A stretch of 64,000 bases of DNA from Candidatus Heimdallarchaeota archaeon (GTDB lineage Archaea; Asgardarchaeota; Heimdallarchaeia; Heimdallarchaeales; Heimdallarchaeaceae), in the NCBI GenBank assembly GCA_019057375.1, contig DXJF01000114.1, forward strand, positions 1 to 64,000, in the 5' to 3' direction. Position numbers and translations under genes: made by a program. The notes beneath the pieces were generated by a model. That model was not told the origin of the DNA. It saw only the letters and a list, made by a program, of their open reading frames with translations, and did no database searches. Positions 1 through 64,000 of the stretch are shown here, piece by piece (position 1 is the stretch's first letter; each line of letters begins with the position of its first letter).

Positions 1-52
1 TAATCAAAGATAAATACAAAGTACAATTCTTAAGGATTTTTCAATGTATATT

Positions 53-1051
53 TCAAGTCTTGAAGTGCTCAAAACCTTCATTTGACAGATTATACATGGA
101 AAACTTTTGATCTGAAATAATTATGGTTTTATGGTTTTTATTGAAACAACCAATCTTTCTTACAAACAATTTTTTCTCTTTGGCTTGTTTTAACAATTCT
201 TCCTCCATCTCTGGAATAATAGAGAAAATAAGTTCAAACTCTTCTCCTCCATTAAATGTTAAATCTAATGGATTCAGTTTTTTAGTATTAGCGTGAGATT
301 CTACTAGAGAATGAATAGGAACTTTGGTAACATCAATTCCCATTTTATTTATATCTGATAATTCTTTCAAAGTTATAAATAGACCATCTGAACTATCCAT
401 ACATGTATTGATTGAAATTCTATTAAACAAATCTAAATAATCTATTTTCGCTTTTGGTTCAAAAATAGAAGATACTACTACTTCATGCAAACCAGCAGGA
501 ACTTTTTGATTATTCAGAAGTAGATTATAACCAAGGGATGTTAGCCCAAAAAAACCTGTTGAAAAAAGTAAATCCCCATTATTTGCACCTTTTCTGGGAA
601 GCAATTTCTCTTTTTCACAAACACCGAATGAAACAATATCTACAATAATATCATTTGTTTCATTCAAATCCCCTCCAAGGTATAAAATATCATATTCATT
701 ACATTGATCCCTTATTCCCTGAATGACATCCATTGCTCTAGATATCTCTAAATTTGAAGGAAATCCAATACTTGCAAGACAACCTAGAGGTTTTGTACCT
801 TTGGCAACAATATCGCTAACAGACATTGTCACAGCTTTTTGCCCTATTTGTTTGTCTGACATTCCTGGAAGAACATCAGTTTGAAACACCAGCATGTCCG
901 CATTAATTACGAGAATTTTTCCTGATTCTAACGCAAAGGTTGAAGCATCTTCATTATAATCGAGGACTGGAGTATCTACTAGGCTAGCTAATTTTGATAA
1001 GAAAAGCTTCTCTCCTATCTGGTTCATAGTGCGATTAGTATGTTCTTTCAT
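53..1051 (-). CDS. thiL: Thiamine-monophosphate kinase
   Basis: EDA, DMLV, VSDIVAKG, GGDLNE, DSSDGL and GGEEFEL motifs typical of ThiL. Confidence 0.9.
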   Translation of the reverse strand: MKEHTNRTMNQIGEKLFLSKLASLVDTPVLDYNEDASTFALESGKILVINADMLVFQTDVLPGMSDKQIGQKAVTMSVSDIVAKGTKPLGCLASIGFPSNLEISRAMDVIQGIRDQCNEYDILYLGGDLNETNDIIVDIVSFGVCEKEKLLPRKGANNGDLLFSTGFFGLTSLGYNLLLNNQKVPAGLHEVVVSSIFEPKAKIDYLDLFNRISINTCMDSSDGLFITLKELSDINKMGIDVTKVPIHSLVESHANTKKLNPLDLTFNGGEEFELIFSIIPEMEEELLKQAKEKKLFVRKIGCFNKNHKTIIISDQKFSMYNLSNEGFEHFKT

Positions 1052-1156
1052 TTTATTCCCTTAAATATATGGTATTTTTGACATTTCAAAAGAATTTCTG
1101 ATTAGTGAGAAAAAACTTCGCAACAAAAATTAGAAGTAAGGGGGGACTAGAAACTA

Positions 1157-1993
1157 CTATCCTAACACTCCAGAAAAGTAGAAGAAGAACACAAAAAGTG
1201 CTACAGGAATTGTGATTGCAATAAAAGCATTAACCCAAGCCATTTTTCCTATGATTCTTAATGATATAGAGGAATAGATAATAAATACAAGCCATAAAGC
1301 TACCATTAATCCCTTAAATATCCACATTACTGGAGAGCCATACAAGTTATTTATATAAATGGCAAAATCTATAAAATCCACGGAGCTTGAATTTCCTAAA
1401 CCCCCTGATGGTCCCATTAACGTTAAAAATATACCAAGAAATTCTCCTACAGTAATAGCTGCAAGTGAATAACCAATTATTGATTTGAATTGTTTTGTTG
1501 TTGCCTCGGAGCCAAGTATTGCTGCAAATTTTGCCATTAACCAAGTTGCAATAAATAGGAATATTTTGTACATCAACCAAACTACTAACGGCATTATAAC
1601 TAAAGTAACTAAAAACAAAATGAATCCCATTGATATTGTCATTGACCACTTTTCATGAGTAGGATCCCCAATTACGAAAAAGGTTGAATATACAACTCCT
1701 GATTTTATCATAACCATATAGTATCGCAAAGAGAGAAACAGTGAAAATAGGAGTAAAATTATATTACCACCTTTTTTTTCAGCAGCAATTGCGATTTCTT
1801 CACTGGTTCTAAAAGGATGTCTAAAATATGCATACAATCGTATGAAGACTTCTCTTAATGAGGGTTTGAATGAAAATTTCTTCAATTCATATTCCAGAAG
1901 TCCAAAACCACAAAATGGGCAAACAGAGTATTCTAATGGAACAGTCTCAGAACAGCTTGGGCATTTTTGTGTGCTTTCACTCATGTTGCTCAA
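1157..1993 (-). CDS. Zinc-ribbon plus Yip1-like multipass membrane protein
   Basis: N-terminal CPSC...CPFCG, then YFRHP and about five hydrophobic segments in a Yip1-like layout. Confidence 0.6.
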   Translation of the reverse strand: MSNMSESTQKCPSCSETVPLEYSVCPFCGFGLLEYELKKFSFKPSLREVFIRLYAYFRHPFRTSEEIAIAAEKKGGNIILLLFSLFLSLRYYMVMIKSGVVYSTFFVIGDPTHEKWSMTISMGFILFLVTLVIMPLVVWLMYKIFLFIATWLMAKFAAILGSEATTKQFKSIIGYSLAAITVGEFLGIFLTLMGPSGGLGNSSSVDFIDFAIYINNLYGSPVMWIFKGLMVALWLVFIIYSSISLRIIGKMAWVNAFIAITIPVALFVFFFYFSGVLG

Positions 1994-2083
1994 ATCTCTA
2001 TATTGGTTTAGGTTTAATATCTATTTTGACTAGTTAATGAAAACCTTTGTGTTAAATGTAAGGAGAAATTGAAGTATAAAAAA

Positions 2084-2836
2084 TCATCTTTTTCTTTTGT
2101 CGGACCTCTTCTTCATAATTCTAAAGAGGGATATTAGAGGAAATATCACTAGTAAGGAAGATATATCCATAAAGACGGTCTTAGTCTGACTTTCAATTTC
2201 TAAATTAGTTGAAATTAGTTCTATAGATAGTTCATATAATCCATATGATGTATGTGCTTTGAGTAAAACTCCTGTAGAACTATGATAGTATAAAGCTGAA
2301 AACTGTCCATTATAATCACTAGTTTGGAATAAAGTAACTTCATATGATTTATTTTCTCCATTAATGTTCTGCTCAAAATTACTTATCTCATCAATAGTTG
2401 TATTAGTTTGCTGAACTTGTGATTCAATGTTTTCCCAGTCAGATGAATTGGCAAAGAAACCTCCATTCCAAGGATAAATCCCAATAGTTAAACCAAATGC
2501 CAAATCAACATTCCTAACATTATAAAAAGTACTGTTTGTCATAGTATTTCCGAGAAATAAGGTCCCATTAATTTCAGTTTCAGTGATCGAAGTCATACTA
2601 TATCTAATTTGATCGTTAGGAACCACTGACCAGTTCCCAAAATATGTCCCCGGAGGCCAATTTCCATAAAATACGTTCTCAGTACCACTTGATTCTAGAA
2701 CTTCATAAGTAAGCAAATCCCCTATTTCTAACCCTATATTTGATGAAGCTGTTGTTAAACTAAAAATGGTAAACATGCATAGGAAAATTACACAAAGTGA
2801 AGAAATTGAAATTTTATTGGTTTTTTTAGATTGCAT
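2084..2836 (-). CDS. Secreted protein with C-terminal membrane anchor
   Basis: Signal peptide; C-terminal hydrophobic helix followed by basic tail KKRSDKRKR. Confidence 0.65.
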   Translation of the reverse strand: MQSKKTNKISISSLCVIFLCMFTIFSLTTASSNIGLEIGDLLTYEVLESSGTENVFYGNWPPGTYFGNWSVVPNDQIRYSMTSITETEINGTLFLGNTMTNSTFYNVRNVDLAFGLTIGIYPWNGGFFANSSDWENIESQVQQTNTTIDEISNFEQNINGENKSYEVTLFQTSDYNGQFSALYYHSSTGVLLKAHTSYGLYELSIELISTNLEIESQTKTVFMDISSLLVIFPLISLFRIMKKRSDKRKR

Positions 2837-2892
2837 ATTAAACCCTAGGAAAGCGATTACATGTTTTTATTAGAACATGCTTAAATTTATTG

Positions 2893-2985
2893 TGGCGGAC
2901 CAGGCAGGATTCGAACCTGCGACCCCCAGCTGTCTTCAGTATAAACTTCCGAAGGCTGGTGCCTTATCCACTAGACTACTGGTCC
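2893..2985 (-). tRNA. tRNA-Arg(TCG) with 17-nt intron at 37/38 (2932-2948); CCA encoded
   Basis: Full cloverleaf GGACCAG...CTGGTCC G CCA; strict BHB CTTC-GGA-AGT-TTAT-ACT-GAAG-ACA; 76 nt after splicing. Confidence 0.95.
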
Positions 2986-3097
2986 ATACTAATTTTCCTT
3001 TTCATTATACTTATTATCTTTTCTGTTTAAAACTTAACAGTTGCTCATCACCTATTATGTTTAGAACTAAAAGGGATTTTGAAATATGAGAAAGAGA

Positions 3098-4336
3098 TTA
3101 TCGAGGAATGCCATTTTCAATCCATGAATTTATGAGTCTCTCGAACTCCTTTTTCTTCTTTATAGATTGAGTTTGATATGCATAAATCTGTGACATTGCT
3201 AATCCACCAAGTTCAATATAAGCCTCATCCATATCACATATTGCAGAGATTCTAGCTTTCCAATTCTCATCAGTATCGGCTTGTTGTGCATAAGACATAA
3301 ACAATCTCAATATTTTTTCTATCTTTGAAGAAACAGCTGATTCATCGGTAACAGGTTTTGTGCTCACGTCTACTTTAGCAGGTCTAGATTCTTCTCTAGG
3401 TGTTGGTTTGGGTTCAGGTTTTGAGGGAGATGGTGATTCAGCTTCTGGAGCTGGCATAGAAGGGGGTTTTTCAACTTCTTGTGATTCATCAAAAATATTT
3501 TCTTTAATTATAGGTCTTGACGAGCTTGCTGATGGTGAAGGCATAGGTTCTTTTGGAGGAGTGTAACTGATTTTGGAAGGTTCTTCTCTAATTGTTGCAG
3601 ATTCCTTCTTTTCAGAAACTGAAGAGGGAGTAGCGAATTTTATCTGATCTGGAGAAATTGTATCTTCTGCTTTGGGTGCAGGCATAGAACCTGTAGATGT
3701 GATAATAGATGCACCCCTTGAGGAAGTTGTAAAAGCATCCTTTGGAACAGATAATGTTATGTGAGGAATCTGCCTTGCATTAATAATTGCATCTAAACCT
3801 ATGTCAATTGGTTCAACTAATGGTTTTAGAGAGGGTGCTTCTGCCCCAAGTTTTAGTACTTTCTCTTTTAAGGTTTGACTTCCAGCTGTCATTAAACTAA
3901 GTTTCTTCTTTAGTTCTTGGTTTTCTTCTTGCAGTTTTTCTTCTCCTTTTTCAGCTTCAGTTTCAATCGATTCAATTGAACCCATCAGAGCATGCATCTG
4001 CAACTTAAGTTCTTCTCTTTCAGCGTTAAACAAATCCTGTTGTAATCTTGTATCTTCTATTTCTTTATCCAGATCTACTTTCTCTTTTTGCAAGTCTTCA
4101 ACTAATTTAGATAATTGATCTAATTCTGTTGTTAGCTCACGAACTTTTTCATTTGATTGTGTTTGAGACATTTTTTCTTGAAGTTTCTCAAAAAGTTTAA
4201 TTCTACGCATTGCTAATTGAGGAGAAATATTTTCTTTTTGCATGAAATTAAGAATATATTCTAAATCGTGGGGTTGAATGCTGTACTTCTTAAGAAGTTC
4301 TTCTATGGAAATGTCATTTTCACTCATAACCTTCAA
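3098..4336 (-). CDS. Coiled-coil protein with Pro/Ser/Glu-rich linker and small C-terminal helical domain
   Basis: Long ORF; heptad-rich residues ~50-165; low-complexity P/S/E/K linker. Confidence 0.6.
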   Translation of the reverse strand: MKVMSENDISIEELLKKYSIQPHDLEYILNFMQKENISPQLAMRRIKLFEKLQEKMSQTQSNEKVRELTTELDQLSKLVEDLQKEKVDLDKEIEDTRLQQDLFNAEREELKLQMHALMGSIESIETEAEKGEEKLQEENQELKKKLSLMTAGSQTLKEKVLKLGAEAPSLKPLVEPIDIGLDAIINARQIPHITLSVPKDAFTTSSRGASIITSTGSMPAPKAEDTISPDQIKFATPSSVSEKKESATIREEPSKISYTPPKEPMPSPSASSSRPIIKENIFDESQEVEKPPSMPAPEAESPSPSKPEPKPTPREESRPAKVDVSTKPVTDESAVSSKIEKILRLFMSYAQQADTDENWKARISAICDMDEAYIELGGLAMSQIYAYQTQSIKKKKEFERLINSWIENGIPR

Positions 4337-4430
4337 TAAATTGTACTAGGATTTAATTTAATAAAGTTTAGTTGTTGGCGGGAAAAGGAAACGTTTTTTT
4401 ATCTGGAGGGCCTTTTTTTTCCAAGGTGCT

Positions 4431-5459
4431 TTGATGGTAGAGCTTAGAGGATTGATGATAAATAGATTAATTGTTTTACTTCAAATTTTCATATTTCCAG
4501 CATATTTCTACATTTGGATGAATATAGAACCGATGAAAAGTGTAACTCTAGATGGCTTCTTTTTCTGGGGAACCAATCCTTTATCAGGAACACCAGAAGC
4601 AGTTATATTAAGAGGTATAGCTCCGCTAATTTTTGCACTGCCGTTTTCACTTGTTTCCTTAGTTAAAGCAACACGAGTCGCTAGTTCATACGAGCTCATG
4701 TGGAGAGCCTTAGGAAAAGTAAGAATTGATACAAAAATTTTTTACATGGTTAATGCAATTTTCTGTTTGTTCTTTTTAATTTTACCATTTGGAGCTCCTC
4801 TAATATCTGTGTTTGGAGCGTTTTTTGCAGTTAAACTAATATTATATGCATTTGGAGTCAAAAAGAATGTACCTACAATTTTAGTTGTCATCCCAGGATT
4901 ATTTCTAGCTGCCATCCCTTTGATGATAACAATTGCTTTCTTTGTGGAGTATTCAAATGTATTCGTACCAATTTGGAGTATATGGACAAGTTACGCACCA
5001 ATTTTCTATGGAGTGGTTTTATGCTTAGCCTGCGCGATTGCTATAGGCAATTTCTTGATGCTTCTTAGAGAGGGGGCCTCACAAGTGTCCTATAAGAAGG
5101 AAATTGCTGATAGAATTGGTTTAGTTATTAAGATGTTTTTGTTTGGAGGAATCTTGGCACTCTTTGCTTTTGTTGATAAATGGTCTTTGAATGGTCTTTC
5201 AATATTTATTATCAACATCATAGCTGTTGCATTAAGTGTATTCGAAACATTTGTGCGGTGGAGGAAGCAGATGATGAAGGAAACAGGTTCAGGTGGAAGA
5301 ATAATGGTTATTCTCTTCATTGCTGTAAACTTCTTTGTTAAATACATGGCAAGACCTGAAATAGCAATCACAATAATTGTTGCATTGTCAGCATGTATAT
5401 TCTTTGCGCTCTTCATTGTAGCGTATAAATATGCAACAGATGAAACATTATTTGAGTAA
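4431..5459 (+). CDS. Multipass membrane protein, unknown function
   Basis: 342-aa ORF with about nine hydrophobic segments. Confidence 0.6.
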   Translation: MMVELRGLMINRLIVLLQIFIFPAYFYIWMNIEPMKSVTLDGFFFWGTNPLSGTPEAVILRGIAPLIFALPFSLVSLVKATRVASSYELMWRALGKVRIDTKIFYMVNAIFCLFFLILPFGAPLISVFGAFFAVKLILYAFGVKKNVPTILVVIPGLFLAAIPLMITIAFFVEYSNVFVPIWSIWTSYAPIFYGVVLCLACAIAIGNFLMLLREGASQVSYKKEIADRIGLVIKMFLFGGILALFAFVDKWSLNGLSIFIINIIAVALSVFETFVRWRKQMMKETGSGGRIMVILFIAVNFFVKYMARPEIAITIIVALSACIFFALFIVAYKYATDETLFE

Positions 5460-5572
5460 TTATCAATGTGCTCATTGGAATCAAGGAATTAATAATTAAT
5501 TCCTAACCAAAATTTTTATATGCCGACTTATGAAGTCCTTATCAAATTCCCCCTAGCTTTGAGAGGGTTCCG

Positions 5573-6205
5573 ATGAGTAGCAAACATATTGATTCAGAAA
5601 TAACTATAAAAATTGAAGAAAATACTGAGAAGCTAATAAAGGAAATCTTAGCGGATCAGAAAAAAACAATTGCTTCAGTCAACAAAGAAACAGAAGGAAA
5701 GATCAAAGCAATTCAAGAAAAAATTTTAGAAGAGGCAAAAAACAGAGCTGATTCTGAATTTTTAAAAAAGAAAGCAAAGAAAGAGCTTGAACTTAAACTT
5801 CAAATTACAAAATATAGAGACGATTTGGTCTATGGTCTCATAGAAAAAGCAAAAAAGAAAATAACTGCTCTCACAGGTACCAAAGAGTATGAAAAAAGTC
5901 TTGAAAAATTGGTTTTAGAAGCTACTTTAACTCTTAAACAACCTGAAATTACTGTTTTATGTAGAAAAGAAGACAAAGATATCTTCTCTAAACAGTTTTT
6001 TGACAATATTTCTAAACAAATCACAGACAAAGAACTTGAAGTGAAATTTAACGTGTCAAAAGATTTTATCAAATCAATGGGTGGAGTAAAAGTAGAGACG
6101 ACTGATGGAAAAATCAGCATTGACAATACTTATGAGAAGAGAATTGAAAGGTCTTTAGATGTGTTAAAAAGAGAACTCTCATTATTACTCACACAAGAAA
6201 GTTGA
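5573..6205 (+). CDS. atpE: A/V-type ATP synthase subunit E
   Basis: N-terminal coiled coil; C-terminal SMGGVKVETTDGKISIDNTYEKRI motif of V-ATPase E. Confidence 0.85.
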   Translation: MSSKHIDSEITIKIEENTEKLIKEILADQKKTIASVNKETEGKIKAIQEKILEEAKNRADSEFLKKKAKKELELKLQITKYRDDLVYGLIEKAKKKITALTGTKEYEKSLEKLVLEATLTLKQPEITVLCRKEDKDIFSKQFFDNISKQITDKELEVKFNVSKDFIKSMGGVKVETTDGKISIDNTYEKRIERSLDVLKRELSLLLTQES

Positions 6206-6807
6206 TATCTATGAACAAAAAATTCTGGGCAAAGACAAGCGTGTTTCTTTTATTGGCTATATTTATGTTACATCCTTATTCAAACGTTGCTAGAGCACAA
6301 TCAGACCAGTATATTGGTGCGATTAACGGACGTATATCTGAAACATATATTGTTAGAAACACTAGAGTTACCATTCAAGCAACCATTGTTAACTTTGGTG
6401 ATTTAGAGATTGAAGTAATATCCTTTAATGTCGATTTTATTCATTTAGGTGGAAATGACAGATTCAACACAACTTACAGTATAAAATATGATTATGATCG
6501 CAGAACTCTCGAACCAGGAGCTAGTTTAACAGGCACCCTTAGAGAAGAAATAACAAGTCCAGAAGCGGATTATAATGTATCAATATACTTCAAAGCCCTT
6601 GATACCTATCACCCACATGAAACCTTTGGACCTAGTGCAATAGATTACATAGCCGCTGAAAATATCACCGTATCTGTTGTTGATTTTAGTGGGCCTTCAA
6701 ACATAATTTTAGGTATTGGTCTAGCTTTTGCTGCTGGTGTAGGAATTGTTGTGATCGTAATTATCTATGGTTGGTTAAAGGAGAAACTAACAAAGAGAAG
6801 ATATTAA
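6202..6807 (+). CDS. Secreted Ig-like protein with C-terminal TM anchor
   Basis: Signal peptide; beta-rich core; TM helix plus basic tail. Confidence 0.55.
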   Translation: MISMNKKFWAKTSVFLLLAIFMLHPYSNVARAQSDQYIGAINGRISETYIVRNTRVTIQATIVNFGDLEIEVISFNVDFIHLGGNDRFNTTYSIKYDYDRRTLEPGASLTGTLREEITSPEADYNVSIYFKALDTYHPHETFGPSAIDYIAAENITVSVVDFSGPSNIILGIGLAFAAGVGIVVIVIIYGWLKEKLTKRRY

Positions 6808-6818
6808 TTGAATTAAAT

Positions 6819-7289
6819 TTAAGTTAGACTTAACAGCCAACTTTTAGGAAGGTAAATCAAACCTTCTTTTATCATTTGTAAAAGAATTTTTTCTAGCTTG
6901 TTTAACCCAATATTAAATAAATCACAACTTCTGATCAAATCATCTAAAGTTCCTGATACATTCCCCTCTATCAGATGTAAAATAGTATCAGATAGCGATG
7001 CCGAAGGTATGTTTGGGAGCTCAACTTGTTTTTGTTCATAACTTTCAATTAAGTTGGAAATTAACTCAATATGTGAATCAGCTATAGAAAAGAATTTCTC
7101 TGCTAAGTCTGTATTTAGATTTCCAGCTTTAAGAAAAGCATCACAGTCTTGTGACGATTTTTTACAAATTATTGCTTCTCCAGAAGTGTAAGTGATGATT
7201 TTACTGCAGTTATTACAGAATTTGTGTCTGTAATTATCTGGGATTTCATTGATTGTCTCACAATTATGGCATCGAAAAAGAATTCTCAT
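6819..7289 (-). CDS. Zinc-ribbon protein with C-terminal winged-helix-like region
   Basis: CHNC and CNNC pairs at the N-terminus. Confidence 0.5.
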   Translation of the reverse strand: MRILFRCHNCETINEIPDNYRHKFCNNCSKIITYTSGEAIICKKSSQDCDAFLKAGNLNTDLAEKFFSIADSHIELISNLIESYEQKQVELPNIPSASLSDTILHLIEGNVSGTLDDLIRSCDLFNIGLNKLEKILLQMIKEGLIYLPKSWLLSLT

Positions 7290-8095
7290 TCATCTACTTC
7301 CTTATACAATTTTCGTGCAAAAATCAAAAAACCAGTATGTCCAATCATTCTAGTATTAGGTCGGATAGCATGTGCTTTAAGTTGAATATCTCTTCGGATC
7401 AGTTCAAGAGCTTGTATATCACCAAAACTGAATTCTAGAAATTTAGTAAATACTTTTTCAATTTGATTATATGTTGGCAAAAAGACTGTAATTATCCCAC
7501 CATATTTTAAGGATTCAAATGCATGTGGAATCACTGTACAAGGATCACCTAGATCAAGAACTACAGCATCAACACTCTTTTCATCAAACCCAGTTGAAAC
7601 ATCTTTAAGCTTCATTGATACATATGATTCAACTCCAATTCTCGAAAGATTTTTCTTTGCTGTATTGAATGCATCCTCTCTATTCTCATAAGTATAAACA
7701 TGTCCTGCAGGACCTACATATGTTGCTAGTATTGAAGTTAAAGCTCCACTTCCAGTGCCTGCTTCAATTACTCTACTTCCAGGTTTTATTCCACCATTCA
7801 ATAAGATTGAACCAGCATCCTTTGTATAGATTATTTGAGAACTATGTGGAATCTGCTTAAGAAAATCACTAGGTATTGGATTATAGATGGTTAAACTGAT
7901 TAATTTGTTTGTGGTTACATTTATTCCAAATGGTTTTCCAATAATCTGGTCAAAATCAAAAAAACCTTTGTGACAATGAAATTGTTGACCTCTAATTGCT
8001 TTAGCTAACCATCTCTTTCTATTATCTAGAACAATTAAAACATCAGAACCATCGGTAATGAGTTCATTTTCTGTAGATGCTGTCATGAAATCCAA
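7286..8095 (-). CDS. trmI: tRNA (adenine57/58-N1)-methyltransferase
   Basis: QIIYTKD, EAGTGSGALT, LDLGDP and GHTGFL motifs. Confidence 0.92.
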   Translation of the reverse strand: MDFMTASTENELITDGSDVLIVLDNRKRWLAKAIRGQQFHCHKGFFDFDQIIGKPFGINVTTNKLISLTIYNPIPSDFLKQIPHSSQIIYTKDAGSILLNGGIKPGSRVIEAGTGSGALTSILATYVGPAGHVYTYENREDAFNTAKKNLSRIGVESYVSMKLKDVSTGFDEKSVDAVVLDLGDPCTVIPHAFESLKYGGIITVFLPTYNQIEKVFTKFLEFSFGDIQALELIRRDIQLKAHAIRPNTRMIGHTGFLIFARKLYKEVDE

Positions 8096-8487
8096 ACAAA
8101 AAAAGGTATATGAGAATAAAAATTTATTTTTCTAGTAGAGAAGACATTCAAATTTTCTTTTCATACATGTTATAAGTACTTCTCCCAATTAATCTAATAG
8201 CTTGTTTTCTTGATAGAAGACGTCTTACTAAGAATGTAGCAAATTTATTTGTAAAACCAGGAGTAAAACTTGGCCTTTTTCCTAGTTTAGCAAGTGATTC
8301 TTTTGCTACTTTCGTTGGATTCATAGGTTTAGGAACCAAAATTCCAGGATTATCGGGTTCTGTAGCTATATAGTTAGGTGTATTGGTGATTCCAGCTGTG
8401 CATGCTAAAACATCAATATTGTGTTTCTTAAGCTCAAACCATAACCCTTCTGCAAGTATGGAGTTGCTAGTTGCTGCATAATGAACG

Positions 8488-8710
8488 CACGTTATGAAAC
8501 TTGGTTAAACTTGCCAGAGGCTTTCTAACCGTCGTTTAAGTGGGTCCCCTCACGTGCGTTGAGGGGAAGTCATCCAGACTTTGTTCTGGAATAGTAAGTG
8601 GGCCTTCAGCATAGAGCTAGCTAGGCTCCCCGTTTCATGGTAAGTTTACTGAGAGACAACCACTTGTGTAGTTGCGAAACAGGTAGGTGCTGAAGCGCAC
8701 ACTATCTAGC
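8488..8710 (-). ncRNA. Putative omegaRNA-like structured RNA inside the element
   Basis: Lies downstream of a TATA box; multiple stems (CTTCAGCA/TGCTGAAG, CAACTAC/GTGGTTG, TCCAGA/TCTGGA, TCCCCTC/GAGGGGA); ends at the element right end. Confidence 0.55.
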
Positions 8711-8728
8711 TTTCTATGTGTACTTTCA

Positions 8729-8736
8729 TATATAAA
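8729..8736 (-). promoter_or_regulatory. TATA box TTTATATA inside the element
   Basis: Archaeal TATA consensus ~25 nt upstream of the structured region. Confidence 0.5.
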
Positions 8737-9439
8737 CCCGAAGAAAAAAAAACACCCATGCTTCTCTTTCCTACATCTCCCCATAACTAGGTAGAGGACG
8801 CATGGCAAGATTAGTCAACTTTACCACAAACAGTTGTGCACGGTCAAAGGATTACCTTGAAATCCAGCCATCGAACTAACTAAGATAATTCCACCTCTTT
8901 CTCTCTTCTTCATTAATTTACCAAAATAATCAACTAATGTTACAGGTCCTCTACAGTTAATATTAATAACATTAAAATGTTCTTCCAAATCAAAATCCAG
9001 AAATGGACCTATGGGAATGATTGCAGCATTATAGACCAACGTACCAATTTCAATATCCTTAGTATGCTCTTTTATAATCTTAATTACTTCTGAATCTGCT
9101 AAATCTGCACTAATTATTCGAACATGTACTCCATGTGTTTTTTCTATATCTCTTGATAATTTTTCAAGCAGTGGTTTTCTCCTTGCAACCAGAACAAGAT
9201 TGATGCCTTTATCTGCAAGAACCCTAGTAAATGCTTCGCCTATTCCTTGAGAACCCCCCGCAATCAGTGCCCAAGGTCCGTACTTTTGTTTGAATCGTTC
9301 TTTTTTCATATGCGAAACAGCTATCAATTGAAGTTTATTAAAAAGATTAAGTAAATTAATTTTACAAGATTTTATTGGAATGTTTCTAATGTTTTGGAAG
9401 AAGTTTGGTTAGAAAAAGGAGAAAGATGAAAAAGAAAAA

Positions 9440-10768
9440 TCAAAGGAAGTTTTTCTCTTTTAATATATCTTCTAGTTTTGGATAGCCAATTTCCTCAAGT
9501 TCATATTTTACCCTAACTATTGGTTTATTGACTTTAACTAGTCGAGTTATATCTATTGGAGTTGCTGAAATAACCACATCACAATCTGTATTATTGATAG
9601 TTTCTTCTAAATCTTTGAGCTGCTGTTCAAAATAACCCATGGCCGGAAGAAGAGGACCTATTTCTGGATATTTATCAAAAGTCTCTTTCATACTTCCAAC
9701 TAAATAGGGGCGAGGATCAACAAGTTCCTTTGCACCAAATCTTCTAGCTGCAACAACCCCAGCACCATATTTCATTTCACCATGAGTTAATGTTGGTCCA
9801 TCTTCTATTACCAAGACTCTTTTTCCTTTAACTAACTCGGGGTTATCTACAAAAATAGGGGAAGCAGCTTCAATTATGACTGCATTAGGATTAGCTTTTC
9901 GGATATTCTCCTCAAGTTCCATAACATTCTTGTAATCTGTTGTAGTTATTTTATTGACAACTACAACATCTGCTAGGTTGAGAGTTGTTTCTCCTGGATG
10001 ATACGAGGTCTCATGTCCCACTCTATGTGGATCTGCTATAACTATTTGTAAATCAGGTTGATAGAATGAAAAATCATTATTTCCTCCATCCCAGAGAATA
10101 ACATCTGCTTCCTTTTCAGCTTCTCTTAAAATAGCCTCATAGTCCACACCAGAGTATATCACTAAACCTTTGTCAATATAGGGTTCATATTCTTCTCTTT
10201 CTTCAATAGTTGTTTCATGTTTATCTAAATCAGAATATTTGGCAAATCTTTGAACAGCTTGTTTAACAAGATTACCATATGGCATTGGATGACGAATAGC
10301 TACGATTTTCTTCCCAGCATTATGTAAAAGTTGAACAATTTTTCGGGAAGTTTGGGATTTACCACTTCCAGTTCTAACTGCACATACACTGATTAAGGGT
10401 TTAGTGCTTTTAATCATTGTACCTTTAGTACCTAAAAGAGAAAAAGCTGCTCCACATGCGTTTACAAGTGATGCTTTGTGCATAACATATTCATGTGTAA
10501 CATCAGAATATGAGAATATTACCTCGTCTACATCATATTTTTTGATAGTTTCTACAAGTTCACTTTCATCATAAATGGGAATACCATTAGGATATAATTC
10601 TCCAGAGAGTTCAGCAGGATATTTACGATCAACAATATCTGGGATTTGTGTAGCAGTAAAAGCTACAACTTCATAAGATTCATTGGTACGATAATATGTG
10701 TTAAAGTTATGAAAATCCCTTCCTGCTGCGCCCATAATCAATATTTTTCTTCGTTTTGTGCTCATCAT
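9440..10768 (-). CDS. Cyclic 2,3-diphosphoglycerate synthetase-like P-loop protein
   Basis: MGAAGRDFHNFN, AVRTGSGKSQT, WDGGNND and EDGPTLTHG motifs. Confidence 0.8.
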   Translation of the reverse strand: MMSTKRRKILIMGAAGRDFHNFNTYYRTNESYEVVAFTATQIPDIVDRKYPAELSGELYPNGIPIYDESELVETIKKYDVDEVIFSYSDVTHEYVMHKASLVNACGAAFSLLGTKGTMIKSTKPLISVCAVRTGSGKSQTSRKIVQLLHNAGKKIVAIRHPMPYGNLVKQAVQRFAKYSDLDKHETTIEEREEYEPYIDKGLVIYSGVDYEAILREAEKEADVILWDGGNNDFSFYQPDLQIVIADPHRVGHETSYHPGETTLNLADVVVVNKITTTDYKNVMELEENIRKANPNAVIIEAASPIFVDNPELVKGKRVLVIEDGPTLTHGEMKYGAGVVAARRFGAKELVDPRPYLVGSMKETFDKYPEIGPLLPAMGYFEQQLKDLEETINNTDCDVVISATPIDITRLVKVNKPIVRVKYELEEIGYPKLEDILKEKNFL

Positions 10769-10971
10769 TGACCCTCAACGCTTCATAATTCGAACTATTG
10801 ATTGAGTATTAAAAAATTTGTGATTTACTAGCAAAGTAAAACTGGGAAAAATCAGATATGCAACCTCAAAAATTTTTTAAGCCTTTTTTTAATCTTAAAG
10901 CCGACTTATCATCGTTAATAAAAAACATTACTACTCCTTGTAAACCTAAAGATTAACCATATAAATGCGGA

Positions 10972-11259
10972 TTATTTCTGCTCAATTTTTCGGTTAATAT
11001 ACCATTGCATCAAAAAAATAACTCCTATCGATATTAGGAGTCCAAGAAAAGTTGCTACAATGAGTGATATACTACGTATTTTACTAGAAAGATTTTTGGT
11101 TGCAAAATAAGCAATCCCCATCCCACCAATGCTAAAAATAAAAGGAGCTGAAAATCCTAAAGCCAACATTTTCTTTGTAATTACAGAGGATTCTTTTTCA
11201 CTCATCTTAATATTAAATGGAGAGCATAACATTAAAATTTTATTAAATAAGCACTTCAA
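10972..11259 (-). CDS. Small two-TM membrane protein
   Basis: Two hydrophobic helices; true start probably at MSEKES. Confidence 0.5.
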   Translation of the reverse strand: MKCLFNKILMLCSPFNIKMSEKESSVITKKMLALGFSAPFIFSIGGMGIAYFATKNLSSKIRSISLIVATFLGLLISIGVIFLMQWYINRKIEQK

Positions 11260-11260
11260 A

Positions 11261-11845
11261 CTAATTATTGTCTAAATGAGATAGATGATTGCACACAATA
11301 GTTATCACATGAGAAGCTAGATAATCCTTTTCTCCTAAACTAATTGGAACATTTCTAATATCAAACAAAGCTTTTTCTTGTTCATCAGACAAGTCATGTT
11401 GACTTCCTAAAATAAAGCACAAAGAAAGATCGCTTTGAGTAAGTACCTTCTGTTTATCAATGGATAAACCTTCAGGCGTAAGATAAAAGATTGAGGAATC
11501 CTTAGCAAGATTATCTAATAATTTATTAAAACGTATCACTCTATATTCTGCTTTGTATTCTTTAGGGCTTGACAGAACATCTAGCATCATGTAGGTAGAA
11601 TCAATTTCATTTTGAAGAGTATCAAATTTATCTGAAATTGGAATGCTTAATACCTTTTGTTCTTGTTCATGGGACATATAAACTAATAATTGAATCTCCC
11701 TTTTTATTCTGTTATTCCATCTGCTTAAATTTAGCAAACAGCGTGAAAGAACATCTAGTCTTTCTTGGCCTCCTACGACTGATTTTATGGTTTTTTTAGT
11801 CGAGCTTCTTATGGTTGAAGAAGGAATCAAAAAGATTAATTTCAA
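11261..11845 (-). CDS. trmY: tRNA (pseudouridine54-N1)-methyltransferase, SPOUT family
   Basis: RLDVLSRC, FILGSQHDL and ISLGEKDYLASHVITI motifs. Confidence 0.75.
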   Translation of the reverse strand: MKLIFLIPSSTIRSSTKKTIKSVVGGQERLDVLSRCLLNLSRWNNRIKREIQLLVYMSHEQEQKVLSIPISDKFDTLQNEIDSTYMMLDVLSSPKEYKAEYRVIRFNKLLDNLAKDSSIFYLTPEGLSIDKQKVLTQSDLSLCFILGSQHDLSDEQEKALFDIRNVPISLGEKDYLASHVITIVCNHLSHLDNN

Positions 11846-11894
11846 GAGTTATTCCCCCAGCTTAAGAAAAGAATAAAGGAAGAAGATTGAAGAG

Positions 11895-12170
11895 TTATCC
11901 GCCTCTTCTATCATCTTTAGATCTTATGTTTGTCCTCCCTCTATGAATAGAGCAAGAAATACAATAATATGCAATCTTCTTTTGACGAGGAATATAAGCA
12001 CCTTCATCTCTAAGTTCTTTAGCTAACCTGTAATCAACTGCACTGGAATAGATGCTGAATTTTTTAGCTTTATCAGATGGAACTAATTTTCCGCAAGAAT
12101 GACATTGAACTGATGTGGCTCTACCTCGTTTTCCTCCAGACCTTCCTCCCGATTTTCTCTTTTTAGGCAT
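11895..12170 (-). CDS. rps26e: 30S ribosomal protein eS26
   Basis: MPKKRKSGGRS, VQCHSCGKLVPSDKA and YCISCSIH. Confidence 0.95.
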   Translation of the reverse strand: MPKKRKSGGRSGGKRGRATSVQCHSCGKLVPSDKAKKFSIYSSAVDYRLAKELRDEGAYIPRQKKIAYYCISCSIHRGRTNIRSKDDRRGG

Positions 12171-12256
12171 GTTAAATATTCACCTTCATTATACTGTACC
12201 TAAATCAGAAACTAAGTTTGAACTTTTAAATTTGTTGAAAAATGAGCGAGAAATGT

Positions 12257-12631
12257 CTATGAATCAATTTCTTTTGAAAATAGCTTCTCATAGGTTTGCT
12301 TGAGATATAGTTCTGCTTCATTCATCACTTCCTCACCAAATTTAGTGATTATATAGTATTTTCTGTCGATTCTTTCAGCACTATTTCTCATTTCTGTTTT
12401 TTTTACCAGACCTTCTCTTTCAAGAAGATATAATATTGTATAATTTGTTACAGTAGCTGGACTAAAGTTGAATCGTTCTTGGATTTCTTGTTTCAACTGA
12501 TAGGCATATTTTGGCTTTTCTCTTAGAAGTTTTAGAATCCATATCCAAAGTAAATCAATAGTGAGATTCTTCACTAGACGTTGATAAGCCTTGGAATCTT
12601 TTGAAGCTTTGACTGAATTTTCAGAACTCAT
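12257..12631 (-). CDS. PadR-family transcriptional regulator
   Basis: wHTH with YAYQL...Y-IL--LEREGLV...RKYYIIT--G. Confidence 0.85.
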   Translation of the reverse strand: MSSENSVKASKDSKAYQRLVKNLTIDLLWIWILKLLREKPKYAYQLKQEIQERFNFSPATVTNYTILYLLEREGLVKKTEMRNSAERIDRKYYIITKFGEEVMNEAELYLKQTYEKLFSKEIDS

Positions 12632-12685
12632 CGAATATAGAAGAAATAGCTTGTTTAAAAAATTTCAGTAGAAATGAAAAAGGAG

Positions 12686-13108
12686 TTATTTTAGTGGAAC
12701 ATACAGTGAGGATCTTGTTGCTCCAATACCTGGGGCTCCATGACGAACCACCTTTGTACTTGGTGAGAATTCACCTAAAAGATGTCCAATCATTAGTGGT
12801 TGAATTTCAATTTCTAAAAATTCACGACCATTGTAGACAGCTACTGTTACACCCACCATTTCAGGAAGAATGGGCATATCTCTAACATGAGTGCGAACAA
12901 TAGGTTTCTCGCCTTTATCTCCAGTTTCCATAGCCCTTCTAATATCTTCTAATAATTTCTTTCTTCGTGGGGTCCAGAATTCTTGACGAGATAAACTCCT
13001 TCTTCTTCTTGAAGGTAATAAGTCTAATATTTCATCCATGGACATTTGTTTTAATTCTTCTAATGTATATCCTCTATACCTGAATTTACGAGAAGACACC
13101 TTGTTCAA
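12686..13108 (-). CDS. rps19: 30S ribosomal protein uS19
   Basis: [18 protein letters not shown] and [25 protein letters not shown]. Confidence 0.97.
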
Positions 13109-13187
13109 CCGAGTTATTTGCCTTGAGAGTTATTTTAAACCTTTTGATTTTTGTTCATATTCTATGCATGTTTTAGGCAGTTACAGC

Positions 13188-14066
13188 TTAAAGAAGATAA
13201 TTTGAGAATAGCCACCCAAATAGAACTAGGATAAGAGAAAGAAAGACAGGTACTGGTAATCCTGGAAATTTACCATATCTAAAAAGCATATTTTCCGTAA
13301 TCTTAATTCCAACTAGAATACCAATTATGGAAACAAAACCAAGAATTGGGTCTAATTCTTTTGTTATGAAAGTAACCAGGGAAGAATAGAAGATAAAATC
13401 GCCAATTCCAATTGCAACTGACTGACTGATTTCAGGTTGAGTTTTAGATGAAATAGACAAATTTGTTTTCTTGAATATCTTACTTATAGGCCCCTTAAAG
13501 ACAGAATATATATCAAACAATGAAATTAGAACTATAAGAATTATGAATGTAATAAAGGAAAATATCATGCCAAATATTGTTCCCATGGCAATCCCTAGAA
13601 GAAAAATTATTGTATTTTTTACTTTAACACCACCTTTTCCTAGAATGAAGGACCAGATAGCGAAAAACCCCATAATTCCACCTAGTACTGCTGTGACAAT
13701 CTCAACCCAGAAAACATTCTCGAGGAATGTGACTTCAAAGAGATAGCCATGGATCCATAACATACACACAGAGGATGCAAAAAACGATAAGGCAAAGAAT
13801 AACTTCAAAACCAAGATTAGATGTTTTTTTAAAGCAAAAACAATCAGAAAGCCAGAACCAATAGCCACCGATACCAGAATTAAACCCTCTAAAATTTGAA
13901 AAGAGTATTCTCCTTCACCAGAAGGAAACAAAACGAGAAGAGTTTCCAAATTTGAATAGAGAACGCCGATTAAATAGCTTATTAGAATAACTGGTAAAAC
14001 AACAAGAGTAATTGGTTGTTGTGCTTGGAAAGCAATTAATAAAAACCGACCTTTGGATTCAGACAT
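13188..14066 (-). CDS. Presenilin-like intramembrane aspartyl protease (GxGD)
   Basis: FDIYSVFKGP, GIGDFIFY and PGLP motifs; about nine TMs. Confidence 0.88.
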   Translation of the reverse strand: MSESKGRFLLIAFQAQQPITLVVLPVILISYLIGVLYSNLETLLVLFPSGEGEYSFQILEGLILVSVAIGSGFLIVFALKKHLILVLKLFFALSFFASSVCMLWIHGYLFEVTFLENVFWVEIVTAVLGGIMGFFAIWSFILGKGGVKVKNTIIFLLGIAMGTIFGMIFSFITFIILIVLISLFDIYSVFKGPISKIFKKTNLSISSKTQPEISQSVAIGIGDFIFYSSLVTFITKELDPILGFVSIIGILVGIKITENMLFRYGKFPGLPVPVFLSLILVLFGWLFSNYLL

Positions 14067-14098
14067 ATCTCATTCACTTCATTAACTTTCTCAATTTT

Positions 14099-14521
14099 CT
14101 ATCCTGTGTACTGTAGTTTGATTCTATCATCTTCCTCCAAATAATAGTTACTAATTCCATAAGGAGAATATTGCCAATCATCTATTAGATAATCGTAATA
14201 ATAAAATGCCCAATAATCAGGAAGTACTTCGGAATACCCATTTACGCCCTTAACATATGATCCAAATGAGAAATTTGTTAATTCTAAATCTGCAACTAAG
14301 GAAAATGCAACAAGAGAAGAAGAACCCTCTTTAATAGTGACATTATATTCTTCATAATTGTTTATGGTTTTCAACGAACCGTAGTTAATAATTACTAACA
14401 CTGTAATCTCATCTCCATTCTCATTAGATTTTGTATTTTTGATATAGAATGAAAGAGCTATTGATATAATTGTCAGAATTATGATGGCTATTGCAAGAAA
14501 AATTATCTTTGATCGTTTCAA
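14099..14521 (-). CDS. DUF4430 (transcobalamin-like) membrane-anchored protein
   Basis: GSYVKGVNG...YWAFY...GISNYYLEEDDRI pattern. Confidence 0.7.
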   Translation of the reverse strand: MKRSKIIFLAIAIIILTIISIALSFYIKNTKSNENGDEITVLVIINYGSLKTINNYEEYNVTIKEGSSSLVAFSLVADLELTNFSFGSYVKGVNGYSEVLPDYWAFYYYDYLIDDWQYSPYGISNYYLEEDDRIKLQYTG

Positions 14522-15171
14522 GTTTTACCACCTTCAGATGCAATAGTTTCCTCATCATAAATAGAAGGAATCATTAGCTGTTTGATTCCTCTTGCCTTGA
14601 AAGCTGAATATATCCAGTTTATCATAGTCTTTGTGAAACTAAACAAAACAAAATTACTGACTACATGAGCTATGGTAAAAATAATGCCACTTCCAAGAAG
14701 TACTAACAAATATTGGAAAACAAAATCACTTCTAATGACTACAATCTGATATCCTATTGTAGTTAATATATCATAGATAATAGCAAAGAAACTTCCAAAG
14801 ACGCCTAATTCCCAATAAGAAAGCCTTAGGAATATTTTTCTCATTAAACTTGTAACCACAGCTAAACTAACATAGCATATTAATTTAAAAAAAATTAAAT
14901 AACCTGCAGACCCTATTATTGCTATTATAATAAACTCATAAACGACAGATATTGAAACAGCTACCATCAAACCATAGTAAACTCCAAACAATATTGAAAC
15001 GAGAAAAATAGTTACAGAAATGAACTCCATATTTGGGACAAAAACAACGATAGTGGAAAGAACAATTCCTAGGCTAGCTAACGATGCAGAAATAGATAGC
15101 TTAAGGATAATATTGATTCTGTTTTTAGGATTTCTTAGATGAACTTTCACTCTGTTTATCATTCTTAACAT
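14518..15171 (-). CDS. ECF transporter S component
   Basis: PNMEFISVTIF motif; about six TMs; next to DUF4430, as in CbrT-type loci. Confidence 0.7.
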   Translation of the reverse strand: MLRMINRVKVHLRNPKNRINIILKLSISASLASLGIVLSTIVVFVPNMEFISVTIFLVSILFGVYYGLMVAVSISVVYEFIIIAIIGSAGYLIFFKLICYVSLAVVTSLMRKIFLRLSYWELGVFGSFFAIIYDILTTIGYQIVVIRSDFVFQYLLVLLGSGIIFTIAHVVSNFVLFSFTKTMINWIYSAFKARGIKQLMIPSIYDEETIASEGGKT

Positions 15172-15329
15172 CCAATGTTAGTGCTTTACTAAAAGCCAAT
15201 TAGCAGATTGATATCATTTAAAAGTAAAAGTATTAGTGTTTTTCCTTCCATAATAATATCCACCTTAATTGAAAGAACTACGAAGGAGACTAACCTAACA
15301 TTTTTCAATATATTATAAGCAGTATTCTC

Positions 15330-15815
15330 ATGGAAAATAGTTCCTTTTCAGAAGATACAAAACTGCTTAAAGTGATTAATATAGATGTGCTTACAGCTAG
15401 TCCAGATGTTTTTACAGCTGAAAAGGACCAAAGTGGGATTGAATACACTGAAATTCCCTTATTGAATTTTGAACTTGAAAATGGTGAAAATTTCCTAATG
15501 GCAAGTATCCCTATTTCTATAGCTATTGATATTTCAAGGATTATTAGTGGAGTTAATGGCAATGATTCTCGACTTACACTAGCAGAACTTATTCCAGAGA
15601 TTTGTGTAGTTGAAAAAATCATAATCGATTCCATAATTCCTTATTCAAATGCTTATCAAGCAACTGTTGAAATTAGGTTGGAAGGATTTTCAGATGTTCA
15701 ACATTTTCAGATGGTTCCAAGTCATGCTACACTGTTAGCCCTGTTAGCTAATGCTGATATTTATGTATCTGAAAATATTATTAGAACGATTGATAATTTA
15801 GAGGATGAAGACTAA
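15330..15815 (+). CDS. Bifunctional nuclease (DUF151) family protein
   Basis: RLTLAEL...YQATVEI...PSHATLLAL...IYVSENII resembles the DUF151 RPSDAIALA...PIYV motif. Confidence 0.7.
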   Translation: MENSSFSEDTKLLKVINIDVLTASPDVFTAEKDQSGIEYTEIPLLNFELENGENFLMASIPISIAIDISRIISGVNGNDSRLTLAELIPEICVVEKIIIDSIIPYSNAYQATVEIRLEGFSDVQHFQMVPSHATLLALLANADIYVSENIIRTIDNLEDED

Positions 15816-15916
15816 ACATCAATCTGTAAAACTTATAAAATTGATAAACTATAAACTATTTAAGTGGATTGTAGATTATACTATCATCAGTTAAATCCGA
15901 TAAGAGAAGTGAACCA

Positions 15917-16087
15917 ATGACAGAAAAAAAGAAAAACAAAGTAGATGAAGAAGAAAAGAGTGAAATTGACACCGAAATCGAAGAAGAAGAGTATGGAAAT
16001 CGTGATTGGAAGAAGGTTCTTATTGGTATTTTATTTGTTTTGATTGTAATCATATTCTGGTACGTTATTGAATATGCAGCTAGATAA
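15917..16087 (+). CDS. Small acidic tail-anchored membrane protein (56 aa; not in ORF track)
   Basis: MTEKKKNKVDEEEKSEIDTEIEEEEYGNRDWKKVLIGILFVLIVIIFWYVIEYAAR*; fills the gap between co-oriented genes. Confidence 0.65.
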   Translation: MTEKKKNKVDEEEKSEIDTEIEEEEYGNRDWKKVLIGILFVLIVIIFWYVIEYAAR

Positions 16088-16901
16088 TGAATTATTGAGA
16101 AAAGAAAAATCATTTAAGTGTTTGGTACATCACTTTTTTAGTCCCATGGTCAATAGTCAGATAGTTATTAGTAATTTAATCAAATCTTATTCTTCTAAAG
16201 TTGAAGAGTTAACAGTATTACGGGGGATAAGTTTCGAAGTAGCTAGAGGCGATGTAATATGCTTTCTTGGCACTTCGGGTTCTGGAAAAACGACTACATT
16301 AAATCTTCTAGCTGGCATCGATAAACCAACAGCTGGAAAAATATATTATGATGGTAAAGACATCAATGATTGGACTACTGACCAACTCTTTGAATATAGA
16401 CTGAAAGAGATTGGCTTTATTTTTCAGGAATTTTACCTTCTTGAGCATCTTAATGCTTTAGAAAATGTAATGGTCCCCATAATTTTGCATGGAGAATCAG
16501 AGGAAATTGCTCAGGACTCTGCTCTCCAATTACTAAACCAAGTTGGTCTAGGGGAGAAAGCTCTAAATTTACCTCAAGAGCTAAGTTCAGGTGAGAAACA
16601 AAGAGTTTGTGTTGCTAGAGCAATAGCAAATAGTCCATCGGTTTTAATTGCTGATGAACCTACAGGTACTTTGGATAGTAAGACAGGGGATGGTATAATG
16701 TCTTTGCTATTAAGTCTAGCAAAGGAGAATAAAATGGCAATGATTTATACAACACATGATCCTTATTTTACAAAAATGGCTTCAAGAATTATTGTTCTGC
16801 AAAAAGGGGTAATCATTGAACATGATCCTGAAGACTTTGCAGACATAGGTTACGATAAATCGAAATTTGAATTTCTATTCAAGGGTGAAAACAATGAATG
16901 A
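16068..16901 (+). CDS. ABC transporter ATP-binding protein (LolD/MacB type)
   Basis: GTSGSGKTT, LSSGEKQRV, ADEPTG and TTHD; real start probably ATG near 16147. Confidence 0.92.
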   Translation: MNMQLDNELLRKEKSFKCLVHHFFSPMVNSQIVISNLIKSYSSKVEELTVLRGISFEVARGDVICFLGTSGSGKTTTLNLLAGIDKPTAGKIYYDGKDINDWTTDQLFEYRLKEIGFIFQEFYLLEHLNALENVMVPIILHGESEEIAQDSALQLLNQVGLGEKALNLPQELSSGEKQRVCVARAIANSPSVLIADEPTGTLDSKTGDGIMSLLLSLAKENKMAMIYTTHDPYFTKMASRIIVLQKGVIIEHDPEDFADIGYDKSKFEFLFKGENNE

Positions 16902-19800
16902 ACTAGATAACTATGTTGGTGAAGAAAAAAAACAAACCTTTCTTGAGAAGCTTCTAACAGGATTTTTATTTAACTTAAAATTAATTTGGAAGAACATTAG
17001 GAACAGAAAAAAAAGCATGTTAATAATAACAATAGGGTTGGTTTTTTCCCTATCTATTCTGTTTACTTCATCCATCTGGACTCAAACATCTCAACTAATA
17101 ATCGCAGACGACTATATAGAAACCTTAGATTATGAGATGTATGTTTCAACTTATCTCACAAATGCTATGGATTCAGTATATGCTTATACCTCAGACGATT
17201 TTCTTGTGAGGCAGGTTGACTGGTATTATCCTACCGTTGCTCTGTTTAACTTTGAAGATAAAGGACCCTATTATAGGTGGTATCCAGAGAATCAACAAGA
17301 TAATATGAGTAATCCAGTTTCATTAACTTCTGCACATATTATTTCATCAAGAGCAATTGACAGAATCAAACTGAATTTAGAAATTGATGGAAACGCTACC
17401 CTGAATTCTGGAGAAATCTTGATGAGTTATACACAAGCAAAGCAGTTGGAAGTAATTTATAACAAGACTATTTCTCCTGGTGATGAAGTCAATATTGCAA
17501 TAACAAGAAGAATCCCTAATACAGATATTGGGGAACATCAAATGAGGTTTTATGATATTAATGAAACGATTTTTACTAACTATACTATAGCGGGTATTTA
17601 CAAATATGTAGGATATAACACAGTCATAGCAAAACTACTAGGAGGGCTTGGAAACACGGGAGGTATGCTTCTAGACTCTATTTTCTTCCCTTTAGAAGAC
17701 CTATCAGGCATTGATCGGTTCATTATAGATTCGAATGGACTTTTACCAAGATTATTAGTTAAAGTTAATGCCCAACAGCTGAGAATAAATGGGATATCTC
17801 AAATGCCTGACAATCTTAATGCCCTCAGTGAAAGAATACAAATCAGATTCTTTCACGCTTATTGCTTTATTCTCTCTCAAGAAATTCAAACAATGGCCAA
17901 TGAATATGCAAGAACCTTCAGCTCAACGGCACTATTTACACCCGCAATCGTTGCTACAATTTTTCTAACCATTCTAGCTTCACAAATGACTGTTAAGAAA
18001 AGAAAGGAGGAAATAGCCTATCTACGATCAAAGGGAGCTGTTAGTAGTCAGATTATTGCAATATTTTTTGGTGAATTTATACTTGTTAGTACGTTTTCAC
18101 TGATTCTGAGCGTTGGAACGGGAATTTTATTGTCAGCTCTTATTCCTTCACTGGGTCATGAAGGATTCTTTAGCAAAGCACTTTTCACAAGATATTTTGA
18201 ATATCTAACTATATCTCCATATGATATTGAGATTTACTCAGTTTTAGTTCTAGGGATATATCTAGGGACGACGCTTCTCAATGTTATTTCTTTTGTTAGA
18301 AAAGATATACATGAATCTCTGATTATTACTGTAAGAGGGCAGCGTCTTCTAGGAATTGGGATAAAACTTGCTGCGTTCGCATTAACACTCTCGGGTTTTA
18401 TCTTTCTGATAGTAGACTATACTAGAATAGCCAAGAACAGTTACAGTTTTGGACCTGTTACAATAGGAGCTAGCTCGAATGCACTTTTAGTTTTTATAGC
18501 AGTGCTATTCTTTCTAAGTTACTTTGTTTCGATTGGAATTAATTATGTTCTTAGAGCAATTAAGAAAATTTACAGATTTGTCTTTAAGCAGAACTCATTT
18601 CTAGTTTATAAAAATATTAAAAGACAAACTAAGAGTTTACAAGATTTAACATTCTTTTTAATTCTAATAATTTGTTTACTTACTACGTTTGTAACCATTC
18701 GAACAACGACTATGCATAATAATACGCTCGAAGATTCATACAGAAGGGGTTCTGACATTAGAATTCAATCTCTTGTCGCTGTAAACATTTCTGAATTTGA
18801 AGAGAAGTTGGGAGGAATTGAGGGTATAGATGAAATTGTAGGTTTTCAATCAATTGAAGCAATTGTTGGATCACAAAATGTAGATGTGTTTGGAGTTGAC
18901 CCTTATAAATTCTTGAGTATTGGGAGATGGACGGATAGTAGTTTTGCTGATACAGATCCAGAAACGGCTCTAACAACGCTCGCAGAGACTCCTTCTAGTA
19001 TAATTCTCAGTGATTACATAGTTGATAGGCTTGAGTTTGCCATTGGTGAAAATATGTCTGTAACAGATTTCAGAGGAGGACCATTTACCAAGCAGTTTAA
19101 TGTTTCTGCAATGATAAAATCAGCTCCAGGATTAGGAATAGCACATGGATTTGATCCAAAAATGAACAGAGAAAATTATGAATGGGTACTCCTCAAAGAG
19201 GATATTCTTATCAATGACTTGGGTGTTCAAAATGGAACTTTATTCTTAGCTACAGCTGAGAAAGGAGCAAATTTAAACTTCATTAAAGAAAAAATAGAGG
19301 CATTATATCCACTAATGACTGTCAATCCACAACAGATTAATCCTGACTATATCGGGTATTTTATTGTAAAATATATTCCACACGTATCAATTACATTATT
19401 GATTGGGGCAATAATCTTGAATATTATTGGTGTTGTTTATATTTTAATATCAACTGATTTTATATTAGGACAAAGACGACAAGAAAACGCGGTTATATTA
19501 GCACTTGGGGGAAATCAAGGTAAAATACGGAAAATGTTAGTGGGTGAAATATCGGTTTTCTTAATATCAACACTGTTGATTGGAATTCCTCTAGGATTCT
19601 TAAGTTCATTATTAGCTTTGACATTCTTGAAACCACTTTTGATACCACATGAAGTAATTGCAATGACTCTGCATATTGATTTTGGTCTTTTAGCTATCAT
19701 GATAGTGACATTGTGTGTAGCAGCATTACTGGGTGTTATACCAATAATAAGAAAGCAAATGAAATATGAAATAGTTCAAGAATTACGAGCAATTGTTTGA
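16867..19800 (+). CDS. FtsX/MacB-type ABC permease (duplicated)
   Basis: Two FtsX-like TM blocks (RKEEIAYLRSKGA; RRQENAVILALGG) with large extracellular domains. Confidence 0.85.
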   Translation: MNFYSRVKTMNELDNYVGEEKKQTFLEKLLTGFLFNLKLIWKNIRNRKKSMLIITIGLVFSLSILFTSSIWTQTSQLIIADDYIETLDYEMYVSTYLTNAMDSVYAYTSDDFLVRQVDWYYPTVALFNFEDKGPYYRWYPENQQDNMSNPVSLTSAHIISSRAIDRIKLNLEIDGNATLNSGEILMSYTQAKQLEVIYNKTISPGDEVNIAITRRIPNTDIGEHQMRFYDINETIFTNYTIAGIYKYVGYNTVIAKLLGGLGNTGGMLLDSIFFPLEDLSGIDRFIIDSNGLLPRLLVKVNAQQLRINGISQMPDNLNALSERIQIRFFHAYCFILSQEIQTMANEYARTFSSTALFTPAIVATIFLTILASQMTVKKRKEEIAYLRSKGAVSSQIIAIFFGEFILVSTFSLILSVGTGILLSALIPSLGHEGFFSKALFTRYFEYLTISPYDIEIYSVLVLGIYLGTTLLNVISFVRKDIHESLIITVRGQRLLGIGIKLAAFALTLSGFIFLIVDYTRIAKNSYSFGPVTIGASSNALLVFIAVLFFLSYFVSIGINYVLRAIKKIYRFVFKQNSFLVYKNIKRQTKSLQDLTFFLILIICLLTTFVTIRTTTMHNNTLEDSYRRGSDIRIQSLVAVNISEFEEKLGGIEGIDEIVGFQSIEAIVGSQNVDVFGVDPYKFLSIGRWTDSSFADTDPETALTTLAETPSSIILSDYIVDRLEFAIGENMSVTDFRGGPFTKQFNVSAMIKSAPGLGIAHGFDPKMNRENYEWVLLKEDILINDLGVQNGTLFLATAEKGANLNFIKEKIEALYPLMTVNPQQINPDYIGYFIVKYIPHVSITLLIGAIILNIIGVVYILISTDFILGQRRQENAVILALGGNQGKIRKMLVGEISVFLISTLLIGIPLGFLSSLLALTFLKPLLIPHEVIAMTLHIDFGLLAIMIVTLCVAALLGVIPIIRKQMKYEIVQELRAIV

Positions 19801-19818
19801 TTTCTACATAGAATTGCT

Positions 19819-20943
19819 TTAAGCAAGGAGCAATTCTCTTCTTGCTTTTTCAAGAACTTGTGATATCATAAAGTCCTCAGAATCTTTCCAAGATTGCTCT
19901 ATAAAGGAGTAATTATCTGGATTAAATTCTTTTGTAACAGTTGTGTGCGGATCTAACATCATAATTTTAAGATCAGGGAACAATGACCATAAAATGTTGA
20001 ATAACTCTAATTTCTCCTTTGGAGGCAGTAATATTTTCCACAAGAACCCTCTTACTGTTTCACGAAAATCGGATTCAAATGGTAGAGTTAATTCACGAAG
20101 TAGATAAACTATCTTGGACATCGCTCTTTGACTACATATGGCTTTGAAAACTAACTCATCTTCTAATCCAAAAAATGATCTATCAAATTCTACCAAATAA
20201 TTGCGTATAACATTTTTACTCAGGAATTTCTTTCGTCGTGATAAAGTATATTGTGGCACATCTAGCTGCTTTGAAACATCAGCATACTTTTGAGTTGGAT
20301 CATGCACTAACTCTTTTAAAACTTGAAAATCAAGATATTTGAGCTGATTAAGAACATTTTTTGGTTTTTCTCTTGATATCTTTTGATAATAATCAAATTT
20401 TGAAACATAATCAACTACATCAATATTTTTCTTCCACATATCCCATTTAAAGAACCATTTACTATTAGAGGGGTCCCAATATGAAAGATCAATTCTAGTT
20501 TTAATTCCTTGACCAATAGTTGAGGAATGGACTATTTCTTCTACTAAATCACTGTCAGCCAAATAGTTAAGAAAATTATTGAAATTATTTAGAGAGCCTA
20601 TAGGAATATGAATTTTTAGAAAAATACCTGTAATTCCACCATAGCACCTTTGTCGAACTACCAAATATGGATGGAAATCTAGAATCTTTTCAACAATCAA
20701 ATACTTGTCTATGGAATTGATTTTTAAAAGATAGATATGGCTTTCCAAACCTAATGATTCAGGATGATATTCTGCATGAAAACTACTAATTACATTTTCT
20801 TCTAGAAGCGAATCAATGCGTTTTTTAACTGTTGGTGAGGACAATTTGATTTTTTCTGCCAATCTACTGTAAGGTATAATTGGATCTTTCAATATATGCT
20901 GAAGTATAAGATATTCATCATTTCTAAGACTCAATGTATTCAA
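19819..20943 (-). CDS. Lrp/AsnC-like regulator with two HTH modules
   Basis: HTHs at PYSRLAEKIKLSSPTVKKRI and KYADVSKQLDVPQYTLSRR. Confidence 0.7.
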   Translation of the reverse strand: MNTLSLRNDEYLILQHILKDPIIPYSRLAEKIKLSSPTVKKRIDSLLEENVISSFHAEYHPESLGLESHIYLLKINSIDKYLIVEKILDFHPYLVVRQRCYGGITGIFLKIHIPIGSLNNFNNFLNYLADSDLVEEIVHSSTIGQGIKTRIDLSYWDPSNSKWFFKWDMWKKNIDVVDYVSKFDYYQKISREKPKNVLNQLKYLDFQVLKELVHDPTQKYADVSKQLDVPQYTLSRRKKFLSKNVIRNYLVEFDRSFFGLEDELVFKAICSQRAMSKIVYLLRELTLPFESDFRETVRGFLWKILLPPKEKLELFNILWSLFPDLKIMMLDPHTTVTKEFNPDNYSFIEQSWKDSEDFMISQVLEKARRELLLA

Positions 20944-21002
20944 TAAAATCTAATGCAATGTAGTTAAAAAATATTCGTTTAAAAAAAAGAAAGAATGAGC
21001 GG

Positions 21003-21914
21003 TTATTTTTTCTTTCTTCTAAGAACTAAACCGCTAGATATTAACGAAACTGCCACAATTGGAATCATCCACGGAAAGTTTGTTTCTGTTGGGGTTGGGG
21101 TTGGGGTTGGAGTTGGTGTATATGGTGGAGGTGGTATGTAAAGACCATATTTGACATCTACATCAAAATTATCCACATATCCATACTGTTCAGCCATTGA
21201 ACGAATAGTTATTTTGAAATAATCAAACAATCCTGATGTTGCATTGTAAGCTATTGTAGCATTAAATTTGAAGTCTGTTATGTTTGTAGGAAATGTAAAT
21301 CCCAATTCACTAGTATCAATTCCTGCCATCAAACCAGTTAGAGTTGTTTCATTTAATACTGTAGCAAACAAGTCTAACTTACCATACAAATAATCTTCAT
21401 TATAAATTGAATATACATCCATATAGGTAATGTTTCCAAAATCTGTCATGTTAAACAATAGATTTCCTAGCATCAAATTGAGATCAGTCTCATTGATAAA
21501 TTGACCAAAAGCAGCTAAATAATCAGGTATCGAACCGCCGTATGATAATGGTAGAGCTATTGGCAATCCTTGAGGCATGACAAAAGTAACACCTTCAGCT
21601 ACTTCAACTGGTACAAAAACAGTTGAATTAGGAGTAATTGTACCTTCAAAATCAATCGTATTATAACTATATCCTGTATCGTTGGAATCTGTAAATACAA
21701 TTTTCATAGTTGTATTTTGTTTCAATGCTTGGACATAATCTGTATCATACATGTTTAGTTGTTTCAACTCGAATGCATAGGTCTTATCAGTCTCAAACCC
21801 CCAGGTAGCGTTGGCTTTCACAGGTGATATGAGAGCCATTGAGAAGATAAGTAAAAGAACCCCGCTTGATAATATTAAATTTCTTTTCATTTTATCACCG
21901 GTTAAGCATTCCAC
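21003..21914 (-). CDS. Secreted surface protein with PT linker and C-terminal anchor
   Basis: Signal peptide; (PT)n linker; TM plus RRKKK. Confidence 0.7.
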   Translation of the reverse strand: MECLTGDKMKRNLILSSGVLLLIFSMALISPVKANATWGFETDKTYAFELKQLNMYDTDYVQALKQNTTMKIVFTDSNDTGYSYNTIDFEGTITPNSTVFVPVEVAEGVTFVMPQGLPIALPLSYGGSIPDYLAAFGQFINETDLNLMLGNLLFNMTDFGNITYMDVYSIYNEDYLYGKLDLFATVLNETTLTGLMAGIDTSELGFTFPTNITDFKFNATIAYNATSGLFDYFKITIRSMAEQYGYVDNFDVDVKYGLYIPPPPYTPTPTPTPTPTETNFPWMIPIVAVSLISSGLVLRRKKK

Positions 21915-22039
21915 TTAACTACGTAAAATACCATATTTTCATTTATATACTATTCCTTAATACTAAATATCCCATCACTTCGAAAAAAACCGAACTAAGC
22001 CTTTTTTGTGATTCTTAATCTACCAAAAGGGAGTAACTT

Positions 22040-23851
22040 TCAGTCTTCGTATGGAGATTTATGTAAAGATTTTTGAGCTAATGATAAAATCTGGCTTACA
22101 ATCTCTTCGTTTACTGATAATAGTTTCTTTAAATCTTCAACTTCCGCTTTAGCAATTTCATTAATACTTCCATACTCCAACATTAGTTTTTGTACCTTAG
22201 TTTTACCTATACCTTTTATTTTTTCAAAAATGGAATCTTTAATACTTCTTGATCGCAGGATTTTATGATAGTTTATAGCAAATCTATGAGCTTCATCTCT
22301 GACATTCTGAACCAGTTTCAAAACTGGTGAATTTTGTTCAATTTCAATTGATTCATCTGACCACTCAACAAAAATTTCTTCATTTTTCTTAGCAATACTA
22401 ACAATAGGAACAGACATTTTCAGTTTCTTTAGCACTTTTACTGCAATATTTAACTGTCCTTTTCCACCATCAATTATTAGAAGATTAGGTTTAGGGTCTG
22501 ATTTCAATGTTTCAGAACTATATCTTCGACCAATTACTTCCTCCATCATTGCATAATCATTTGGTTCTGTATACGTTTTTCTAATTCTAAAACGTCTATA
22601 CAATTTCTTCTGAGGAACACCATTTTCAAAAACCACACAAGACCCTACAGAATGCTCTCCTTTAAGTGTAGAAATATCAAACCCATGTATTATAATTGGT
22701 TTCTTTGTTAATTGAAGATCATTTTTCATTTCGTCTAATATCTTCTCAAAGTCCTTTTGATATTGGGTATCTCTTTTGAATTTTTGTAACTCGTTTCGAG
22801 CGTTTTTTTCTGCAATTTCAATTAGTTGTTTCGCAATAGTTGTTTTGAATGTTCTAATGTTGAAATCCTTTGTTTCGAGAAAACGTTCTGTGAATGCTGG
22901 ACCCACTAGAATACTGTATTTGGGTTTTTCTTCACCATAGATGAAGGTAATAACTTCTCCTGTGGTTCTAAGAGGATGGCCTTCCTCTCTTGAATAAAGG
23001 TAGTTAGTGATATTGTGTATACGATGATTTCGCATCTCCAATTTACTTAATGCTAAGTCATCTTCATATTCGTTAAACGCCAATACATCAATATTGCTTT
23101 GCTTAGAATGCAAATCATCTTGAATATTCAAAATTGTTCGAACAGCTTGAGTTAAATCACGTAGATTAGCTGCTTTCTCAAAATTAGATTCTTGAGAGGC
23201 TGACCACATTTCTTCCTCAATACTATCTAATAAATCTGCTACATTTCCTTTCAGAAAGGATATAACATTTTTCACGATTTTTCCGTATTCCTCAGGAGAT
23301 AAATTGTTCTTATATGGTGATAAACATCTTCCCAACCTTTCTCTCATACATCTAGCAGATGAACCTTTTTTGGCTAAACGTTCCATTGTTTTTCCACAAT
23401 TGCATATAGGAAATAATCTTACAACTAGTTTAGCAGTTTGTTTTACCATTGTATCCTTTGGAAAAGGACCAAAGTAAACACTCTTGCTGACTCTTTGATC
23501 TGTTTCTCTTGCAAACAAAAGCTGAGGATATTCCTCTTCCATAGTTATTCTGATTAGCAAATGCGATTTGTCGTCTTTCAACATACTGTTCAATTTCGGA
23601 GACAGTTGTTTAACCAATTTTTTCTCTAAAATCAGAGCTTCAGATTCATTTCTAGTAATAATCCAATCAACACGATGTGCTAGTTCCTGTAATTTATCTT
23701 CTTTAAGATCAACAGTTGTTTGAAAATGTTGTTTTACTCGATTCCTGAGATTCTTAGCTTTCCCTACATAGATTACTTTCTCATCTTTATCTTTTACCAG
23801 ATAAACCCCTGGCTCAACAGGGATTTCTTCAAGATCAGAAAAAAGACTCAT
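22040..23851 (-). CDS. uvrC: Excinuclease ABC subunit C
   Basis: GIY-YIG (GVY...YVGKAKNLRNRV), FDIS, IDGGKGQL, RDEAHRFA and HhH. Confidence 0.95.
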   Translation of the reverse strand: MSLFSDLEEIPVEPGVYLVKDKDEKVIYVGKAKNLRNRVKQHFQTTVDLKEDKLQELAHRVDWIITRNESEALILEKKLVKQLSPKLNSMLKDDKSHLLIRITMEEEYPQLLFARETDQRVSKSVYFGPFPKDTMVKQTAKLVVRLFPICNCGKTMERLAKKGSSARCMRERLGRCLSPYKNNLSPEEYGKIVKNVISFLKGNVADLLDSIEEEMWSASQESNFEKAANLRDLTQAVRTILNIQDDLHSKQSNIDVLAFNEYEDDLALSKLEMRNHRIHNITNYLYSREEGHPLRTTGEVITFIYGEEKPKYSILVGPAFTERFLETKDFNIRTFKTTIAKQLIEIAEKNARNELQKFKRDTQYQKDFEKILDEMKNDLQLTKKPIIIHGFDISTLKGEHSVGSCVVFENGVPQKKLYRRFRIRKTYTEPNDYAMMEEVIGRRYSSETLKSDPKPNLLIIDGGKGQLNIAVKVLKKLKMSVPIVSIAKKNEEIFVEWSDESIEIEQNSPVLKLVQNVRDEAHRFAINYHKILRSRSIKDSIFEKIKGIGKTKVQKLMLEYGSINEIAKAEVEDLKKLLSVNEEIVSQILSLAQKSLHKSPYED

Positions 23852-25824
23852 CTAGTTTCCACCATTTTCTCAAGTTCTTTAATTTTATCACGATAAAGTG
23901 CAGCTTTTTCAAAATCTAAAGCTCCTGCTGCTTCAGCCATTTTTTCCTTCAAATCATCAATTACATAAAGAATATCTTGACTGGTAAAATCATCTGGAAC
24001 TTCTATTTTCTCCTCCTCTTTAGGATCAATTTGCATCAATGTCTCAACGATAGATCTTATTTCTTTACGAATTGTTGTAGGTGTGATACCATGTTTTTCA
24101 TTATATTCTTGTTGAATCCTTCTTCTTCTATTATTCTCTGTTATAGCTTCTTTCATTGAATCTGTAAGATTATCAGCAAATAAAATAACACTGCCGTGAA
24201 CATTTCTACTAGCTCGACCCATAAGTTGGATTAACGAACCTTTAGATCTTAGAAATCCTTCTTTATCTGCATCAAGTATTGCAATCAGAGCTACTTCTGG
24301 AAGATCCAATCCTTCTCTTAGAAGGTTTATTCCGACAACTACATCATATTTTCCTAATCTAAGATCTCTTAATATCTCGATTCGATCTAAAGTGTCTACC
24401 TCATGATGTAAATATACTGACTTTATTTTCATTTCCAGAAGATAGTCAGATAGCATCTCTGCACTCTTTTTAGTTATTGTTGTAACCAAGACTCTTTCTC
24501 CCTTACTTACTCTTTGGTTTATCTCGCTTACAAGACCAGTTATTTGTCCATCAGTTCCTCTTACTTCTATCTTTGGATCTACAAGACCAGTTGGACGAAT
24601 AATCTGTTCTACAATCTGCTCAGATACATCATATTCATAATTTCGAGGAGTGGCACTTGTGAAAACAACGTTGTGCATATATTTCTCCGTTTCTTCGAAT
24701 CTGAAAGGACGATTATCAAATGCAGAAGGAAGTCTGAAACCATGCTCAATTAGATTCTTCTTTCTTGAGTAATCTCCACCATACATTCCACGAAGTTGAG
24801 GGATAGTTAAATGTGATTCATCAATGATAAACAAGAAATCTTCGGGGAAGTGGTCAAGCAAAGCAAAGGGTTTTTCACCAGGTTTTCTTCTATCAAAATG
24901 ACGGGAGTAGTTTTCTATTCCAGAGCAGCCACCTGTTTCTCTTAATAACTCCAAATCATATAGTGTCTTCTGCCTCAATCGATGTCTCTCTACTACTTTG
25001 TCATCCTTTTCAAACTCAGCCAAACGCATATCTAATTCCATCTTTATGTCTTCAAGAGCTGATTCAAAGAAAGCATCATTTGCAAGGTATTGGGTTCCCG
25101 GATAAATTAACATTGCTTCATATTCTTTCATCATTTCTCCTGTAACTGAATGTCTAGAAGTTAAACGTTCTATCTCGTCTCCAAAGAACTCAATACGATA
25201 AGCATAATCGCTATATAATGGAAAAATATCAATAGAATCACCTCTAACTCTGAAAGTTTTACGATCCAGAATCACATCATTCCTTTCGTATTGGTTTTTG
25301 ACTAATTCTAACATCAAATCCTGTCTATCTAAAGTATCACCTACTTTCAAAGCTATTCTTCTAGAACGATATACATCAGGAGGACCAGTACCATAAATAC
25401 AAGAAACAGTTGCACAAACAATTACATCGTCACGAGTAGCTAAAGCTTCAAGAGTTGTATGACGTAAACGCTCAATTTCGCGATTTATATCAACATCTTT
25501 CTCAATGTAAAGATCTTTAGAAGGGAGATAGGCTTCTGGTTGATAGTAATCATAAAAACTGACATAATAGCACACTGCTGCAGAAGGAAACAAGGTTTTA
25601 AATTCACCAAAAAGCTGTGCAACAAGAGTTTTGTTAGGACCCATAATCAAAGTAGGTTTCTTGATTTTATCAATAACAGAAGCCATGGTAAAAGTTTTTC
25701 CAGAGCCAGTAACACCTAGAAGTGTTTGATGTTTATGCCCTTTGTTTATTCCTTCAATCAATTGAGCTATTGCTTTAGGTTGATCTCCCTTTGGAGTGAA
25801 AGGTGTATCTAAATCTAATGGCAT
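23848..25824 (-). CDS. uvrB: Excinuclease ABC subunit B
   Basis: GDQPKAI, GVTGSGKTFT, YYDYYQPEAY, DESH, NLLREGLDLPEV and the C-terminal UVR domain. Confidence 0.97.
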   Translation of the reverse strand: MPLDLDTPFTPKGDQPKAIAQLIEGINKGHKHQTLLGVTGSGKTFTMASVIDKIKKPTLIMGPNKTLVAQLFGEFKTLFPSAAVCYYVSFYDYYQPEAYLPSKDLYIEKDVDINREIERLRHTTLEALATRDDVIVCATVSCIYGTGPPDVYRSRRIALKVGDTLDRQDLMLELVKNQYERNDVILDRKTFRVRGDSIDIFPLYSDYAYRIEFFGDEIERLTSRHSVTGEMMKEYEAMLIYPGTQYLANDAFFESALEDIKMELDMRLAEFEKDDKVVERHRLRQKTLYDLELLRETGGCSGIENYSRHFDRRKPGEKPFALLDHFPEDFLFIIDESHLTIPQLRGMYGGDYSRKKNLIEHGFRLPSAFDNRPFRFEETEKYMHNVVFTSATPRNYEYDVSEQIVEQIIRPTGLVDPKIEVRGTDGQITGLVSEINQRVSKGERVLVTTITKKSAEMLSDYLLEMKIKSVYLHHEVDTLDRIEILRDLRLGKYDVVVGINLLREGLDLPEVALIAILDADKEGFLRSKGSLIQLMGRASRNVHGSVILFADNLTDSMKEAITENNRRRRIQQEYNEKHGITPTTIRKEIRSIVETLMQIDPKEEEKIEVPDDFTSQDILYVIDDLKEKMAEAAGALDFEKAALYRDKIKELEKMVETR

Positions 25825-26031
25825 TCTTGTTTCTCCTATCTTTTAATTGTTAAAAAGTATGTTTATTAGTCAGAAAGATTTCATTTTAAAAACTAGGAAA
25901 AAGAGAAACTAACTTTTACATTCTGAATTTTTATCTGGATCAAGTTATGTAAGTTTTATTCTAACAAGCAGTACAAATGTATCAGCCGTGTAATACAACA
26001 TATAAAGAAGTGAAATCTTGATTCTCAGTAT

Positions 26032-26241
26032 ATGGAATTCAGAAATTATTTTGATGTTCCACGTGAAGAAATCGATGAAAAAGGTGTTATGAGTTACCTT
26101 GAGAGTCTTTATAGGAAAATCGGAGCTCCAAAGGGAAGGATAAGGGCTTGGTACTCTTTACCTCACGAGGATAAAGGGATAAAAAGAATTTGCGTCTTTT
26201 ATTCTGTTGATGAAATTCAAGAGAAGCAAGCAGTTAGATAA
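26032..26241 (+). CDS. Small hypothetical protein
   Basis: 69-aa ATG-initiated ORF in an intergenic gap; protein-like composition. Confidence 0.5.
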   Translation: MEFRNYFDVPREEIDEKGVMSYLESLYRKIGAPKGRIRAWYSLPHEDKGIKRICVFYSVDEIQEKQAVR

Positions 26242-26326
26242 TATCAGTTCTTTCATACAATGTGCAAAGGGCACAAATAGCAATTTTGTCGGTCTTAAAT
26301 ACTGAAATATTTATTTTAAAACAAGT

Positions 26327-26587
26327 ATGGTTTCAACTATTAGTACAAAACAACTCGTTTTAGATGAGTTAAAGTTTATACTACCTCATCAAAAAAGAGC
26401 TCTTCTTCTGTTAGAATCGGATATTATTAGGGAAAGAATGAAGGGATATGCATTGCTAACTACATGTTTCCAGATGAGTTCTCGTGATATTCAAAACCAT
26501 ATTCGTAATAGATGGAAAGAGGAAAAAGATTTGAAAGATATAAAAAAAGCATTTATCGAGTATTGTGAACAAACATTTCAAAGATAG
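26327..26587 (+). CDS. Small hypothetical protein
   Basis: 86-aa ORF, helical and charged. Confidence 0.5.
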   Translation: MVSTISTKQLVLDELKFILPHQKRALLLLESDIIRERMKGYALLTTCFQMSSRDIQNHIRNRWKEEKDLKDIKKAFIEYCEQTFQR

Positions 26588-26592
26588 ATGCA

Positions 26593-27366
26593 TCAGTTGT
26601 TTTCTTCTTGCAAGGGAAAGTAAACAGGAAATATAAGACGAGCAAAATTTTGGTACATTTCAACACTATAATCTTTCTGTTCGATTAATCCTTCCAGTTT
26701 TACGATTTCAGATTCAGTATAACCTCTCATATCTGGAAATTCACTTTGGTTACCATAATCCATAATTTTGCAAATTATTTCACCGACTTGCTCTAATTCT
26801 AGATATGATTCGATTAGGATATGAATGTGGGGAGTTAGTTTATCTGATTGCTCTTCCTCTTTAACTGAATCAGCTATTCTTACTGCAGAAAGGATTGCAG
26901 CTCTTCTTGTAATGTAGTCCTTTGCATAAACTACATTCTTCAATGGATAAAGAACGTCTGCATCATCTAAGTAACCTATCGCCCTAATTGCTGCATACTG
27001 AAGGTCATAATCACTTTCTTCTAGTATTTTTACCAAATAAGGTTTGGACGCATAATCCTTTAAATGACCTAAAACTTCCAAAGTGGATAGTTTAATCGCC
27101 AATGAACTTTGTTCTATAAGATCATGAAGAAAGCTTAAGATTTTCTCTTTAAGCTCTGGAAATTTTGAAGCATATTCAACTAGGGTTGAAGCTGCGGCAT
27201 TTCTTACATTCCAGTCAGAATCTTCTATTAGTGGATAAACTTTGTTGATTCTCTTTGCTTTACCATTCTTCTGTAAGAATAAAGCAAAATTAGCTCGATC
27301 TAGGGGATCGTCGCTTTTTTGTTTTCTACCTATGAATAAACCTCTAAAGAAATCTACTAAACTCAT
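26593..27366 (-). CDS. HEAT-repeat protein
   Basis: Repeats such as DSDWNVRNAAASTL and ESDYDLQYAAIRAIG. Confidence 0.8.
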   Translation of the reverse strand: MSLVDFFRGLFIGRKQKSDDPLDRANFALFLQKNGKAKRINKVYPLIEDSDWNVRNAAASTLVEYASKFPELKEKILSFLHDLIEQSSLAIKLSTLEVLGHLKDYASKPYLVKILEESDYDLQYAAIRAIGYLDDADVLYPLKNVVYAKDYITRRAAILSAVRIADSVKEEEQSDKLTPHIHILIESYLELEQVGEIICKIMDYGNQSEFPDMRGYTESEIVKLEGLIEQKDYSVEMYQNFARLIFPVYFPLQEENN

Positions 27367-28967
27367 AATTCAAACAACCCCTCTTTAATGAGATAACTTA
27401 TAGCTCCTCTTTGTGGTTGAGTTAGCTTTCTAAGAAATGTATAATCTATTTTTCTAACTTCAAACCTTTCTTCCTTTTCTTCATCTAAATCAAACTTGTA
27501 AGCATCCTTCCTTTTTGTAACTTGAACAGCTCTTGTAACTACAGGAAGGTTATATGGCGATAAAGATTTGTACTTTGCTTTATGAACTGCAAATAAGGTT
27601 GCAACATGAATTCCCCCTATTTTCTTGAAAACGATAATATCCGCAAAAGCTGGAAGGATTGTTTTGAAATCGTCTCTATACAAAGCCATATGATTATGTA
27701 AAATGACTAACTGATCAATTCCTACACCGTACTCGTTGGCTTCAAACACATATACCTTCTTATCATCTACTTTTACATATCCTTTTGAGGAAATTCTAGG
27801 ATTATCATCAAGTAGTTGCCCAAAGGTGGAATATTTTCTTCTAAACACCTTACTTACGTATTCTTCAATTTGTCTCCACCCATATGCATAAACAGACCAA
27901 ATATCAGTCCATCTGCTTCTGGATGAGTGCCAATGTTCAACTACAAACTCAGAGTGAGCGTTTTTGTTAACAGCTTGTAAATCCTTAATCTCATTCCATG
28001 AAAACTCTTCAAGGAATTCTAAATCAGACTTAAATGAGAAAAGCTTCTGAAATACTGTTTCCTCATCACTGTACTTTGCAACTAGTTTATTCATCGCAGC
28101 AAGACTAAATTCACCTATAGGAGGTGCAAGGAAAGCTTTCAATTCTTTAGGATAGATAATTGTTTTATCTTCGTGTCTTTTTGGAAGCTTATACTCATCT
28201 TTCTCTAGTAAATAATTAATTGCTTTTTTCTGAATGTAATGTGCAAAGCCCTCACCTATAAGTTCATGGAGATTCTTTTTTCTTGCAACCTTAGCCCTTT
28301 CATTTATCAGATTAACTGCTTCTATTGAAAAATTATTGAAAAGAGTATATTTCCGAGCATCTTCTGGGGGAGTATAGAAATCTTCTACTCCTGCTTCTGT
28401 AAATAATCGAATTACACCTATCAAATCTTGGAAGTATTGCCAAGCCCAAACATGTTTATTTTGTGAAGCCTTGTTCAATTGAAATACATTGTTTGTCATT
28501 AGTTCTTTTAGAACTAAATCTAATTGGTATAATTGTGCTAAAATTCCTGGTGAGTTAGACTCAGTTTTTTCATTCATATAAGCATGAGCAAATGCATGTA
28601 TCAACATAACTCTTAGAGTTAATTCTTGTTCTTTAGTAAGTTCTTTTGGAGGAACAGAAAGATAAACAAGAGTTGGTAAAGAGTTATAGACAGTTTCCTT
28701 TCCAGTTGGAAGGAAATCACTAATCCTAGCTGACCGAAGGTTTGTAATTTGTTCAGAAGTGAGTATAGCTTGTGGAGTTCCTGTTACCTCTACAACTCTA
28801 TTAACAGAAATATGCATCTCAGGATTAATGAAAATTAATATTCTATAATTCTCAGGTGTTGCTCCAATAAGAGTTTTAAAGTCAACTCTTGCATTGTTGT
28901 AAACTTGGATTACGTCACTAAGTTCTTCTTTAAGCATGAAATATACTCTCCCGTAGTATTTGCTCAC
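27363..28967 (-). CDS. Hypothetical protein with degenerate zincin-like motif
   Basis: LIHAFAHAY (HExxH with E replaced by A) and a distal EGFA. Confidence 0.5.
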   Translation of the reverse strand: MSKYYGRVYFMLKEELSDVIQVYNNARVDFKTLIGATPENYRILIFINPEMHISVNRVVEVTGTPQAILTSEQITNLRSARISDFLPTGKETVYNSLPTLVYLSVPPKELTKEQELTLRVMLIHAFAHAYMNEKTESNSPGILAQLYQLDLVLKELMTNNVFQLNKASQNKHVWAWQYFQDLIGVIRLFTEAGVEDFYTPPEDARKYTLFNNFSIEAVNLINERAKVARKKNLHELIGEGFAHYIQKKAINYLLEKDEYKLPKRHEDKTIIYPKELKAFLAPPIGEFSLAAMNKLVAKYSDEETVFQKLFSFKSDLEFLEEFSWNEIKDLQAVNKNAHSEFVVEHWHSSRSRWTDIWSVYAYGWRQIEEYVSKVFRRKYSTFGQLLDDNPRISSKGYVKVDDKKVYVFEANEYGVGIDQLVILHNHMALYRDDFKTILPAFADIIVFKKIGGIHVATLFAVHKAKYKSLSPYNLPVVTRAVQVTKRKDAYKFDLDEEKEERFEVRKIDYTFLRKLTQPQRGAISYLIKEGLFEL

Positions 28968-30315
28968 CCAAATTCTTTATTTGAGCAGGATCTATTAAGA
29001 TGGGTTTGGTAATACCTTTGAGCATTCTTTTTGTATGGATATAGATCTCTTTGTTCCTTAGAGCCTCAGTTCCCATTAAGAAGTAAGAAATGTTCCAATT
29101 CCTAGAACGATCAGCCTTTAAAGAGCTGAATATTGCATTTAATTGTTGCAAACATTCTCGTGTATCTGCATTTGTTTTTGTTTCAACCTCATCGAAGTAT
29201 TTCTTAAGTTCTTGACTTTTTTTGAAACTAAATGGATAGACAGGAACATTAGGCATACCATCTGTTACTATAGTAAATTGAACATCAATATCTTTGTCTG
29301 TATACTGTTTCTTTGCGTGTTCAATAGCTTTTAGAATGCTCTGAACCATGTGTGTCTTTCCTCGTGCTTCAGCAGTGAGAAGAAGTTGTTCCATTTTCTT
29401 ATCATCATCAACTACAAGGGGGTTTTTAATTATAGGAACAACAGCTAGCTTAAACATATCAAATCGCTTTCTTTTTCTTCTATTAATCATTTTGAAATAA
29501 TAATAGAGACTAAGACTTGTTAAAAGAGCTCCATCCAATCTAGACATTTTTCCTTCAAACACGGTTTTTCTCATGGATTGACTCATATCAACTATCAGAT
29601 AAACTAAGGAACGACGATCCTTCTTTATCCTCATAATATCTTCTTGTTTGACTTCTGTTGGAGGGATAGCTTGAGAACTAAGAATAGCACTCTTGTAGGT
29701 CTCTTTCAAACGAATTGTACCATGTGGTCTTTTTTGAACTTCATCAATAGGTGCAACAGAAATCTGTTTTATTAGATATCTACCTAAAATCTTTCCAAGG
29801 AGATCCATAACACTTTCTCGAGAAATTCTTTTCTTCCTACCAAATGCGTCAGTAATTTCTATATCCACTATTTCAGTTAATTGACTTAATTTCTCTGCTA
29901 ATTGTTGAAGATCTACAGTTCCTTCTTGTTTAAGTTCTTTCAAAAGATCTTGAATATATTTGAGAATTTCCTCAACAGTCTGTAACTCGTTTCGGTTAAC
30001 TCTCTCCAGAACATCGGGTAAAATTCGTTCTCCAATGAATCGAAGGAGTTTCATTTCATTAACCAAACGTTCTTCTTCTTCAGATATTAGAAAAGTGTTC
30101 ATGATTTTCTGAACAATATTGTCTACGGCAACAGCATTTTTCGCTGCAATAGATAAGACTGCACCTTCACGAGAACTTCTTCCAAGATGCGGATTCCTCC
30201 ATAAGCGTAGTACTTGTGCTGCATCCTCGAATTCTAATACAAATTCTTGATTAGAATAATGCTGCAAGGGATCAGCAAATTCTGCTTCTGTTACGAAATA
30301 TATTCGATGGGGCAT
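28930..30315 (-). CDS. vWA (MIDAS) domain protein
   Basis: LIVDMSQSM (DxSxS), GKT and IVTDG. Confidence 0.85.
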   Translation of the reverse strand: MPHRIYFVTEAEFADPLQHYSNQEFVLEFEDAAQVLRLWRNPHLGRSSREGAVLSIAAKNAVAVDNIVQKIMNTFLISEEEERLVNEMKLLRFIGERILPDVLERVNRNELQTVEEILKYIQDLLKELKQEGTVDLQQLAEKLSQLTEIVDIEITDAFGRKKRISRESVMDLLGKILGRYLIKQISVAPIDEVQKRPHGTIRLKETYKSAILSSQAIPPTEVKQEDIMRIKKDRRSLVYLIVDMSQSMRKTVFEGKMSRLDGALLTSLSLYYYFKMINRRKRKRFDMFKLAVVPIIKNPLVVDDDKKMEQLLLTAEARGKTHMVQSILKAIEHAKKQYTDKDIDVQFTIVTDGMPNVPVYPFSFKKSQELKKYFDEVETKTNADTRECLQQLNAIFSSLKADRSRNWNISYFLMGTEALRNKEIYIHTKRMLKGITKPILIDPAQIKNLGEQILRESIFHA

Positions 30316-30352
30316 TTTATCATCTCTAAAAGTTACTAGGAGAGTTTTAAGA

Positions 30353-31903
30353 TTAGATATAATCTACTCTGAGTAACAGTTCATATGATGGTTTTAGTTT
30401 TTCTACGACTTGCTTTCGAATGTTTTCTTTGTATTTGTCTAAACCTTCAAATTTCACTACAAGTTCAGCTAATTCGGCATCGCTTAATGCTTTCATTTTA
30501 GATATATCTTCGGATATATCTTGAACACTAATTGATACGTCGGATTCTTTGATAGATGTACGTAAAACAATCTTAAGTTGTTGTAGTGCATCATTAATCA
30601 TTGAAACTGGAATATCATAAGCATTCATTGTATTTCTTATTCTTTCCAATGTAATGACGTTAATATCAGTTATTTCATCTTCTCTTGCTTGAAGTAATAC
30701 TGTTTCCCCAATGATGTTATTCATTGTACGAAGATCAATATGTGGATTTCTTTGAGGGTCATGAATTTCATCTAAACCAGTATAGAAATCAGTTCTAGCC
30801 ATTCTACTCTCAGAACGAACACCTTTTGTTTTGAGATTATCAGGTAGTGAATTGTTACCTAAGAAAGCTAGAAAATCAACTGCTAATCGACTTACGAAAT
30901 CAGTTGTTTCTTTTTCTAATTCATGTAGTTGAATAATAGAGGGGTTAGCAGTAATTTTTCTTCGAGAAAGAACAATTTGTTCATCAAACATATCTTTAAT
31001 GATTTGTTCTCTGCTTTCCACAGAACGAGCGGGCCAGAGAACTTCAGGAATACGATTAATGATTGGTTGACTTTCTTCTCCAAATACTGTTAAAGGAGCA
31101 TTCGAGGTGAAAAGAACTGCGCCATCAATATAAACTGGCTCGCCTTGAATATTGTATTTGATAACCATTGGCTCCTCAAGAAAACCCATCAAAGATTCTA
31201 GCAGGCTTAATGGAAGCCTTTGTATTTCATTAACTACAATGAAACCATGTGATAATATTCCTACTTTGTGTGAAGTTGCCGCATATGTAGTTGAGGTTTC
31301 TTTTCCAAACAATTCTTCTAAATTCTCAACACCAGCAAGAAGCATGGATAAGCTTTCAGGATCGGTTCTTGGATCTAGTTGGGATCTTCTAACTATAGTT
31401 TTAGTAGCTCCAAGTTTTCCTAAACGACTAACTACTTCCTTTGGAGGAATGGCTAACATACTATTTGTATTATCTAAATCGACGGTGTTGTTATCTGTTG
31501 AAAGTATGGCTTCAATATTCTTTCTACAATATGGACAGAGAGATTGCATAACACGAATTCCAGCAAAGGGATTTGCTGGGAAATTGTTCATTACATCCAC
31601 TATATATCCAGCATCCTCTAAGAATGGACATCCTTCAATATGGTATTTGGAATTATTAATTTCTCTAACAACATGATCTAGCAAAATTCTAGCAAACAAT
31701 GATTTAGCTTCTCCTGTTGGACCAGTAAGTAGAACTTTTCCACCTACAGCTAGTTTATCCATTACCAGATTTTTACCAACATCATTTCCTCTAACGCTGA
31801 CGTCTTTTGAAACTCTTTCACGGAATTCAGGATTCATAAGGATTGATCTAACAGAAAATCCATCATAACCATCCTTCATTAATTTCTGTATTGTGAGTGT
31901 CAT
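30353..31903 (-). CDS. AAA+ ATPase (Mg-chelatase/MoxR-like)
   Basis: Walker A GPTGEAKS, Walker B IVVNE, FTSN sensor and INR Arg finger; adjacent to vWA. Confidence 0.75.
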   Translation of the reverse strand: MTLTIQKLMKDGYDGFSVRSILMNPEFRERVSKDVSVRGNDVGKNLVMDKLAVGGKVLLTGPTGEAKSLFARILLDHVVREINNSKYHIEGCPFLEDAGYIVDVMNNFPANPFAGIRVMQSLCPYCRKNIEAILSTDNNTVDLDNTNSMLAIPPKEVVSRLGKLGATKTIVRRSQLDPRTDPESLSMLLAGVENLEELFGKETSTTYAATSHKVGILSHGFIVVNEIQRLPLSLLESLMGFLEEPMVIKYNIQGEPVYIDGAVLFTSNAPLTVFGEESQPIINRIPEVLWPARSVESREQIIKDMFDEQIVLSRRKITANPSIIQLHELEKETTDFVSRLAVDFLAFLGNNSLPDNLKTKGVRSESRMARTDFYTGLDEIHDPQRNPHIDLRTMNNIIGETVLLQAREDEITDINVITLERIRNTMNAYDIPVSMINDALQQLKIVLRTSIKESDVSISVQDISEDISKMKALSDAELAELVVKFEGLDKYKENIRKQVVEKLKPSYELLLRVDYI

Positions 31904-31920
31904 GAGCTTTACCTTTTTTA

Positions 31921-32523
31921 TTATATATTTTGATTATTTTCTTCTTCTGTAGCAAATTGAACTTGCACAGGTTTGATTTTTTCTAATAACTTTTCTTTTT
32001 CTTCCCAAGACTTAATGTGTCCGATATGGATTACTCTCTTCAACCATCTTAGAGCTTCAAGTTGAGAAGAGATATCGGGTATGTCAAATAGATTCCATAG
32101 TCTATCAGTAAGACGAATTAAAGAGAGATTCTCAATTAACTCTCCACGAGACAAAGCACCTTGGAGATTTGAGTTATATGCACAGATCGCAATTGGAAGA
32201 CTTTTTGTTTCAGAATCCCAAGCTATCTTTTCCCAGAAATAGTTTCTTTCGTGTTTTATCATTTCTTCTTTGGTTGCATCAATAAGATATAACAACCCTT
32301 CAAATGGAGTAAATTGCTTATGTTTGAATTTGAACCCTAAAGAATACGGTAATTCAGTTAGAGAACTATCTATTATGAATTCTGAGAGAGATGTATTAGA
32401 CCTCATCAGTAGAGTTCTGTTTCTAGTTGCTGGAGTATCATCACCCAAAATTAGTATAGATACTTCTGGGTAGCCTAGTTTTCTTCGAAGAGAACTTTTC
32501 AGATTCTGAATAAGGTTAGTCAT
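31921..32523 (-). CDS. Arf/Sar-like small GTPase-fold protein lacking P-loop
   Basis: GLLYLIDAT...LPIAICAYNSNLQGALSRGELIENLSL..LTDRLW mirrors the Arf C-terminal half; GxxxxGK and NKxD are degenerate. Confidence 0.6.
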   Translation of the reverse strand: MTNLIQNLKSSLRRKLGYPEVSILILGDDTPATRNRTLLMRSNTSLSEFIIDSSLTELPYSLGFKFKHKQFTPFEGLLYLIDATKEEMIKHERNYFWEKIAWDSETKSLPIAICAYNSNLQGALSRGELIENLSLIRLTDRLWNLFDIPDISSQLEALRWLKRVIHIGHIKSWEEKEKLLEKIKPVQVQFATEEENNQNI

Positions 32524-32629
32524 TGGGTTTCGTTAAAAAGCAACTTATGTGCATCTTTATCAATTTTTTGAATAAGAAGTTTTTAGAATAAGAGTAAAAG
32601 TTTAGAACTTCAATAAAAATGAAATAGTA

Positions 32630-33124
32630 ATGAGTCAAAAAATCCTAAACATAGTTGTCGCAGGTATTGAGCACAATAACAAGTGGTTGTTTATCAAACG
32701 TGAAAGAGGAGATTATCAGAAGAAATGGGCTTTAGCAGGGGGGAAAATGCATTTTGATGAAACAATAAAAGAATCAATTTTAAGAGAAATTAAAGAAGAA
32801 ACGGGTTTAGAAGTAGAGTGGGTAGGAATTAAATCCATCCTAAATGAAAAACTCAAAGAGAAAGATTCTGGAGAAACAACACAACATTTCATTATTATTT
32901 TATGTTTAACAAAAGCAAAGAGTGATGATGTCATAAAAACAGAAGAAGGAGAATTATGCTGGTTCACTGAACAAAAAATCAGAGATAATAAAGATAAGAT
33001 CATCCCCTCCGATTATCATATGATAACAAATTTGATTATGAAAGAATCATTAAACCAGATTGTTGAAGTGGAACTATTAAAAAAAGAAGATGAATTATCT
33101 CTTGGTTTATTTGAAGAATATTAA
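32630..33124 (+). CDS. Nudix hydrolase
   Basis: Nudix box GGKMHFDETIKESILREIKEETGL. Confidence 0.9.
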   Translation: MSQKILNIVVAGIEHNNKWLFIKRERGDYQKKWALAGGKMHFDETIKESILREIKEETGLEVEWVGIKSILNEKLKEKDSGETTQHFIIILCLTKAKSDDVIKTEEGELCWFTEQKIRDNKDKIIPSDYHMITNLIMKESLNQIVEVELLKKEDELSLGLFEEY

Positions 33125-34074
33125 TTAATTATTTTCTCAAATTCCTTTGAACTTATTTTAGAACCACTTAAAACAAGAACTACTTCTCGTCCTTGAAATT
33201 TCTCAATCTTTTGGATGAATGATGCAACAGACAATACCGCAGCGCCCTCAACTATCAGTTTGTGTTCTTTGAAAAGCAACCTTAATGCGTTTTTAATTTC
33301 CTCTTCTGAAACCATAATGTACTCATCTACATATTTTTTGCAAAAATCGAAAGTAATAGAATCGGGTTCGATCCCTCCAGCAGTTCCATCAGATAATGTA
33401 GGTTTTGATTCGTAATCTATTATTCTTCCTGCTTTAATTGATTCATACATTACTGGAGAATTAATTGGTTGGCACCCAATGATTTCAACTTCCCCAAATT
33501 TACTCTTCAAATAGCTTGCAATGCCTGAAATCAAACCTCCTCCTCCGATGGGAATTAAAACAAAATCTGGTTTCCTTAATTGTTTCTCTAATTCCATTCC
33601 TATAGTCCCTTGTCCCGCTATGATTTTCAAATCGTTATAGGGAGAGATAAACTCTATCATGTTTTTCTTAGCATATTCACGTGCAAATGTTTCTGTTTCA
33701 ACACAATCATTTCCGTAAAGTTCTATCTTTACATTCTGCTCTTCTAATGCTTTAATCTTAGTTTGGGATGCATTTTTAGGTAGAAATATTATTCCTTTCA
33801 ATCCCAAAATATCAATTCCATGAGCGAATGCTGCTCCATGGTTTCCAGATGAAGCAGTTATGAACTCACCTTTACTTTCTGTAGTACAAAGGAAGATCAG
33901 ACTATTCATAGCTCCTCTTATCTTAAAAGAACCAGTTACCTGTTGATTCTCTAATTTGAGATATACTTTGCAATTTCCCATTCTACTTAGAACTGGAGAG
34001 AACTCTAAGGAGGTCTCTTTAATATATGGTCTAATCCTCTCTTCAGCTTCTTGAATTTCTCTAAGTATATCCAT
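33121..34074 (-). CDS. Threonine/serine dehydratase (PLP, fold II)
   Basis: ENQQVTGSFKIRGA, SSGNHG and PIGGGGLISG. Confidence 0.9.
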   Translation of the reverse strand: MDILREIQEAEERIRPYIKETSLEFSPVLSRMGNCKVYLKLENQQVTGSFKIRGAMNSLIFLCTTESKGEFITASSGNHGAAFAHGIDILGLKGIIFLPKNASQTKIKALEEQNVKIELYGNDCVETETFAREYAKKNMIEFISPYNDLKIIAGQGTIGMELEKQLRKPDFVLIPIGGGGLISGIASYLKSKFGEVEIIGCQPINSPVMYESIKAGRIIDYESKPTLSDGTAGGIEPDSITFDFCKKYVDEYIMVSEEEIKNALRLLFKEHKLIVEGAAVLSVASFIQKIEKFQGREVVLVLSGSKISSKEFEKIIN

Positions 34075-34283
34075 TTGTTTCTAAAAGATAATCTCCGATT
34101 TCTATATAAACTTTAAATCTAATCTTCTGATTCTCAATCATCATCTTTTTTGGGGTAAATCTGAAGAGAATTAGTCAAGGAAACTAAAACCAAATATTTT
34201 GGAAATATCATTACAAGTAAAGATTTAAACACCTTCTAGATTTTTCGAGAAAAGGTTTTTACTGAAAAACGAAATGATATACT

Positions 34284-35354
34284 ATGGCAACTAGTTCTTC
34301 TAATGTTTTAAATGAAGGTATTATTACCACTAGAAAAGAAAAAAAAGCGGTACAAAACAAAGCTTCTAGATATCTTTCCATTGATGTTTTCAGAGGTCTA
34401 GCAATAGTCGCAATGATTTTTGTTAATGTGATAGCTCCTTTCAATAAAGTCCCAGCATGGTCAAAGCACGCACTTGATTATGGCTTAACCTATGTTGATC
34501 TAGTTACTCCTTTCTTTATCTTTGCAATCGGCTTAACTTACACAATGTCTTTTAATCGCTATTTCGAAAAAAATGGTTGGTTTCAAACATTTCTAAGATT
34601 CTTACGAAGGTATGCAGCATTTTATGGCATGGGGATGATAGGAGCTATGTACTTCTTCACAGATAAAGGAATAGTTTTTTCTTGGGGGGTTCTACAAGCT
34701 ATAGGATTAGCAGGTAGTTTCACCTTATTCTTTCTAAAGTTTCCAAGAAGTGTGAGATTTGCGGTTGGTATTGGTTTATTAGTTGCATATCAATATATTT
34801 TGACTATACCTGTAGAAGTAGGTATAGATACTATATCCTTAGCTGATCTAAATTTAGATGATGTTCATGGTGGAATAATTGGAGGTATTGGTTTCTGTAT
34901 TCTACTGCTTTTATGTACAGCAATAATTGATGACTTTCGTAAAACAAACAAATGGTGGATTCTGGGTTGTGGGGGAATTTTTACTACAGCAGGAATTATT
35001 TTACATTTTGTTTGGAAATTAACAGGTTGGCCGTTATACGGGGGAATCTCCAAAGAGAGGGTCACCGCATCATATATCCTCCTCACAGTTGGATTAGGTT
35101 CAATTCTTTTCTGGTTGTTATGGTTTATCTATGATAAAAAACAGATTACGAAGAACAGAAGCATTTTACAACCAATTGGGAGAAATTCATTTTTTATCTA
35201 TATAATTCACCCCATAATGATTATGTTAACACAATTAATCTTACCAATCGACACCCACTTTGCACTTGTAATGTTTCTAGGAATAGTTAGTGTGGTTATT
35301 TTGTGGACTGTATCGTTCTTTCTTGATAAGAAGAAAATCTACATAATAATATGA
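34284..35354 (+). CDS. Heparan-alpha-glucosaminide N-acetyltransferase-like membrane protein
   Basis: RYLSIDVFRG, DLVTPFF and GVLQAIG motifs. Confidence 0.8.
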   Translation: MATSSSNVLNEGIITTRKEKKAVQNKASRYLSIDVFRGLAIVAMIFVNVIAPFNKVPAWSKHALDYGLTYVDLVTPFFIFAIGLTYTMSFNRYFEKNGWFQTFLRFLRRYAAFYGMGMIGAMYFFTDKGIVFSWGVLQAIGLAGSFTLFFLKFPRSVRFAVGIGLLVAYQYILTIPVEVGIDTISLADLNLDDVHGGIIGGIGFCILLLLCTAIIDDFRKTNKWWILGCGGIFTTAGIILHFVWKLTGWPLYGGISKERVTASYILLTVGLGSILFWLLWFIYDKKQITKNRSILQPIGRNSFFIYIIHPIMIMLTQLILPIDTHFALVMFLGIVSVVILWTVSFFLDKKKIYIII

Positions 35355-35367
35355 TAAATGAGGTATA

Positions 35368-36285
35368 ATGATGAAAGTAGTAGAAGATATTACACAACTC
35401 ATTGGAGAAACTCCCTTAGTAAAACTAGGAAGGCTCTTTCCAAACTCTGAAATTTTTGGCAAATGCGAATTCATGAACCCTTTAAGTGTAAAGGATCGTC
35501 CTGTTCTGCAAATCTTTAGTGATGCTGAAGAACAAGGTTTGATTAAGCCAGGAGATACTGTGATTGAATGTACAAGTGGAAACACAGGAATGGCAGTTTC
35601 TTTGATTGCAGCCATAAAGAATTACAAAGCAATTTTAGTCATGTCAGAAATACAAAGTATTGAACGACGCCAAATTCTTAGTGCTTTGGGAGCTGAATTG
35701 ATTCTGACACCTGCGGAATTAGGGACTGAAGGGTCCCGACAGAAATTAAAGGAATTATTAGAAGAAAACCCTGATTACTTTTATATAGGACAGCATGTGA
35801 ATTCTTCAAACCCCAAAGCCCATTATCTATCAACTGGTCCTGAACTATGGGAACAAACAGAGGGAGAGATAGATATTCTAATTGCAGGATTAGGTACAGG
35901 AGGAACAATATGTGGTGCAGGTAAATACTTGAAGGAAAAAAATCCAAATGTACAATTGATTGCAGTAGAACCTTTTGAATCACCTTATATCTCTAAGGGA
36001 ATATTCAAACCCCACAAAATAATGGGCACAGCACCAGGATTTGTACCTGAAACACTTGACAAGGATATAATTGATGAGATATTTCTGGTTAAACAAGCTG
36101 ATGCTTTTGAGATGTGTAGAAAAATGGCATTAATAGAAGGTATTCTAATTGGAATAAGCTCAGGAGCAGTATGTGAGGCAGCAAAACAAATTTCGAAAAG
36201 AGTAGAGAATAAGAAAAAGAAAATTGTTGTTGTTTTAGCGGATACAGGACAAAGATACTTGAGCGTGGAAGGATTATTTGTTTGA
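35368..36285 (+). CDS. cysK: Cysteine synthase
   Basis: IGETPLV, SVKDR, TSGNTG, GLGTGGT and DTGQRYLS. Confidence 0.92.
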   Translation: MMKVVEDITQLIGETPLVKLGRLFPNSEIFGKCEFMNPLSVKDRPVLQIFSDAEEQGLIKPGDTVIECTSGNTGMAVSLIAAIKNYKAILVMSEIQSIERRQILSALGAELILTPAELGTEGSRQKLKELLEENPDYFYIGQHVNSSNPKAHYLSTGPELWEQTEGEIDILIAGLGTGGTICGAGKYLKEKNPNVQLIAVEPFESPYISKGIFKPHKIMGTAPGFVPETLDKDIIDEIFLVKQADAFEMCRKMALIEGILIGISSGAVCEAAKQISKRVENKKKKIVVVLADTGQRYLSVEGLFV

Positions 36286-36298
36286 TTTAAAAGAGGAG

Positions 36299-36321
36299 TG
36301 GTGGGGCAGGGCGGATTCGAA
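36299..36321 (-). pseudogene. 3' fragment of an intronless tRNA-Val(GAC) (allele A): T-loop to CCA
   Basis: Minus strand TTCGAAT CCGCC CTGCCCC A CCA; T-stem CCGCC differs from the intact gene and complements GGCG of the 5' fragment. Confidence 0.85.
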
Positions 36322-36360
36322 TAGACTCCTTTAAAATGAGGGAAAGGAAGAGTTTTAAGA

Positions 36361-38328
36361 TTGAACGGTAAAATGTACGAGATGAAAGAGCAAAGAATTC
36401 TAGTATTTATTCTGGTATTCTATCTTACTTTAAATGTAAATATAATTAAAGCCAATAGAACTGATACTTTTCTCTTAACAACCACAAACACCTCTATTCA
36501 GGATAATAAAGCATCAACAGTAAGTCAAACCAGTTCATTGTTCATAGATGATGACTCTGATTTCATCACACTTAACTTCCCTGGAAGTGGAACAAAAGGT
36601 GACCCCTACTTAATTGAAAACTATCAAATCATCACCACTGGTAGAGAAGCAGGTATTGATATTCAGAATACAAGTAAACATTTCATTATTAGAAATTGTA
36701 CTATTGAAACTGACAGTTGGGGTATTCGACTAAATGAAATAGCTCCTAATACAGCATCAATCATTGATAATGAGTTCATAGATAATGATTATACAGCTAT
36801 ATCCATCTACAATTCAATTGGAGTTACAATTTCCAATAATAAATTCAAAAATAATGACGAAGCATTATACTTAAGGAAATCTAGTTTCTTAACTATATCT
36901 AACAATACGTTTGAAGAGAATTGGCATGGTTTGCTCACATCTGGAACTGATTCATTAATTATAGAAGACAACTTTTTCTATTCAAATGTAATTGCAATAA
37001 GCATTACAGCAGTTACTGGTTTTTGTATCAAAAATAATGTTTTTAAAAATAATTCCAGATACGGAATGAATCTATATGCAACAGACAACACACTGGTTTC
37101 GAATAATACATGCAGTGATAGTGGATGGCGAGGAATCCTAGTTCGTCAGTCGATGTTTGTTGTTTTAAACCATAACACTCTTACTAATGATGGTATCCAC
37201 ATTGATTATTACTCGGTAGAATATGGAAGTTTTTCAAATAATCAAGTCAATTCTAGAATTCTTGGATTTTTCAAAAATAAGAATGACTTAGAACTAAAAG
37301 ACCCAATTTATGGTCAGTTAATTTTGTCAGACTGTAAAAAGGGAACCATTTCTAATCAAAATCTCTCAAACACAAGCATTGGTATAACATTGTACAATTG
37401 TGAGAAGACCACCATAATAAATAGTACTTGTAACAATAATGACGGTGATGGAATCCAAATTCATAATTCTGATGGATGTTCAGTGAGTAATAACACTTGC
37501 AATAATAATGATAATGGGATCAGTGTTGTAAACTCAAATCATTGTAATGTATCGAATAATATCTTACTTGGGAATTGGGAGAGCATAGAATTAACAAAAT
37601 CTAACTCAGCAGAAATTAATCTAAACAAATGTTCATTTAACAAAAACCATGGAATAACAATAATAAATTCCGAATATGGATTTGTAACTAATAACAATTG
37701 TTCAGATAATCATAACGATGGAATTCGAATACTAAGTTCAAATTATTTCGTGATTGCTAACAACTCGTGTATAAATAACAGAGAGGAGGCAATTTACTTA
37801 ATAACAACTATTGTTTCTATTGTTTACAATAATCTCTGCAAAAATAACACAAACGGGATATACATCGGACATTCAGGATTTAGTCCTATTCCTGAATTTG
37901 TACCCCCACCTCCAGATTCATATTCGGAAGTAATTTCTAATCATCTTGAAGAAAATAGTAAATATGGAGTTTATCTTAATCGACTGACTCAGGATAACAG
38001 CATACATCATAATTCCTTCATTAATAATGGTGAGGAAGGAATAGCACAAGCTTATGACACAGGATATAGAAATACTTGGTTTGATAAGAAGACAAATGAA
38101 GGTAATTTTTGGTCTGATATGGGGACCGGATCTTATGAAATTGCAGGAGAAGCAAATTCAATCGACAAATATCCGCTAATGGAACCCAAAATGATAGAAA
38201 TGCCGGAAATTCCATCAAATTGGCCAACTTACAGAACTAAATCTAATCCACAAATAATATGCATAGGAATAGTGACATTAGTTATTCTGAAACGTAGAAA
38301 ATTAAGATTTAAAAGAAGAAAAATCTAA
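36361..38328 (+). CDS. Right-handed parallel beta-helix (NosD/CASH-like) secreted surface protein
   Basis: Signal peptide (likely start 36382); GSGTKGDPYLIEN; Asn-rich PbH1 repeats; GNFWSD; TM plus basic tail. Confidence 0.85.
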   Translation: MNGKMYEMKEQRILVFILVFYLTLNVNIIKANRTDTFLLTTTNTSIQDNKASTVSQTSSLFIDDDSDFITLNFPGSGTKGDPYLIENYQIITTGREAGIDIQNTSKHFIIRNCTIETDSWGIRLNEIAPNTASIIDNEFIDNDYTAISIYNSIGVTISNNKFKNNDEALYLRKSSFLTISNNTFEENWHGLLTSGTDSLIIEDNFFYSNVIAISITAVTGFCIKNNVFKNNSRYGMNLYATDNTLVSNNTCSDSGWRGILVRQSMFVVLNHNTLTNDGIHIDYYSVEYGSFSNNQVNSRILGFFKNKNDLELKDPIYGQLILSDCKKGTISNQNLSNTSIGITLYNCEKTTIINSTCNNNDGDGIQIHNSDGCSVSNNTCNNNDNGISVVNSNHCNVSNNILLGNWESIELTKSNSAEINLNKCSFNKNHGITIINSEYGFVTNNNCSDNHNDGIRILSSNYFVIANNSCINNREEAIYLITTIVSIVYNNLCKNNTNGIYIGHSGFSPIPEFVPPPPDSYSEVISNHLEENSKYGVYLNRLTQDNSIHHNSFINNGEEGIAQAYDTGYRNTWFDKKTNEGNFWSDMGTGSYEIAGEANSIDKYPLMEPKMIEMPEIPSNWPTYRTKSNPQIICIGIVTLVILKRRKLRFKRRKI

Positions 38329-38334
38329 AGAGTA

Positions 38335-38443
38335 TGGTGGGGCAGGCAAGATTCGAACTTGCGACTTCCTCCACTTTTTGTCTGTAGGTTTTCCACCTTG
38401 CAGATGTCAAGGAGGTATCATAGCCAAGCTAGATCACTGCCCC
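38335..38443 (-). tRNA. tRNA-Val(GAC) (allele B) with 31-nt intron (38375-38405), probably at 36/37; CCA encoded
   Basis: Full cloverleaf GGGGCAG...CTGCCCC A CCA; intron hairpin TCTG/CAGA plus AGGT/ACCT; relaxed BHB. Confidence 0.92.
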
Positions 38444-38478
38444 TTTTGCCGATAAGCTTTTCGCCTACTTTTCTTTCC

Positions 38479-38504
38479 TTGTTTTCTTTAAATGTTTTTT
38501 GTTA
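38479..38504 (-). promoter_or_regulatory. tRNA promoter block (BRE/TATA-like) of allele B
   Basis: 25/26 identical to 40745-40770 at the same distance (36 vs 37 nt) from the tRNA 5' end. Confidence 0.65.
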
Positions 38505-38641
38505 TCCAGCTCTTTTAGTCAAGTAGACAAATTCGCAGAAAACATGGACAAGCTAGCCATATCCTTTGCAAGAAGTATAAACAGACAACAGAGAGGAAAA
38601 ACCCATCATAACAGAAGATTTTATCGAGTTTAAAAACCATT

Positions 38642-40594
38642 TTGTGGATATTGTTACTGAGTGAATTGGTCACACAAGCAACAAGTAAAACTCAAACAAT
38701 TATGTCTCCCTCGTCAAAGGGAGTGATGAGAAGTTATCAGGTGGTGCTCAAGTGTATAGACCAATCCCAAAGAGAAGAGATTAACCAGAGAATAAAAACA
38801 TTAGAAGAACAACAAAATCAGCTACTCACCCCTCAAGTTGTCAAGCAAGCAGTAGAACTCTATAGAACCAATCCCAAAGAAGGATTTTTCACACGCCAAC
38901 TCTGCAAAAAAGTAGGGAAAAGTCCAAATATTGCAGAAAGTGCTTTCCACTGGTTATACATAGCTATCAAAGGAAAGATAGATAAGGAGAAGAAAGTGGA
39001 AGGGTTATTGAGCTTTCTTTTGAAAAATCCTCAACAGCTGATAGAATGGCTGATTTTTGGTCGTTCCCCTTATACTGAGCGAAGTTTAGAAAACTATTGG
39101 AGACTAAAAAGAAAATATATCATTAACCTCCTCACCAGTACTAGATCCAAAACTGATTCCTATTGGAGAAAAAAACACAAACACAACTATTTTGCTGACT
39201 TCCTACAATTCAACGACTCCCTTCCTTTTACGTCACAAACTGATATCCTCCAAGCTCTTGATGATGCGCTGTTTTACTACAATCATGAATTTTCTCTCAT
39301 CCCACAGCTTACCAAAAATCAGAAAGCATTTCTGAAAAAACTCCAACTCTTAAAGAAGGAACAAAAAACTGTAGTACCTTTTCTCACTTCATGGATCAAA
39401 GGTCCTCAAACTTCTCGATGGAAAAGTCTCAAAACTCTCTCCGAACAACTAGCTTCAATTATAGGCAAACCTTCTCGAAAACTCTTTTCAGTAGTTAGAC
39501 TGATAATTGTTTTCACACTCTTTGATCATTACATGCAGAGTGTCCCTCAGTTAGTTAAGGCTCTCCCTATTGCTAATGTTGTTCCCCTACCATTTAAACG
39601 AAAAAAGAAAGGAAGATTACCAATCAAATTGCTAATGAAGAAAAACTATGTTATCACCCGTCAAGGGAATGCTCAAGAATTGACTGATCAGGTAAAAAAA
39701 CAAGGATGGACGGAATTTTGTTTTCCGCAAAAGGGAAAACAGCGACTAACAGCTCAAGTTCACTTTCCTAAAAAAGTAATAGGGTATATTGGAAATGGTG
39801 CACACTTCAAAGTCTTCCAAGTAAGTAGTGGACAAGCTCCTAGTTTCAAACCTAGGGTGGATGTGGTACTCGAAGGAGCTCATGCTTGCTTCCATTCATC
39901 CAAACTTCTTCACCGTTATCTTGCTAATGTTTCTGCAAAGAAAGCTTCTATTCTTGGAGTAGATATTAACCGCTTAGGACAGTATATGGTCGTGTTTAAC
40001 ACCCCTATCCCTCTGCCTCCAGATTTACTAAACTTAGCAGCACACTATAAACATCTCAGCACAAAAGTTCTGGATGAGTTGAACACAGGTTTTCTCCGTA
40101 AAAGAAAAGAGTATGATTCCCACGGGTGTTGTAAACTTAAAGGTGAACTTGACCGTGTTTATACTCGTCGCAGCCGCATCCTTCGCGAAATCACTTATCT
40201 CCTCCCCCACTTTCTTGCTGCAGTAATGGTGAAAAAGAAGTGTAAAGTGTTAAAGATTGAACGTTTAACTGTTGATCCTACCGGCACCAGAGGAGCTTTA
40301 GCTAAAGCTATTTACACCATGCCCGATAGTTTGTTCATTTACAAAAAAGCAGTGTGGTTAGCTTCTTTGGAGTTAGGGTATGATGTGCAGTTAGAAGCAG
40401 TTCACCCATATCATACCAGCACCATTCATTACGGATGTGGAGGTCTTCTTACTCGTCAAAAAGGTCAGTATGATGTTGCTCCTTGTAAAAAGTGTGGTCA
40501 AAAGGTCCCTACTCATGCTAATGCTGCCAAAAATATTGCTTCCCTTCAAGGTATCTTTCTTCCTCCCGATTCCTTCCCCTCAACGCACGTGTAG
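38642..40594 (+). CDS. tnpB: Large TnpB/Cas12f-like RuvC protein (likely start ATG 38702, 630 aa)
   Basis: RuvC-I ILGVDIN, RuvC-II VLKIERL, HPYHTS-x-HxxC...CxxC zinc finger, RuvC-III THANAAKNI. Confidence 0.85.
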   Translation: MWILLLSELVTQATSKTQTIMSPSSKGVMRSYQVVLKCIDQSQREEINQRIKTLEEQQNQLLTPQVVKQAVELYRTNPKEGFFTRQLCKKVGKSPNIAESAFHWLYIAIKGKIDKEKKVEGLLSFLLKNPQQLIEWLIFGRSPYTERSLENYWRLKRKYIINLLTSTRSKTDSYWRKKHKHNYFADFLQFNDSLPFTSQTDILQALDDALFYYNHEFSLIPQLTKNQKAFLKKLQLLKKEQKTVVPFLTSWIKGPQTSRWKSLKTLSEQLASIIGKPSRKLFSVVRLIIVFTLFDHYMQSVPQLVKALPIANVVPLPFKRKKKGRLPIKLLMKKNYVITRQGNAQELTDQVKKQGWTEFCFPQKGKQRLTAQVHFPKKVIGYIGNGAHFKVFQVSSGQAPSFKPRVDVVLEGAHACFHSSKLLHRYLANVSAKKASILGVDINRLGQYMVVFNTPIPLPPDLLNLAAHYKHLSTKVLDELNTGFLRKRKEYDSHGCCKLKGELDRVYTRRSRILREITYLLPHFLAAVMVKKKCKVLKIERLTVDPTGTRGALAKAIYTMPDSLFIYKKAVWLASLELGYDVQLEAVHPYHTSTIHYGCGGLLTRQKGQYDVAPCKKCGQKVPTHANAAKNIASLQGIFLPPDSFPSTHV

Positions 40595-40654
40595 GGGACC
40601 CATTCAAACGACGGTTAAATAGCCTCTGCAAGTTTAACCAAGTTTCATAACGTG
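40573..40654 (+). repeat. Element right end / 3' part of omegaRNA scaffold
   Basis: 82-nt repeat shared with 8488-8569; hairpins CCCCT/AGGGG and GGTT/AGCC conserved, with changes in the loop. Confidence 0.85.
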
Positions 40655-40708
40655 CGCCGACTTCCTCCACGTCAAGGAGGTATCATAGCCAGGCTAGATC
40701 ACTGCCCC
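40655..40708 (-). pseudogene. 5' fragment of intronless tRNA-Val(GAC) (allele A), truncated in the T-stem
   Basis: GGGGCAG TG ATCT AGCCTGGCTA TGAT A CCTCC TTGACGT GGAGG AAGTC GGCG, then the element end. Confidence 0.9.
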
Positions 40709-40744
40709 CTTTTATTGATAGGTCTTTCTTCGTTCTCTTCTTTC

Positions 40745-40770
40745 TTGTTTTCTTTAAATATTTTTTGTTA
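40745..40770 (-). promoter_or_regulatory. tRNA promoter block of allele A
   Basis: Minus strand TAACAAAAAATATTTAAAGAAAACAA; homologous to 38479-38504. Confidence 0.65.
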
Positions 40771-41057
40771 CAAATCTATGTTTCACCAATATTTGATATT
40801 TCTCTCTTTTTGGTTCATTAAAATCTTCTTTTTTTTCATTCTAATTATTAATTTGGTTTCTTCTAATTTGCTCGTTTTCTTTAATATTTCCCCCTTAAGA
40901 TACCATTTTGTCAAACTTTCGTTTTTTTCCGACTCAAAATCATATTCCAATCCTTGTTTCTTTTTTCAATATCACTAGGTAACATTTATAAAAACTTCAG
41001 CAGACAATCTATCAAAGGAATAGTGTTAAACTATTCTGTCCACTCGAGTGATTTATT

Positions 41058-43673
41058 ATGGATAAAAGTGTAGCAATGTCTTTAAAAATCGTTGGTTTTC
41101 TCCTTATTCTTACTTCTGCCTGGGTACCTATATATACAATTACATTTGATTCTACAACAACTGAACCTGAACCAATTATTCTTGTTGGTTCTCAGAGCAT
41201 TACTGGAGTCCTTCATAATGTATATTACGAAAATAATCTAGCATTTGTAGTAGATTCAGATACAGGGTTAAATATTGTAAATGTAACTGATGCAACAACA
41301 CCTGAGATTATTGGGACATACAATATTGCAAATGGGGCCAATGGTATATTCGTGAAGGATAACTATGCTTACATTGCAGATACGGTCACAGGATTACAGA
41401 TTGTTAATATTACTGACCCTACTTCACCAACACAAGTTGGTACATATAGTATTACAGGAGGGGCCACTGATGTATTTGTATCAGGAAATTATACTTACAT
41501 TGTAGATTCAACAATAGGGTTTCAAATACTAAATATTAGTGACCCAACAACACCAACACAAGAGGGTGTATTTAGTATTTCAGGGGAAATAAACAGTTTA
41601 ATTGTAAAAGATGAATTCGCATATATTGTAGATTCAGTAACTGGTTTACGTATTCTAAATATTACTGACGCAACTTTACCAAGCTTGGTTGCAACCTTCG
41701 ATGTAAACGAACCAGTATATGATGTAGCTGTTTTAGGAAGTTATGCTTACATTGTTGGTGAAAATATTGGCATACAAGTAGTAAATATAAGTAATCCTCA
41801 ATCTCCCGTTCTCACTAGTTCTTATTATATTGAAGGAAATGTCAATGGAATACATATTGAAAATGAACATGCATATATTGTTGATTCGACTGTTGGAATA
41901 CAAATTGTTTCAATTATAAATCCAGAAGAATTAACTATTGTAGGCTCACAGGAAATTACAGGAGAGATATATGGAATATTCGTAAAAGATGGATATGCAT
42001 ATGTTGTAGGATCAGATCTAGAAATCTTTATAGTAAGACCCAGATCTGAGTATGATTCATCAGGTACACTAGTACGAATCTTCGGTTTCAAAATCGATTA
42101 TAAAATGTTAACTTACAGTAGTGCAAACAACCTCGCTCAAGAACGATTCTTGGAAGCAGAAACACCCAGTAGTGTTGTTATTCTTGCTGCAGCTTTGTGG
42201 TTTATACTAATCTTTGCTACAGCTGCTGTTGTTTTGGGTCAGGTTTTTCAAAGTGGTGGTTTCAAATCGAGGGGCACTATTGCAGATATTGCTGCAGGAA
42301 TTCTTTTACTTTTGGCTCTGGTAGTTGCTATTTTATCAATGAGCAGATCAATGATTATAGCAGCAGAAAGATACCAAGCTTTAGTAACGGGACAAACTGC
42401 AGCCTCAACGGTGCCTCTTACGTTTAACCCGAATGATTCTACACCAGCTTACTTTGACATTGGTTTAACAGGTTCAGTTGGACCAGGATTCTACATATTC
42501 ACCATTGGAATATTAATGATGGTAACTGGTATCTTTCTACCAGTCAATTGGCAACAACCAACCAGCTCCAAAATGTCAAGAAGAATTGGTGATACTGGTG
42601 TTCTTAGATGGGTTAAAAACATAGCATCATTAAGATTAACTACTTATGTTACTAGAAGATTATTAACACTTATTCCTCTCTTCATTGCAATATGTGTGAT
42701 GACATTTGTAATGGTAAACGGAATGGGTGACCCAGTTGCATTATTGCTACTTGGAAAACAAAGAGTAACGGAACAAGATAGGATAAATCTTACTAAAAAA
42801 CTTGGTCTAGATCAGCCCATTTATATTCAATTCGTTACTTGGTTCTATAACCTTATACGAGGGGACATGGGTATAAGTTTCCAATCAGGTCAATCAATTA
42901 ATAATATGATTGGTGGATTAATTTGGGAAACTTTAAAGCTTCAGTTAGCATCATTTGTGCTAGCTTTGCTTATTTCGATACCTTTGGGTGTTTTAGCAGC
43001 AAAGAATCAAAATACTTGGATTGACTCAGCTGCAAGTTCTTTCGCACTCTTAGGTCTCTCAATGCCAATTTTTGTGTTTGGTTTATTAATGATTTATATA
43101 TTCAGCGGATATGGTTTAGGATGGTTCCCAGCTGCAAAAGCTCACCGAATACCAGCGCCCACGCCTGTGTTTAGTCAGACGAACTGGCAATTATTCTGGT
43201 CAGGGCAGTGGGGAGGTGTTGGTGGATTTTGGAATAATGTAGGTGTAAGATTAGGGGATTCACTCCTTCATATGGCTTTACCAACTATAACTTTGACATT
43301 TGCTTTCTTAGCCCTATATACTAGGTTAGTTAGGGCAACAATGCTTGAAGTTCTTAGACAAGATTATGTCTTATCTGCAAGAGCAAATGGAATATCTGAA
43401 AGAACCATTACATGGAGACATGCATTCAGAAATGTTTTGATCCCTGTAGTAACCTATGTTGGGTTGTTTATGGCTACAGCTTTAGCTGGAGCTCCAATTA
43501 CTGAAACACTCTTCACATGGCCGGGTTTAGGATTCAAATATGTAGGTGCGGTGCTTCTTTTGGACTTCCCGATGGTCTTAGGTACGACGGCGATTCTGAC
43601 TTTACTTATCTTACTAGGTAACTTGATAACAGATATTGCTTATGTTGCGGTAGATCCGCGTATAGAACTATGA
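41058..43673 (+). CDS. Fusion: 4-TM domain with inserted LVIVD repeats plus OppB/DppB-type ABC permease
   Basis: About six LVIVD repeats (YAYIAD..TGLQIVNITDPT.P); C-terminal GLDQPIYIQF...LARANG.SE.TI..RHAFRN...DIAY..VDPRI. Confidence 0.85.
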   Translation: MDKSVAMSLKIVGFLLILTSAWVPIYTITFDSTTTEPEPIILVGSQSITGVLHNVYYENNLAFVVDSDTGLNIVNVTDATTPEIIGTYNIANGANGIFVKDNYAYIADTVTGLQIVNITDPTSPTQVGTYSITGGATDVFVSGNYTYIVDSTIGFQILNISDPTTPTQEGVFSISGEINSLIVKDEFAYIVDSVTGLRILNITDATLPSLVATFDVNEPVYDVAVLGSYAYIVGENIGIQVVNISNPQSPVLTSSYYIEGNVNGIHIENEHAYIVDSTVGIQIVSIINPEELTIVGSQEITGEIYGIFVKDGYAYVVGSDLEIFIVRPRSEYDSSGTLVRIFGFKIDYKMLTYSSANNLAQERFLEAETPSSVVILAAALWFILIFATAAVVLGQVFQSGGFKSRGTIADIAAGILLLLALVVAILSMSRSMIIAAERYQALVTGQTAASTVPLTFNPNDSTPAYFDIGLTGSVGPGFYIFTIGILMMVTGIFLPVNWQQPTSSKMSRRIGDTGVLRWVKNIASLRLTTYVTRRLLTLIPLFIAICVMTFVMVNGMGDPVALLLLGKQRVTEQDRINLTKKLGLDQPIYIQFVTWFYNLIRGDMGISFQSGQSINNMIGGLIWETLKLQLASFVLALLISIPLGVLAAKNQNTWIDSAASSFALLGLSMPIFVFGLLMIYIFSGYGLGWFPAAKAHRIPAPTPVFSQTNWQLFWSGQWGGVGGFWNNVGVRLGDSLLHMALPTITLTFAFLALYTRLVRATMLEVLRQDYVLSARANGISERTITWRHAFRNVLIPVVTYVGLFMATALAGAPITETLFTWPGLGFKYVGAVLLLDFPMVLGTTAILTLLILLGNLITDIAYVAVDPRIEL

Positions 43674-43690
43674 TAAACAGGTGATATGAG

Positions 43691-44968
43691 TTGCAAAAAG
43701 CTAAGAAAACACAAAAAGGGTCTTTTTCTAAAAGACTTGATAATTACTTAGTGGAAAAAAGGTTACCAAGATCTATGTCTTGGGCTGGAGCACTCGCTGT
43801 GCTCTGGCAGCACTACTACCTTAACTATATCATACAATTCTTAGGGATTATCTTAATATTTGGAATTGGATTACCATATGGTCTTAGAGCATTCGGAGTT
43901 TCCATGAGTGTAGACGGTGTTCGACTAGGACCAATTGGATCTCCATTCGCATATCTTATCTATATAGGAATCGTAGCATTAGTATGGGTTGGTGTAAAGG
44001 TAGGTTGGAGATATTACCAGAAGGTAACTGGTAAGAAAGAAATGATTATTGCAAAAGATGGAACTCTTCGAGAAAGAAGTCCTTCTCAATGGACACTTGT
44101 TTGGAGAAGATATAAGAAAAACAAAGTTGCAGTCTTATCTGCTACTCTCGTAGTTGGAATCACAATTCTGGCAATTACTTATCCAATCTTGATGCCCTTT
44201 AGCCCTGTAGGAACTTCCCCCCTGTTTGATGCATGGAATGGAGGTGGTTCTTTAGCTAATCCAAATCTAAAGTATCCTGGAGGAACAGATATTCTTGGAA
44301 GAGATGAATTCTCAAGGTTACTTGCTGGTAGTGAAGTTTCCTTAACTGTAGGATTATTCTCAACTGTGATGTCTGTTCTAATAGGAGTAACATTAGGTGC
44401 CCTTGCTGGATACTATAGAGGATGGACTGAAGAAATTATTATGAGAATTACAGACATGTTTCTCGCTCTACCATTTCTTGTAATAGCAATTCTAGCAGTT
44501 TCATTCATCAGAAGAGGAAGATTAGTTTTTTTGAGACGGATACCACAATCAATAGTTATTATTATTGTACTAGGAATATTTGGTTGGGCAGGACTATGTA
44601 GGTTAGTCACAGCTAACACGAAGCAGATTTACAACTTAGATTATGTAAATGCTGCAAGAGTATTAGGAGCAAGTAATCGGAGAATCATTTTAGTCCATAT
44701 ACTACCGAATATTTTAGCTCCTATCATTGTTATTGCCACAATATCCATTGCAGGAGGAATTCTCTCAGAAGCAGGATTAACCTTTTTAGGTTTAGGAAGT
44801 CCAACAACGATTTCTTGGGGACAGATGGTTAATGAAGCACAAACGGTTCTTAAAACGAACCCAGAATTAGCGCTTCTACCAGGATTCGCAATATTCTTTG
44901 TAGTACTGGCATTCAACTTGCTAGGAGACGCATTAAGAGATGCGCTAGATCCAAGATTAAGAGAGTGA
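43691..44968 (+). CDS. oppC: Oligopeptide ABC permease OppC/DppC
   Basis: GTDILGRDEFSRL, EAA-like YVNAARVLGAS and GDALRDALDPR. Confidence 0.9.
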   Translation: MQKAKKTQKGSFSKRLDNYLVEKRLPRSMSWAGALAVLWQHYYLNYIIQFLGIILIFGIGLPYGLRAFGVSMSVDGVRLGPIGSPFAYLIYIGIVALVWVGVKVGWRYYQKVTGKKEMIIAKDGTLRERSPSQWTLVWRRYKKNKVAVLSATLVVGITILAITYPILMPFSPVGTSPLFDAWNGGGSLANPNLKYPGGTDILGRDEFSRLLAGSEVSLTVGLFSTVMSVLIGVTLGALAGYYRGWTEEIIMRITDMFLALPFLVIAILAVSFIRRGRLVFLRRIPQSIVIIIVLGIFGWAGLCRLVTANTKQIYNLDYVNAARVLGASNRRIILVHILPNILAPIIVIATISIAGGILSEAGLTFLGLGSPTTISWGQMVNEAQTVLKTNPELALLPGFAIFFVVLAFNLLGDALRDALDPRLRE

Positions 44969-44972
44969 TACA

Positions 44973-46007
44973 ATGGCACAAAATAAAAAAATACTAGACG
45001 CACGAAATATTTACACATACTTCTATACTGAGAGCGGTGTTGTTGAAGCCTTAGATGGTGTTTCCTTCGATGTTAATTATGGTGAACCTGTAGGTATTGT
45101 TGGAGAATCAGGCTGTGGTAAAACAGTCACTGCTCACTCCACTTTACGTATCTTACCTAAAAATGGTAAAACTGTTGCTGGTGATATAATCTACAAGGGT
45201 GTTAACCTTCTTGATTTACCTGATCTTCAAATGAGAAGGATACGTGGTAAAGAAATTGCTATGATTTTCCAAGATCCTATGACAAGCTTGAATCCAATTT
45301 TCAAAGTATCAGATCAGATGACTGAAGTTATTGCTTTGCATAGAAAATGCAATAAGAAAGAAGCTTTAGAGATTGCTATTGAAACTCTTGATCAAGTAGG
45401 AATTTCCGAAGCTGAAAAACGTATTACTGATTATCCTCACCAATTTAGTGGAGGAATGCGTCAGAGAATTCTCATAGCCAGAGCACTTGCTCTTCAACCC
45501 AGTCTTTTGATTGCTGATGAACCTACAACTGCTTTAGATGTTACAATTCAAGCACAGGTTCTTGAAATCATCAAAGAGATGCAAAAAAAACTAGGGTTAG
45601 CTATGATGCTCATTACTCACAATCTTGGAGTTGTTGCAGAGACTACAAAGCGAGTTCATATTTTCTATGGTGGTCGTGTCGTTGAATCTGGACCAACAGA
45701 AGAGATATTCCTTGATCCCAAACATCCATACACATATGCACTCTTTGAAAGTATTCCATCTCTGGAAAAAGACAAGACACGTCTTGAAACGATTCCTGGT
45801 AATGTACCAAGATTGATTAATCCTCCAAAGGGATGTCGTTTCCACCCGAGATGTAAATATGCAACTGAAATTTGTTCTCGTGTTCGACCTCCTGAATTTA
45901 AGTTTGGCAAGGGTCGTCGTGTTGCTTGTCATCATTTCGAGGAACTAGATTTGCATATAGATATGGAATCTATACGTGAGAGTAAGGCTATAAAGGAGGA
46001 AGCATGA
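44973..46007 (+). CDS. oppD: Oligopeptide ABC ATPase OppD/DppD
   Basis: GESGCGKT, YPHQFSGGMRQR and C-terminal GCRFHPRC. Confidence 0.93.
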   Translation: MAQNKKILDARNIYTYFYTESGVVEALDGVSFDVNYGEPVGIVGESGCGKTVTAHSTLRILPKNGKTVAGDIIYKGVNLLDLPDLQMRRIRGKEIAMIFQDPMTSLNPIFKVSDQMTEVIALHRKCNKKEALEIAIETLDQVGISEAEKRITDYPHQFSGGMRQRILIARALALQPSLLIADEPTTALDVTIQAQVLEIIKEMQKKLGLAMMLITHNLGVVAETTKRVHIFYGGRVVESGPTEEIFLDPKHPYTYALFESIPSLEKDKTRLETIPGNVPRLINPPKGCRFHPRCKYATEICSRVRPPEFKFGKGRRVACHHFEELDLHIDMESIRESKAIKEEA

Positions 46008-46008
46008 A

Positions 46009-47046
46009 ATGACAACGCTTGAAGAATATGAAACAATTGATCTCTTCTCTAATTGGGACCAAAAAACACAACCTATTATAACAATTGATAACCTAAAGAA
46101 ATGGTTTCCTGTAAGTCAACAGTCAGTCCTTTTCTCTCGAGTGGTTGCAAATATTAAGGCTGTTGATGGGGTAAACCTATTTCTTAACAAAGGTGAAACT
46201 CTGGGTCTAGTTGGTGAATCAGGCTGTGGTAAAAGTACAACAGCCAGAGTTATTGTCAAGTTAGAAAAACCTACTGAGGGTTCTATTTATTTCAAAGGAA
46301 TAGACATCTTCCAACCTATGTCTCGTGAAGAAGAACTAGCAGTTAAACGTCAATTACAGATGGTTTTCCAAGATCCTTATTCCAGTTTGAATCCAAGGAG
46401 AATGGTTCTTGATTTAATCAAAGAGCCTTTTGATATACATTATCCAGATATGCTCTATGAAGAAAAAGAATCAAGAGTCCTTGAAATTCTTGCAAAGGTA
46501 GGATTAGAAGATTACCATGCTTTAAGATATCCTCACGAATTCAGTGGTGGTCAAAGACAAAGATTAGGGATTGCAAGGGCTTTAGCAATTCACCCAGAAG
46601 TAATTTTGTTAGATGAACCAGTTTCAGCTCTTGATGTCTCTGTGCAGGCACAAATCCTGAATCTTCTACATGACTTGCAAAAGGATTTCGATCTAACTTT
46701 CATGTTTATTGCACATGATCTCAGTGTTATCAAACATGTCTCAGATAGAGTAGCAGTAATGTACCTAGGAAAAATCATGGAAATGTGTCCAACAGGAGAA
46801 TTGTTTCGTAAGACAGCTCATCCCTATTCAGTATCTTTGCTTTCAGCTATTCCTCGTCCAGATCCTCGTATAAAAATGGATCGTATAATTCTTGAGGGTG
46901 ATGTTCCAAGTGCAATTAATCCTCCTACAGGATGTCCATTTCACCCAAGATGTTACAAGGCTCAAGAGATATGCTCAAAAGTTACTCCTCAATTAGAAGA
47001 ACTAGAACCAAATCACTACGTTTCATGTCATTTTCCAGAAATTTAA
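46009..47046 (+). CDS. oppF: Oligopeptide ABC ATPase OppF/DppF
   Basis: KAVDGV, GESGCGKST, YPHEFSGGQRQR and GCPFHPRC. Confidence 0.93.
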   Translation: MTTLEEYETIDLFSNWDQKTQPIITIDNLKKWFPVSQQSVLFSRVVANIKAVDGVNLFLNKGETLGLVGESGCGKSTTARVIVKLEKPTEGSIYFKGIDIFQPMSREEELAVKRQLQMVFQDPYSSLNPRRMVLDLIKEPFDIHYPDMLYEEKESRVLEILAKVGLEDYHALRYPHEFSGGQRQRLGIARALAIHPEVILLDEPVSALDVSVQAQILNLLHDLQKDFDLTFMFIAHDLSVIKHVSDRVAVMYLGKIMEMCPTGELFRKTAHPYSVSLLSAIPRPDPRIKMDRIILEGDVPSAINPPTGCPFHPRCYKAQEICSKVTPQLEELEPNHYVSCHFPEI

Positions 47047-47132
47047 TTTGTTACTTTTTTCTTTTCTTTTTATTTTTGAATTAACTCTGAACAATAGAGA
47101 GTTTTTTAACTTTCTTAGGTAACAACCCCATA

Positions 47133-47711
47133 ATGCACGTGTCACAATATTTCAAGAAACGAACTTATACTTTCAAAGCATTCAGGCGAGACGTTTCAAA
47201 AATATTTAGAAATAGATCTCAGATTAGAGAATCTAGGAAAACAGAAAGATTGTCTCCACAGTTCAGAGAGCGAATTATGTTAGCAGTAACAGCTGTTAAT
47301 GGTTGTAGATATTGTGAGTGGGGTCACACAAAAGCAGCATTAAATCTTGGGTGTACAGAAGAAGAAATAGAACAGATTATGAAACACGATTTCGGTTCTT
47401 GTGACCCTGATGAAGTTATAGGTCTTGCTTATGCCCAACATTATGCTGAATCAGGTGGATCACCAGCAGAAGACGCAAAACAGAAATTATTGGAATTTTA
47501 TGGTGAACAGAAGGCTCGAGACATTCAACTATACATAGATATGGTTACAATAGGGAACTTACTTGGAAATACAGTAGATGCTTTTGAAAGTAGACTAAAG
47601 GGTTTACCACCAGAAAATGGATCGTTTCTATTTGAGTTGTTACTCTATTCCTTAGGTTTTCCTTTTGTTATTATCTTCAATAGAAAAGAGAAAAAGAAAC
47701 GTAAAAATTAG
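47133..47711 (+). CDS. Carboxymuconolactone decarboxylase/AhpD-like protein
   Basis: RERIMLAVTAVNGCRYCEWGH. Confidence 0.85.
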   Translation: MHVSQYFKKRTYTFKAFRRDVSKIFRNRSQIRESRKTERLSPQFRERIMLAVTAVNGCRYCEWGHTKAALNLGCTEEEIEQIMKHDFGSCDPDEVIGLAYAQHYAESGGSPAEDAKQKLLEFYGEQKARDIQLYIDMVTIGNLLGNTVDAFESRLKGLPPENGSFLFELLLYSLGFPFVIIFNRKEKKKRKN

Positions 47712-48742
47712 TAGCCTTCTTCAAGATTTACCTCATTCAAGAATTTCTTCTTACCTTTTGCAAATCTACGTAAATTTTCTATTTGTTCATCCCATCTTTT
47801 TAGATCACCCATAGGTGATGCACCTCTATGAGGGGACACAATGACATTGTCTAGTTCATGAAAAGGATATGAGGAAGGATATTTTTTCCCTTTGTCATCT
47901 TCTTCTGGTTGATAATTGTACCAAACATCGATAGCAGCACCAGTTATTTTGCTTTCCTTCAGGGCTTCAAATAAACTCTTCTCTTCAATGATTGGTCCTC
48001 TACCTATATTAACAAGTAAACTATCTTCTCCCAGTAAGTCAAGTTCTTTTTCTTGGATTAAACCTTCGGTTACAGATGTTAAAGGTAAGGCAACAACTAG
48101 AATATCAATTTCTCTTAGGAATTTCGGAAGATCCTCAAAAGAATACTGCTCTGCAGGAGTGACTAAAGGTTCCATTTGTTTGCTCCAATTATTTCTTAGA
48201 ATGGAAAAATCGATATCGAATCCAGACAGAAAAGTGTGTACTAATCTATTAACTGCTCCATATCCTAGTAAACCTACTTTTCTTCCACGTAGAGGTATAG
48301 AAGTAGCAAATGAATCGCCTCGTCTCCAATGACCCTCAACCATCCAATTATGGTGAAGAATAACCTTGTTCATTAGAGCCAATAAGATTGCTACAACATG
48401 TTGTGCAGTAAAGTAGGCATTACCATGTCCATTGACTAAAGTTATCTTTCTATTTGTTGTTACTTCTCTGAAAAGAGGAACAAGATGTTGTACTCCTGCT
48501 CCTGGATTAATGAAAAGTTGAAGCTTGGTAGCTGCATTAAGTAATTCTTTAGAGGGACGCCACCCCATTATTATATCAGCTTCTGGAACAAGTTCTAGCA
48601 AATTTTGTTCAGAAAGATCTTCAGGAAAAACTAGATTGACATTGGGATATCCTTTTAGTCCTTCTTCCAGATAATTTCTTAAAATATCGTTTGGTTTCCA
48701 GATACAAAGAACACTTACTTCTTTTTCACTCATTATTGACAT
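47708..48742 (-). CDS. D-isomer 2-hydroxyacid dehydrogenase
   Basis: GLLGYGAV, LVNIGRG, AAIDVW and SPHRG. Confidence 0.9.
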   Translation of the reverse strand: MSIMSEKEVSVLCIWKPNDILRNYLEEGLKGYPNVNLVFPEDLSEQNLLELVPEADIIMGWRPSKELLNAATKLQLFINPGAGVQHLVPLFREVTTNRKITLVNGHGNAYFTAQHVVAILLALMNKVILHHNWMVEGHWRRGDSFATSIPLRGRKVGLLGYGAVNRLVHTFLSGFDIDFSILRNNWSKQMEPLVTPAEQYSFEDLPKFLREIDILVVALPLTSVTEGLIQEKELDLLGEDSLLVNIGRGPIIEEKSLFEALKESKITGAAIDVWYNYQPEEDDKGKKYPSSYPFHELDNVIVSPHRGASPMGDLKRWDEQIENLRRFAKGKKKFLNEVNLEEGY

Positions 48743-48862
48743 GAAAAGATTACTTGATTTTAACCTTTAGTTTATAACTGCCTATGTATCTTACTAATTG
48801 ATAACTAGAAGAGTGTATGAAAATGTCAAGGGTAAAGATATCTGTTATTAAAAATAGTTCAG

Positions 48863-49720
48863 GTGATTAAAATGAAATTTGGTTATACATTAGAAAACTT
48901 TGACATGAATTTAGAAAGAGATTTATTAATTGAAACTGCTAAAATTGCAGAAAAAGCAGGTTTTGAATCTCTTTGGACTGTTGATCATATCATGCAATCT
49001 GATGAAAAAGGTTTGACAATCTATGGAAATACTACTACTGCACTCTACAATAATATTGCTGAACCCTTAACAACGATAGCTTTTCTCGCAGGACATACAA
49101 ATAAAATTAAATTTGGAGTTTCTACTCTAGTTCTTCCTATAAGGAATCCCATTATTGTTGCTAAACAGTTAGCTACTTTAGATTATTTAACTAATGGAAG
49201 AATTGTAATGACATTCGGTGCGGGATGGAATGAATCTGAATTTGGCTTTCTTGGAGAAAATTACAAGAAACGAGGAAGCAAACTTCGAGAATGTCTTCAG
49301 ATTATAAGAGCCTTATGGAATGGTGAAACTTCATTTGAAGGAAATTATTATCAATTCCAAAACGTATGTTTCCAGCCATTAAGACCTGAACTTTCCAAAT
49401 TACCCTTAATTGTCGCAGGAACATCTGACTATATGATAGAAACAGCAATAGTATATGGTGATGGGTTACATCCAGCTGGTGCAAGTGGGCAGGAAATCAA
49501 ACAGATAATTGCACCTTATCAAGATAGATTAAATGGTAGAGATTTCTATTTATCAGTTCATGTTGACATTTACAGAGATACGAATCTGGAAAAATTAGTT
49601 AACGATTATGAAGAAAATGGAATTCATAGAGTCATTTTTGATCTATCCAGAGGAGATATCAAGCCAGAAGAAAGAATAGAGTTTCTAGAACGATTAAGTG
49701 ATTATGTAAGAAACTTTTAA
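48863..49720 (+). CDS. LLM-class (F420/flavin-dependent) oxidoreductase
   Basis: AEKAGFESLWTVDH, RNPIIVAKQLATLD and GAGWNESEF. Confidence 0.9.
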   Translation: MIKMKFGYTLENFDMNLERDLLIETAKIAEKAGFESLWTVDHIMQSDEKGLTIYGNTTTALYNNIAEPLTTIAFLAGHTNKIKFGVSTLVLPIRNPIIVAKQLATLDYLTNGRIVMTFGAGWNESEFGFLGENYKKRGSKLRECLQIIRALWNGETSFEGNYYQFQNVCFQPLRPELSKLPLIVAGTSDYMIETAIVYGDGLHPAGASGQEIKQIIAPYQDRLNGRDFYLSVHVDIYRDTNLEKLVNDYEENGIHRVIFDLSRGDIKPEERIEFLERLSDYVRNF

Positions 49721-49747
49721 ACTATTTGTGAATCAAATGTCATTTAG

Positions 49748-51040
49748 ATGATGTTTGATAAAGAATTAATTGAGCAAATTAGAACAGCCTTTCCTAGAGC
49801 AGTTTCTGATTTCAATGGACGGAAGCGTGCTTTCTTTGATAATGGTACAGCAACACTTGTTGTTGATAAAGCAGCAAAAGCTGAAACTGAAGCTCGAATC
49901 AATTGGAGTGCTAATGTAGGTGGTATTTTTGACGAGTCCAGAAAAGCAAGTGAAATTATCCTTGCGGGGAGACAATCGGTAGCAGATTTCTTAAACACTC
50001 CCGACCCATCAACTATCATCTCTGGAGAATCTGCGACTTCATTGCTCTTTAACTTAAGCTACGCTCTTGGCAAAGAACTTACTGGTAATGAAAATGTTGT
50101 TACAACAGATTATGAGCATTATACTAACGTAGACCCTTGGGTAGAACTGAATAAACGTGGAAAAATCAAGCAGGTTCGATTTACCAAGCTGAATATGGAA
50201 GAAGGTACACTCAATATGGATCACTTACAAGAATTGATAGATTCTAACACAAAAATTGTTACCATTACAGCTGCTTCGAACATGCTGGGAACAAAAAGTC
50301 CTTCAGAAAAGATTGGAAAATTGGCACGAGAAGTTGGTGCACACTTTATAGTGGATGCAGTACATCACATTCCTCATGGCCCAACTGATGTTCAAGCTTT
50401 AGACTGTGACTTTCTTGTTTTTTCAGGATACAAACTCTTTACTTCTCATGGTAGTTTTCTCTATGGTAAGAAAGAGCATCTTGAAGATCTTCAACCTTTC
50501 AAGGTAAGAACAGCTCCCAAAACTTCTCCTGGCAAATTCGAGTGGGGAACCAGGAATCAAGCAACATTCGCAGCTTTTAGTGGTGTTATTGATCATTTTC
50601 TTTGGTTATCAAAAGAAGTTCAATCCAAGTACGAAAATGAATTCTCGAATTTTGATGAAAATAAGCGTGCATTGAAGATTGCAATGGATGCAATAGAACA
50701 GTACGAAACAGAATTTTCCAAAGCCATCCTTACTGGATTTGATGACATCCCAGGTTTGCTAGACATGCCAAAAGTAACAGTATACGGATTGACTGACCTA
50801 AACCGATTAGACGAAAGAGACCCAACCTTTTCCTTTGAAGTAGAAAACATTCCTGAAGAAGAAGTAGTTAAACGCCTTTGGAAGGAAGGAGGGATAGCTG
50901 CTCGCGCAGGTCACTATTATTCATATGCTCAAGATATCTATAATAAGCAGAAGATTATCAGAATTAGTTTAGTTCACTACAATACAATAGAAGAAATCAG
51001 GCTATTCTTGAAAACCTTGGATTCAATATGCAAATCATGA
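49748..51040 (+). CDS. Class V aminotransferase / cysteine desulfurase-like protein
   Basis: FFDN, EHYTN, VDAVH, FSGYK, FEWGT and RISLVHYNT. Confidence 0.88.
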   Translation: MMFDKELIEQIRTAFPRAVSDFNGRKRAFFDNGTATLVVDKAAKAETEARINWSANVGGIFDESRKASEIILAGRQSVADFLNTPDPSTIISGESATSLLFNLSYALGKELTGNENVVTTDYEHYTNVDPWVELNKRGKIKQVRFTKLNMEEGTLNMDHLQELIDSNTKIVTITAASNMLGTKSPSEKIGKLAREVGAHFIVDAVHHIPHGPTDVQALDCDFLVFSGYKLFTSHGSFLYGKKEHLEDLQPFKVRTAPKTSPGKFEWGTRNQATFAAFSGVIDHFLWLSKEVQSKYENEFSNFDENKRALKIAMDAIEQYETEFSKAILTGFDDIPGLLDMPKVTVYGLTDLNRLDERDPTFSFEVENIPEEEVVKRLWKEGGIAARAGHYYSYAQDIYNKQKIIRISLVHYNTIEEIRLFLKTLDSICKS

Positions 51041-51237
51041 TAACACTCAACTCTAACAGAAATAAGTTAGATGGAAAAAGGAAGCTAGCGCTACTAAGCT
51101 TGCCATATCATTAATAAGAATGCAACGTCTGAACCACCAAGCAGAGTAGGCAAGCTAGCTTCAGAAGGATATGAAGAAAAGAGTATAAAAACACAAAAAA
51201 ATTGAAACAATAATTGTAATTAAGAAAGAAGGAAGGA

Positions 51238-51314
51238 TGGCGCCGCTGGTAGGATTTGAACCTACGACCGATCGGTTAACAGCCGATTGCTCCACCAGAC
51301 TGAGCTACAACGGC
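51238..51314 (-). tRNA. tRNA-Asn(GTT); CCA encoded
   Basis: GCCGTTG...ATCGG CTGTTAA CCGAT...CAGCGGC G CCA. Confidence 0.96.
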
Positions 51315-51429
51315 ATACTTTTGGTTACATTCGTTCTACTTCCTTTTTCTTTTTAAACCTTTTTTTCTATTCTTTAATTTCTCATAGGAAGAATTATCAA
51401 CAAGGAACCGTCAGTTTATTGGAGTAAAA

Positions 51430-52104
51430 ATGGATATTAAATCTCAGGAAGAGTTGTTTGAGAAGAATTGGGAGCATTATAGTAAAATTATGTTAGAAGA
51501 TAAAGTACCTCTTTTTGATGATAGTGTAATCTACTCTGGAAAAAAACTCTACGATAAAAACAATCCTCCTTTTCTAGCCTCTATTGTTAAGGTTCCTCAT
51601 TCCCTTTGTGAAAACCTCCAACAAATTCAAGCTGCTTTCGATAGGATTGATCACAGACATACTTATTTTCATCCCATATATTTTCACATTACTCTAAAAG
51701 AATTTGGCTGGGAGGACCAAGTAGAAATCAAGGAAATCAGTGAAAAAATGACAAGGGTTGCAAATAATTTTTCACCTTTTGAATTAGAAATCAAAGGAAT
51801 TAATTGCTTTGAAAGAATCATTTTTGCACAAGTGTTCGATAAGAATCAGGTTCTAGAATCTATCTTTAATAAGATTTTTGAAGAGTTTCCACATTTGGAA
51901 AAATACTTCCCATTCTATATTCCCCACATATCTTTAGCTAGAATAGAAACAACTGAAGCCAGGAATTTAATTCATGTGATAAATGAAAAATATAGAAATA
52001 TGGAAATTGGATTTATGCGAGTAGAAGATATTCAGATTGTAGCGGCTAGACCTTATCTAACGGTTGGAAGGATAGATATCCGTGAGAAAATCAGTCTTGG
52101 ATAA
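51430..52104 (+). CDS. 2H phosphoesterase (2'-5' RNA ligase/LigT family)
   Basis: Two HxT/S motifs: FHITL and PHISL. Confidence 0.8.
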   Translation: MDIKSQEELFEKNWEHYSKIMLEDKVPLFDDSVIYSGKKLYDKNNPPFLASIVKVPHSLCENLQQIQAAFDRIDHRHTYFHPIYFHITLKEFGWEDQVEIKEISEKMTRVANNFSPFELEIKGINCFERIIFAQVFDKNQVLESIFNKIFEEFPHLEKYFPFYIPHISLARIETTEARNLIHVINEKYRNMEIGFMRVEDIQIVAARPYLTVGRIDIREKISLG

Positions 52105-52165
52105 AAGATAGTAACAATCAAAATATTTTTTATACGAATATCATCAAAACTCCTTGCAAAGTATT

Positions 52166-52240
52166 GCCTCGGTAACTCAGTGGTAGAGTGATTGACTTGT
52201 AATCAATTAGTCGAGGGTTCAATTCCCTTCCGAGGCTCCA
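52166..52240 (+). tRNA. tRNA-Thr(TGT); CCA encoded
   Basis: GCCTCGG...ATTGA CTTGTAA TCAAT...CCGAGGC T CCA. Confidence 0.96.
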
Positions 52241-52261
52241 TCTTTTTCTTCTATTACTTCA

Positions 52262-52795
52262 TTACAGTTTACTCTTTGCTTTTTCAATTATGTTTTGTAT
52301 GAAATCTGATTTGCCTTCTGTATATTTTTCTCTATCATTTCCATATTTAAGAAATAATTTCTGTTTAAGTTCAGAATATTGTTCTAATTCTTTTGGATAT
52401 TTTCTCAAAAAATCTCTAAACAGAATATGTTTATCCCATTCATAATGACCTTTTAGCATAACATGAAGATGATGGGTTCTATAATTCTCTCCCCCTTTCA
52501 CAAACATATGTCTATCTGGGATTCCCTGCTCTCCCCTATAGATAAAACCAACATTTTTTAGAGGAATAATGATTTTCTCAATATTATCAAGTGAATCAAT
52601 AGCAACAGCGATATCTATTATTGGTTTAGCTACAGAGTTTGGAATGGCAGTGCTTCCAATATGTTGGATATCAACTAGAAAATCAGCTATCACTGCTGAC
52701 ATTAACTCTTTTTCCTGTTTGAAAAAATCTTTCCACTGTAGATTATATGGTTTTAACAGAACTGTACCACGTTTTAAACCAATCATCAAACCCAT
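52262..52795 (-). CDS. GrpB-family (UPF0157) nucleotidyltransferase-like protein
   Basis: HIGSTAIP..VAKPIIDI, RTHHLHV, FRDFLR and YTEGK. Confidence 0.9.
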   Translation of the reverse strand: MGLMIGLKRGTVLLKPYNLQWKDFFKQEKELMSAVIADFLVDIQHIGSTAIPNSVAKPIIDIAVAIDSLDNIEKIIIPLKNVGFIYRGEQGIPDRHMFVKGGENYRTHHLHVMLKGHYEWDKHILFRDFLRKYPKELEQYSELKQKLFLKYGNDREKYTEGKSDFIQNIIEKAKSKL

Positions 52796-52888
52796 TTTAA
52801 AAACAGTTTATTTAGATTTTTTCATCGCTCATAATAGCAAAATGATGATGACTCCCTCCCTTCGACAGAGACCTTACTTTGTTTGTTC

Positions 52889-53209
52889 TTATGAACTATC
52901 AGCTGTTACTATTTCCATTAATCCTAATATTTCGAGTAGTTTTCTTTCTAAATCTATTCCTACTACACCTGCTAATGCTAAAGTACTAAGAAGACTTTCA
53001 ATTAATTCATCCTCAATAGTTGGATCACATTCTAAACCTTCACAGTCATCTAATATTTGGCTAGCAAAAGCATTCAACATTTTTTCTCCCATTATTCTGC
53101 TTGGAGTTTTTGGAATATTCATTACATCTAATTGTTTTACACTGTTTCTACTGTTAATGAGTTCAAGCAGTTTCTTTTGTGCCTCGTTAATTGTTACCAT
53201 CATCATCAC
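52889..53209 (-). CDS. Small helical protein, possibly degenerate MazG-like
   Basis: IEDELIESLLSTLALAGVVGIDLE resembles MazG-like EELADV...LAN..GIDL. Confidence 0.4.
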   Translation of the reverse strand: MMMMVTINEAQKKLLELINSRNSVKQLDVMNIPKTPSRIMGEKMLNAFASQILDDCEGLECDPTIEDELIESLLSTLALAGVVGIDLERKLLEILGLMEIVTADSS

Positions 53210-53606
53210 CTATTCTTCGGAGTTTTTCCTATTTATACAGAGATAATATTTACTTTTAAAATCATCTAATATATTTACTTAATGATTCATTGTTCCACAA
53301 GAAATCTAATAGAAAAAATTATTTTTTCCTTAGAGGTGGATTCGTTAAGAAGAGGGGCTGAATCTCCGAAGAACCACCGTTTCCATTGGAAACTATGGGG
53401 AGGGGCTTTAAACGGCTGAAAGACAACTAATCATTAAATTTAGGATTTTTGTCGGGAGTCTGTAAACTGATTTTTGTCGGTAAATGTAATACCAGCCTAT
53501 TATCAAAAAAAGTAGTTTTCACTTAAATTTTCAAAGGTTTATACTAAAACAAATCTTTTCGATATCGAAATGTTAAAAAAAGGAGGAAGGGAAGACAATC
53601 CAACAT

Positions 53607-53682
53607 GGGCCAGTAGATCAGTTGGGAGATCGCATCGCTTGCACCGATGAGGCCTCGGGTTCAAGTCCCGACTGGTCCACCA
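53607..53682 (+). tRNA. tRNA-Ala(TGC); CCA encoded
   Basis: Cloverleaf with G3:U70; CATCG CTTGCAC CGATG. Confidence 0.96.
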
Positions 53683-53748
53683 TTTTTACCTTTCAGAGTT
53701 AATGATTAAAGAAAGGTTTTTGTTTTCAAATAGAATAAGGATTTTGAA

Positions 53749-54474
53749 ATGATGGTTTCTGCAATTATTCCAGTCCATAATGAAGAAGGTAACGTTATAC
53801 CTGTATACCGTGAACTAAAAGAGATATTGCAGAAAGTAACAACTGATTTTGAGATAATCTTTGTAGACGATGGGTCGAAGGACACTACCTTGGATAAGCT
53901 TCTTTCACTTAAATCTAAGGAAGAAAAACTGCGTATTATTCAATTTAAGAAAAACTATGGTAAAAGTGCAGCTCTTTCAGCTGGATTTGACAATGCAGAA
54001 GGAGATTCCATCATCACACTTGATGGAGATGGCCAAGATGACCCAAATAACATTCCTAATCTAATCAGTGCCTTAACAGAAGAATATGACTTTGTTTGTG
54101 GTTGGAGAAATAAACGTAAGGATAAATTTCTTAAAAAAACTAGCTCGAAAATTTACAATTTTCTAAATAGGGTAATTAATCGAAGTAAAATTCACGATAA
54201 CAATTGTATGCTGAGAATTTACAGAAAAGAAGCTGTTTCGGATTTAAAATTAACAAAGGGGGCACATAGATACATCCCAACAATTCTTACCAGCAAAGGT
54301 TTCAGAATTGCAGAAATAGAAGTCAATCACAGACCAAGATTAACAGGGGAATCAAGTTATGGTTTCAAACGGCTTTTTGTTGGATTCTTTCATTTATTCA
54401 GATTTCGTTCTTTTAACAGAATTAATCAAAAGTCAATATATGCAATAGAAAAGAAATATGGTTTTGAGGAATAA
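53749..54474 (+). CDS. GT2 glycosyltransferase (polyprenol-P glycosyltransferase-like)
   Basis: IIPVHNEE, VDDGSKD, NYGKSAAL and LDGDGQDDP. Confidence 0.9.
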   Translation: MMVSAIIPVHNEEGNVIPVYRELKEILQKVTTDFEIIFVDDGSKDTTLDKLLSLKSKEEKLRIIQFKKNYGKSAALSAGFDNAEGDSIITLDGDGQDDPNNIPNLISALTEEYDFVCGWRNKRKDKFLKKTSSKIYNFLNRVINRSKIHDNNCMLRIYRKEAVSDLKLTKGAHRYIPTILTSKGFRIAEIEVNHRPRLTGESSYGFKRLFVGFFHLFRFRSFNRINQKSIYAIEKKYGFEE

Positions 54475-54485
54475 TATCTAATAGA

Positions 54486-55475
54486 TCAAACTAGTTTCTG
54501 TTCTTTCATCCAGTTAAAAGCATCCTGAAAAGAATCTTTAATAGAATATTCTGGTTCAAAACCCACTATTTGGTTAATTTTTTCTAAACTATATACTCTT
54601 GTTCTACTGAATTGATTTACTCTTCTACGGGATATTTTTGGTGTTGATTTTTTTATTTTAGCCATTGTTTCACTAAAAACAGCTGCAATTATCGCTAGTG
54701 GGAAGCTTATTTCTTCAAATATAGGTTTTTTTCTGGTAATTTCTCCGACCATTTCAAATAACTCCCGAGCAGTGCAAGTAGAACCAATAACATGAAAAGC
54801 TTCACAATTAGCTTTTTCTGTAGCTCCACACATAACTAAAGCTCTAGCTACATCCTCATGATGAACAAAAGAAACAACAGCTTTACCAGTTCCAACAAGA
54901 GGTATCTTTCTTTCCTTCAAAAGGTAATCAAAAACTTTGGGTGCTACTTGTCTATCCCTTGGACCAACAATGTAAGGTGGTCTAACTGCTGATGCAAAAA
55001 AACCATGCTCTTGTGCATACTTGAATATTAATTTCTCTGCTATCCATTTAGTTTCATGATAAGGATGGTCAGATTTTTTTGGATAATCCTCTTTTATTGG
55101 TTGGTTTTTTACCTTGTAACCATAAATGCCAACTGTACTTACATGTAAGAATTTTTTCCCATTGTTCTCAACAAATGCTTCAAGCAAATTCTTTGTACCG
55201 GTTACATTAACATCATAATATAATCTCGAGGGAATATTATCTCTAGCTTCTCCTGCAGCATTATAGACATCATCTATTCCGTTTAACGCTTTTACTAGAG
55301 ATTCTTTATCAGTTAAATCTCCTTTAACGAAACTGATACCTAGTTCTTCTAAAGCAGGATATTTTTTGTCTGACCTAGTTAATGCTTTGATTTCTGTCTT
55401 TGGATATTCTTCTCTTAATTTCTTAGCGATAAAATATCCTACTGCACTAGTTGCTCCAGTTACCAATATAGTCAT
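54486..55475 (-). CDS. NAD-dependent epimerase/dehydratase (extended SDR)
   Basis: LVTGAT, HVSTVGIYG, YHETK and RPPYIVGP. Confidence 0.88.
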   Translation of the reverse strand: MTILVTGATSAVGYFIAKKLREEYPKTEIKALTRSDKKYPALEELGISFVKGDLTDKESLVKALNGIDDVYNAAGEARDNIPSRLYYDVNVTGTKNLLEAFVENNGKKFLHVSTVGIYGYKVKNQPIKEDYPKKSDHPYHETKWIAEKLIFKYAQEHGFFASAVRPPYIVGPRDRQVAPKVFDYLLKERKIPLVGTGKAVVSFVHHEDVARALVMCGATEKANCEAFHVIGSTCTARELFEMVGEITRKKPIFEEISFPLAIIAAVFSETMAKIKKSTPKISRRRVNQFSRTRVYSLEKINQIVGFEPEYSIKDSFQDAFNWMKEQKLV

Positions 55476-55599
55476 TTTCTTCCATCTAAAGTAAAACGGG
55501 TTCTATATATTTTTTTAGAATGAAAAAGGACTAGAAGCTAAATTATTTTAACTTCTGTTAAAGCGAAACGCTTTTTTAAACCGATTTTGTAACTAACTT

Positions 55600-57033
55600 A
55601 TGATAAAAATTTACAGCACTCTTACACGTCAACTTGAAGAGTTCAAGACTATTGAACCTAGTGTTGTGAAGTGGTATAACTGTGGACCAACAGTTAATGG
55701 TCTAATGCATTTAGGGCACGCTAGGTCAGCCATAGCCTTTGATACTATTCGAAGATATCTTGAGTATAAAGAATACAAGGTGGAATATGTAATGAATTTC
55801 ACAGATATCGAAGATAGGGTGATAGAGGTAGCAAAACAGGAGCAAAGAGCTGTACTAGAAGTTGCAGAGGAGTATCTAAGCTATTTTCGAAGGGATATGG
55901 CAAGTTTAAATCTAAAAGAAGCTACTGTACACCCTCGAGCCATGCTTCACATTAACCAAATGATTGAGTTCATTGAGGGGTTAATAGAAAAGGGATATGC
56001 ATATGAGAGTGGTGGTGATGTCTATTTTGATGTTAGAAAATTTGATGAATACGGAAAACTATCAAACCAAAAAATAGACAATATCCTACAAGAAGGTACA
56101 GAAGATGCTAAGAATCCTAAAAAACGCTTTCCTGCAGACTTTGCACTCTGGAAGGAGAAGAAAGAAGGGGAACCATATTGGTTCTCGCCATGGGGAGATG
56201 GAAGGGTTGGCTGGAGTATCGAATGTTCACAAATGTCTATGATGTACCTTGGCGATACTTTAGACATCCACAGCGGTGGTCAGGATCTTATCTTTCCTCA
56301 TCATGAAAATGAAATTGCTCAGTCCGAAGCACTTACTGGAAAACCTTTCGCCAAGTACTGGCTCCATAATGGTTATGTTAACATAGATAAGGAGAAGATG
56401 AGCAAATCTCTAGGCAATTTTGTCAATATTGTTGATTTGCTCCAACACTATTCTCCTGATGCTGTTCGCTTATTTGTCCTTCAAACCCATTACCGTAGTC
56501 CAATTACCTTTACTGAGGATGCAATAGATCAAGCTCAAATAACATCGGATAGGTTGTTTGATGTTATTCTACTAACCAAGAATTATGCAACCGATACAAC
56601 AGTGGATGAAAGTGCTCTATCGGATTTAGATAAAGATTTACTAGAAAAAATCACCAAAGCTAGAGAGGATTTTGTTAATGCAATGGATGAAGACTTCAAC
56701 ACATCTAATGGTTTTGCTGTAGTCTTTGACTATTCTAGGGAAGTTAATGATTATCTTCGAAAAGCGGACAAAATTAATGGAGCTGTTATTAACAAAGCTG
56801 ATGAACTATTCGATGAATTCAGGTCAGTTTTTGGTTTATATGAAGATTTTAACAGTTACTTATCAATGGATTTAGTTGAAAAGCTAGTTAAGCTTCTTGT
56901 TGAATTACGTGGTGAATATAGGAAAGAGAAGAATTGGGAAATGAGTGACAAAATAAGAGATGAGCTAAAGCAAGCTGGTGTCACCTTGGAAGACAATCCA
57001 AAAAGAATTCTCTGGAAACTTAGTGAAAACTAG
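55600..57033 (+). CDS. cysS: Cysteine--tRNA ligase
   Basis: CGPTV, HLGH, DFALWK, DLIFPHHENE, KMSKS and MDEDFNT. Confidence 0.96.
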   Translation: MIKIYSTLTRQLEEFKTIEPSVVKWYNCGPTVNGLMHLGHARSAIAFDTIRRYLEYKEYKVEYVMNFTDIEDRVIEVAKQEQRAVLEVAEEYLSYFRRDMASLNLKEATVHPRAMLHINQMIEFIEGLIEKGYAYESGGDVYFDVRKFDEYGKLSNQKIDNILQEGTEDAKNPKKRFPADFALWKEKKEGEPYWFSPWGDGRVGWSIECSQMSMMYLGDTLDIHSGGQDLIFPHHENEIAQSEALTGKPFAKYWLHNGYVNIDKEKMSKSLGNFVNIVDLLQHYSPDAVRLFVLQTHYRSPITFTEDAIDQAQITSDRLFDVILLTKNYATDTTVDESALSDLDKDLLEKITKAREDFVNAMDEDFNTSNGFAVVFDYSREVNDYLRKADKINGAVINKADELFDEFRSVFGLYEDFNSYLSMDLVEKLVKLLVELRGEYRKEKNWEMSDKIRDELKQAGVTLEDNPKRILWKLSEN

Positions 57034-57113
57034 GAGCTCCCTCCTTTTTTATTTCTAATTTCAGACAAAATAATCTAAAATGATTTATAATCTGTGTTTG
57101 ACTAAAGAAGTTA

Positions 57114-57551
57114 ATGACTAGAATGTATGGTGTCCCTGAAGATTTCAAAGTATATATGTACACTGCAGTTGGAATGGTGATTACTGGTGTTGTGGCTTTT
57201 ATTATTTTCTTAATAATTGGAATTACAGCTTTAATTTCAGCTAGTGTAATTGCCATCGGATGTGGTTTTTTTATAGCTGCAGGAATGGGCTTTGGCTTTC
57301 TTAGAAAAAAGAAGAAAGACACTAACGCTGACCTCAATATTACAATAGTAATTAGAATTTTGTTACTTTTAGCTTTTGCTGTGAGTACTTATCTAACTAT
57401 ATTTTCAGGTTTTTATATTATAGAATCTGATCCCTTCTCAACTAATATGCTTATCACTCTGGCAATTATACTTCCGATAGTTATTATATCGCTAATTACT
57501 TGTGACCTATTTCTAAATCGAAAGAGGAATGAAAAAGAAGGGAGTAATTAA
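57114..57551 (+). CDS. Four-TM membrane protein
   Basis: Four hydrophobic segments. Confidence 0.55.
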   Translation: MTRMYGVPEDFKVYMYTAVGMVITGVVAFIIFLIIGITALISASVIAIGCGFFIAAGMGFGFLRKKKKDTNADLNITIVIRILLLLAFAVSTYLTIFSGFYIIESDPFSTNMLITLAIILPIVIISLITCDLFLNRKRNEKEGSN

Positions 57552-57646
57552 TCATTTAGCCATAAAAAAACCTAGGAATTCGTTAATTAAGGCAAAATCT
57601 GATTAATGGTTCCTGTTGAATTTGAAAGGAATGATTTATACGATTT

Positions 57647-59233
57647 TTATCTCGAAATTAGTTTTCTTCTTCTTAGACTTATAGCAGATAGTAACAATGG
57701 TGGTATCACTAAAGATAATGGATGAAATCTTGATTCATTTGTAGTTTCTGGAGGTTTCTCAAATATTTGTACGTTGATTTGTTCGATGTTTTGATGCTCA
57801 CTCTCATCTTTAATAACAATAGTTAGATTGTAGTTACCATCTTCTAAGTAACCCAGATCTACACTCAATGAAGTTGGTTGCCAATACTTCTTGAAATCAA
57901 GTTCAGATTGTTCTATTAGTTCCTCCTCGAAATATAGTCTATAGCTGCCATTCATTGGATATTTATTTCTAAAGTTGTAGAAAGCTTCCCAGTTTATGAT
58001 TGCTTTTTCACCAGATTTTATCCAATACAGTGAATCTATTTGTATTATTGGCGAAAGTGATACTCTTTCCATTCTGTAAACTCCTCCTGCAACATCTCCT
58101 TCTTCTGGAAAATACATCTCCCAAACAATTTCTGATTTACTATTTACTTCGACCAACCTTGCCCCAATTGTAGTTTTTCCTTCATGACCGTGTGTCCCAA
58201 AAGTTCCTAATTTATTACCATTGGGTAACAGATCTGCGTCACCCCACCAAGCAGTATGATAATTCTTAGGAGATGAAAATTCATAAGTCGTATTAGCAGT
58301 CATTGTATTTTCATCAATAGTAATCTCAATAATCCTCGAATGATGATTCAAATTGTCTGTCTGATTGTGTTCATCATTATCAAAATAGATGAAGGAATTT
58401 TCAGATATTATCTCTAGTGCATGACCATGATAGAAGAGGCCGTCTTTTATGTTTCCATAAATATCTCTCATTGTAAAGTCTCCATGCTCTCCTAGAGACC
58501 AGAGAAGAGAACCTGTTTTATGATCTATCTTGTAGAAAGTGTTAGTATTCCTACAATTGACATAAATTACATCTTGATCTTGATCATAGCTTATAGAATT
58601 TGCATGTGTGACATCAGCAACCCCTCCAATTTCTAAGTCTTGATAAGGACACCAATGACTAAAGGGTATAAAGTCGCCCATATTCACACTCCAGACTAAA
58701 GTGCCATCAGGAGTATATTCTGCTATTTGATCATACAGATATTCTGTTCCTTGGTTTTCAATTGTATACGGATGCAGTGTGAAATAAGTGTCATTTGCTT
58801 CATTTCTTTCATAGTCATGGTGTCCTTTGAACCCTAATTGTTCGGTCTCATCAGTTTCAATATTCCACAAGAAAGCTCCAAAATAATTACCATATAGAAG
58901 AGTTGTTGAGTTGAGAAATTCAACGCTCATGAACCCATCAAGTCCTATATCTTCTTCTATGATAATATTTCCTCCCATATCTGTTAAATAAAGCGTTTTA
59001 TCCACAGACGTATAGTCATCCATATTCCTTCTTTCAATAATAAAGAGATTATAAGCATCAAAATAATCACCATTAGAAGTTATTACAGGATTACCACGAA
59101 TACTAGTAGTACCAGTTGATTCTTCGAAGTTTCCCTGGCTAATCATTCCGTTTGAAGTAAGGAAAAACAAGATTAGTATTGATGGATATATTTTGGAAGT
59201 TATTGAAGTATTGAGCATAGATAGTATCTCCAT
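57647..59233 (-). CDS. Arylsulfotransferase (ASST)-like secreted protein with C-terminal anchor
   Basis: HHDY, DVTHANSI, HGHALE, FDN and GDADLLPNGN; TM plus RRRK. Confidence 0.8.
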   Translation of the reverse strand: MEILSMLNTSITSKIYPSILILFFLTSNGMISQGNFEESTGTTSIRGNPVITSNGDYFDAYNLFIIERRNMDDYTSVDKTLYLTDMGGNIIIEEDIGLDGFMSVEFLNSTTLLYGNYFGAFLWNIETDETEQLGFKGHHDYERNEANDTYFTLHPYTIENQGTEYLYDQIAEYTPDGTLVWSVNMGDFIPFSHWCPYQDLEIGGVADVTHANSISYDQDQDVIYVNCRNTNTFYKIDHKTGSLLWSLGEHGDFTMRDIYGNIKDGLFYHGHALEIISENSFIYFDNDEHNQTDNLNHHSRIIEITIDENTMTANTTYEFSSPKNYHTAWWGDADLLPNGNKLGTFGTHGHEGKTTIGARLVEVNSKSEIVWEMYFPEEGDVAGGVYRMERVSLSPIIQIDSLYWIKSGEKAIINWEAFYNFRNKYPMNGSYRLYFEEELIEQSELDFKKYWQPTSLSVDLGYLEDGNYNLTIVIKDESEHQNIEQINVQIFEKPPETTNESRFHPLSLVIPPLLLSAISLRRRKLISR

Positions 59234-59295
59234 ATATTATTCTCTTCAATAAATTTTTCTTTATTTCTTAATCATTAAAACTTATATTAACTGCG

Positions 59296-60048
59296 TTAAG
59301 ATAAGTGGTTTAGGTTTTCTCTCGCCAAAATCATATTCACTAGATAATATGGAACTTTAGTCTTTCTTCCCTCTTTGTTTCCCAAAGTCATATCTAGATC
59401 ATAAGAAAGTGACCAGTTTTCTACAACAGCTTCCTCTCTGATTTTAGTAGATATTATCTCCCACTGTGTCCCAGGTTTCAACCCTTTTTCCTCTAATTCA
59501 ATATAAACTTCTTGTAGAGTTGCTTCATGAGGAAAATGTCTAGCAATAGCACGCTCAATTATTTCTACAATTTCTATATTTCTTCCTGAACTAAAAAGAG
59601 CTAGTGGTTTATTCGTTTCTGCATTAGTTTTAGTGCTTTCCTTTTGCGGTATCGTTGCCCCATATGGTGTTTTCTCTGGTTTCAATTTTTGTTCAATCAT
59701 TTCTGCTATTTCATCAGTTAGAACATGTTCCCATTTACATGCTTCTTCATGTATCTTTGACCATGGAACACCTAACCATTCAAGAAAACTTTCAGATAGT
59801 CTGTGCTTTCGCACAACTTTTCTAGCTATTTCCTCTCCCTCAGAGGTTAACTTAGCACCGTAATATGGCTTATACTCAATAAATCCTTTTTTTGATAATT
59901 TCTTAAACATTGAAGTAACTGTACCCGGATCTACATTCATCATTTCAGCTATTTGGTTGGTTTTAACGTTTTTAGTACCATATTCAAAAAACCAGAAGAA
60001 AGTTTCTAGATACTCCTCTTCTGCAGCTGTTACTTCTGTTTGATTCAT
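59296..60048 (-). CDS. DtxR/MntR-family metal-dependent regulator
   Basis: EEYLE, TVTSMFKKL, RKHRLSE and EACKWEH. Confidence 0.9.
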   Translation of the reverse strand: MNQTEVTAAEEEYLETFFWFFEYGTKNVKTNQIAEMMNVDPGTVTSMFKKLSKKGFIEYKPYYGAKLTSEGEEIARKVVRKHRLSESFLEWLGVPWSKIHEEACKWEHVLTDEIAEMIEQKLKPEKTPYGATIPQKESTKTNAETNKPLALFSSGRNIEIVEIIERAIARHFPHEATLQEVYIELEEKGLKPGTQWEIISTKIREEAVVENWSLSYDLDMTLGNKEGRKTKVPYYLVNMILARENLNHLS

Positions 60049-60075
60049 GGGAAACCCTATAGGTTGTTATAGAAA

Positions 60076-60867
60076 TCATTCACCTTTGAAATCAGGCTTT
60101 CTCTTTTCAAGTACAGCTTTTATTCCTTCTCTTATATCTTTAGTCCTAAAACAAGTCCTTATTCCTTTAGTTTCAGCTCTATATCCTCCATCGATTGAGG
60201 TATTAAGTCCTCTCTTTATTGCTTTCTTGGCTTCTCTTAGAGCAATGGGTGCATTATTAACAATGATTTCAGCTTTTTCTATCGCTTTTACTTTCAGTTC
60301 TTCTAGAGGAACTTTTTCACTAATCAAACCTATTTCAAGAGCTTCATCAGCTGAGAATTTTCTTCCAGTTAAGATGAGATCTTTTGCAATGCTCAAACCT
60401 ACAACCTTGGGGAGACGATAAGTTCCACCCCAACCTGGTTGCAATCCTATGGTGGTCTCAGTCAGCCCAAATAAGGCAGTATCAGCTGCTATTCGTATAT
60501 CGCATGAAAGAGCTAATTCCATCCCTCCACCTAGAGCATATCCATTAATCGCAGCTATCACAGGAGTTGGATGATTTTCAATTTGTGAAAACACTTTTTG
60601 CCCTTTCTTTATAGCTGTCATCACTCTCCATCCAAGGGATGCGGTCCATTTTAAATCCACACCAGCAGACCAACTTTTACCTTCAGCATAGATAATTACT
60701 GCTCTAACATTTTTCTTTTTCTTTAACGATTTGAGTGTAATAGATAACTGATTTAACAACTTATCATTGAAAGCATTCAAAGCTTTTTGACGATTAAGTG
60801 TAATTAAAGCGATGTTATTGTTTTCACCTACATAATCTAGTAGGAGTAAAGAATTATTCTCGGCCAT
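60076..60867 (-). CDS. Enoyl-CoA hydratase/isomerase
   Basis: SAGVDL, GYALGGGMELALSCD and ETTIGLQPGWGG. Confidence 0.92.
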   Translation of the reverse strand: MAENNSLLLLDYVGENNNIALITLNRQKALNAFNDKLLNQLSITLKSLKKKKNVRAVIIYAEGKSWSAGVDLKWTASLGWRVMTAIKKGQKVFSQIENHPTPVIAAINGYALGGGMELALSCDIRIAADTALFGLTETTIGLQPGWGGTYRLPKVVGLSIAKDLILTGRKFSADEALEIGLISEKVPLEELKVKAIEKAEIIVNNAPIALREAKKAIKRGLNTSIDGGYRAETKGIRTCFRTKDIREGIKAVLEKRKPDFKGE

Positions 60868-61097
60868 GAACTAACTATCCCTATGTCATATCTAAATTTT
60901 ATGTAGTGTATTGTTAATATATTTAGTGATAAGAGAAAATTGCAGTAGAAAATAACTTAGGAGCTTTAGATTGTACAATTCAAAAGTGAATAATACTAAA
61001 ATAATACGATAAGCATATATTTATCCGGTAAAAAAGGCGGTACTTCAGCTGATGCTGGAAAGAAGTTTCGCGTAGAAAATGTTATGTCACCAAATGA

Positions 61098-62678
61098 TTA
61101 ATCCGCTTCATACCCTCCTCCACCTGGAGTCTCAATAATCACTATATCTCCCTTCTTAATTTCCTTAGTGACTTTAGATGGAAGACAAATTGATTCACCA
61201 TCTTGTCTCAAGATATTGCGACCTTTGGAACCAGTTCCTCCTCCCAGTAATCCAAATGGAGAATGTTCTCTTCTTTCACTTTGTATTGACAGTACGGCTT
61301 TTTGTGCTAACAACTCAACTGATCGACGAACACCATTACTCCCTTGCCATTTTCCTGAGCCACCAGTATTAGGTATAATTGAGTATTCATGTATTCGCAA
61401 AGGATAATATCGTTCTAGAACTTCTACTGAAGTATTCCTTGTATTGGTCATGTGACTGTGTTTTGCATGGGGAGGAGTGTAATCCTTTCCTGCACCTATA
61501 CCTCCAGCAATTGTTTCATAGTAAGTAAATTGAACACCTTTTGGGTTTATTCCTCCAATAATTATATTGTTCATTGTTCCACTACTTGCAGCTGGTACCG
61601 CTGTTGGGAAAAGTTGTGCAAAAGCACCTAACATAACATCAGTTATTCTTTGACTTGTTTCTACATTCCCTGCAGCTACTCCCGCGGGGGGAAGAGGATC
61701 AACTAAAGTTCCTTTTTTGGTTATAACCTCCAAAGTTTCATAGAGGCCATAGTTTGTTGCATAGTCTCTAGAAACTAAACAACGCAGAATGTAATATGTT
61801 GCTGAAAGTGTTACTGCATAGGGGGCATTGATGTTTCCTTCTACTTGAGAGTCGGTTTTACTATAATCAACAATAAGTTTTTCACCCTTTCTTTGCACTT
61901 CAGCCGTAATTGCAATTGGTTCTTCCGTCACCCCATCATTATCCATATAATCAGTATAGGCTACAATTTCATCCTCAGGAATGGTTTTCACAAGCTTTAA
62001 AGAAGCACTTCTTGATCTTTTATTCAAGAAATCTATTATTTTTTGAACCCTATCCAGAGAATATTTTTTCAAAAGAGCATGGAATTTTTTCTCACCAATC
62101 TTTGTAGAAGCTAATTGAGCTTGTATATCTCCTTTCCGTTCATTTGGAACACGAATATTGTCAAGAAAATAATCTAACCATTCTTGGTTTAAAATACCAT
62201 TTCTTTCCAGTATGGTTGGATCTATGACAAACCCCTCTTCTTCTAAAGTATACTTCCCACTGGGCATAGAACCGGGGACTACACCTCCAACGTCTGCATG
62301 ATGGCACCTATTTGCAATATACCCTACTAATGTTCTATCAAAGAAAATAGGTTTAACTACAGATATGTCTGGAAGATGTGTTCCACCCAAATAAGGATTA
62401 TTTGCAATGTAAATATCCCCATCCCTGATGTTATCCTCACCAAAATGCTTGATTAAAGCTTTAACTCCCTCTGGCATCGCACCAAGATGAACTGGAATGT
62501 GCTCTGCCTGAGCAATTAATCTACCTTTGTGATCCATTATAGCACTTGAAAAGTCTAATCTATCTCTTATATTTGGGGAAAAGGCTGACCGTTGAAGAAC
62601 GATTCCTGTTTCTAAAGCTACGTTCTTCAGTGACTGATTAATGACTTGTGCCTCTATGAGACTAAATTTAGAACTCAT
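61098..62678 (-). CDS. Hydantoinase B/oxoprolinase
   Basis: FSPNIRDRLDFS, HIPVHLG, GTHLPD, HHADVGG and TPGGGG. Confidence 0.93.
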   Translation of the reverse strand: MSSKFSLIEAQVINQSLKNVALETGIVLQRSAFSPNIRDRLDFSSAIMDHKGRLIAQAEHIPVHLGAMPEGVKALIKHFGEDNIRDGDIYIANNPYLGGTHLPDISVVKPIFFDRTLVGYIANRCHHADVGGVVPGSMPSGKYTLEEEGFVIDPTILERNGILNQEWLDYFLDNIRVPNERKGDIQAQLASTKIGEKKFHALLKKYSLDRVQKIIDFLNKRSRSASLKLVKTIPEDEIVAYTDYMDNDGVTEEPIAITAEVQRKGEKLIVDYSKTDSQVEGNINAPYAVTLSATYYILRCLVSRDYATNYGLYETLEVITKKGTLVDPLPPAGVAAGNVETSQRITDVMLGAFAQLFPTAVPAASSGTMNNIIIGGINPKGVQFTYYETIAGGIGAGKDYTPPHAKHSHMTNTRNTSVEVLERYYPLRIHEYSIIPNTGGSGKWQGSNGVRRSVELLAQKAVLSIQSERREHSPFGLLGGGTGSKGRNILRQDGESICLPSKVTKEIKKGDIVIIETPGGGGYEAD

Positions 62679-64000
62679 TTTCTCTCCTCCATTATTATGT
62701 ATCCTAAATTGTTTACCCGCCCAATTACTGAAGGTGGAATTACAGTAGTTGTATCAAGTTGATCAATAATACATGGTCCGTCTAGAACATTACCTGATAG
62801 CAATTTTTGCTTATCATAAACTGGAATATTTATCCACTCTCCATCAAAATTAACACTTCGGTTTGTTTTAATCGCATCTTCAGGTGGATTTTCAGAACCC
62901 TTAGCTAACTTTGTGAATTCTATTCTTGGTACTTTACCAACTCCCCTTACAGATAAGTTTACTATCTCAACTATGAGTTCTTTATCAAACCAAGAATAAT
63001 TCTGATTATGTAACAACTGAAATTTTTCAGTTACAGATTCTAGTTGTTTTTTATCAATTGGGAATGTAACAGGTAAGGTTAGAAAGTCAGATTGACCCAC
63101 GTATCTCATATCTAAGGAATAATCAAAGGATTGATTTTTGCTTCTAACCTCTTCACTTGTAAGAACTTCTTTCAGATTTTCCTCGATTTCCTTAAGTTTT
63201 TCATTCATCTCAGTAAAATCTACTTCATCTTTAGTTTGAAGATAGGATTGTGTATGTTCGTGTTTAATGTCTGAACAGACAAGTCCAAAAGCTGACCAAA
63301 CACCAGGGAAGGGTGGAATAATAACACCGTCCATTTCAAGCTCTTGAGCTATTTCCCAAGCTTGTAGAGGACCAGCTCCACCAAACCCTAGCAGAGCAAA
63401 ATCTCTTGGGTCTAATCCTCTTTGTATTGTCACTACCCTGATTGCATTAGCAATGTTGTTGTTTAGTATCTTCCTGATAGATAATGCTAGTTCATCTACG
63501 GTCACTATTTCAAGAGGGAATGGTGATGACTTGATTTCATTTAATAGATTATTGAGTTGTAGAGTTGCTTTATCTTTATCTATATTCAAACTCCCTGCAA
63601 AATTATCTTGATGAACATAACCCAGATACAGATTTGCATCAGTTAAGGTTACCTTATCTCCTCCTAGAGAGTAGCACGCTGGACCAGGATTTGCCCCCTG
63701 AGACTCTGGTCCAACAGATAATAAACCATCTTTAAAGTCTGCAATTGATCCACCACCACTACCTATTGTTTCTACATCCACCATACTTGCAACTAGTGGG
63801 AAACCTCTAAATTCTCTTGATCTTAAAACAATTGGACCATTTATTAGAGCTGCAACATCAGTAGATGTTCCCCCTATATCAAGAGAAACTAAGTGCGTTC
63901 TGTTTAAGTGTTTAAGACTATCAGCTGCAGCTAAGACTCCACCCGCAAGCCCAGAATAAAGAGTTTGTATACCCGATTTACCTATCGAAACAACATCTGC
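62675..64000 (-). CDS. Hydantoinase A/oxoprolinase (5' part lies beyond the window)
   Basis: Frame stays open to the window edge (LYSGLAGG...DIGGTSTD...VETIGSGGGS, FGGAGPL). Confidence 0.92.
   Translation of the reverse strand, partial: ADVVSIGKSGIQTLYSGLAGGVLAAADSLKHLNRTHLVSLDIGGTSTDVAALINGPIVLRSREFRGFPLVASMVDVETIGSGGGSIADFKDGLLSVGPESQGANPGPACYSLGGDKVTLTDANLYLGYVHQDNFAGSLNIDKDKATLQLNNLLNEIKSSPFPLEIVTVDELALSIRKILNNNIANAIRVVTIQRGLDPRDFALLGFGGAGPLQAWEIAQELEMDGVIIPPFPGVWSAFGLVCSDIKHEHTQSYLQTKDEVDFTEMNEKLKEIEENLKEVLTSEEVRSKNQSFDYSLDMRYVGQSDFLTLPVTFPIDKKQLESVTEKFQLLHNQNYSWFDKELIVEIVNLSVRGVGKVPRIEFTKLAKGSENPPEDAIKTNRSVNFDGEWINIPVYDKQKLLSGNVLDGPCIIDQLDTTTVIPPSVIGRVNNLGYIIMEERK

Follow-up and report, generated by a model that had tools for sequence, protein, structure and literature searches.

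The window, that is, the whole stretch of 64,000 nucleotides analysed here, raises the question of how a genome can live with a TnpB-type element inside a single-copy tRNA gene, and whether the guide predicted for this TnpB stands in a functional relation to a second copy of the gene that is carried within the same insert. The sequence at the centre of the question, positions 40655-40677 (CGCCGACTTCCTCCACGTCAAGG), comprises the first 23 nt of the chromosome past the right end (...CATAACGTG, closing at 40654) of an insert of 4,333 bp (36322-40654, plus strand), and is antisense to positions 52-30 of the resident tRNA-Val(GAC), the 5' part of which lies here on the minus strand.

The resident gene (allele A) is found on both sides of the insert. 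Its 5' fragment, tRNA positions 1-52, occupies 40655-40710 on the minus strand and still has its native promoter region in place (40711-40770, minus strand), with spacing and sequence as in relatives, at approximately 350 nt upstream of an LVIVD/ABC-permease gene (41058-43673). The 3' remnant (36299-36321, minus strand) contains the T-loop, the 3' strands of the T-stem and the acceptor stem, and the CCA. The insert is absent from two sister species (G013 and G009), in which the flanks abut inside one intact tRNA gene. In detail, positions 1-1483 of the G013 locus (L021) align with 34839-36321 of the window (94%), the remnant being continuous with 1461-1483, and positions 1485-1540 align with 40655-40710 (100% over 56 nt). 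The intact and intronless tRNA of this empty site reads ...GGATTCGAA-C-CGCCGACTTCC..., where the single C is tRNA G53, a base that is lost from the occupied locus; the left remnant there ends in ...ATTCGAA. The empty site of G009 (L019) gave the same outcome, and in same-genus relatives an intact, intronless tRNA-Val(GAC) is located directly upstream of the ortholog of 41058-43673. Allele A is split between tRNA positions 52 and 54, in the T-arm, by an element that integrated at AAC/CG (slashes mark the borders of a core dinucleotide or of an intron throughout). An assembly chimera is unlikely, since both halves of allele A join up at a single AC/CG site and the left junction was assembled independently, in identical form, in a further relative (G024). 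The unbroken allele that the original prediction had reconstructed is a real one, and the letters given for the flank and for 38359-38380 were confirmed by direct reading; the upstream ATTCGAAC had been borrowed from the carried copy, the true remnant of A ending without G53, and the rest of the reconstruction was correct.

A complete tRNA-Val(GAC) with encoded CCA (allele B; 38335-38443, minus strand; Rfam tRNA 49.3 bits, aragorn (gac) i(40,31)) lies within the insert, about 200 bp upstream of tnpB and on the opposite strand. It folds as a cloverleaf (z = -3.3), carries an intron of 31 nt in the anticodon loop (38375-38405) and is the only intact GAC isoacceptor gene among the 40 tRNAs listed for the 89%-complete assembly, in which an intact tRNA-Val(UAC) is present elsewhere. 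The earlier claim that the insert brings a rescue copy was thereby upheld. The promoter region of allele B (38445-38504, minus strand) is 74% homologous to that of allele A and the homology stops at 38504, from which point the sequence is internal to the element. Both tRNA 5' halves, together with ~60 nt upstream, form a diverged direct repeat, D1, with 95% identity in the tRNA and 74% upstream. A TnpB element has split the resident tRNA, and the genome lives on the carried, motif-less and intron-bearing copy.

The TnpB-like gene (38642-40594, plus strand) encodes 650 aa in its longest frame, and its relatives are 622-647 aa long. Weak matches to Pfam and NCBIfam are confined to the C-terminal TNB/zinc-ribbon region; phmmer against 8hr5 gave 4e-05. 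An AF2 model of the protein (30 homologs, mean pLDDT 87) retrieved with Foldseek top matches that are all Cas12f, TnpB or other Cas12 structures (probability 1.00). As modelled, the protein has the fold of the TnpB/Cas12 superfamily, with the WED/REC/RuvC/zinc-ribbon architecture. Invariant residues occupy RuvC-I (D441) and RuvC-II (E540) and an HCCC zinc finger is retained, whereas in place of the canonical D-E-D triad the RuvC-III residue is a His (H625), which aligns with the RuvC-III Asp of CnCas12f1. The respective motif, NTHxNAA, is held in every family member examined, the weakest of ~150 representatives included. Conserved D-to-H branches at RuvC-III, mostly archaeal, were described by Altae-Tran et al. 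2023 (PMC10691335), and their conservation was argued to imply retained activity. The family of the window resembles these rearranged branches in the conserved His at the Asp position, but RIIIr-4, the largest D-to-H clade of that study, is without the zinc finger that the window's family keeps. The locus points to a clade of 650-aa D-E-H TnpBs with putative activity.

The right end (40553-40654, plus strand) resembles an omega-RNA scaffold, with two conserved hairpins spanning the stop codon, followed by the tail AAGTTTCATAACGTG. The consensus fold from an alignment of 35 copies has 19 pairs, three of them with compensatory changes; the hairpins lie within the last ~85 nt, and the high conservation of the module leaves little covariation. 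With up to 27 copies per genome, the 95-nt right end is present in 22 of the 25 genomes of the genus, and it is conserved in more than 170 copies. Its boundary was placed with ~40 copies from 22 of the 25 genomes, in which similarity ends at ...TTTCATAACGTG; among the copies of the genome that carries the window (G000), similarity ends at ...CATAACGTG and the flanks beyond are variable. Judged by sequence alone, a conserved hairpin module ending at 40654 and a variable flank after it form an omega-RNA-like arrangement. The claim of a TnpB element was in this respect borne out, as the flank starts exactly where the hairpin-forming right end stops. G000 holds 10 full-length family copies, and three of the seven close ones have in-frame stops.

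In one relative (L215), an ORF upstream of tnpB encodes a TnpA with MerR and Resolvase domains (9e-10 and 8e-24, respectively). Since relatives carry such a serine-recombinase TnpA, the family is, by its sequence features, of the IS607 type. Of the 17 elements whose left end can be recognised, 16 have a left flank ending in AC. CGT (or TGT, AGT, CTT) comes next, and in 13 of the 17 this trinucleotide recurs past the right end. A 3-nt target-site duplication was considered and set aside in favour of an IS607 core dinucleotide, since CG(T) is near-constant and relatives have the serine TnpA; an IS200/IS605 identity was rejected as no Y1 TnpA was found in G000. The cognate serine TnpA is absent from the element of the window, and a search of G000 (89% complete) with the L215 TnpA as query returned no homolog; four Resolvase matches in this genome lie on other contigs and are unlike the family TnpA. 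According to the literature, IS607 TnpA recombines at a core dinucleotide and the target motif equals the TAM of the TnpB. Such a core is seen at the right junction of the window copy and at the empty site, but not at the left junction.

Two further loci of the family were observed. A solo right-end module is located at 8488-8589 of the window (minus strand) with no TnpB-like ORF beside it; it adjoins a short SDR-family ORF of 168 aa (8821-9327) which may be truncated. In L230 (G024:C26, the CSMAG_2326 contig), the right-end flank of a canonical element at 5013-5030 is CGTGCCCCACCA, which repeats the last 12 nt of an intron-bearing tRNA (2648-2778) placed ~170 nt left of the element's left end. 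This is another link of tRNA 3' ends with the TnpB element family.

The empty site reads GAAC/CG/CCGAC and the right junction ...CGTG/CG/CCGAC.... In the predicted guide flank (40655-40677, plus strand) CG is therefore read as the core dinucleotide, and the remainder is antisense to tRNA positions 50-30. The match exceeds chance, with a single perfect hit of the flank's 20-mer in the window against zero in 100 shuffles. The predicted guide equals allele A by construction of the insertion, so the match is no evidence of function. A genome-wide search for a DNA target of this guide in G000 found none nearer than three mismatches, and the closest site behind an AAC motif is allele B itself (3 mismatches in 16 nt). 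The equivalent site in allele B (38356-38374, plus strand) is AAC/TT/GCGACTTCCTCCAC, followed by the intron; the AAC is kept and the CG core is gone. The stretch 38359-38380 reads TTGCGACTTCCTCCAC/TTTTTG, with ATTCGAAC just before it, and allele B has GAAC/TT/GCGAC, that is, ACTT for ACCG with the next base also different. These three changes are the 5' strand of a swap of three base pairs in the T-stem (GGCGG paired with CCGCC to GCAAG paired with CTTGC).

The original prediction had described the three changes as mismatches in the guide seed. Allele B is indeed, as far as its letters tell, no match to the predicted guide, whether CG is counted as TAM or as guide. Since CG is the recombination core, two of the three supposed seed mismatches destroy the core/TAM-like motif and one guide base is changed as well. 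The immunity of B to the element's own guide stands in the same restricted form, as a predicted non-target, and the differing bases are explained by the T-stem swap, which is native in two relatives (G011 and G001). The intron had been said to break the pairing from position 17, and it does begin only after nt 16 of the predicted guide region, so it would matter only with a guide longer than 16 nt. A role as armour is not needed to explain it, homologous introns being native in G015 and G014; this is the weakest part of the functional claim as read from the sequences.

The cargo left of tnpB includes, besides allele B, a gene for a NosD/right-handed beta-helix surface protein of 655 aa with a C-terminal anchor (36361-38328, plus strand; Pfam NosD 9e-44, Beta_helix 1e-42). 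An ortholog with 70% identity sits natively between a PALP gene and tRNA-Val in G005, and G017 keeps a remnant there. This placement suggests a cargo taken from the orthologous locus in another lineage of the genus, comprising the NosD-like gene and a complete tRNA-Val(GAC) with its own promoter and intron. TAGACT at 36322 was tried as a canonical left-end terminus and rejected, because G017 has a similar AGACT-containing sequence natively upstream of its NosD-like gene, in the corresponding place. At this eroded left junction the C+CG of a canonical integration is missing, and TAGACT belongs to the native NosD upstream region.

The insertion is older than the split of G000 and G024 (~5% divergence). 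In G024 (L072, C13, 600-2830) the same left junction and NosD cargo are found, and TnpB is lost. The cargo is 94.7% identical between the two genomes and the flank 95.4%. This equal divergence indicates an old insertion, vertically inherited, and not a recent invasion. The tRNA-Val(GAC) of G024 is a hybrid in which the A-type promoter and 5' half are joined with the intron and 3' half of B. This is the product expected of recombination across the two tRNA 5' halves, through which a lineage with an intronless resident gene gained an intron.

Neither the intron nor the T-stem of allele B seems to have arisen with the element. In G015 and G014, the native tRNA-Val(GAC) has introns homologous to that of B, with no TnpB hit in a search within ~1.5 kb, and the GCAAG T-stem occurs natively in G011 and G001. 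Both features are, by this sequence comparison, older native polymorphisms of the genus. The native tRNA-Val(GAC) of G011 (L014, C105, 1562-1639), which has neither intron nor element, differs from that of G013 only in three T-stem pairs, by which the ACCG motif is removed. A parallel case is found for tRNA-Val(CAC) at a syntenic, element-free locus (~1501-1579) of G009 (L250, C6) and G013 (L251, C135). There the flanks and acceptor stem are native and the core is identical to that of a rescue copy carried by a second element of G000, described below, so that the allele type is discordant with the species relationships. At both loci, therefore, element-free hybrid alleles exist in which the changed tract is centred on the target motif. 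On their sequences, such alleles are compatible with selection against the motif, with gene conversion induced by breaks, or with ordinary exchange of tRNA alleles.

This second element, of ~3.66 kb, is located on contig C145 of G000 (about 90645-94302; loci L005 and L073) and splits a tRNA-Val(CAC) in the anticodon loop at CCAC/TG/TGAGAG. It shares the architecture of the window element: the 5' fragment is followed by the right end, TnpB, a rescue tRNA in opposite orientation, three small ORFs without Pfam hit, and the 3' remnant. The two TnpBs are 74% identical. The rescue tRNA-Val(CAC) reads CTCGG/TG/TGAGCG; it is diverged, with 6 mismatches in 20 nt, and is without the AC motif. Cognate pairing is thus found twice, with the GAC-bearing element in the GAC gene and the CAC-bearing element in the CAC gene. 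The informative part, unlike the automatic match of a guide to its own empty site, appears to be that the rescue copies of two independent elements are both motif-less in sequence.

The arrangement seems to be rare. In a pattern search over 47 genomes of the order, a right end joined to a tRNA-Val fragment was found only in G000. Among 31 further TnpB loci from named Heimdallarchaeota MAGs, aragorn found no tRNA gene within 3 kb, and Rfam found one (L230, 2648-2778), so this count depends on the tool. A metagenome pattern for a right end with a tRNA-Val fragment was too loose to be informative, since the right end was absent from all 80 loci retrieved with it.

Some observations on tRNA neighbours were made along with this survey. 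The sequence TCACA is present at both junctions of the C145 element (about 90606-94347), and a C-5 DNA methylase gene lies just past the 3' remnant. On contig C47 of the same genome (49566-51760; L008), a 3' portion of tRNA-Leu is found on each side of a family member with 45% identity, whose right end ...CATTACGTG continues into CGTGGAACGGATG.

Taken together, a TnpA-less, IS607-derived TnpB element that disrupted a resident tRNA and replaced it with a copy which its guide would not target appears to be the somewhat probable account of the locus. Following TnpB/IS607 biology, transcription of the omega-RNA would run through the right end and give it a guide identical to allele A in its unbroken form. 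Given an active D-E-H RuvC site, intact A-type alleles would be cut by the ribonucleoprotein, whether restored copies, copies on a sister chromosome or incoming DNA. The element's own locus would be spared as it has no motif 5' of the flank; allele B would be spared too and would now supply the tRNA function. By analogy we infer the cutting of A, the sparing of B and the selection of B for this sparing. In favour of the account are the empty sites of sister species, which fix the insert to the base, and the same left junction in G024; the fold, the invariant D441 and E540 and the hairpin right end; the AC before the core, the shared trinucleotide and the MerR and Resolvase TnpA of relatives; and, for the replacement, B as the sole intact GAC gene, the C145 element and the motif-less hybrid alleles at native loci. 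It is weakened by the His at RuvC-III in all ~150 family representatives, which leaves retained activity putative, by the failure to find a Y1 or a cognate serine TnpA in the 89%-complete genome, by the left junction without the expected C+CG and by the in-frame stops in sister copies. The loss of TnpB from G024 with no apparent harm also counts against it, and so does the fact that the differences between A and B in the guide region are not enriched beyond one T-stem swap.

A broader reading is tentatively entertained as a possibility: that IS607-type TnpB elements of Heimdallarchaeia practise a natural, RNA-guided form of breaking and rescue, in which a single-copy tRNA gene is split, a motif-less replacement is brought along, and the cutting of unbroken alleles forces either copying of the element or gene conversion to a resistant sequence. 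If true, it would account for the hybrid tRNA-Val alleles of the sister species and would move tRNA introns between lineages.

The same observations, carried to their extreme, would describe a full gene drive, with TnpB cleaving unbroken A, so that either the entire element is copied or the cell is lost, and with B selected as a recoded, intron-armoured rescue. The tight linkage of rescue and nuclease agrees with this, and two independent cognate pairs, GAC and CAC, are hard to obtain by chance. The AC motif with its CG or TG core is missing from both rescue copies, and the tract of the hybrid, seemingly resistant alleles is centred on the target, as conversion after cleavage would give. Against it, there is no sign of horizontal spread, with G000 alone occupied among 47 genomes of the order and a cargo as diverged from G024 as its flank. 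Nor do the recoding and the armour fit well, because native polymorphisms already supply both the intron and the GCAAG T-stem and the intron lies beyond a 16-nt guide, and the His at RuvC-III keeps nuclease activity putative. We regard a full drive as doubtful.

The opposite view, also rather unlikely, is that of an inert relic. In that case chance, or selection for nothing but the spare tRNA, fixed a non-autonomous IS copy along with a stretch of foreign sequence, neither TnpB nor the guide has a role today, and the mismatches of B are ordinary differences between lineages. The missing TnpA, the eroded left junction, the pseudogenised sister copies and the deletion of TnpB from G024 by recombination of the tRNA 5' halves would all be expected of such a relic, as would the guide match, which any TnpB has to its own empty site by construction. 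On the contrary, the 650-aa ORF has stayed intact although the insertion predates the G000/G024 split, no variation is seen at D441, E540 or H625, and the right end shows strong conservation. Chance fixation also leaves aside the cognate pairing of rescue and target, which occurs twice, the motif-less rescue alleles at two loci and the hybrid alleles in relatives.

A role at the RNA level, in which RNA of the element binds or senses tRNA-Val or a nuclease-dead TnpB acts as a repressor, is very improbable. The predicted guide is antisense to mature tRNA-Val (guide nt 4-23 would pair with spliced allele B, leaving no more than one mismatch), the native promoter of A would drive antisense transcription into the right end, and the His in place of the RuvC-III Asp would suit a dead nuclease. 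Against this, the family is a multicopy IS with variable flanks and not a fixed regulator, the predicted guide has no DNA target in its own genome, and TnpB is not known to target RNA. A classical tRNA-targeting integrative element with integrase and att duplication, and TnpB as a passenger, can hardly be maintained even though integration into tRNA genes is common and the insert is flanked by a duplicated portion of tRNA, since the 4.3-kb insert has no integrase (its ORFs are NosD-like and TnpB-like only), the break adjoins the IS right end at the family's AC/CG motif, and the duplication is a whole diverged gene with promoter and not an att core.

For the disrupt-and-replace reading, the closest known systems are IS607 elements with a serine TnpA, TnpB and omega-RNA, such as CboIStron (bioRxiv 10.1101/2023.11.20.567912) and ISFba1 with its TnpB (PDB 8iaz). 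They share with the present family a MerR and Resolvase TnpA upstream of tnpB (in relatives of the window copy), a core dinucleotide at both ends behind a short target/TAM motif, the TnpB fold, and a structured 3' end followed by a variable flank. The copy of the window differs in its irregular left junction and missing TnpA, in the His instead of Asp at RuvC-III, and in its cargo of 2.2 kb, which includes a replacement for the broken gene; with 650 aa, its protein is also ~200 aa longer than the TnpBs of ISDra2 and ISFba1. The 'restorative homing' of TnpB in IS605 and IS607 elements (PMC13565253) is similar, as its guide matches the allele without the transposon and there is no TAM at the locus of the element itself. 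In the window, on the other hand, the targeted single-copy tRNA gene remains broken, with function coming from a linked, motif-less copy, and the missing left core makes precise excision unlikely.

A likeness from the tRNA side is found in Caldiarchaeum subterraneum, where disruption of tRNA-Thr(GGU) linked the integration of a mobile element to intron gain and the scattering of tRNA fragments (Sugahara et al. 2012, PMC3293823). That case also has a 5' tRNA fragment with its native upstream region, a multicopy IS and an intact tRNA with an extra intron. However, the Caldiarchaeum element encodes an 813-bp ORF of unknown family, its tRNA part is limited to positions 1-27 and an intron, and no RNA-guided nuclease or guide logic was proposed for it. 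No published TnpB element with a substitute for the tRNA that it disrupts came up in literature searches.

In engineered cleave-and-rescue or toxin-antidote drives (ClvR, TARE), an RNA-guided nuclease is directed against an essential gene and is linked to a recoded rescue copy invisible to its guide. At the level of the letters, allele B is such a linked copy, one which the predicted guide would not recognise. The arrangement of the window, in contrast to these drives, is natural, prokaryotic and transposon-derived, is known here from its sequence, and has as its rescue a natural allele of a related lineage without designed recoding. If the TnpB cuts the unbroken tRNA allele, the locus would be a natural counterpart of the engineered drives, and a homing element would survive inside an essential gene by a route other than splicing. 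Irrespective of cutting, the comparative data indicate that a resident tRNA allele was replaced by a transposon-derived element, that an intron was handed to a lineage with an intronless gene, as the scar in G024 records, and that the tRNA-Val alleles of close relatives differ exactly at the target motif of the element. The old idea that mobile DNA shapes archaeal tRNA genes, with respect to introns, fragments and allele turnover, gains here a concrete and testable locus.

A few minor observations concern tRNA-Val(GAC) in other genomes and the neighbourhood of the split gene. In G018 (L020, C52, 315-392), the acceptor strands of this tRNA, GGGGCAG and CCACCCC, are unpaired, and the tRNA 3' end and downstream flank resemble another clade, which indicates either a recombinant gene or a mis-join of the MAG at the tRNA. 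In G014 (L032/L039, C79, ~44426-44627), the native gene has two introns, of which the second is nearly identical to that of allele B. The gene downstream of the split tRNA in the window (41058-43673) encodes LVIVD beta-propeller repeats fused to an ABC-transporter permease domain (BPD_transp_1), and residues ~37-318 are missing from its orthologs in several relatives.
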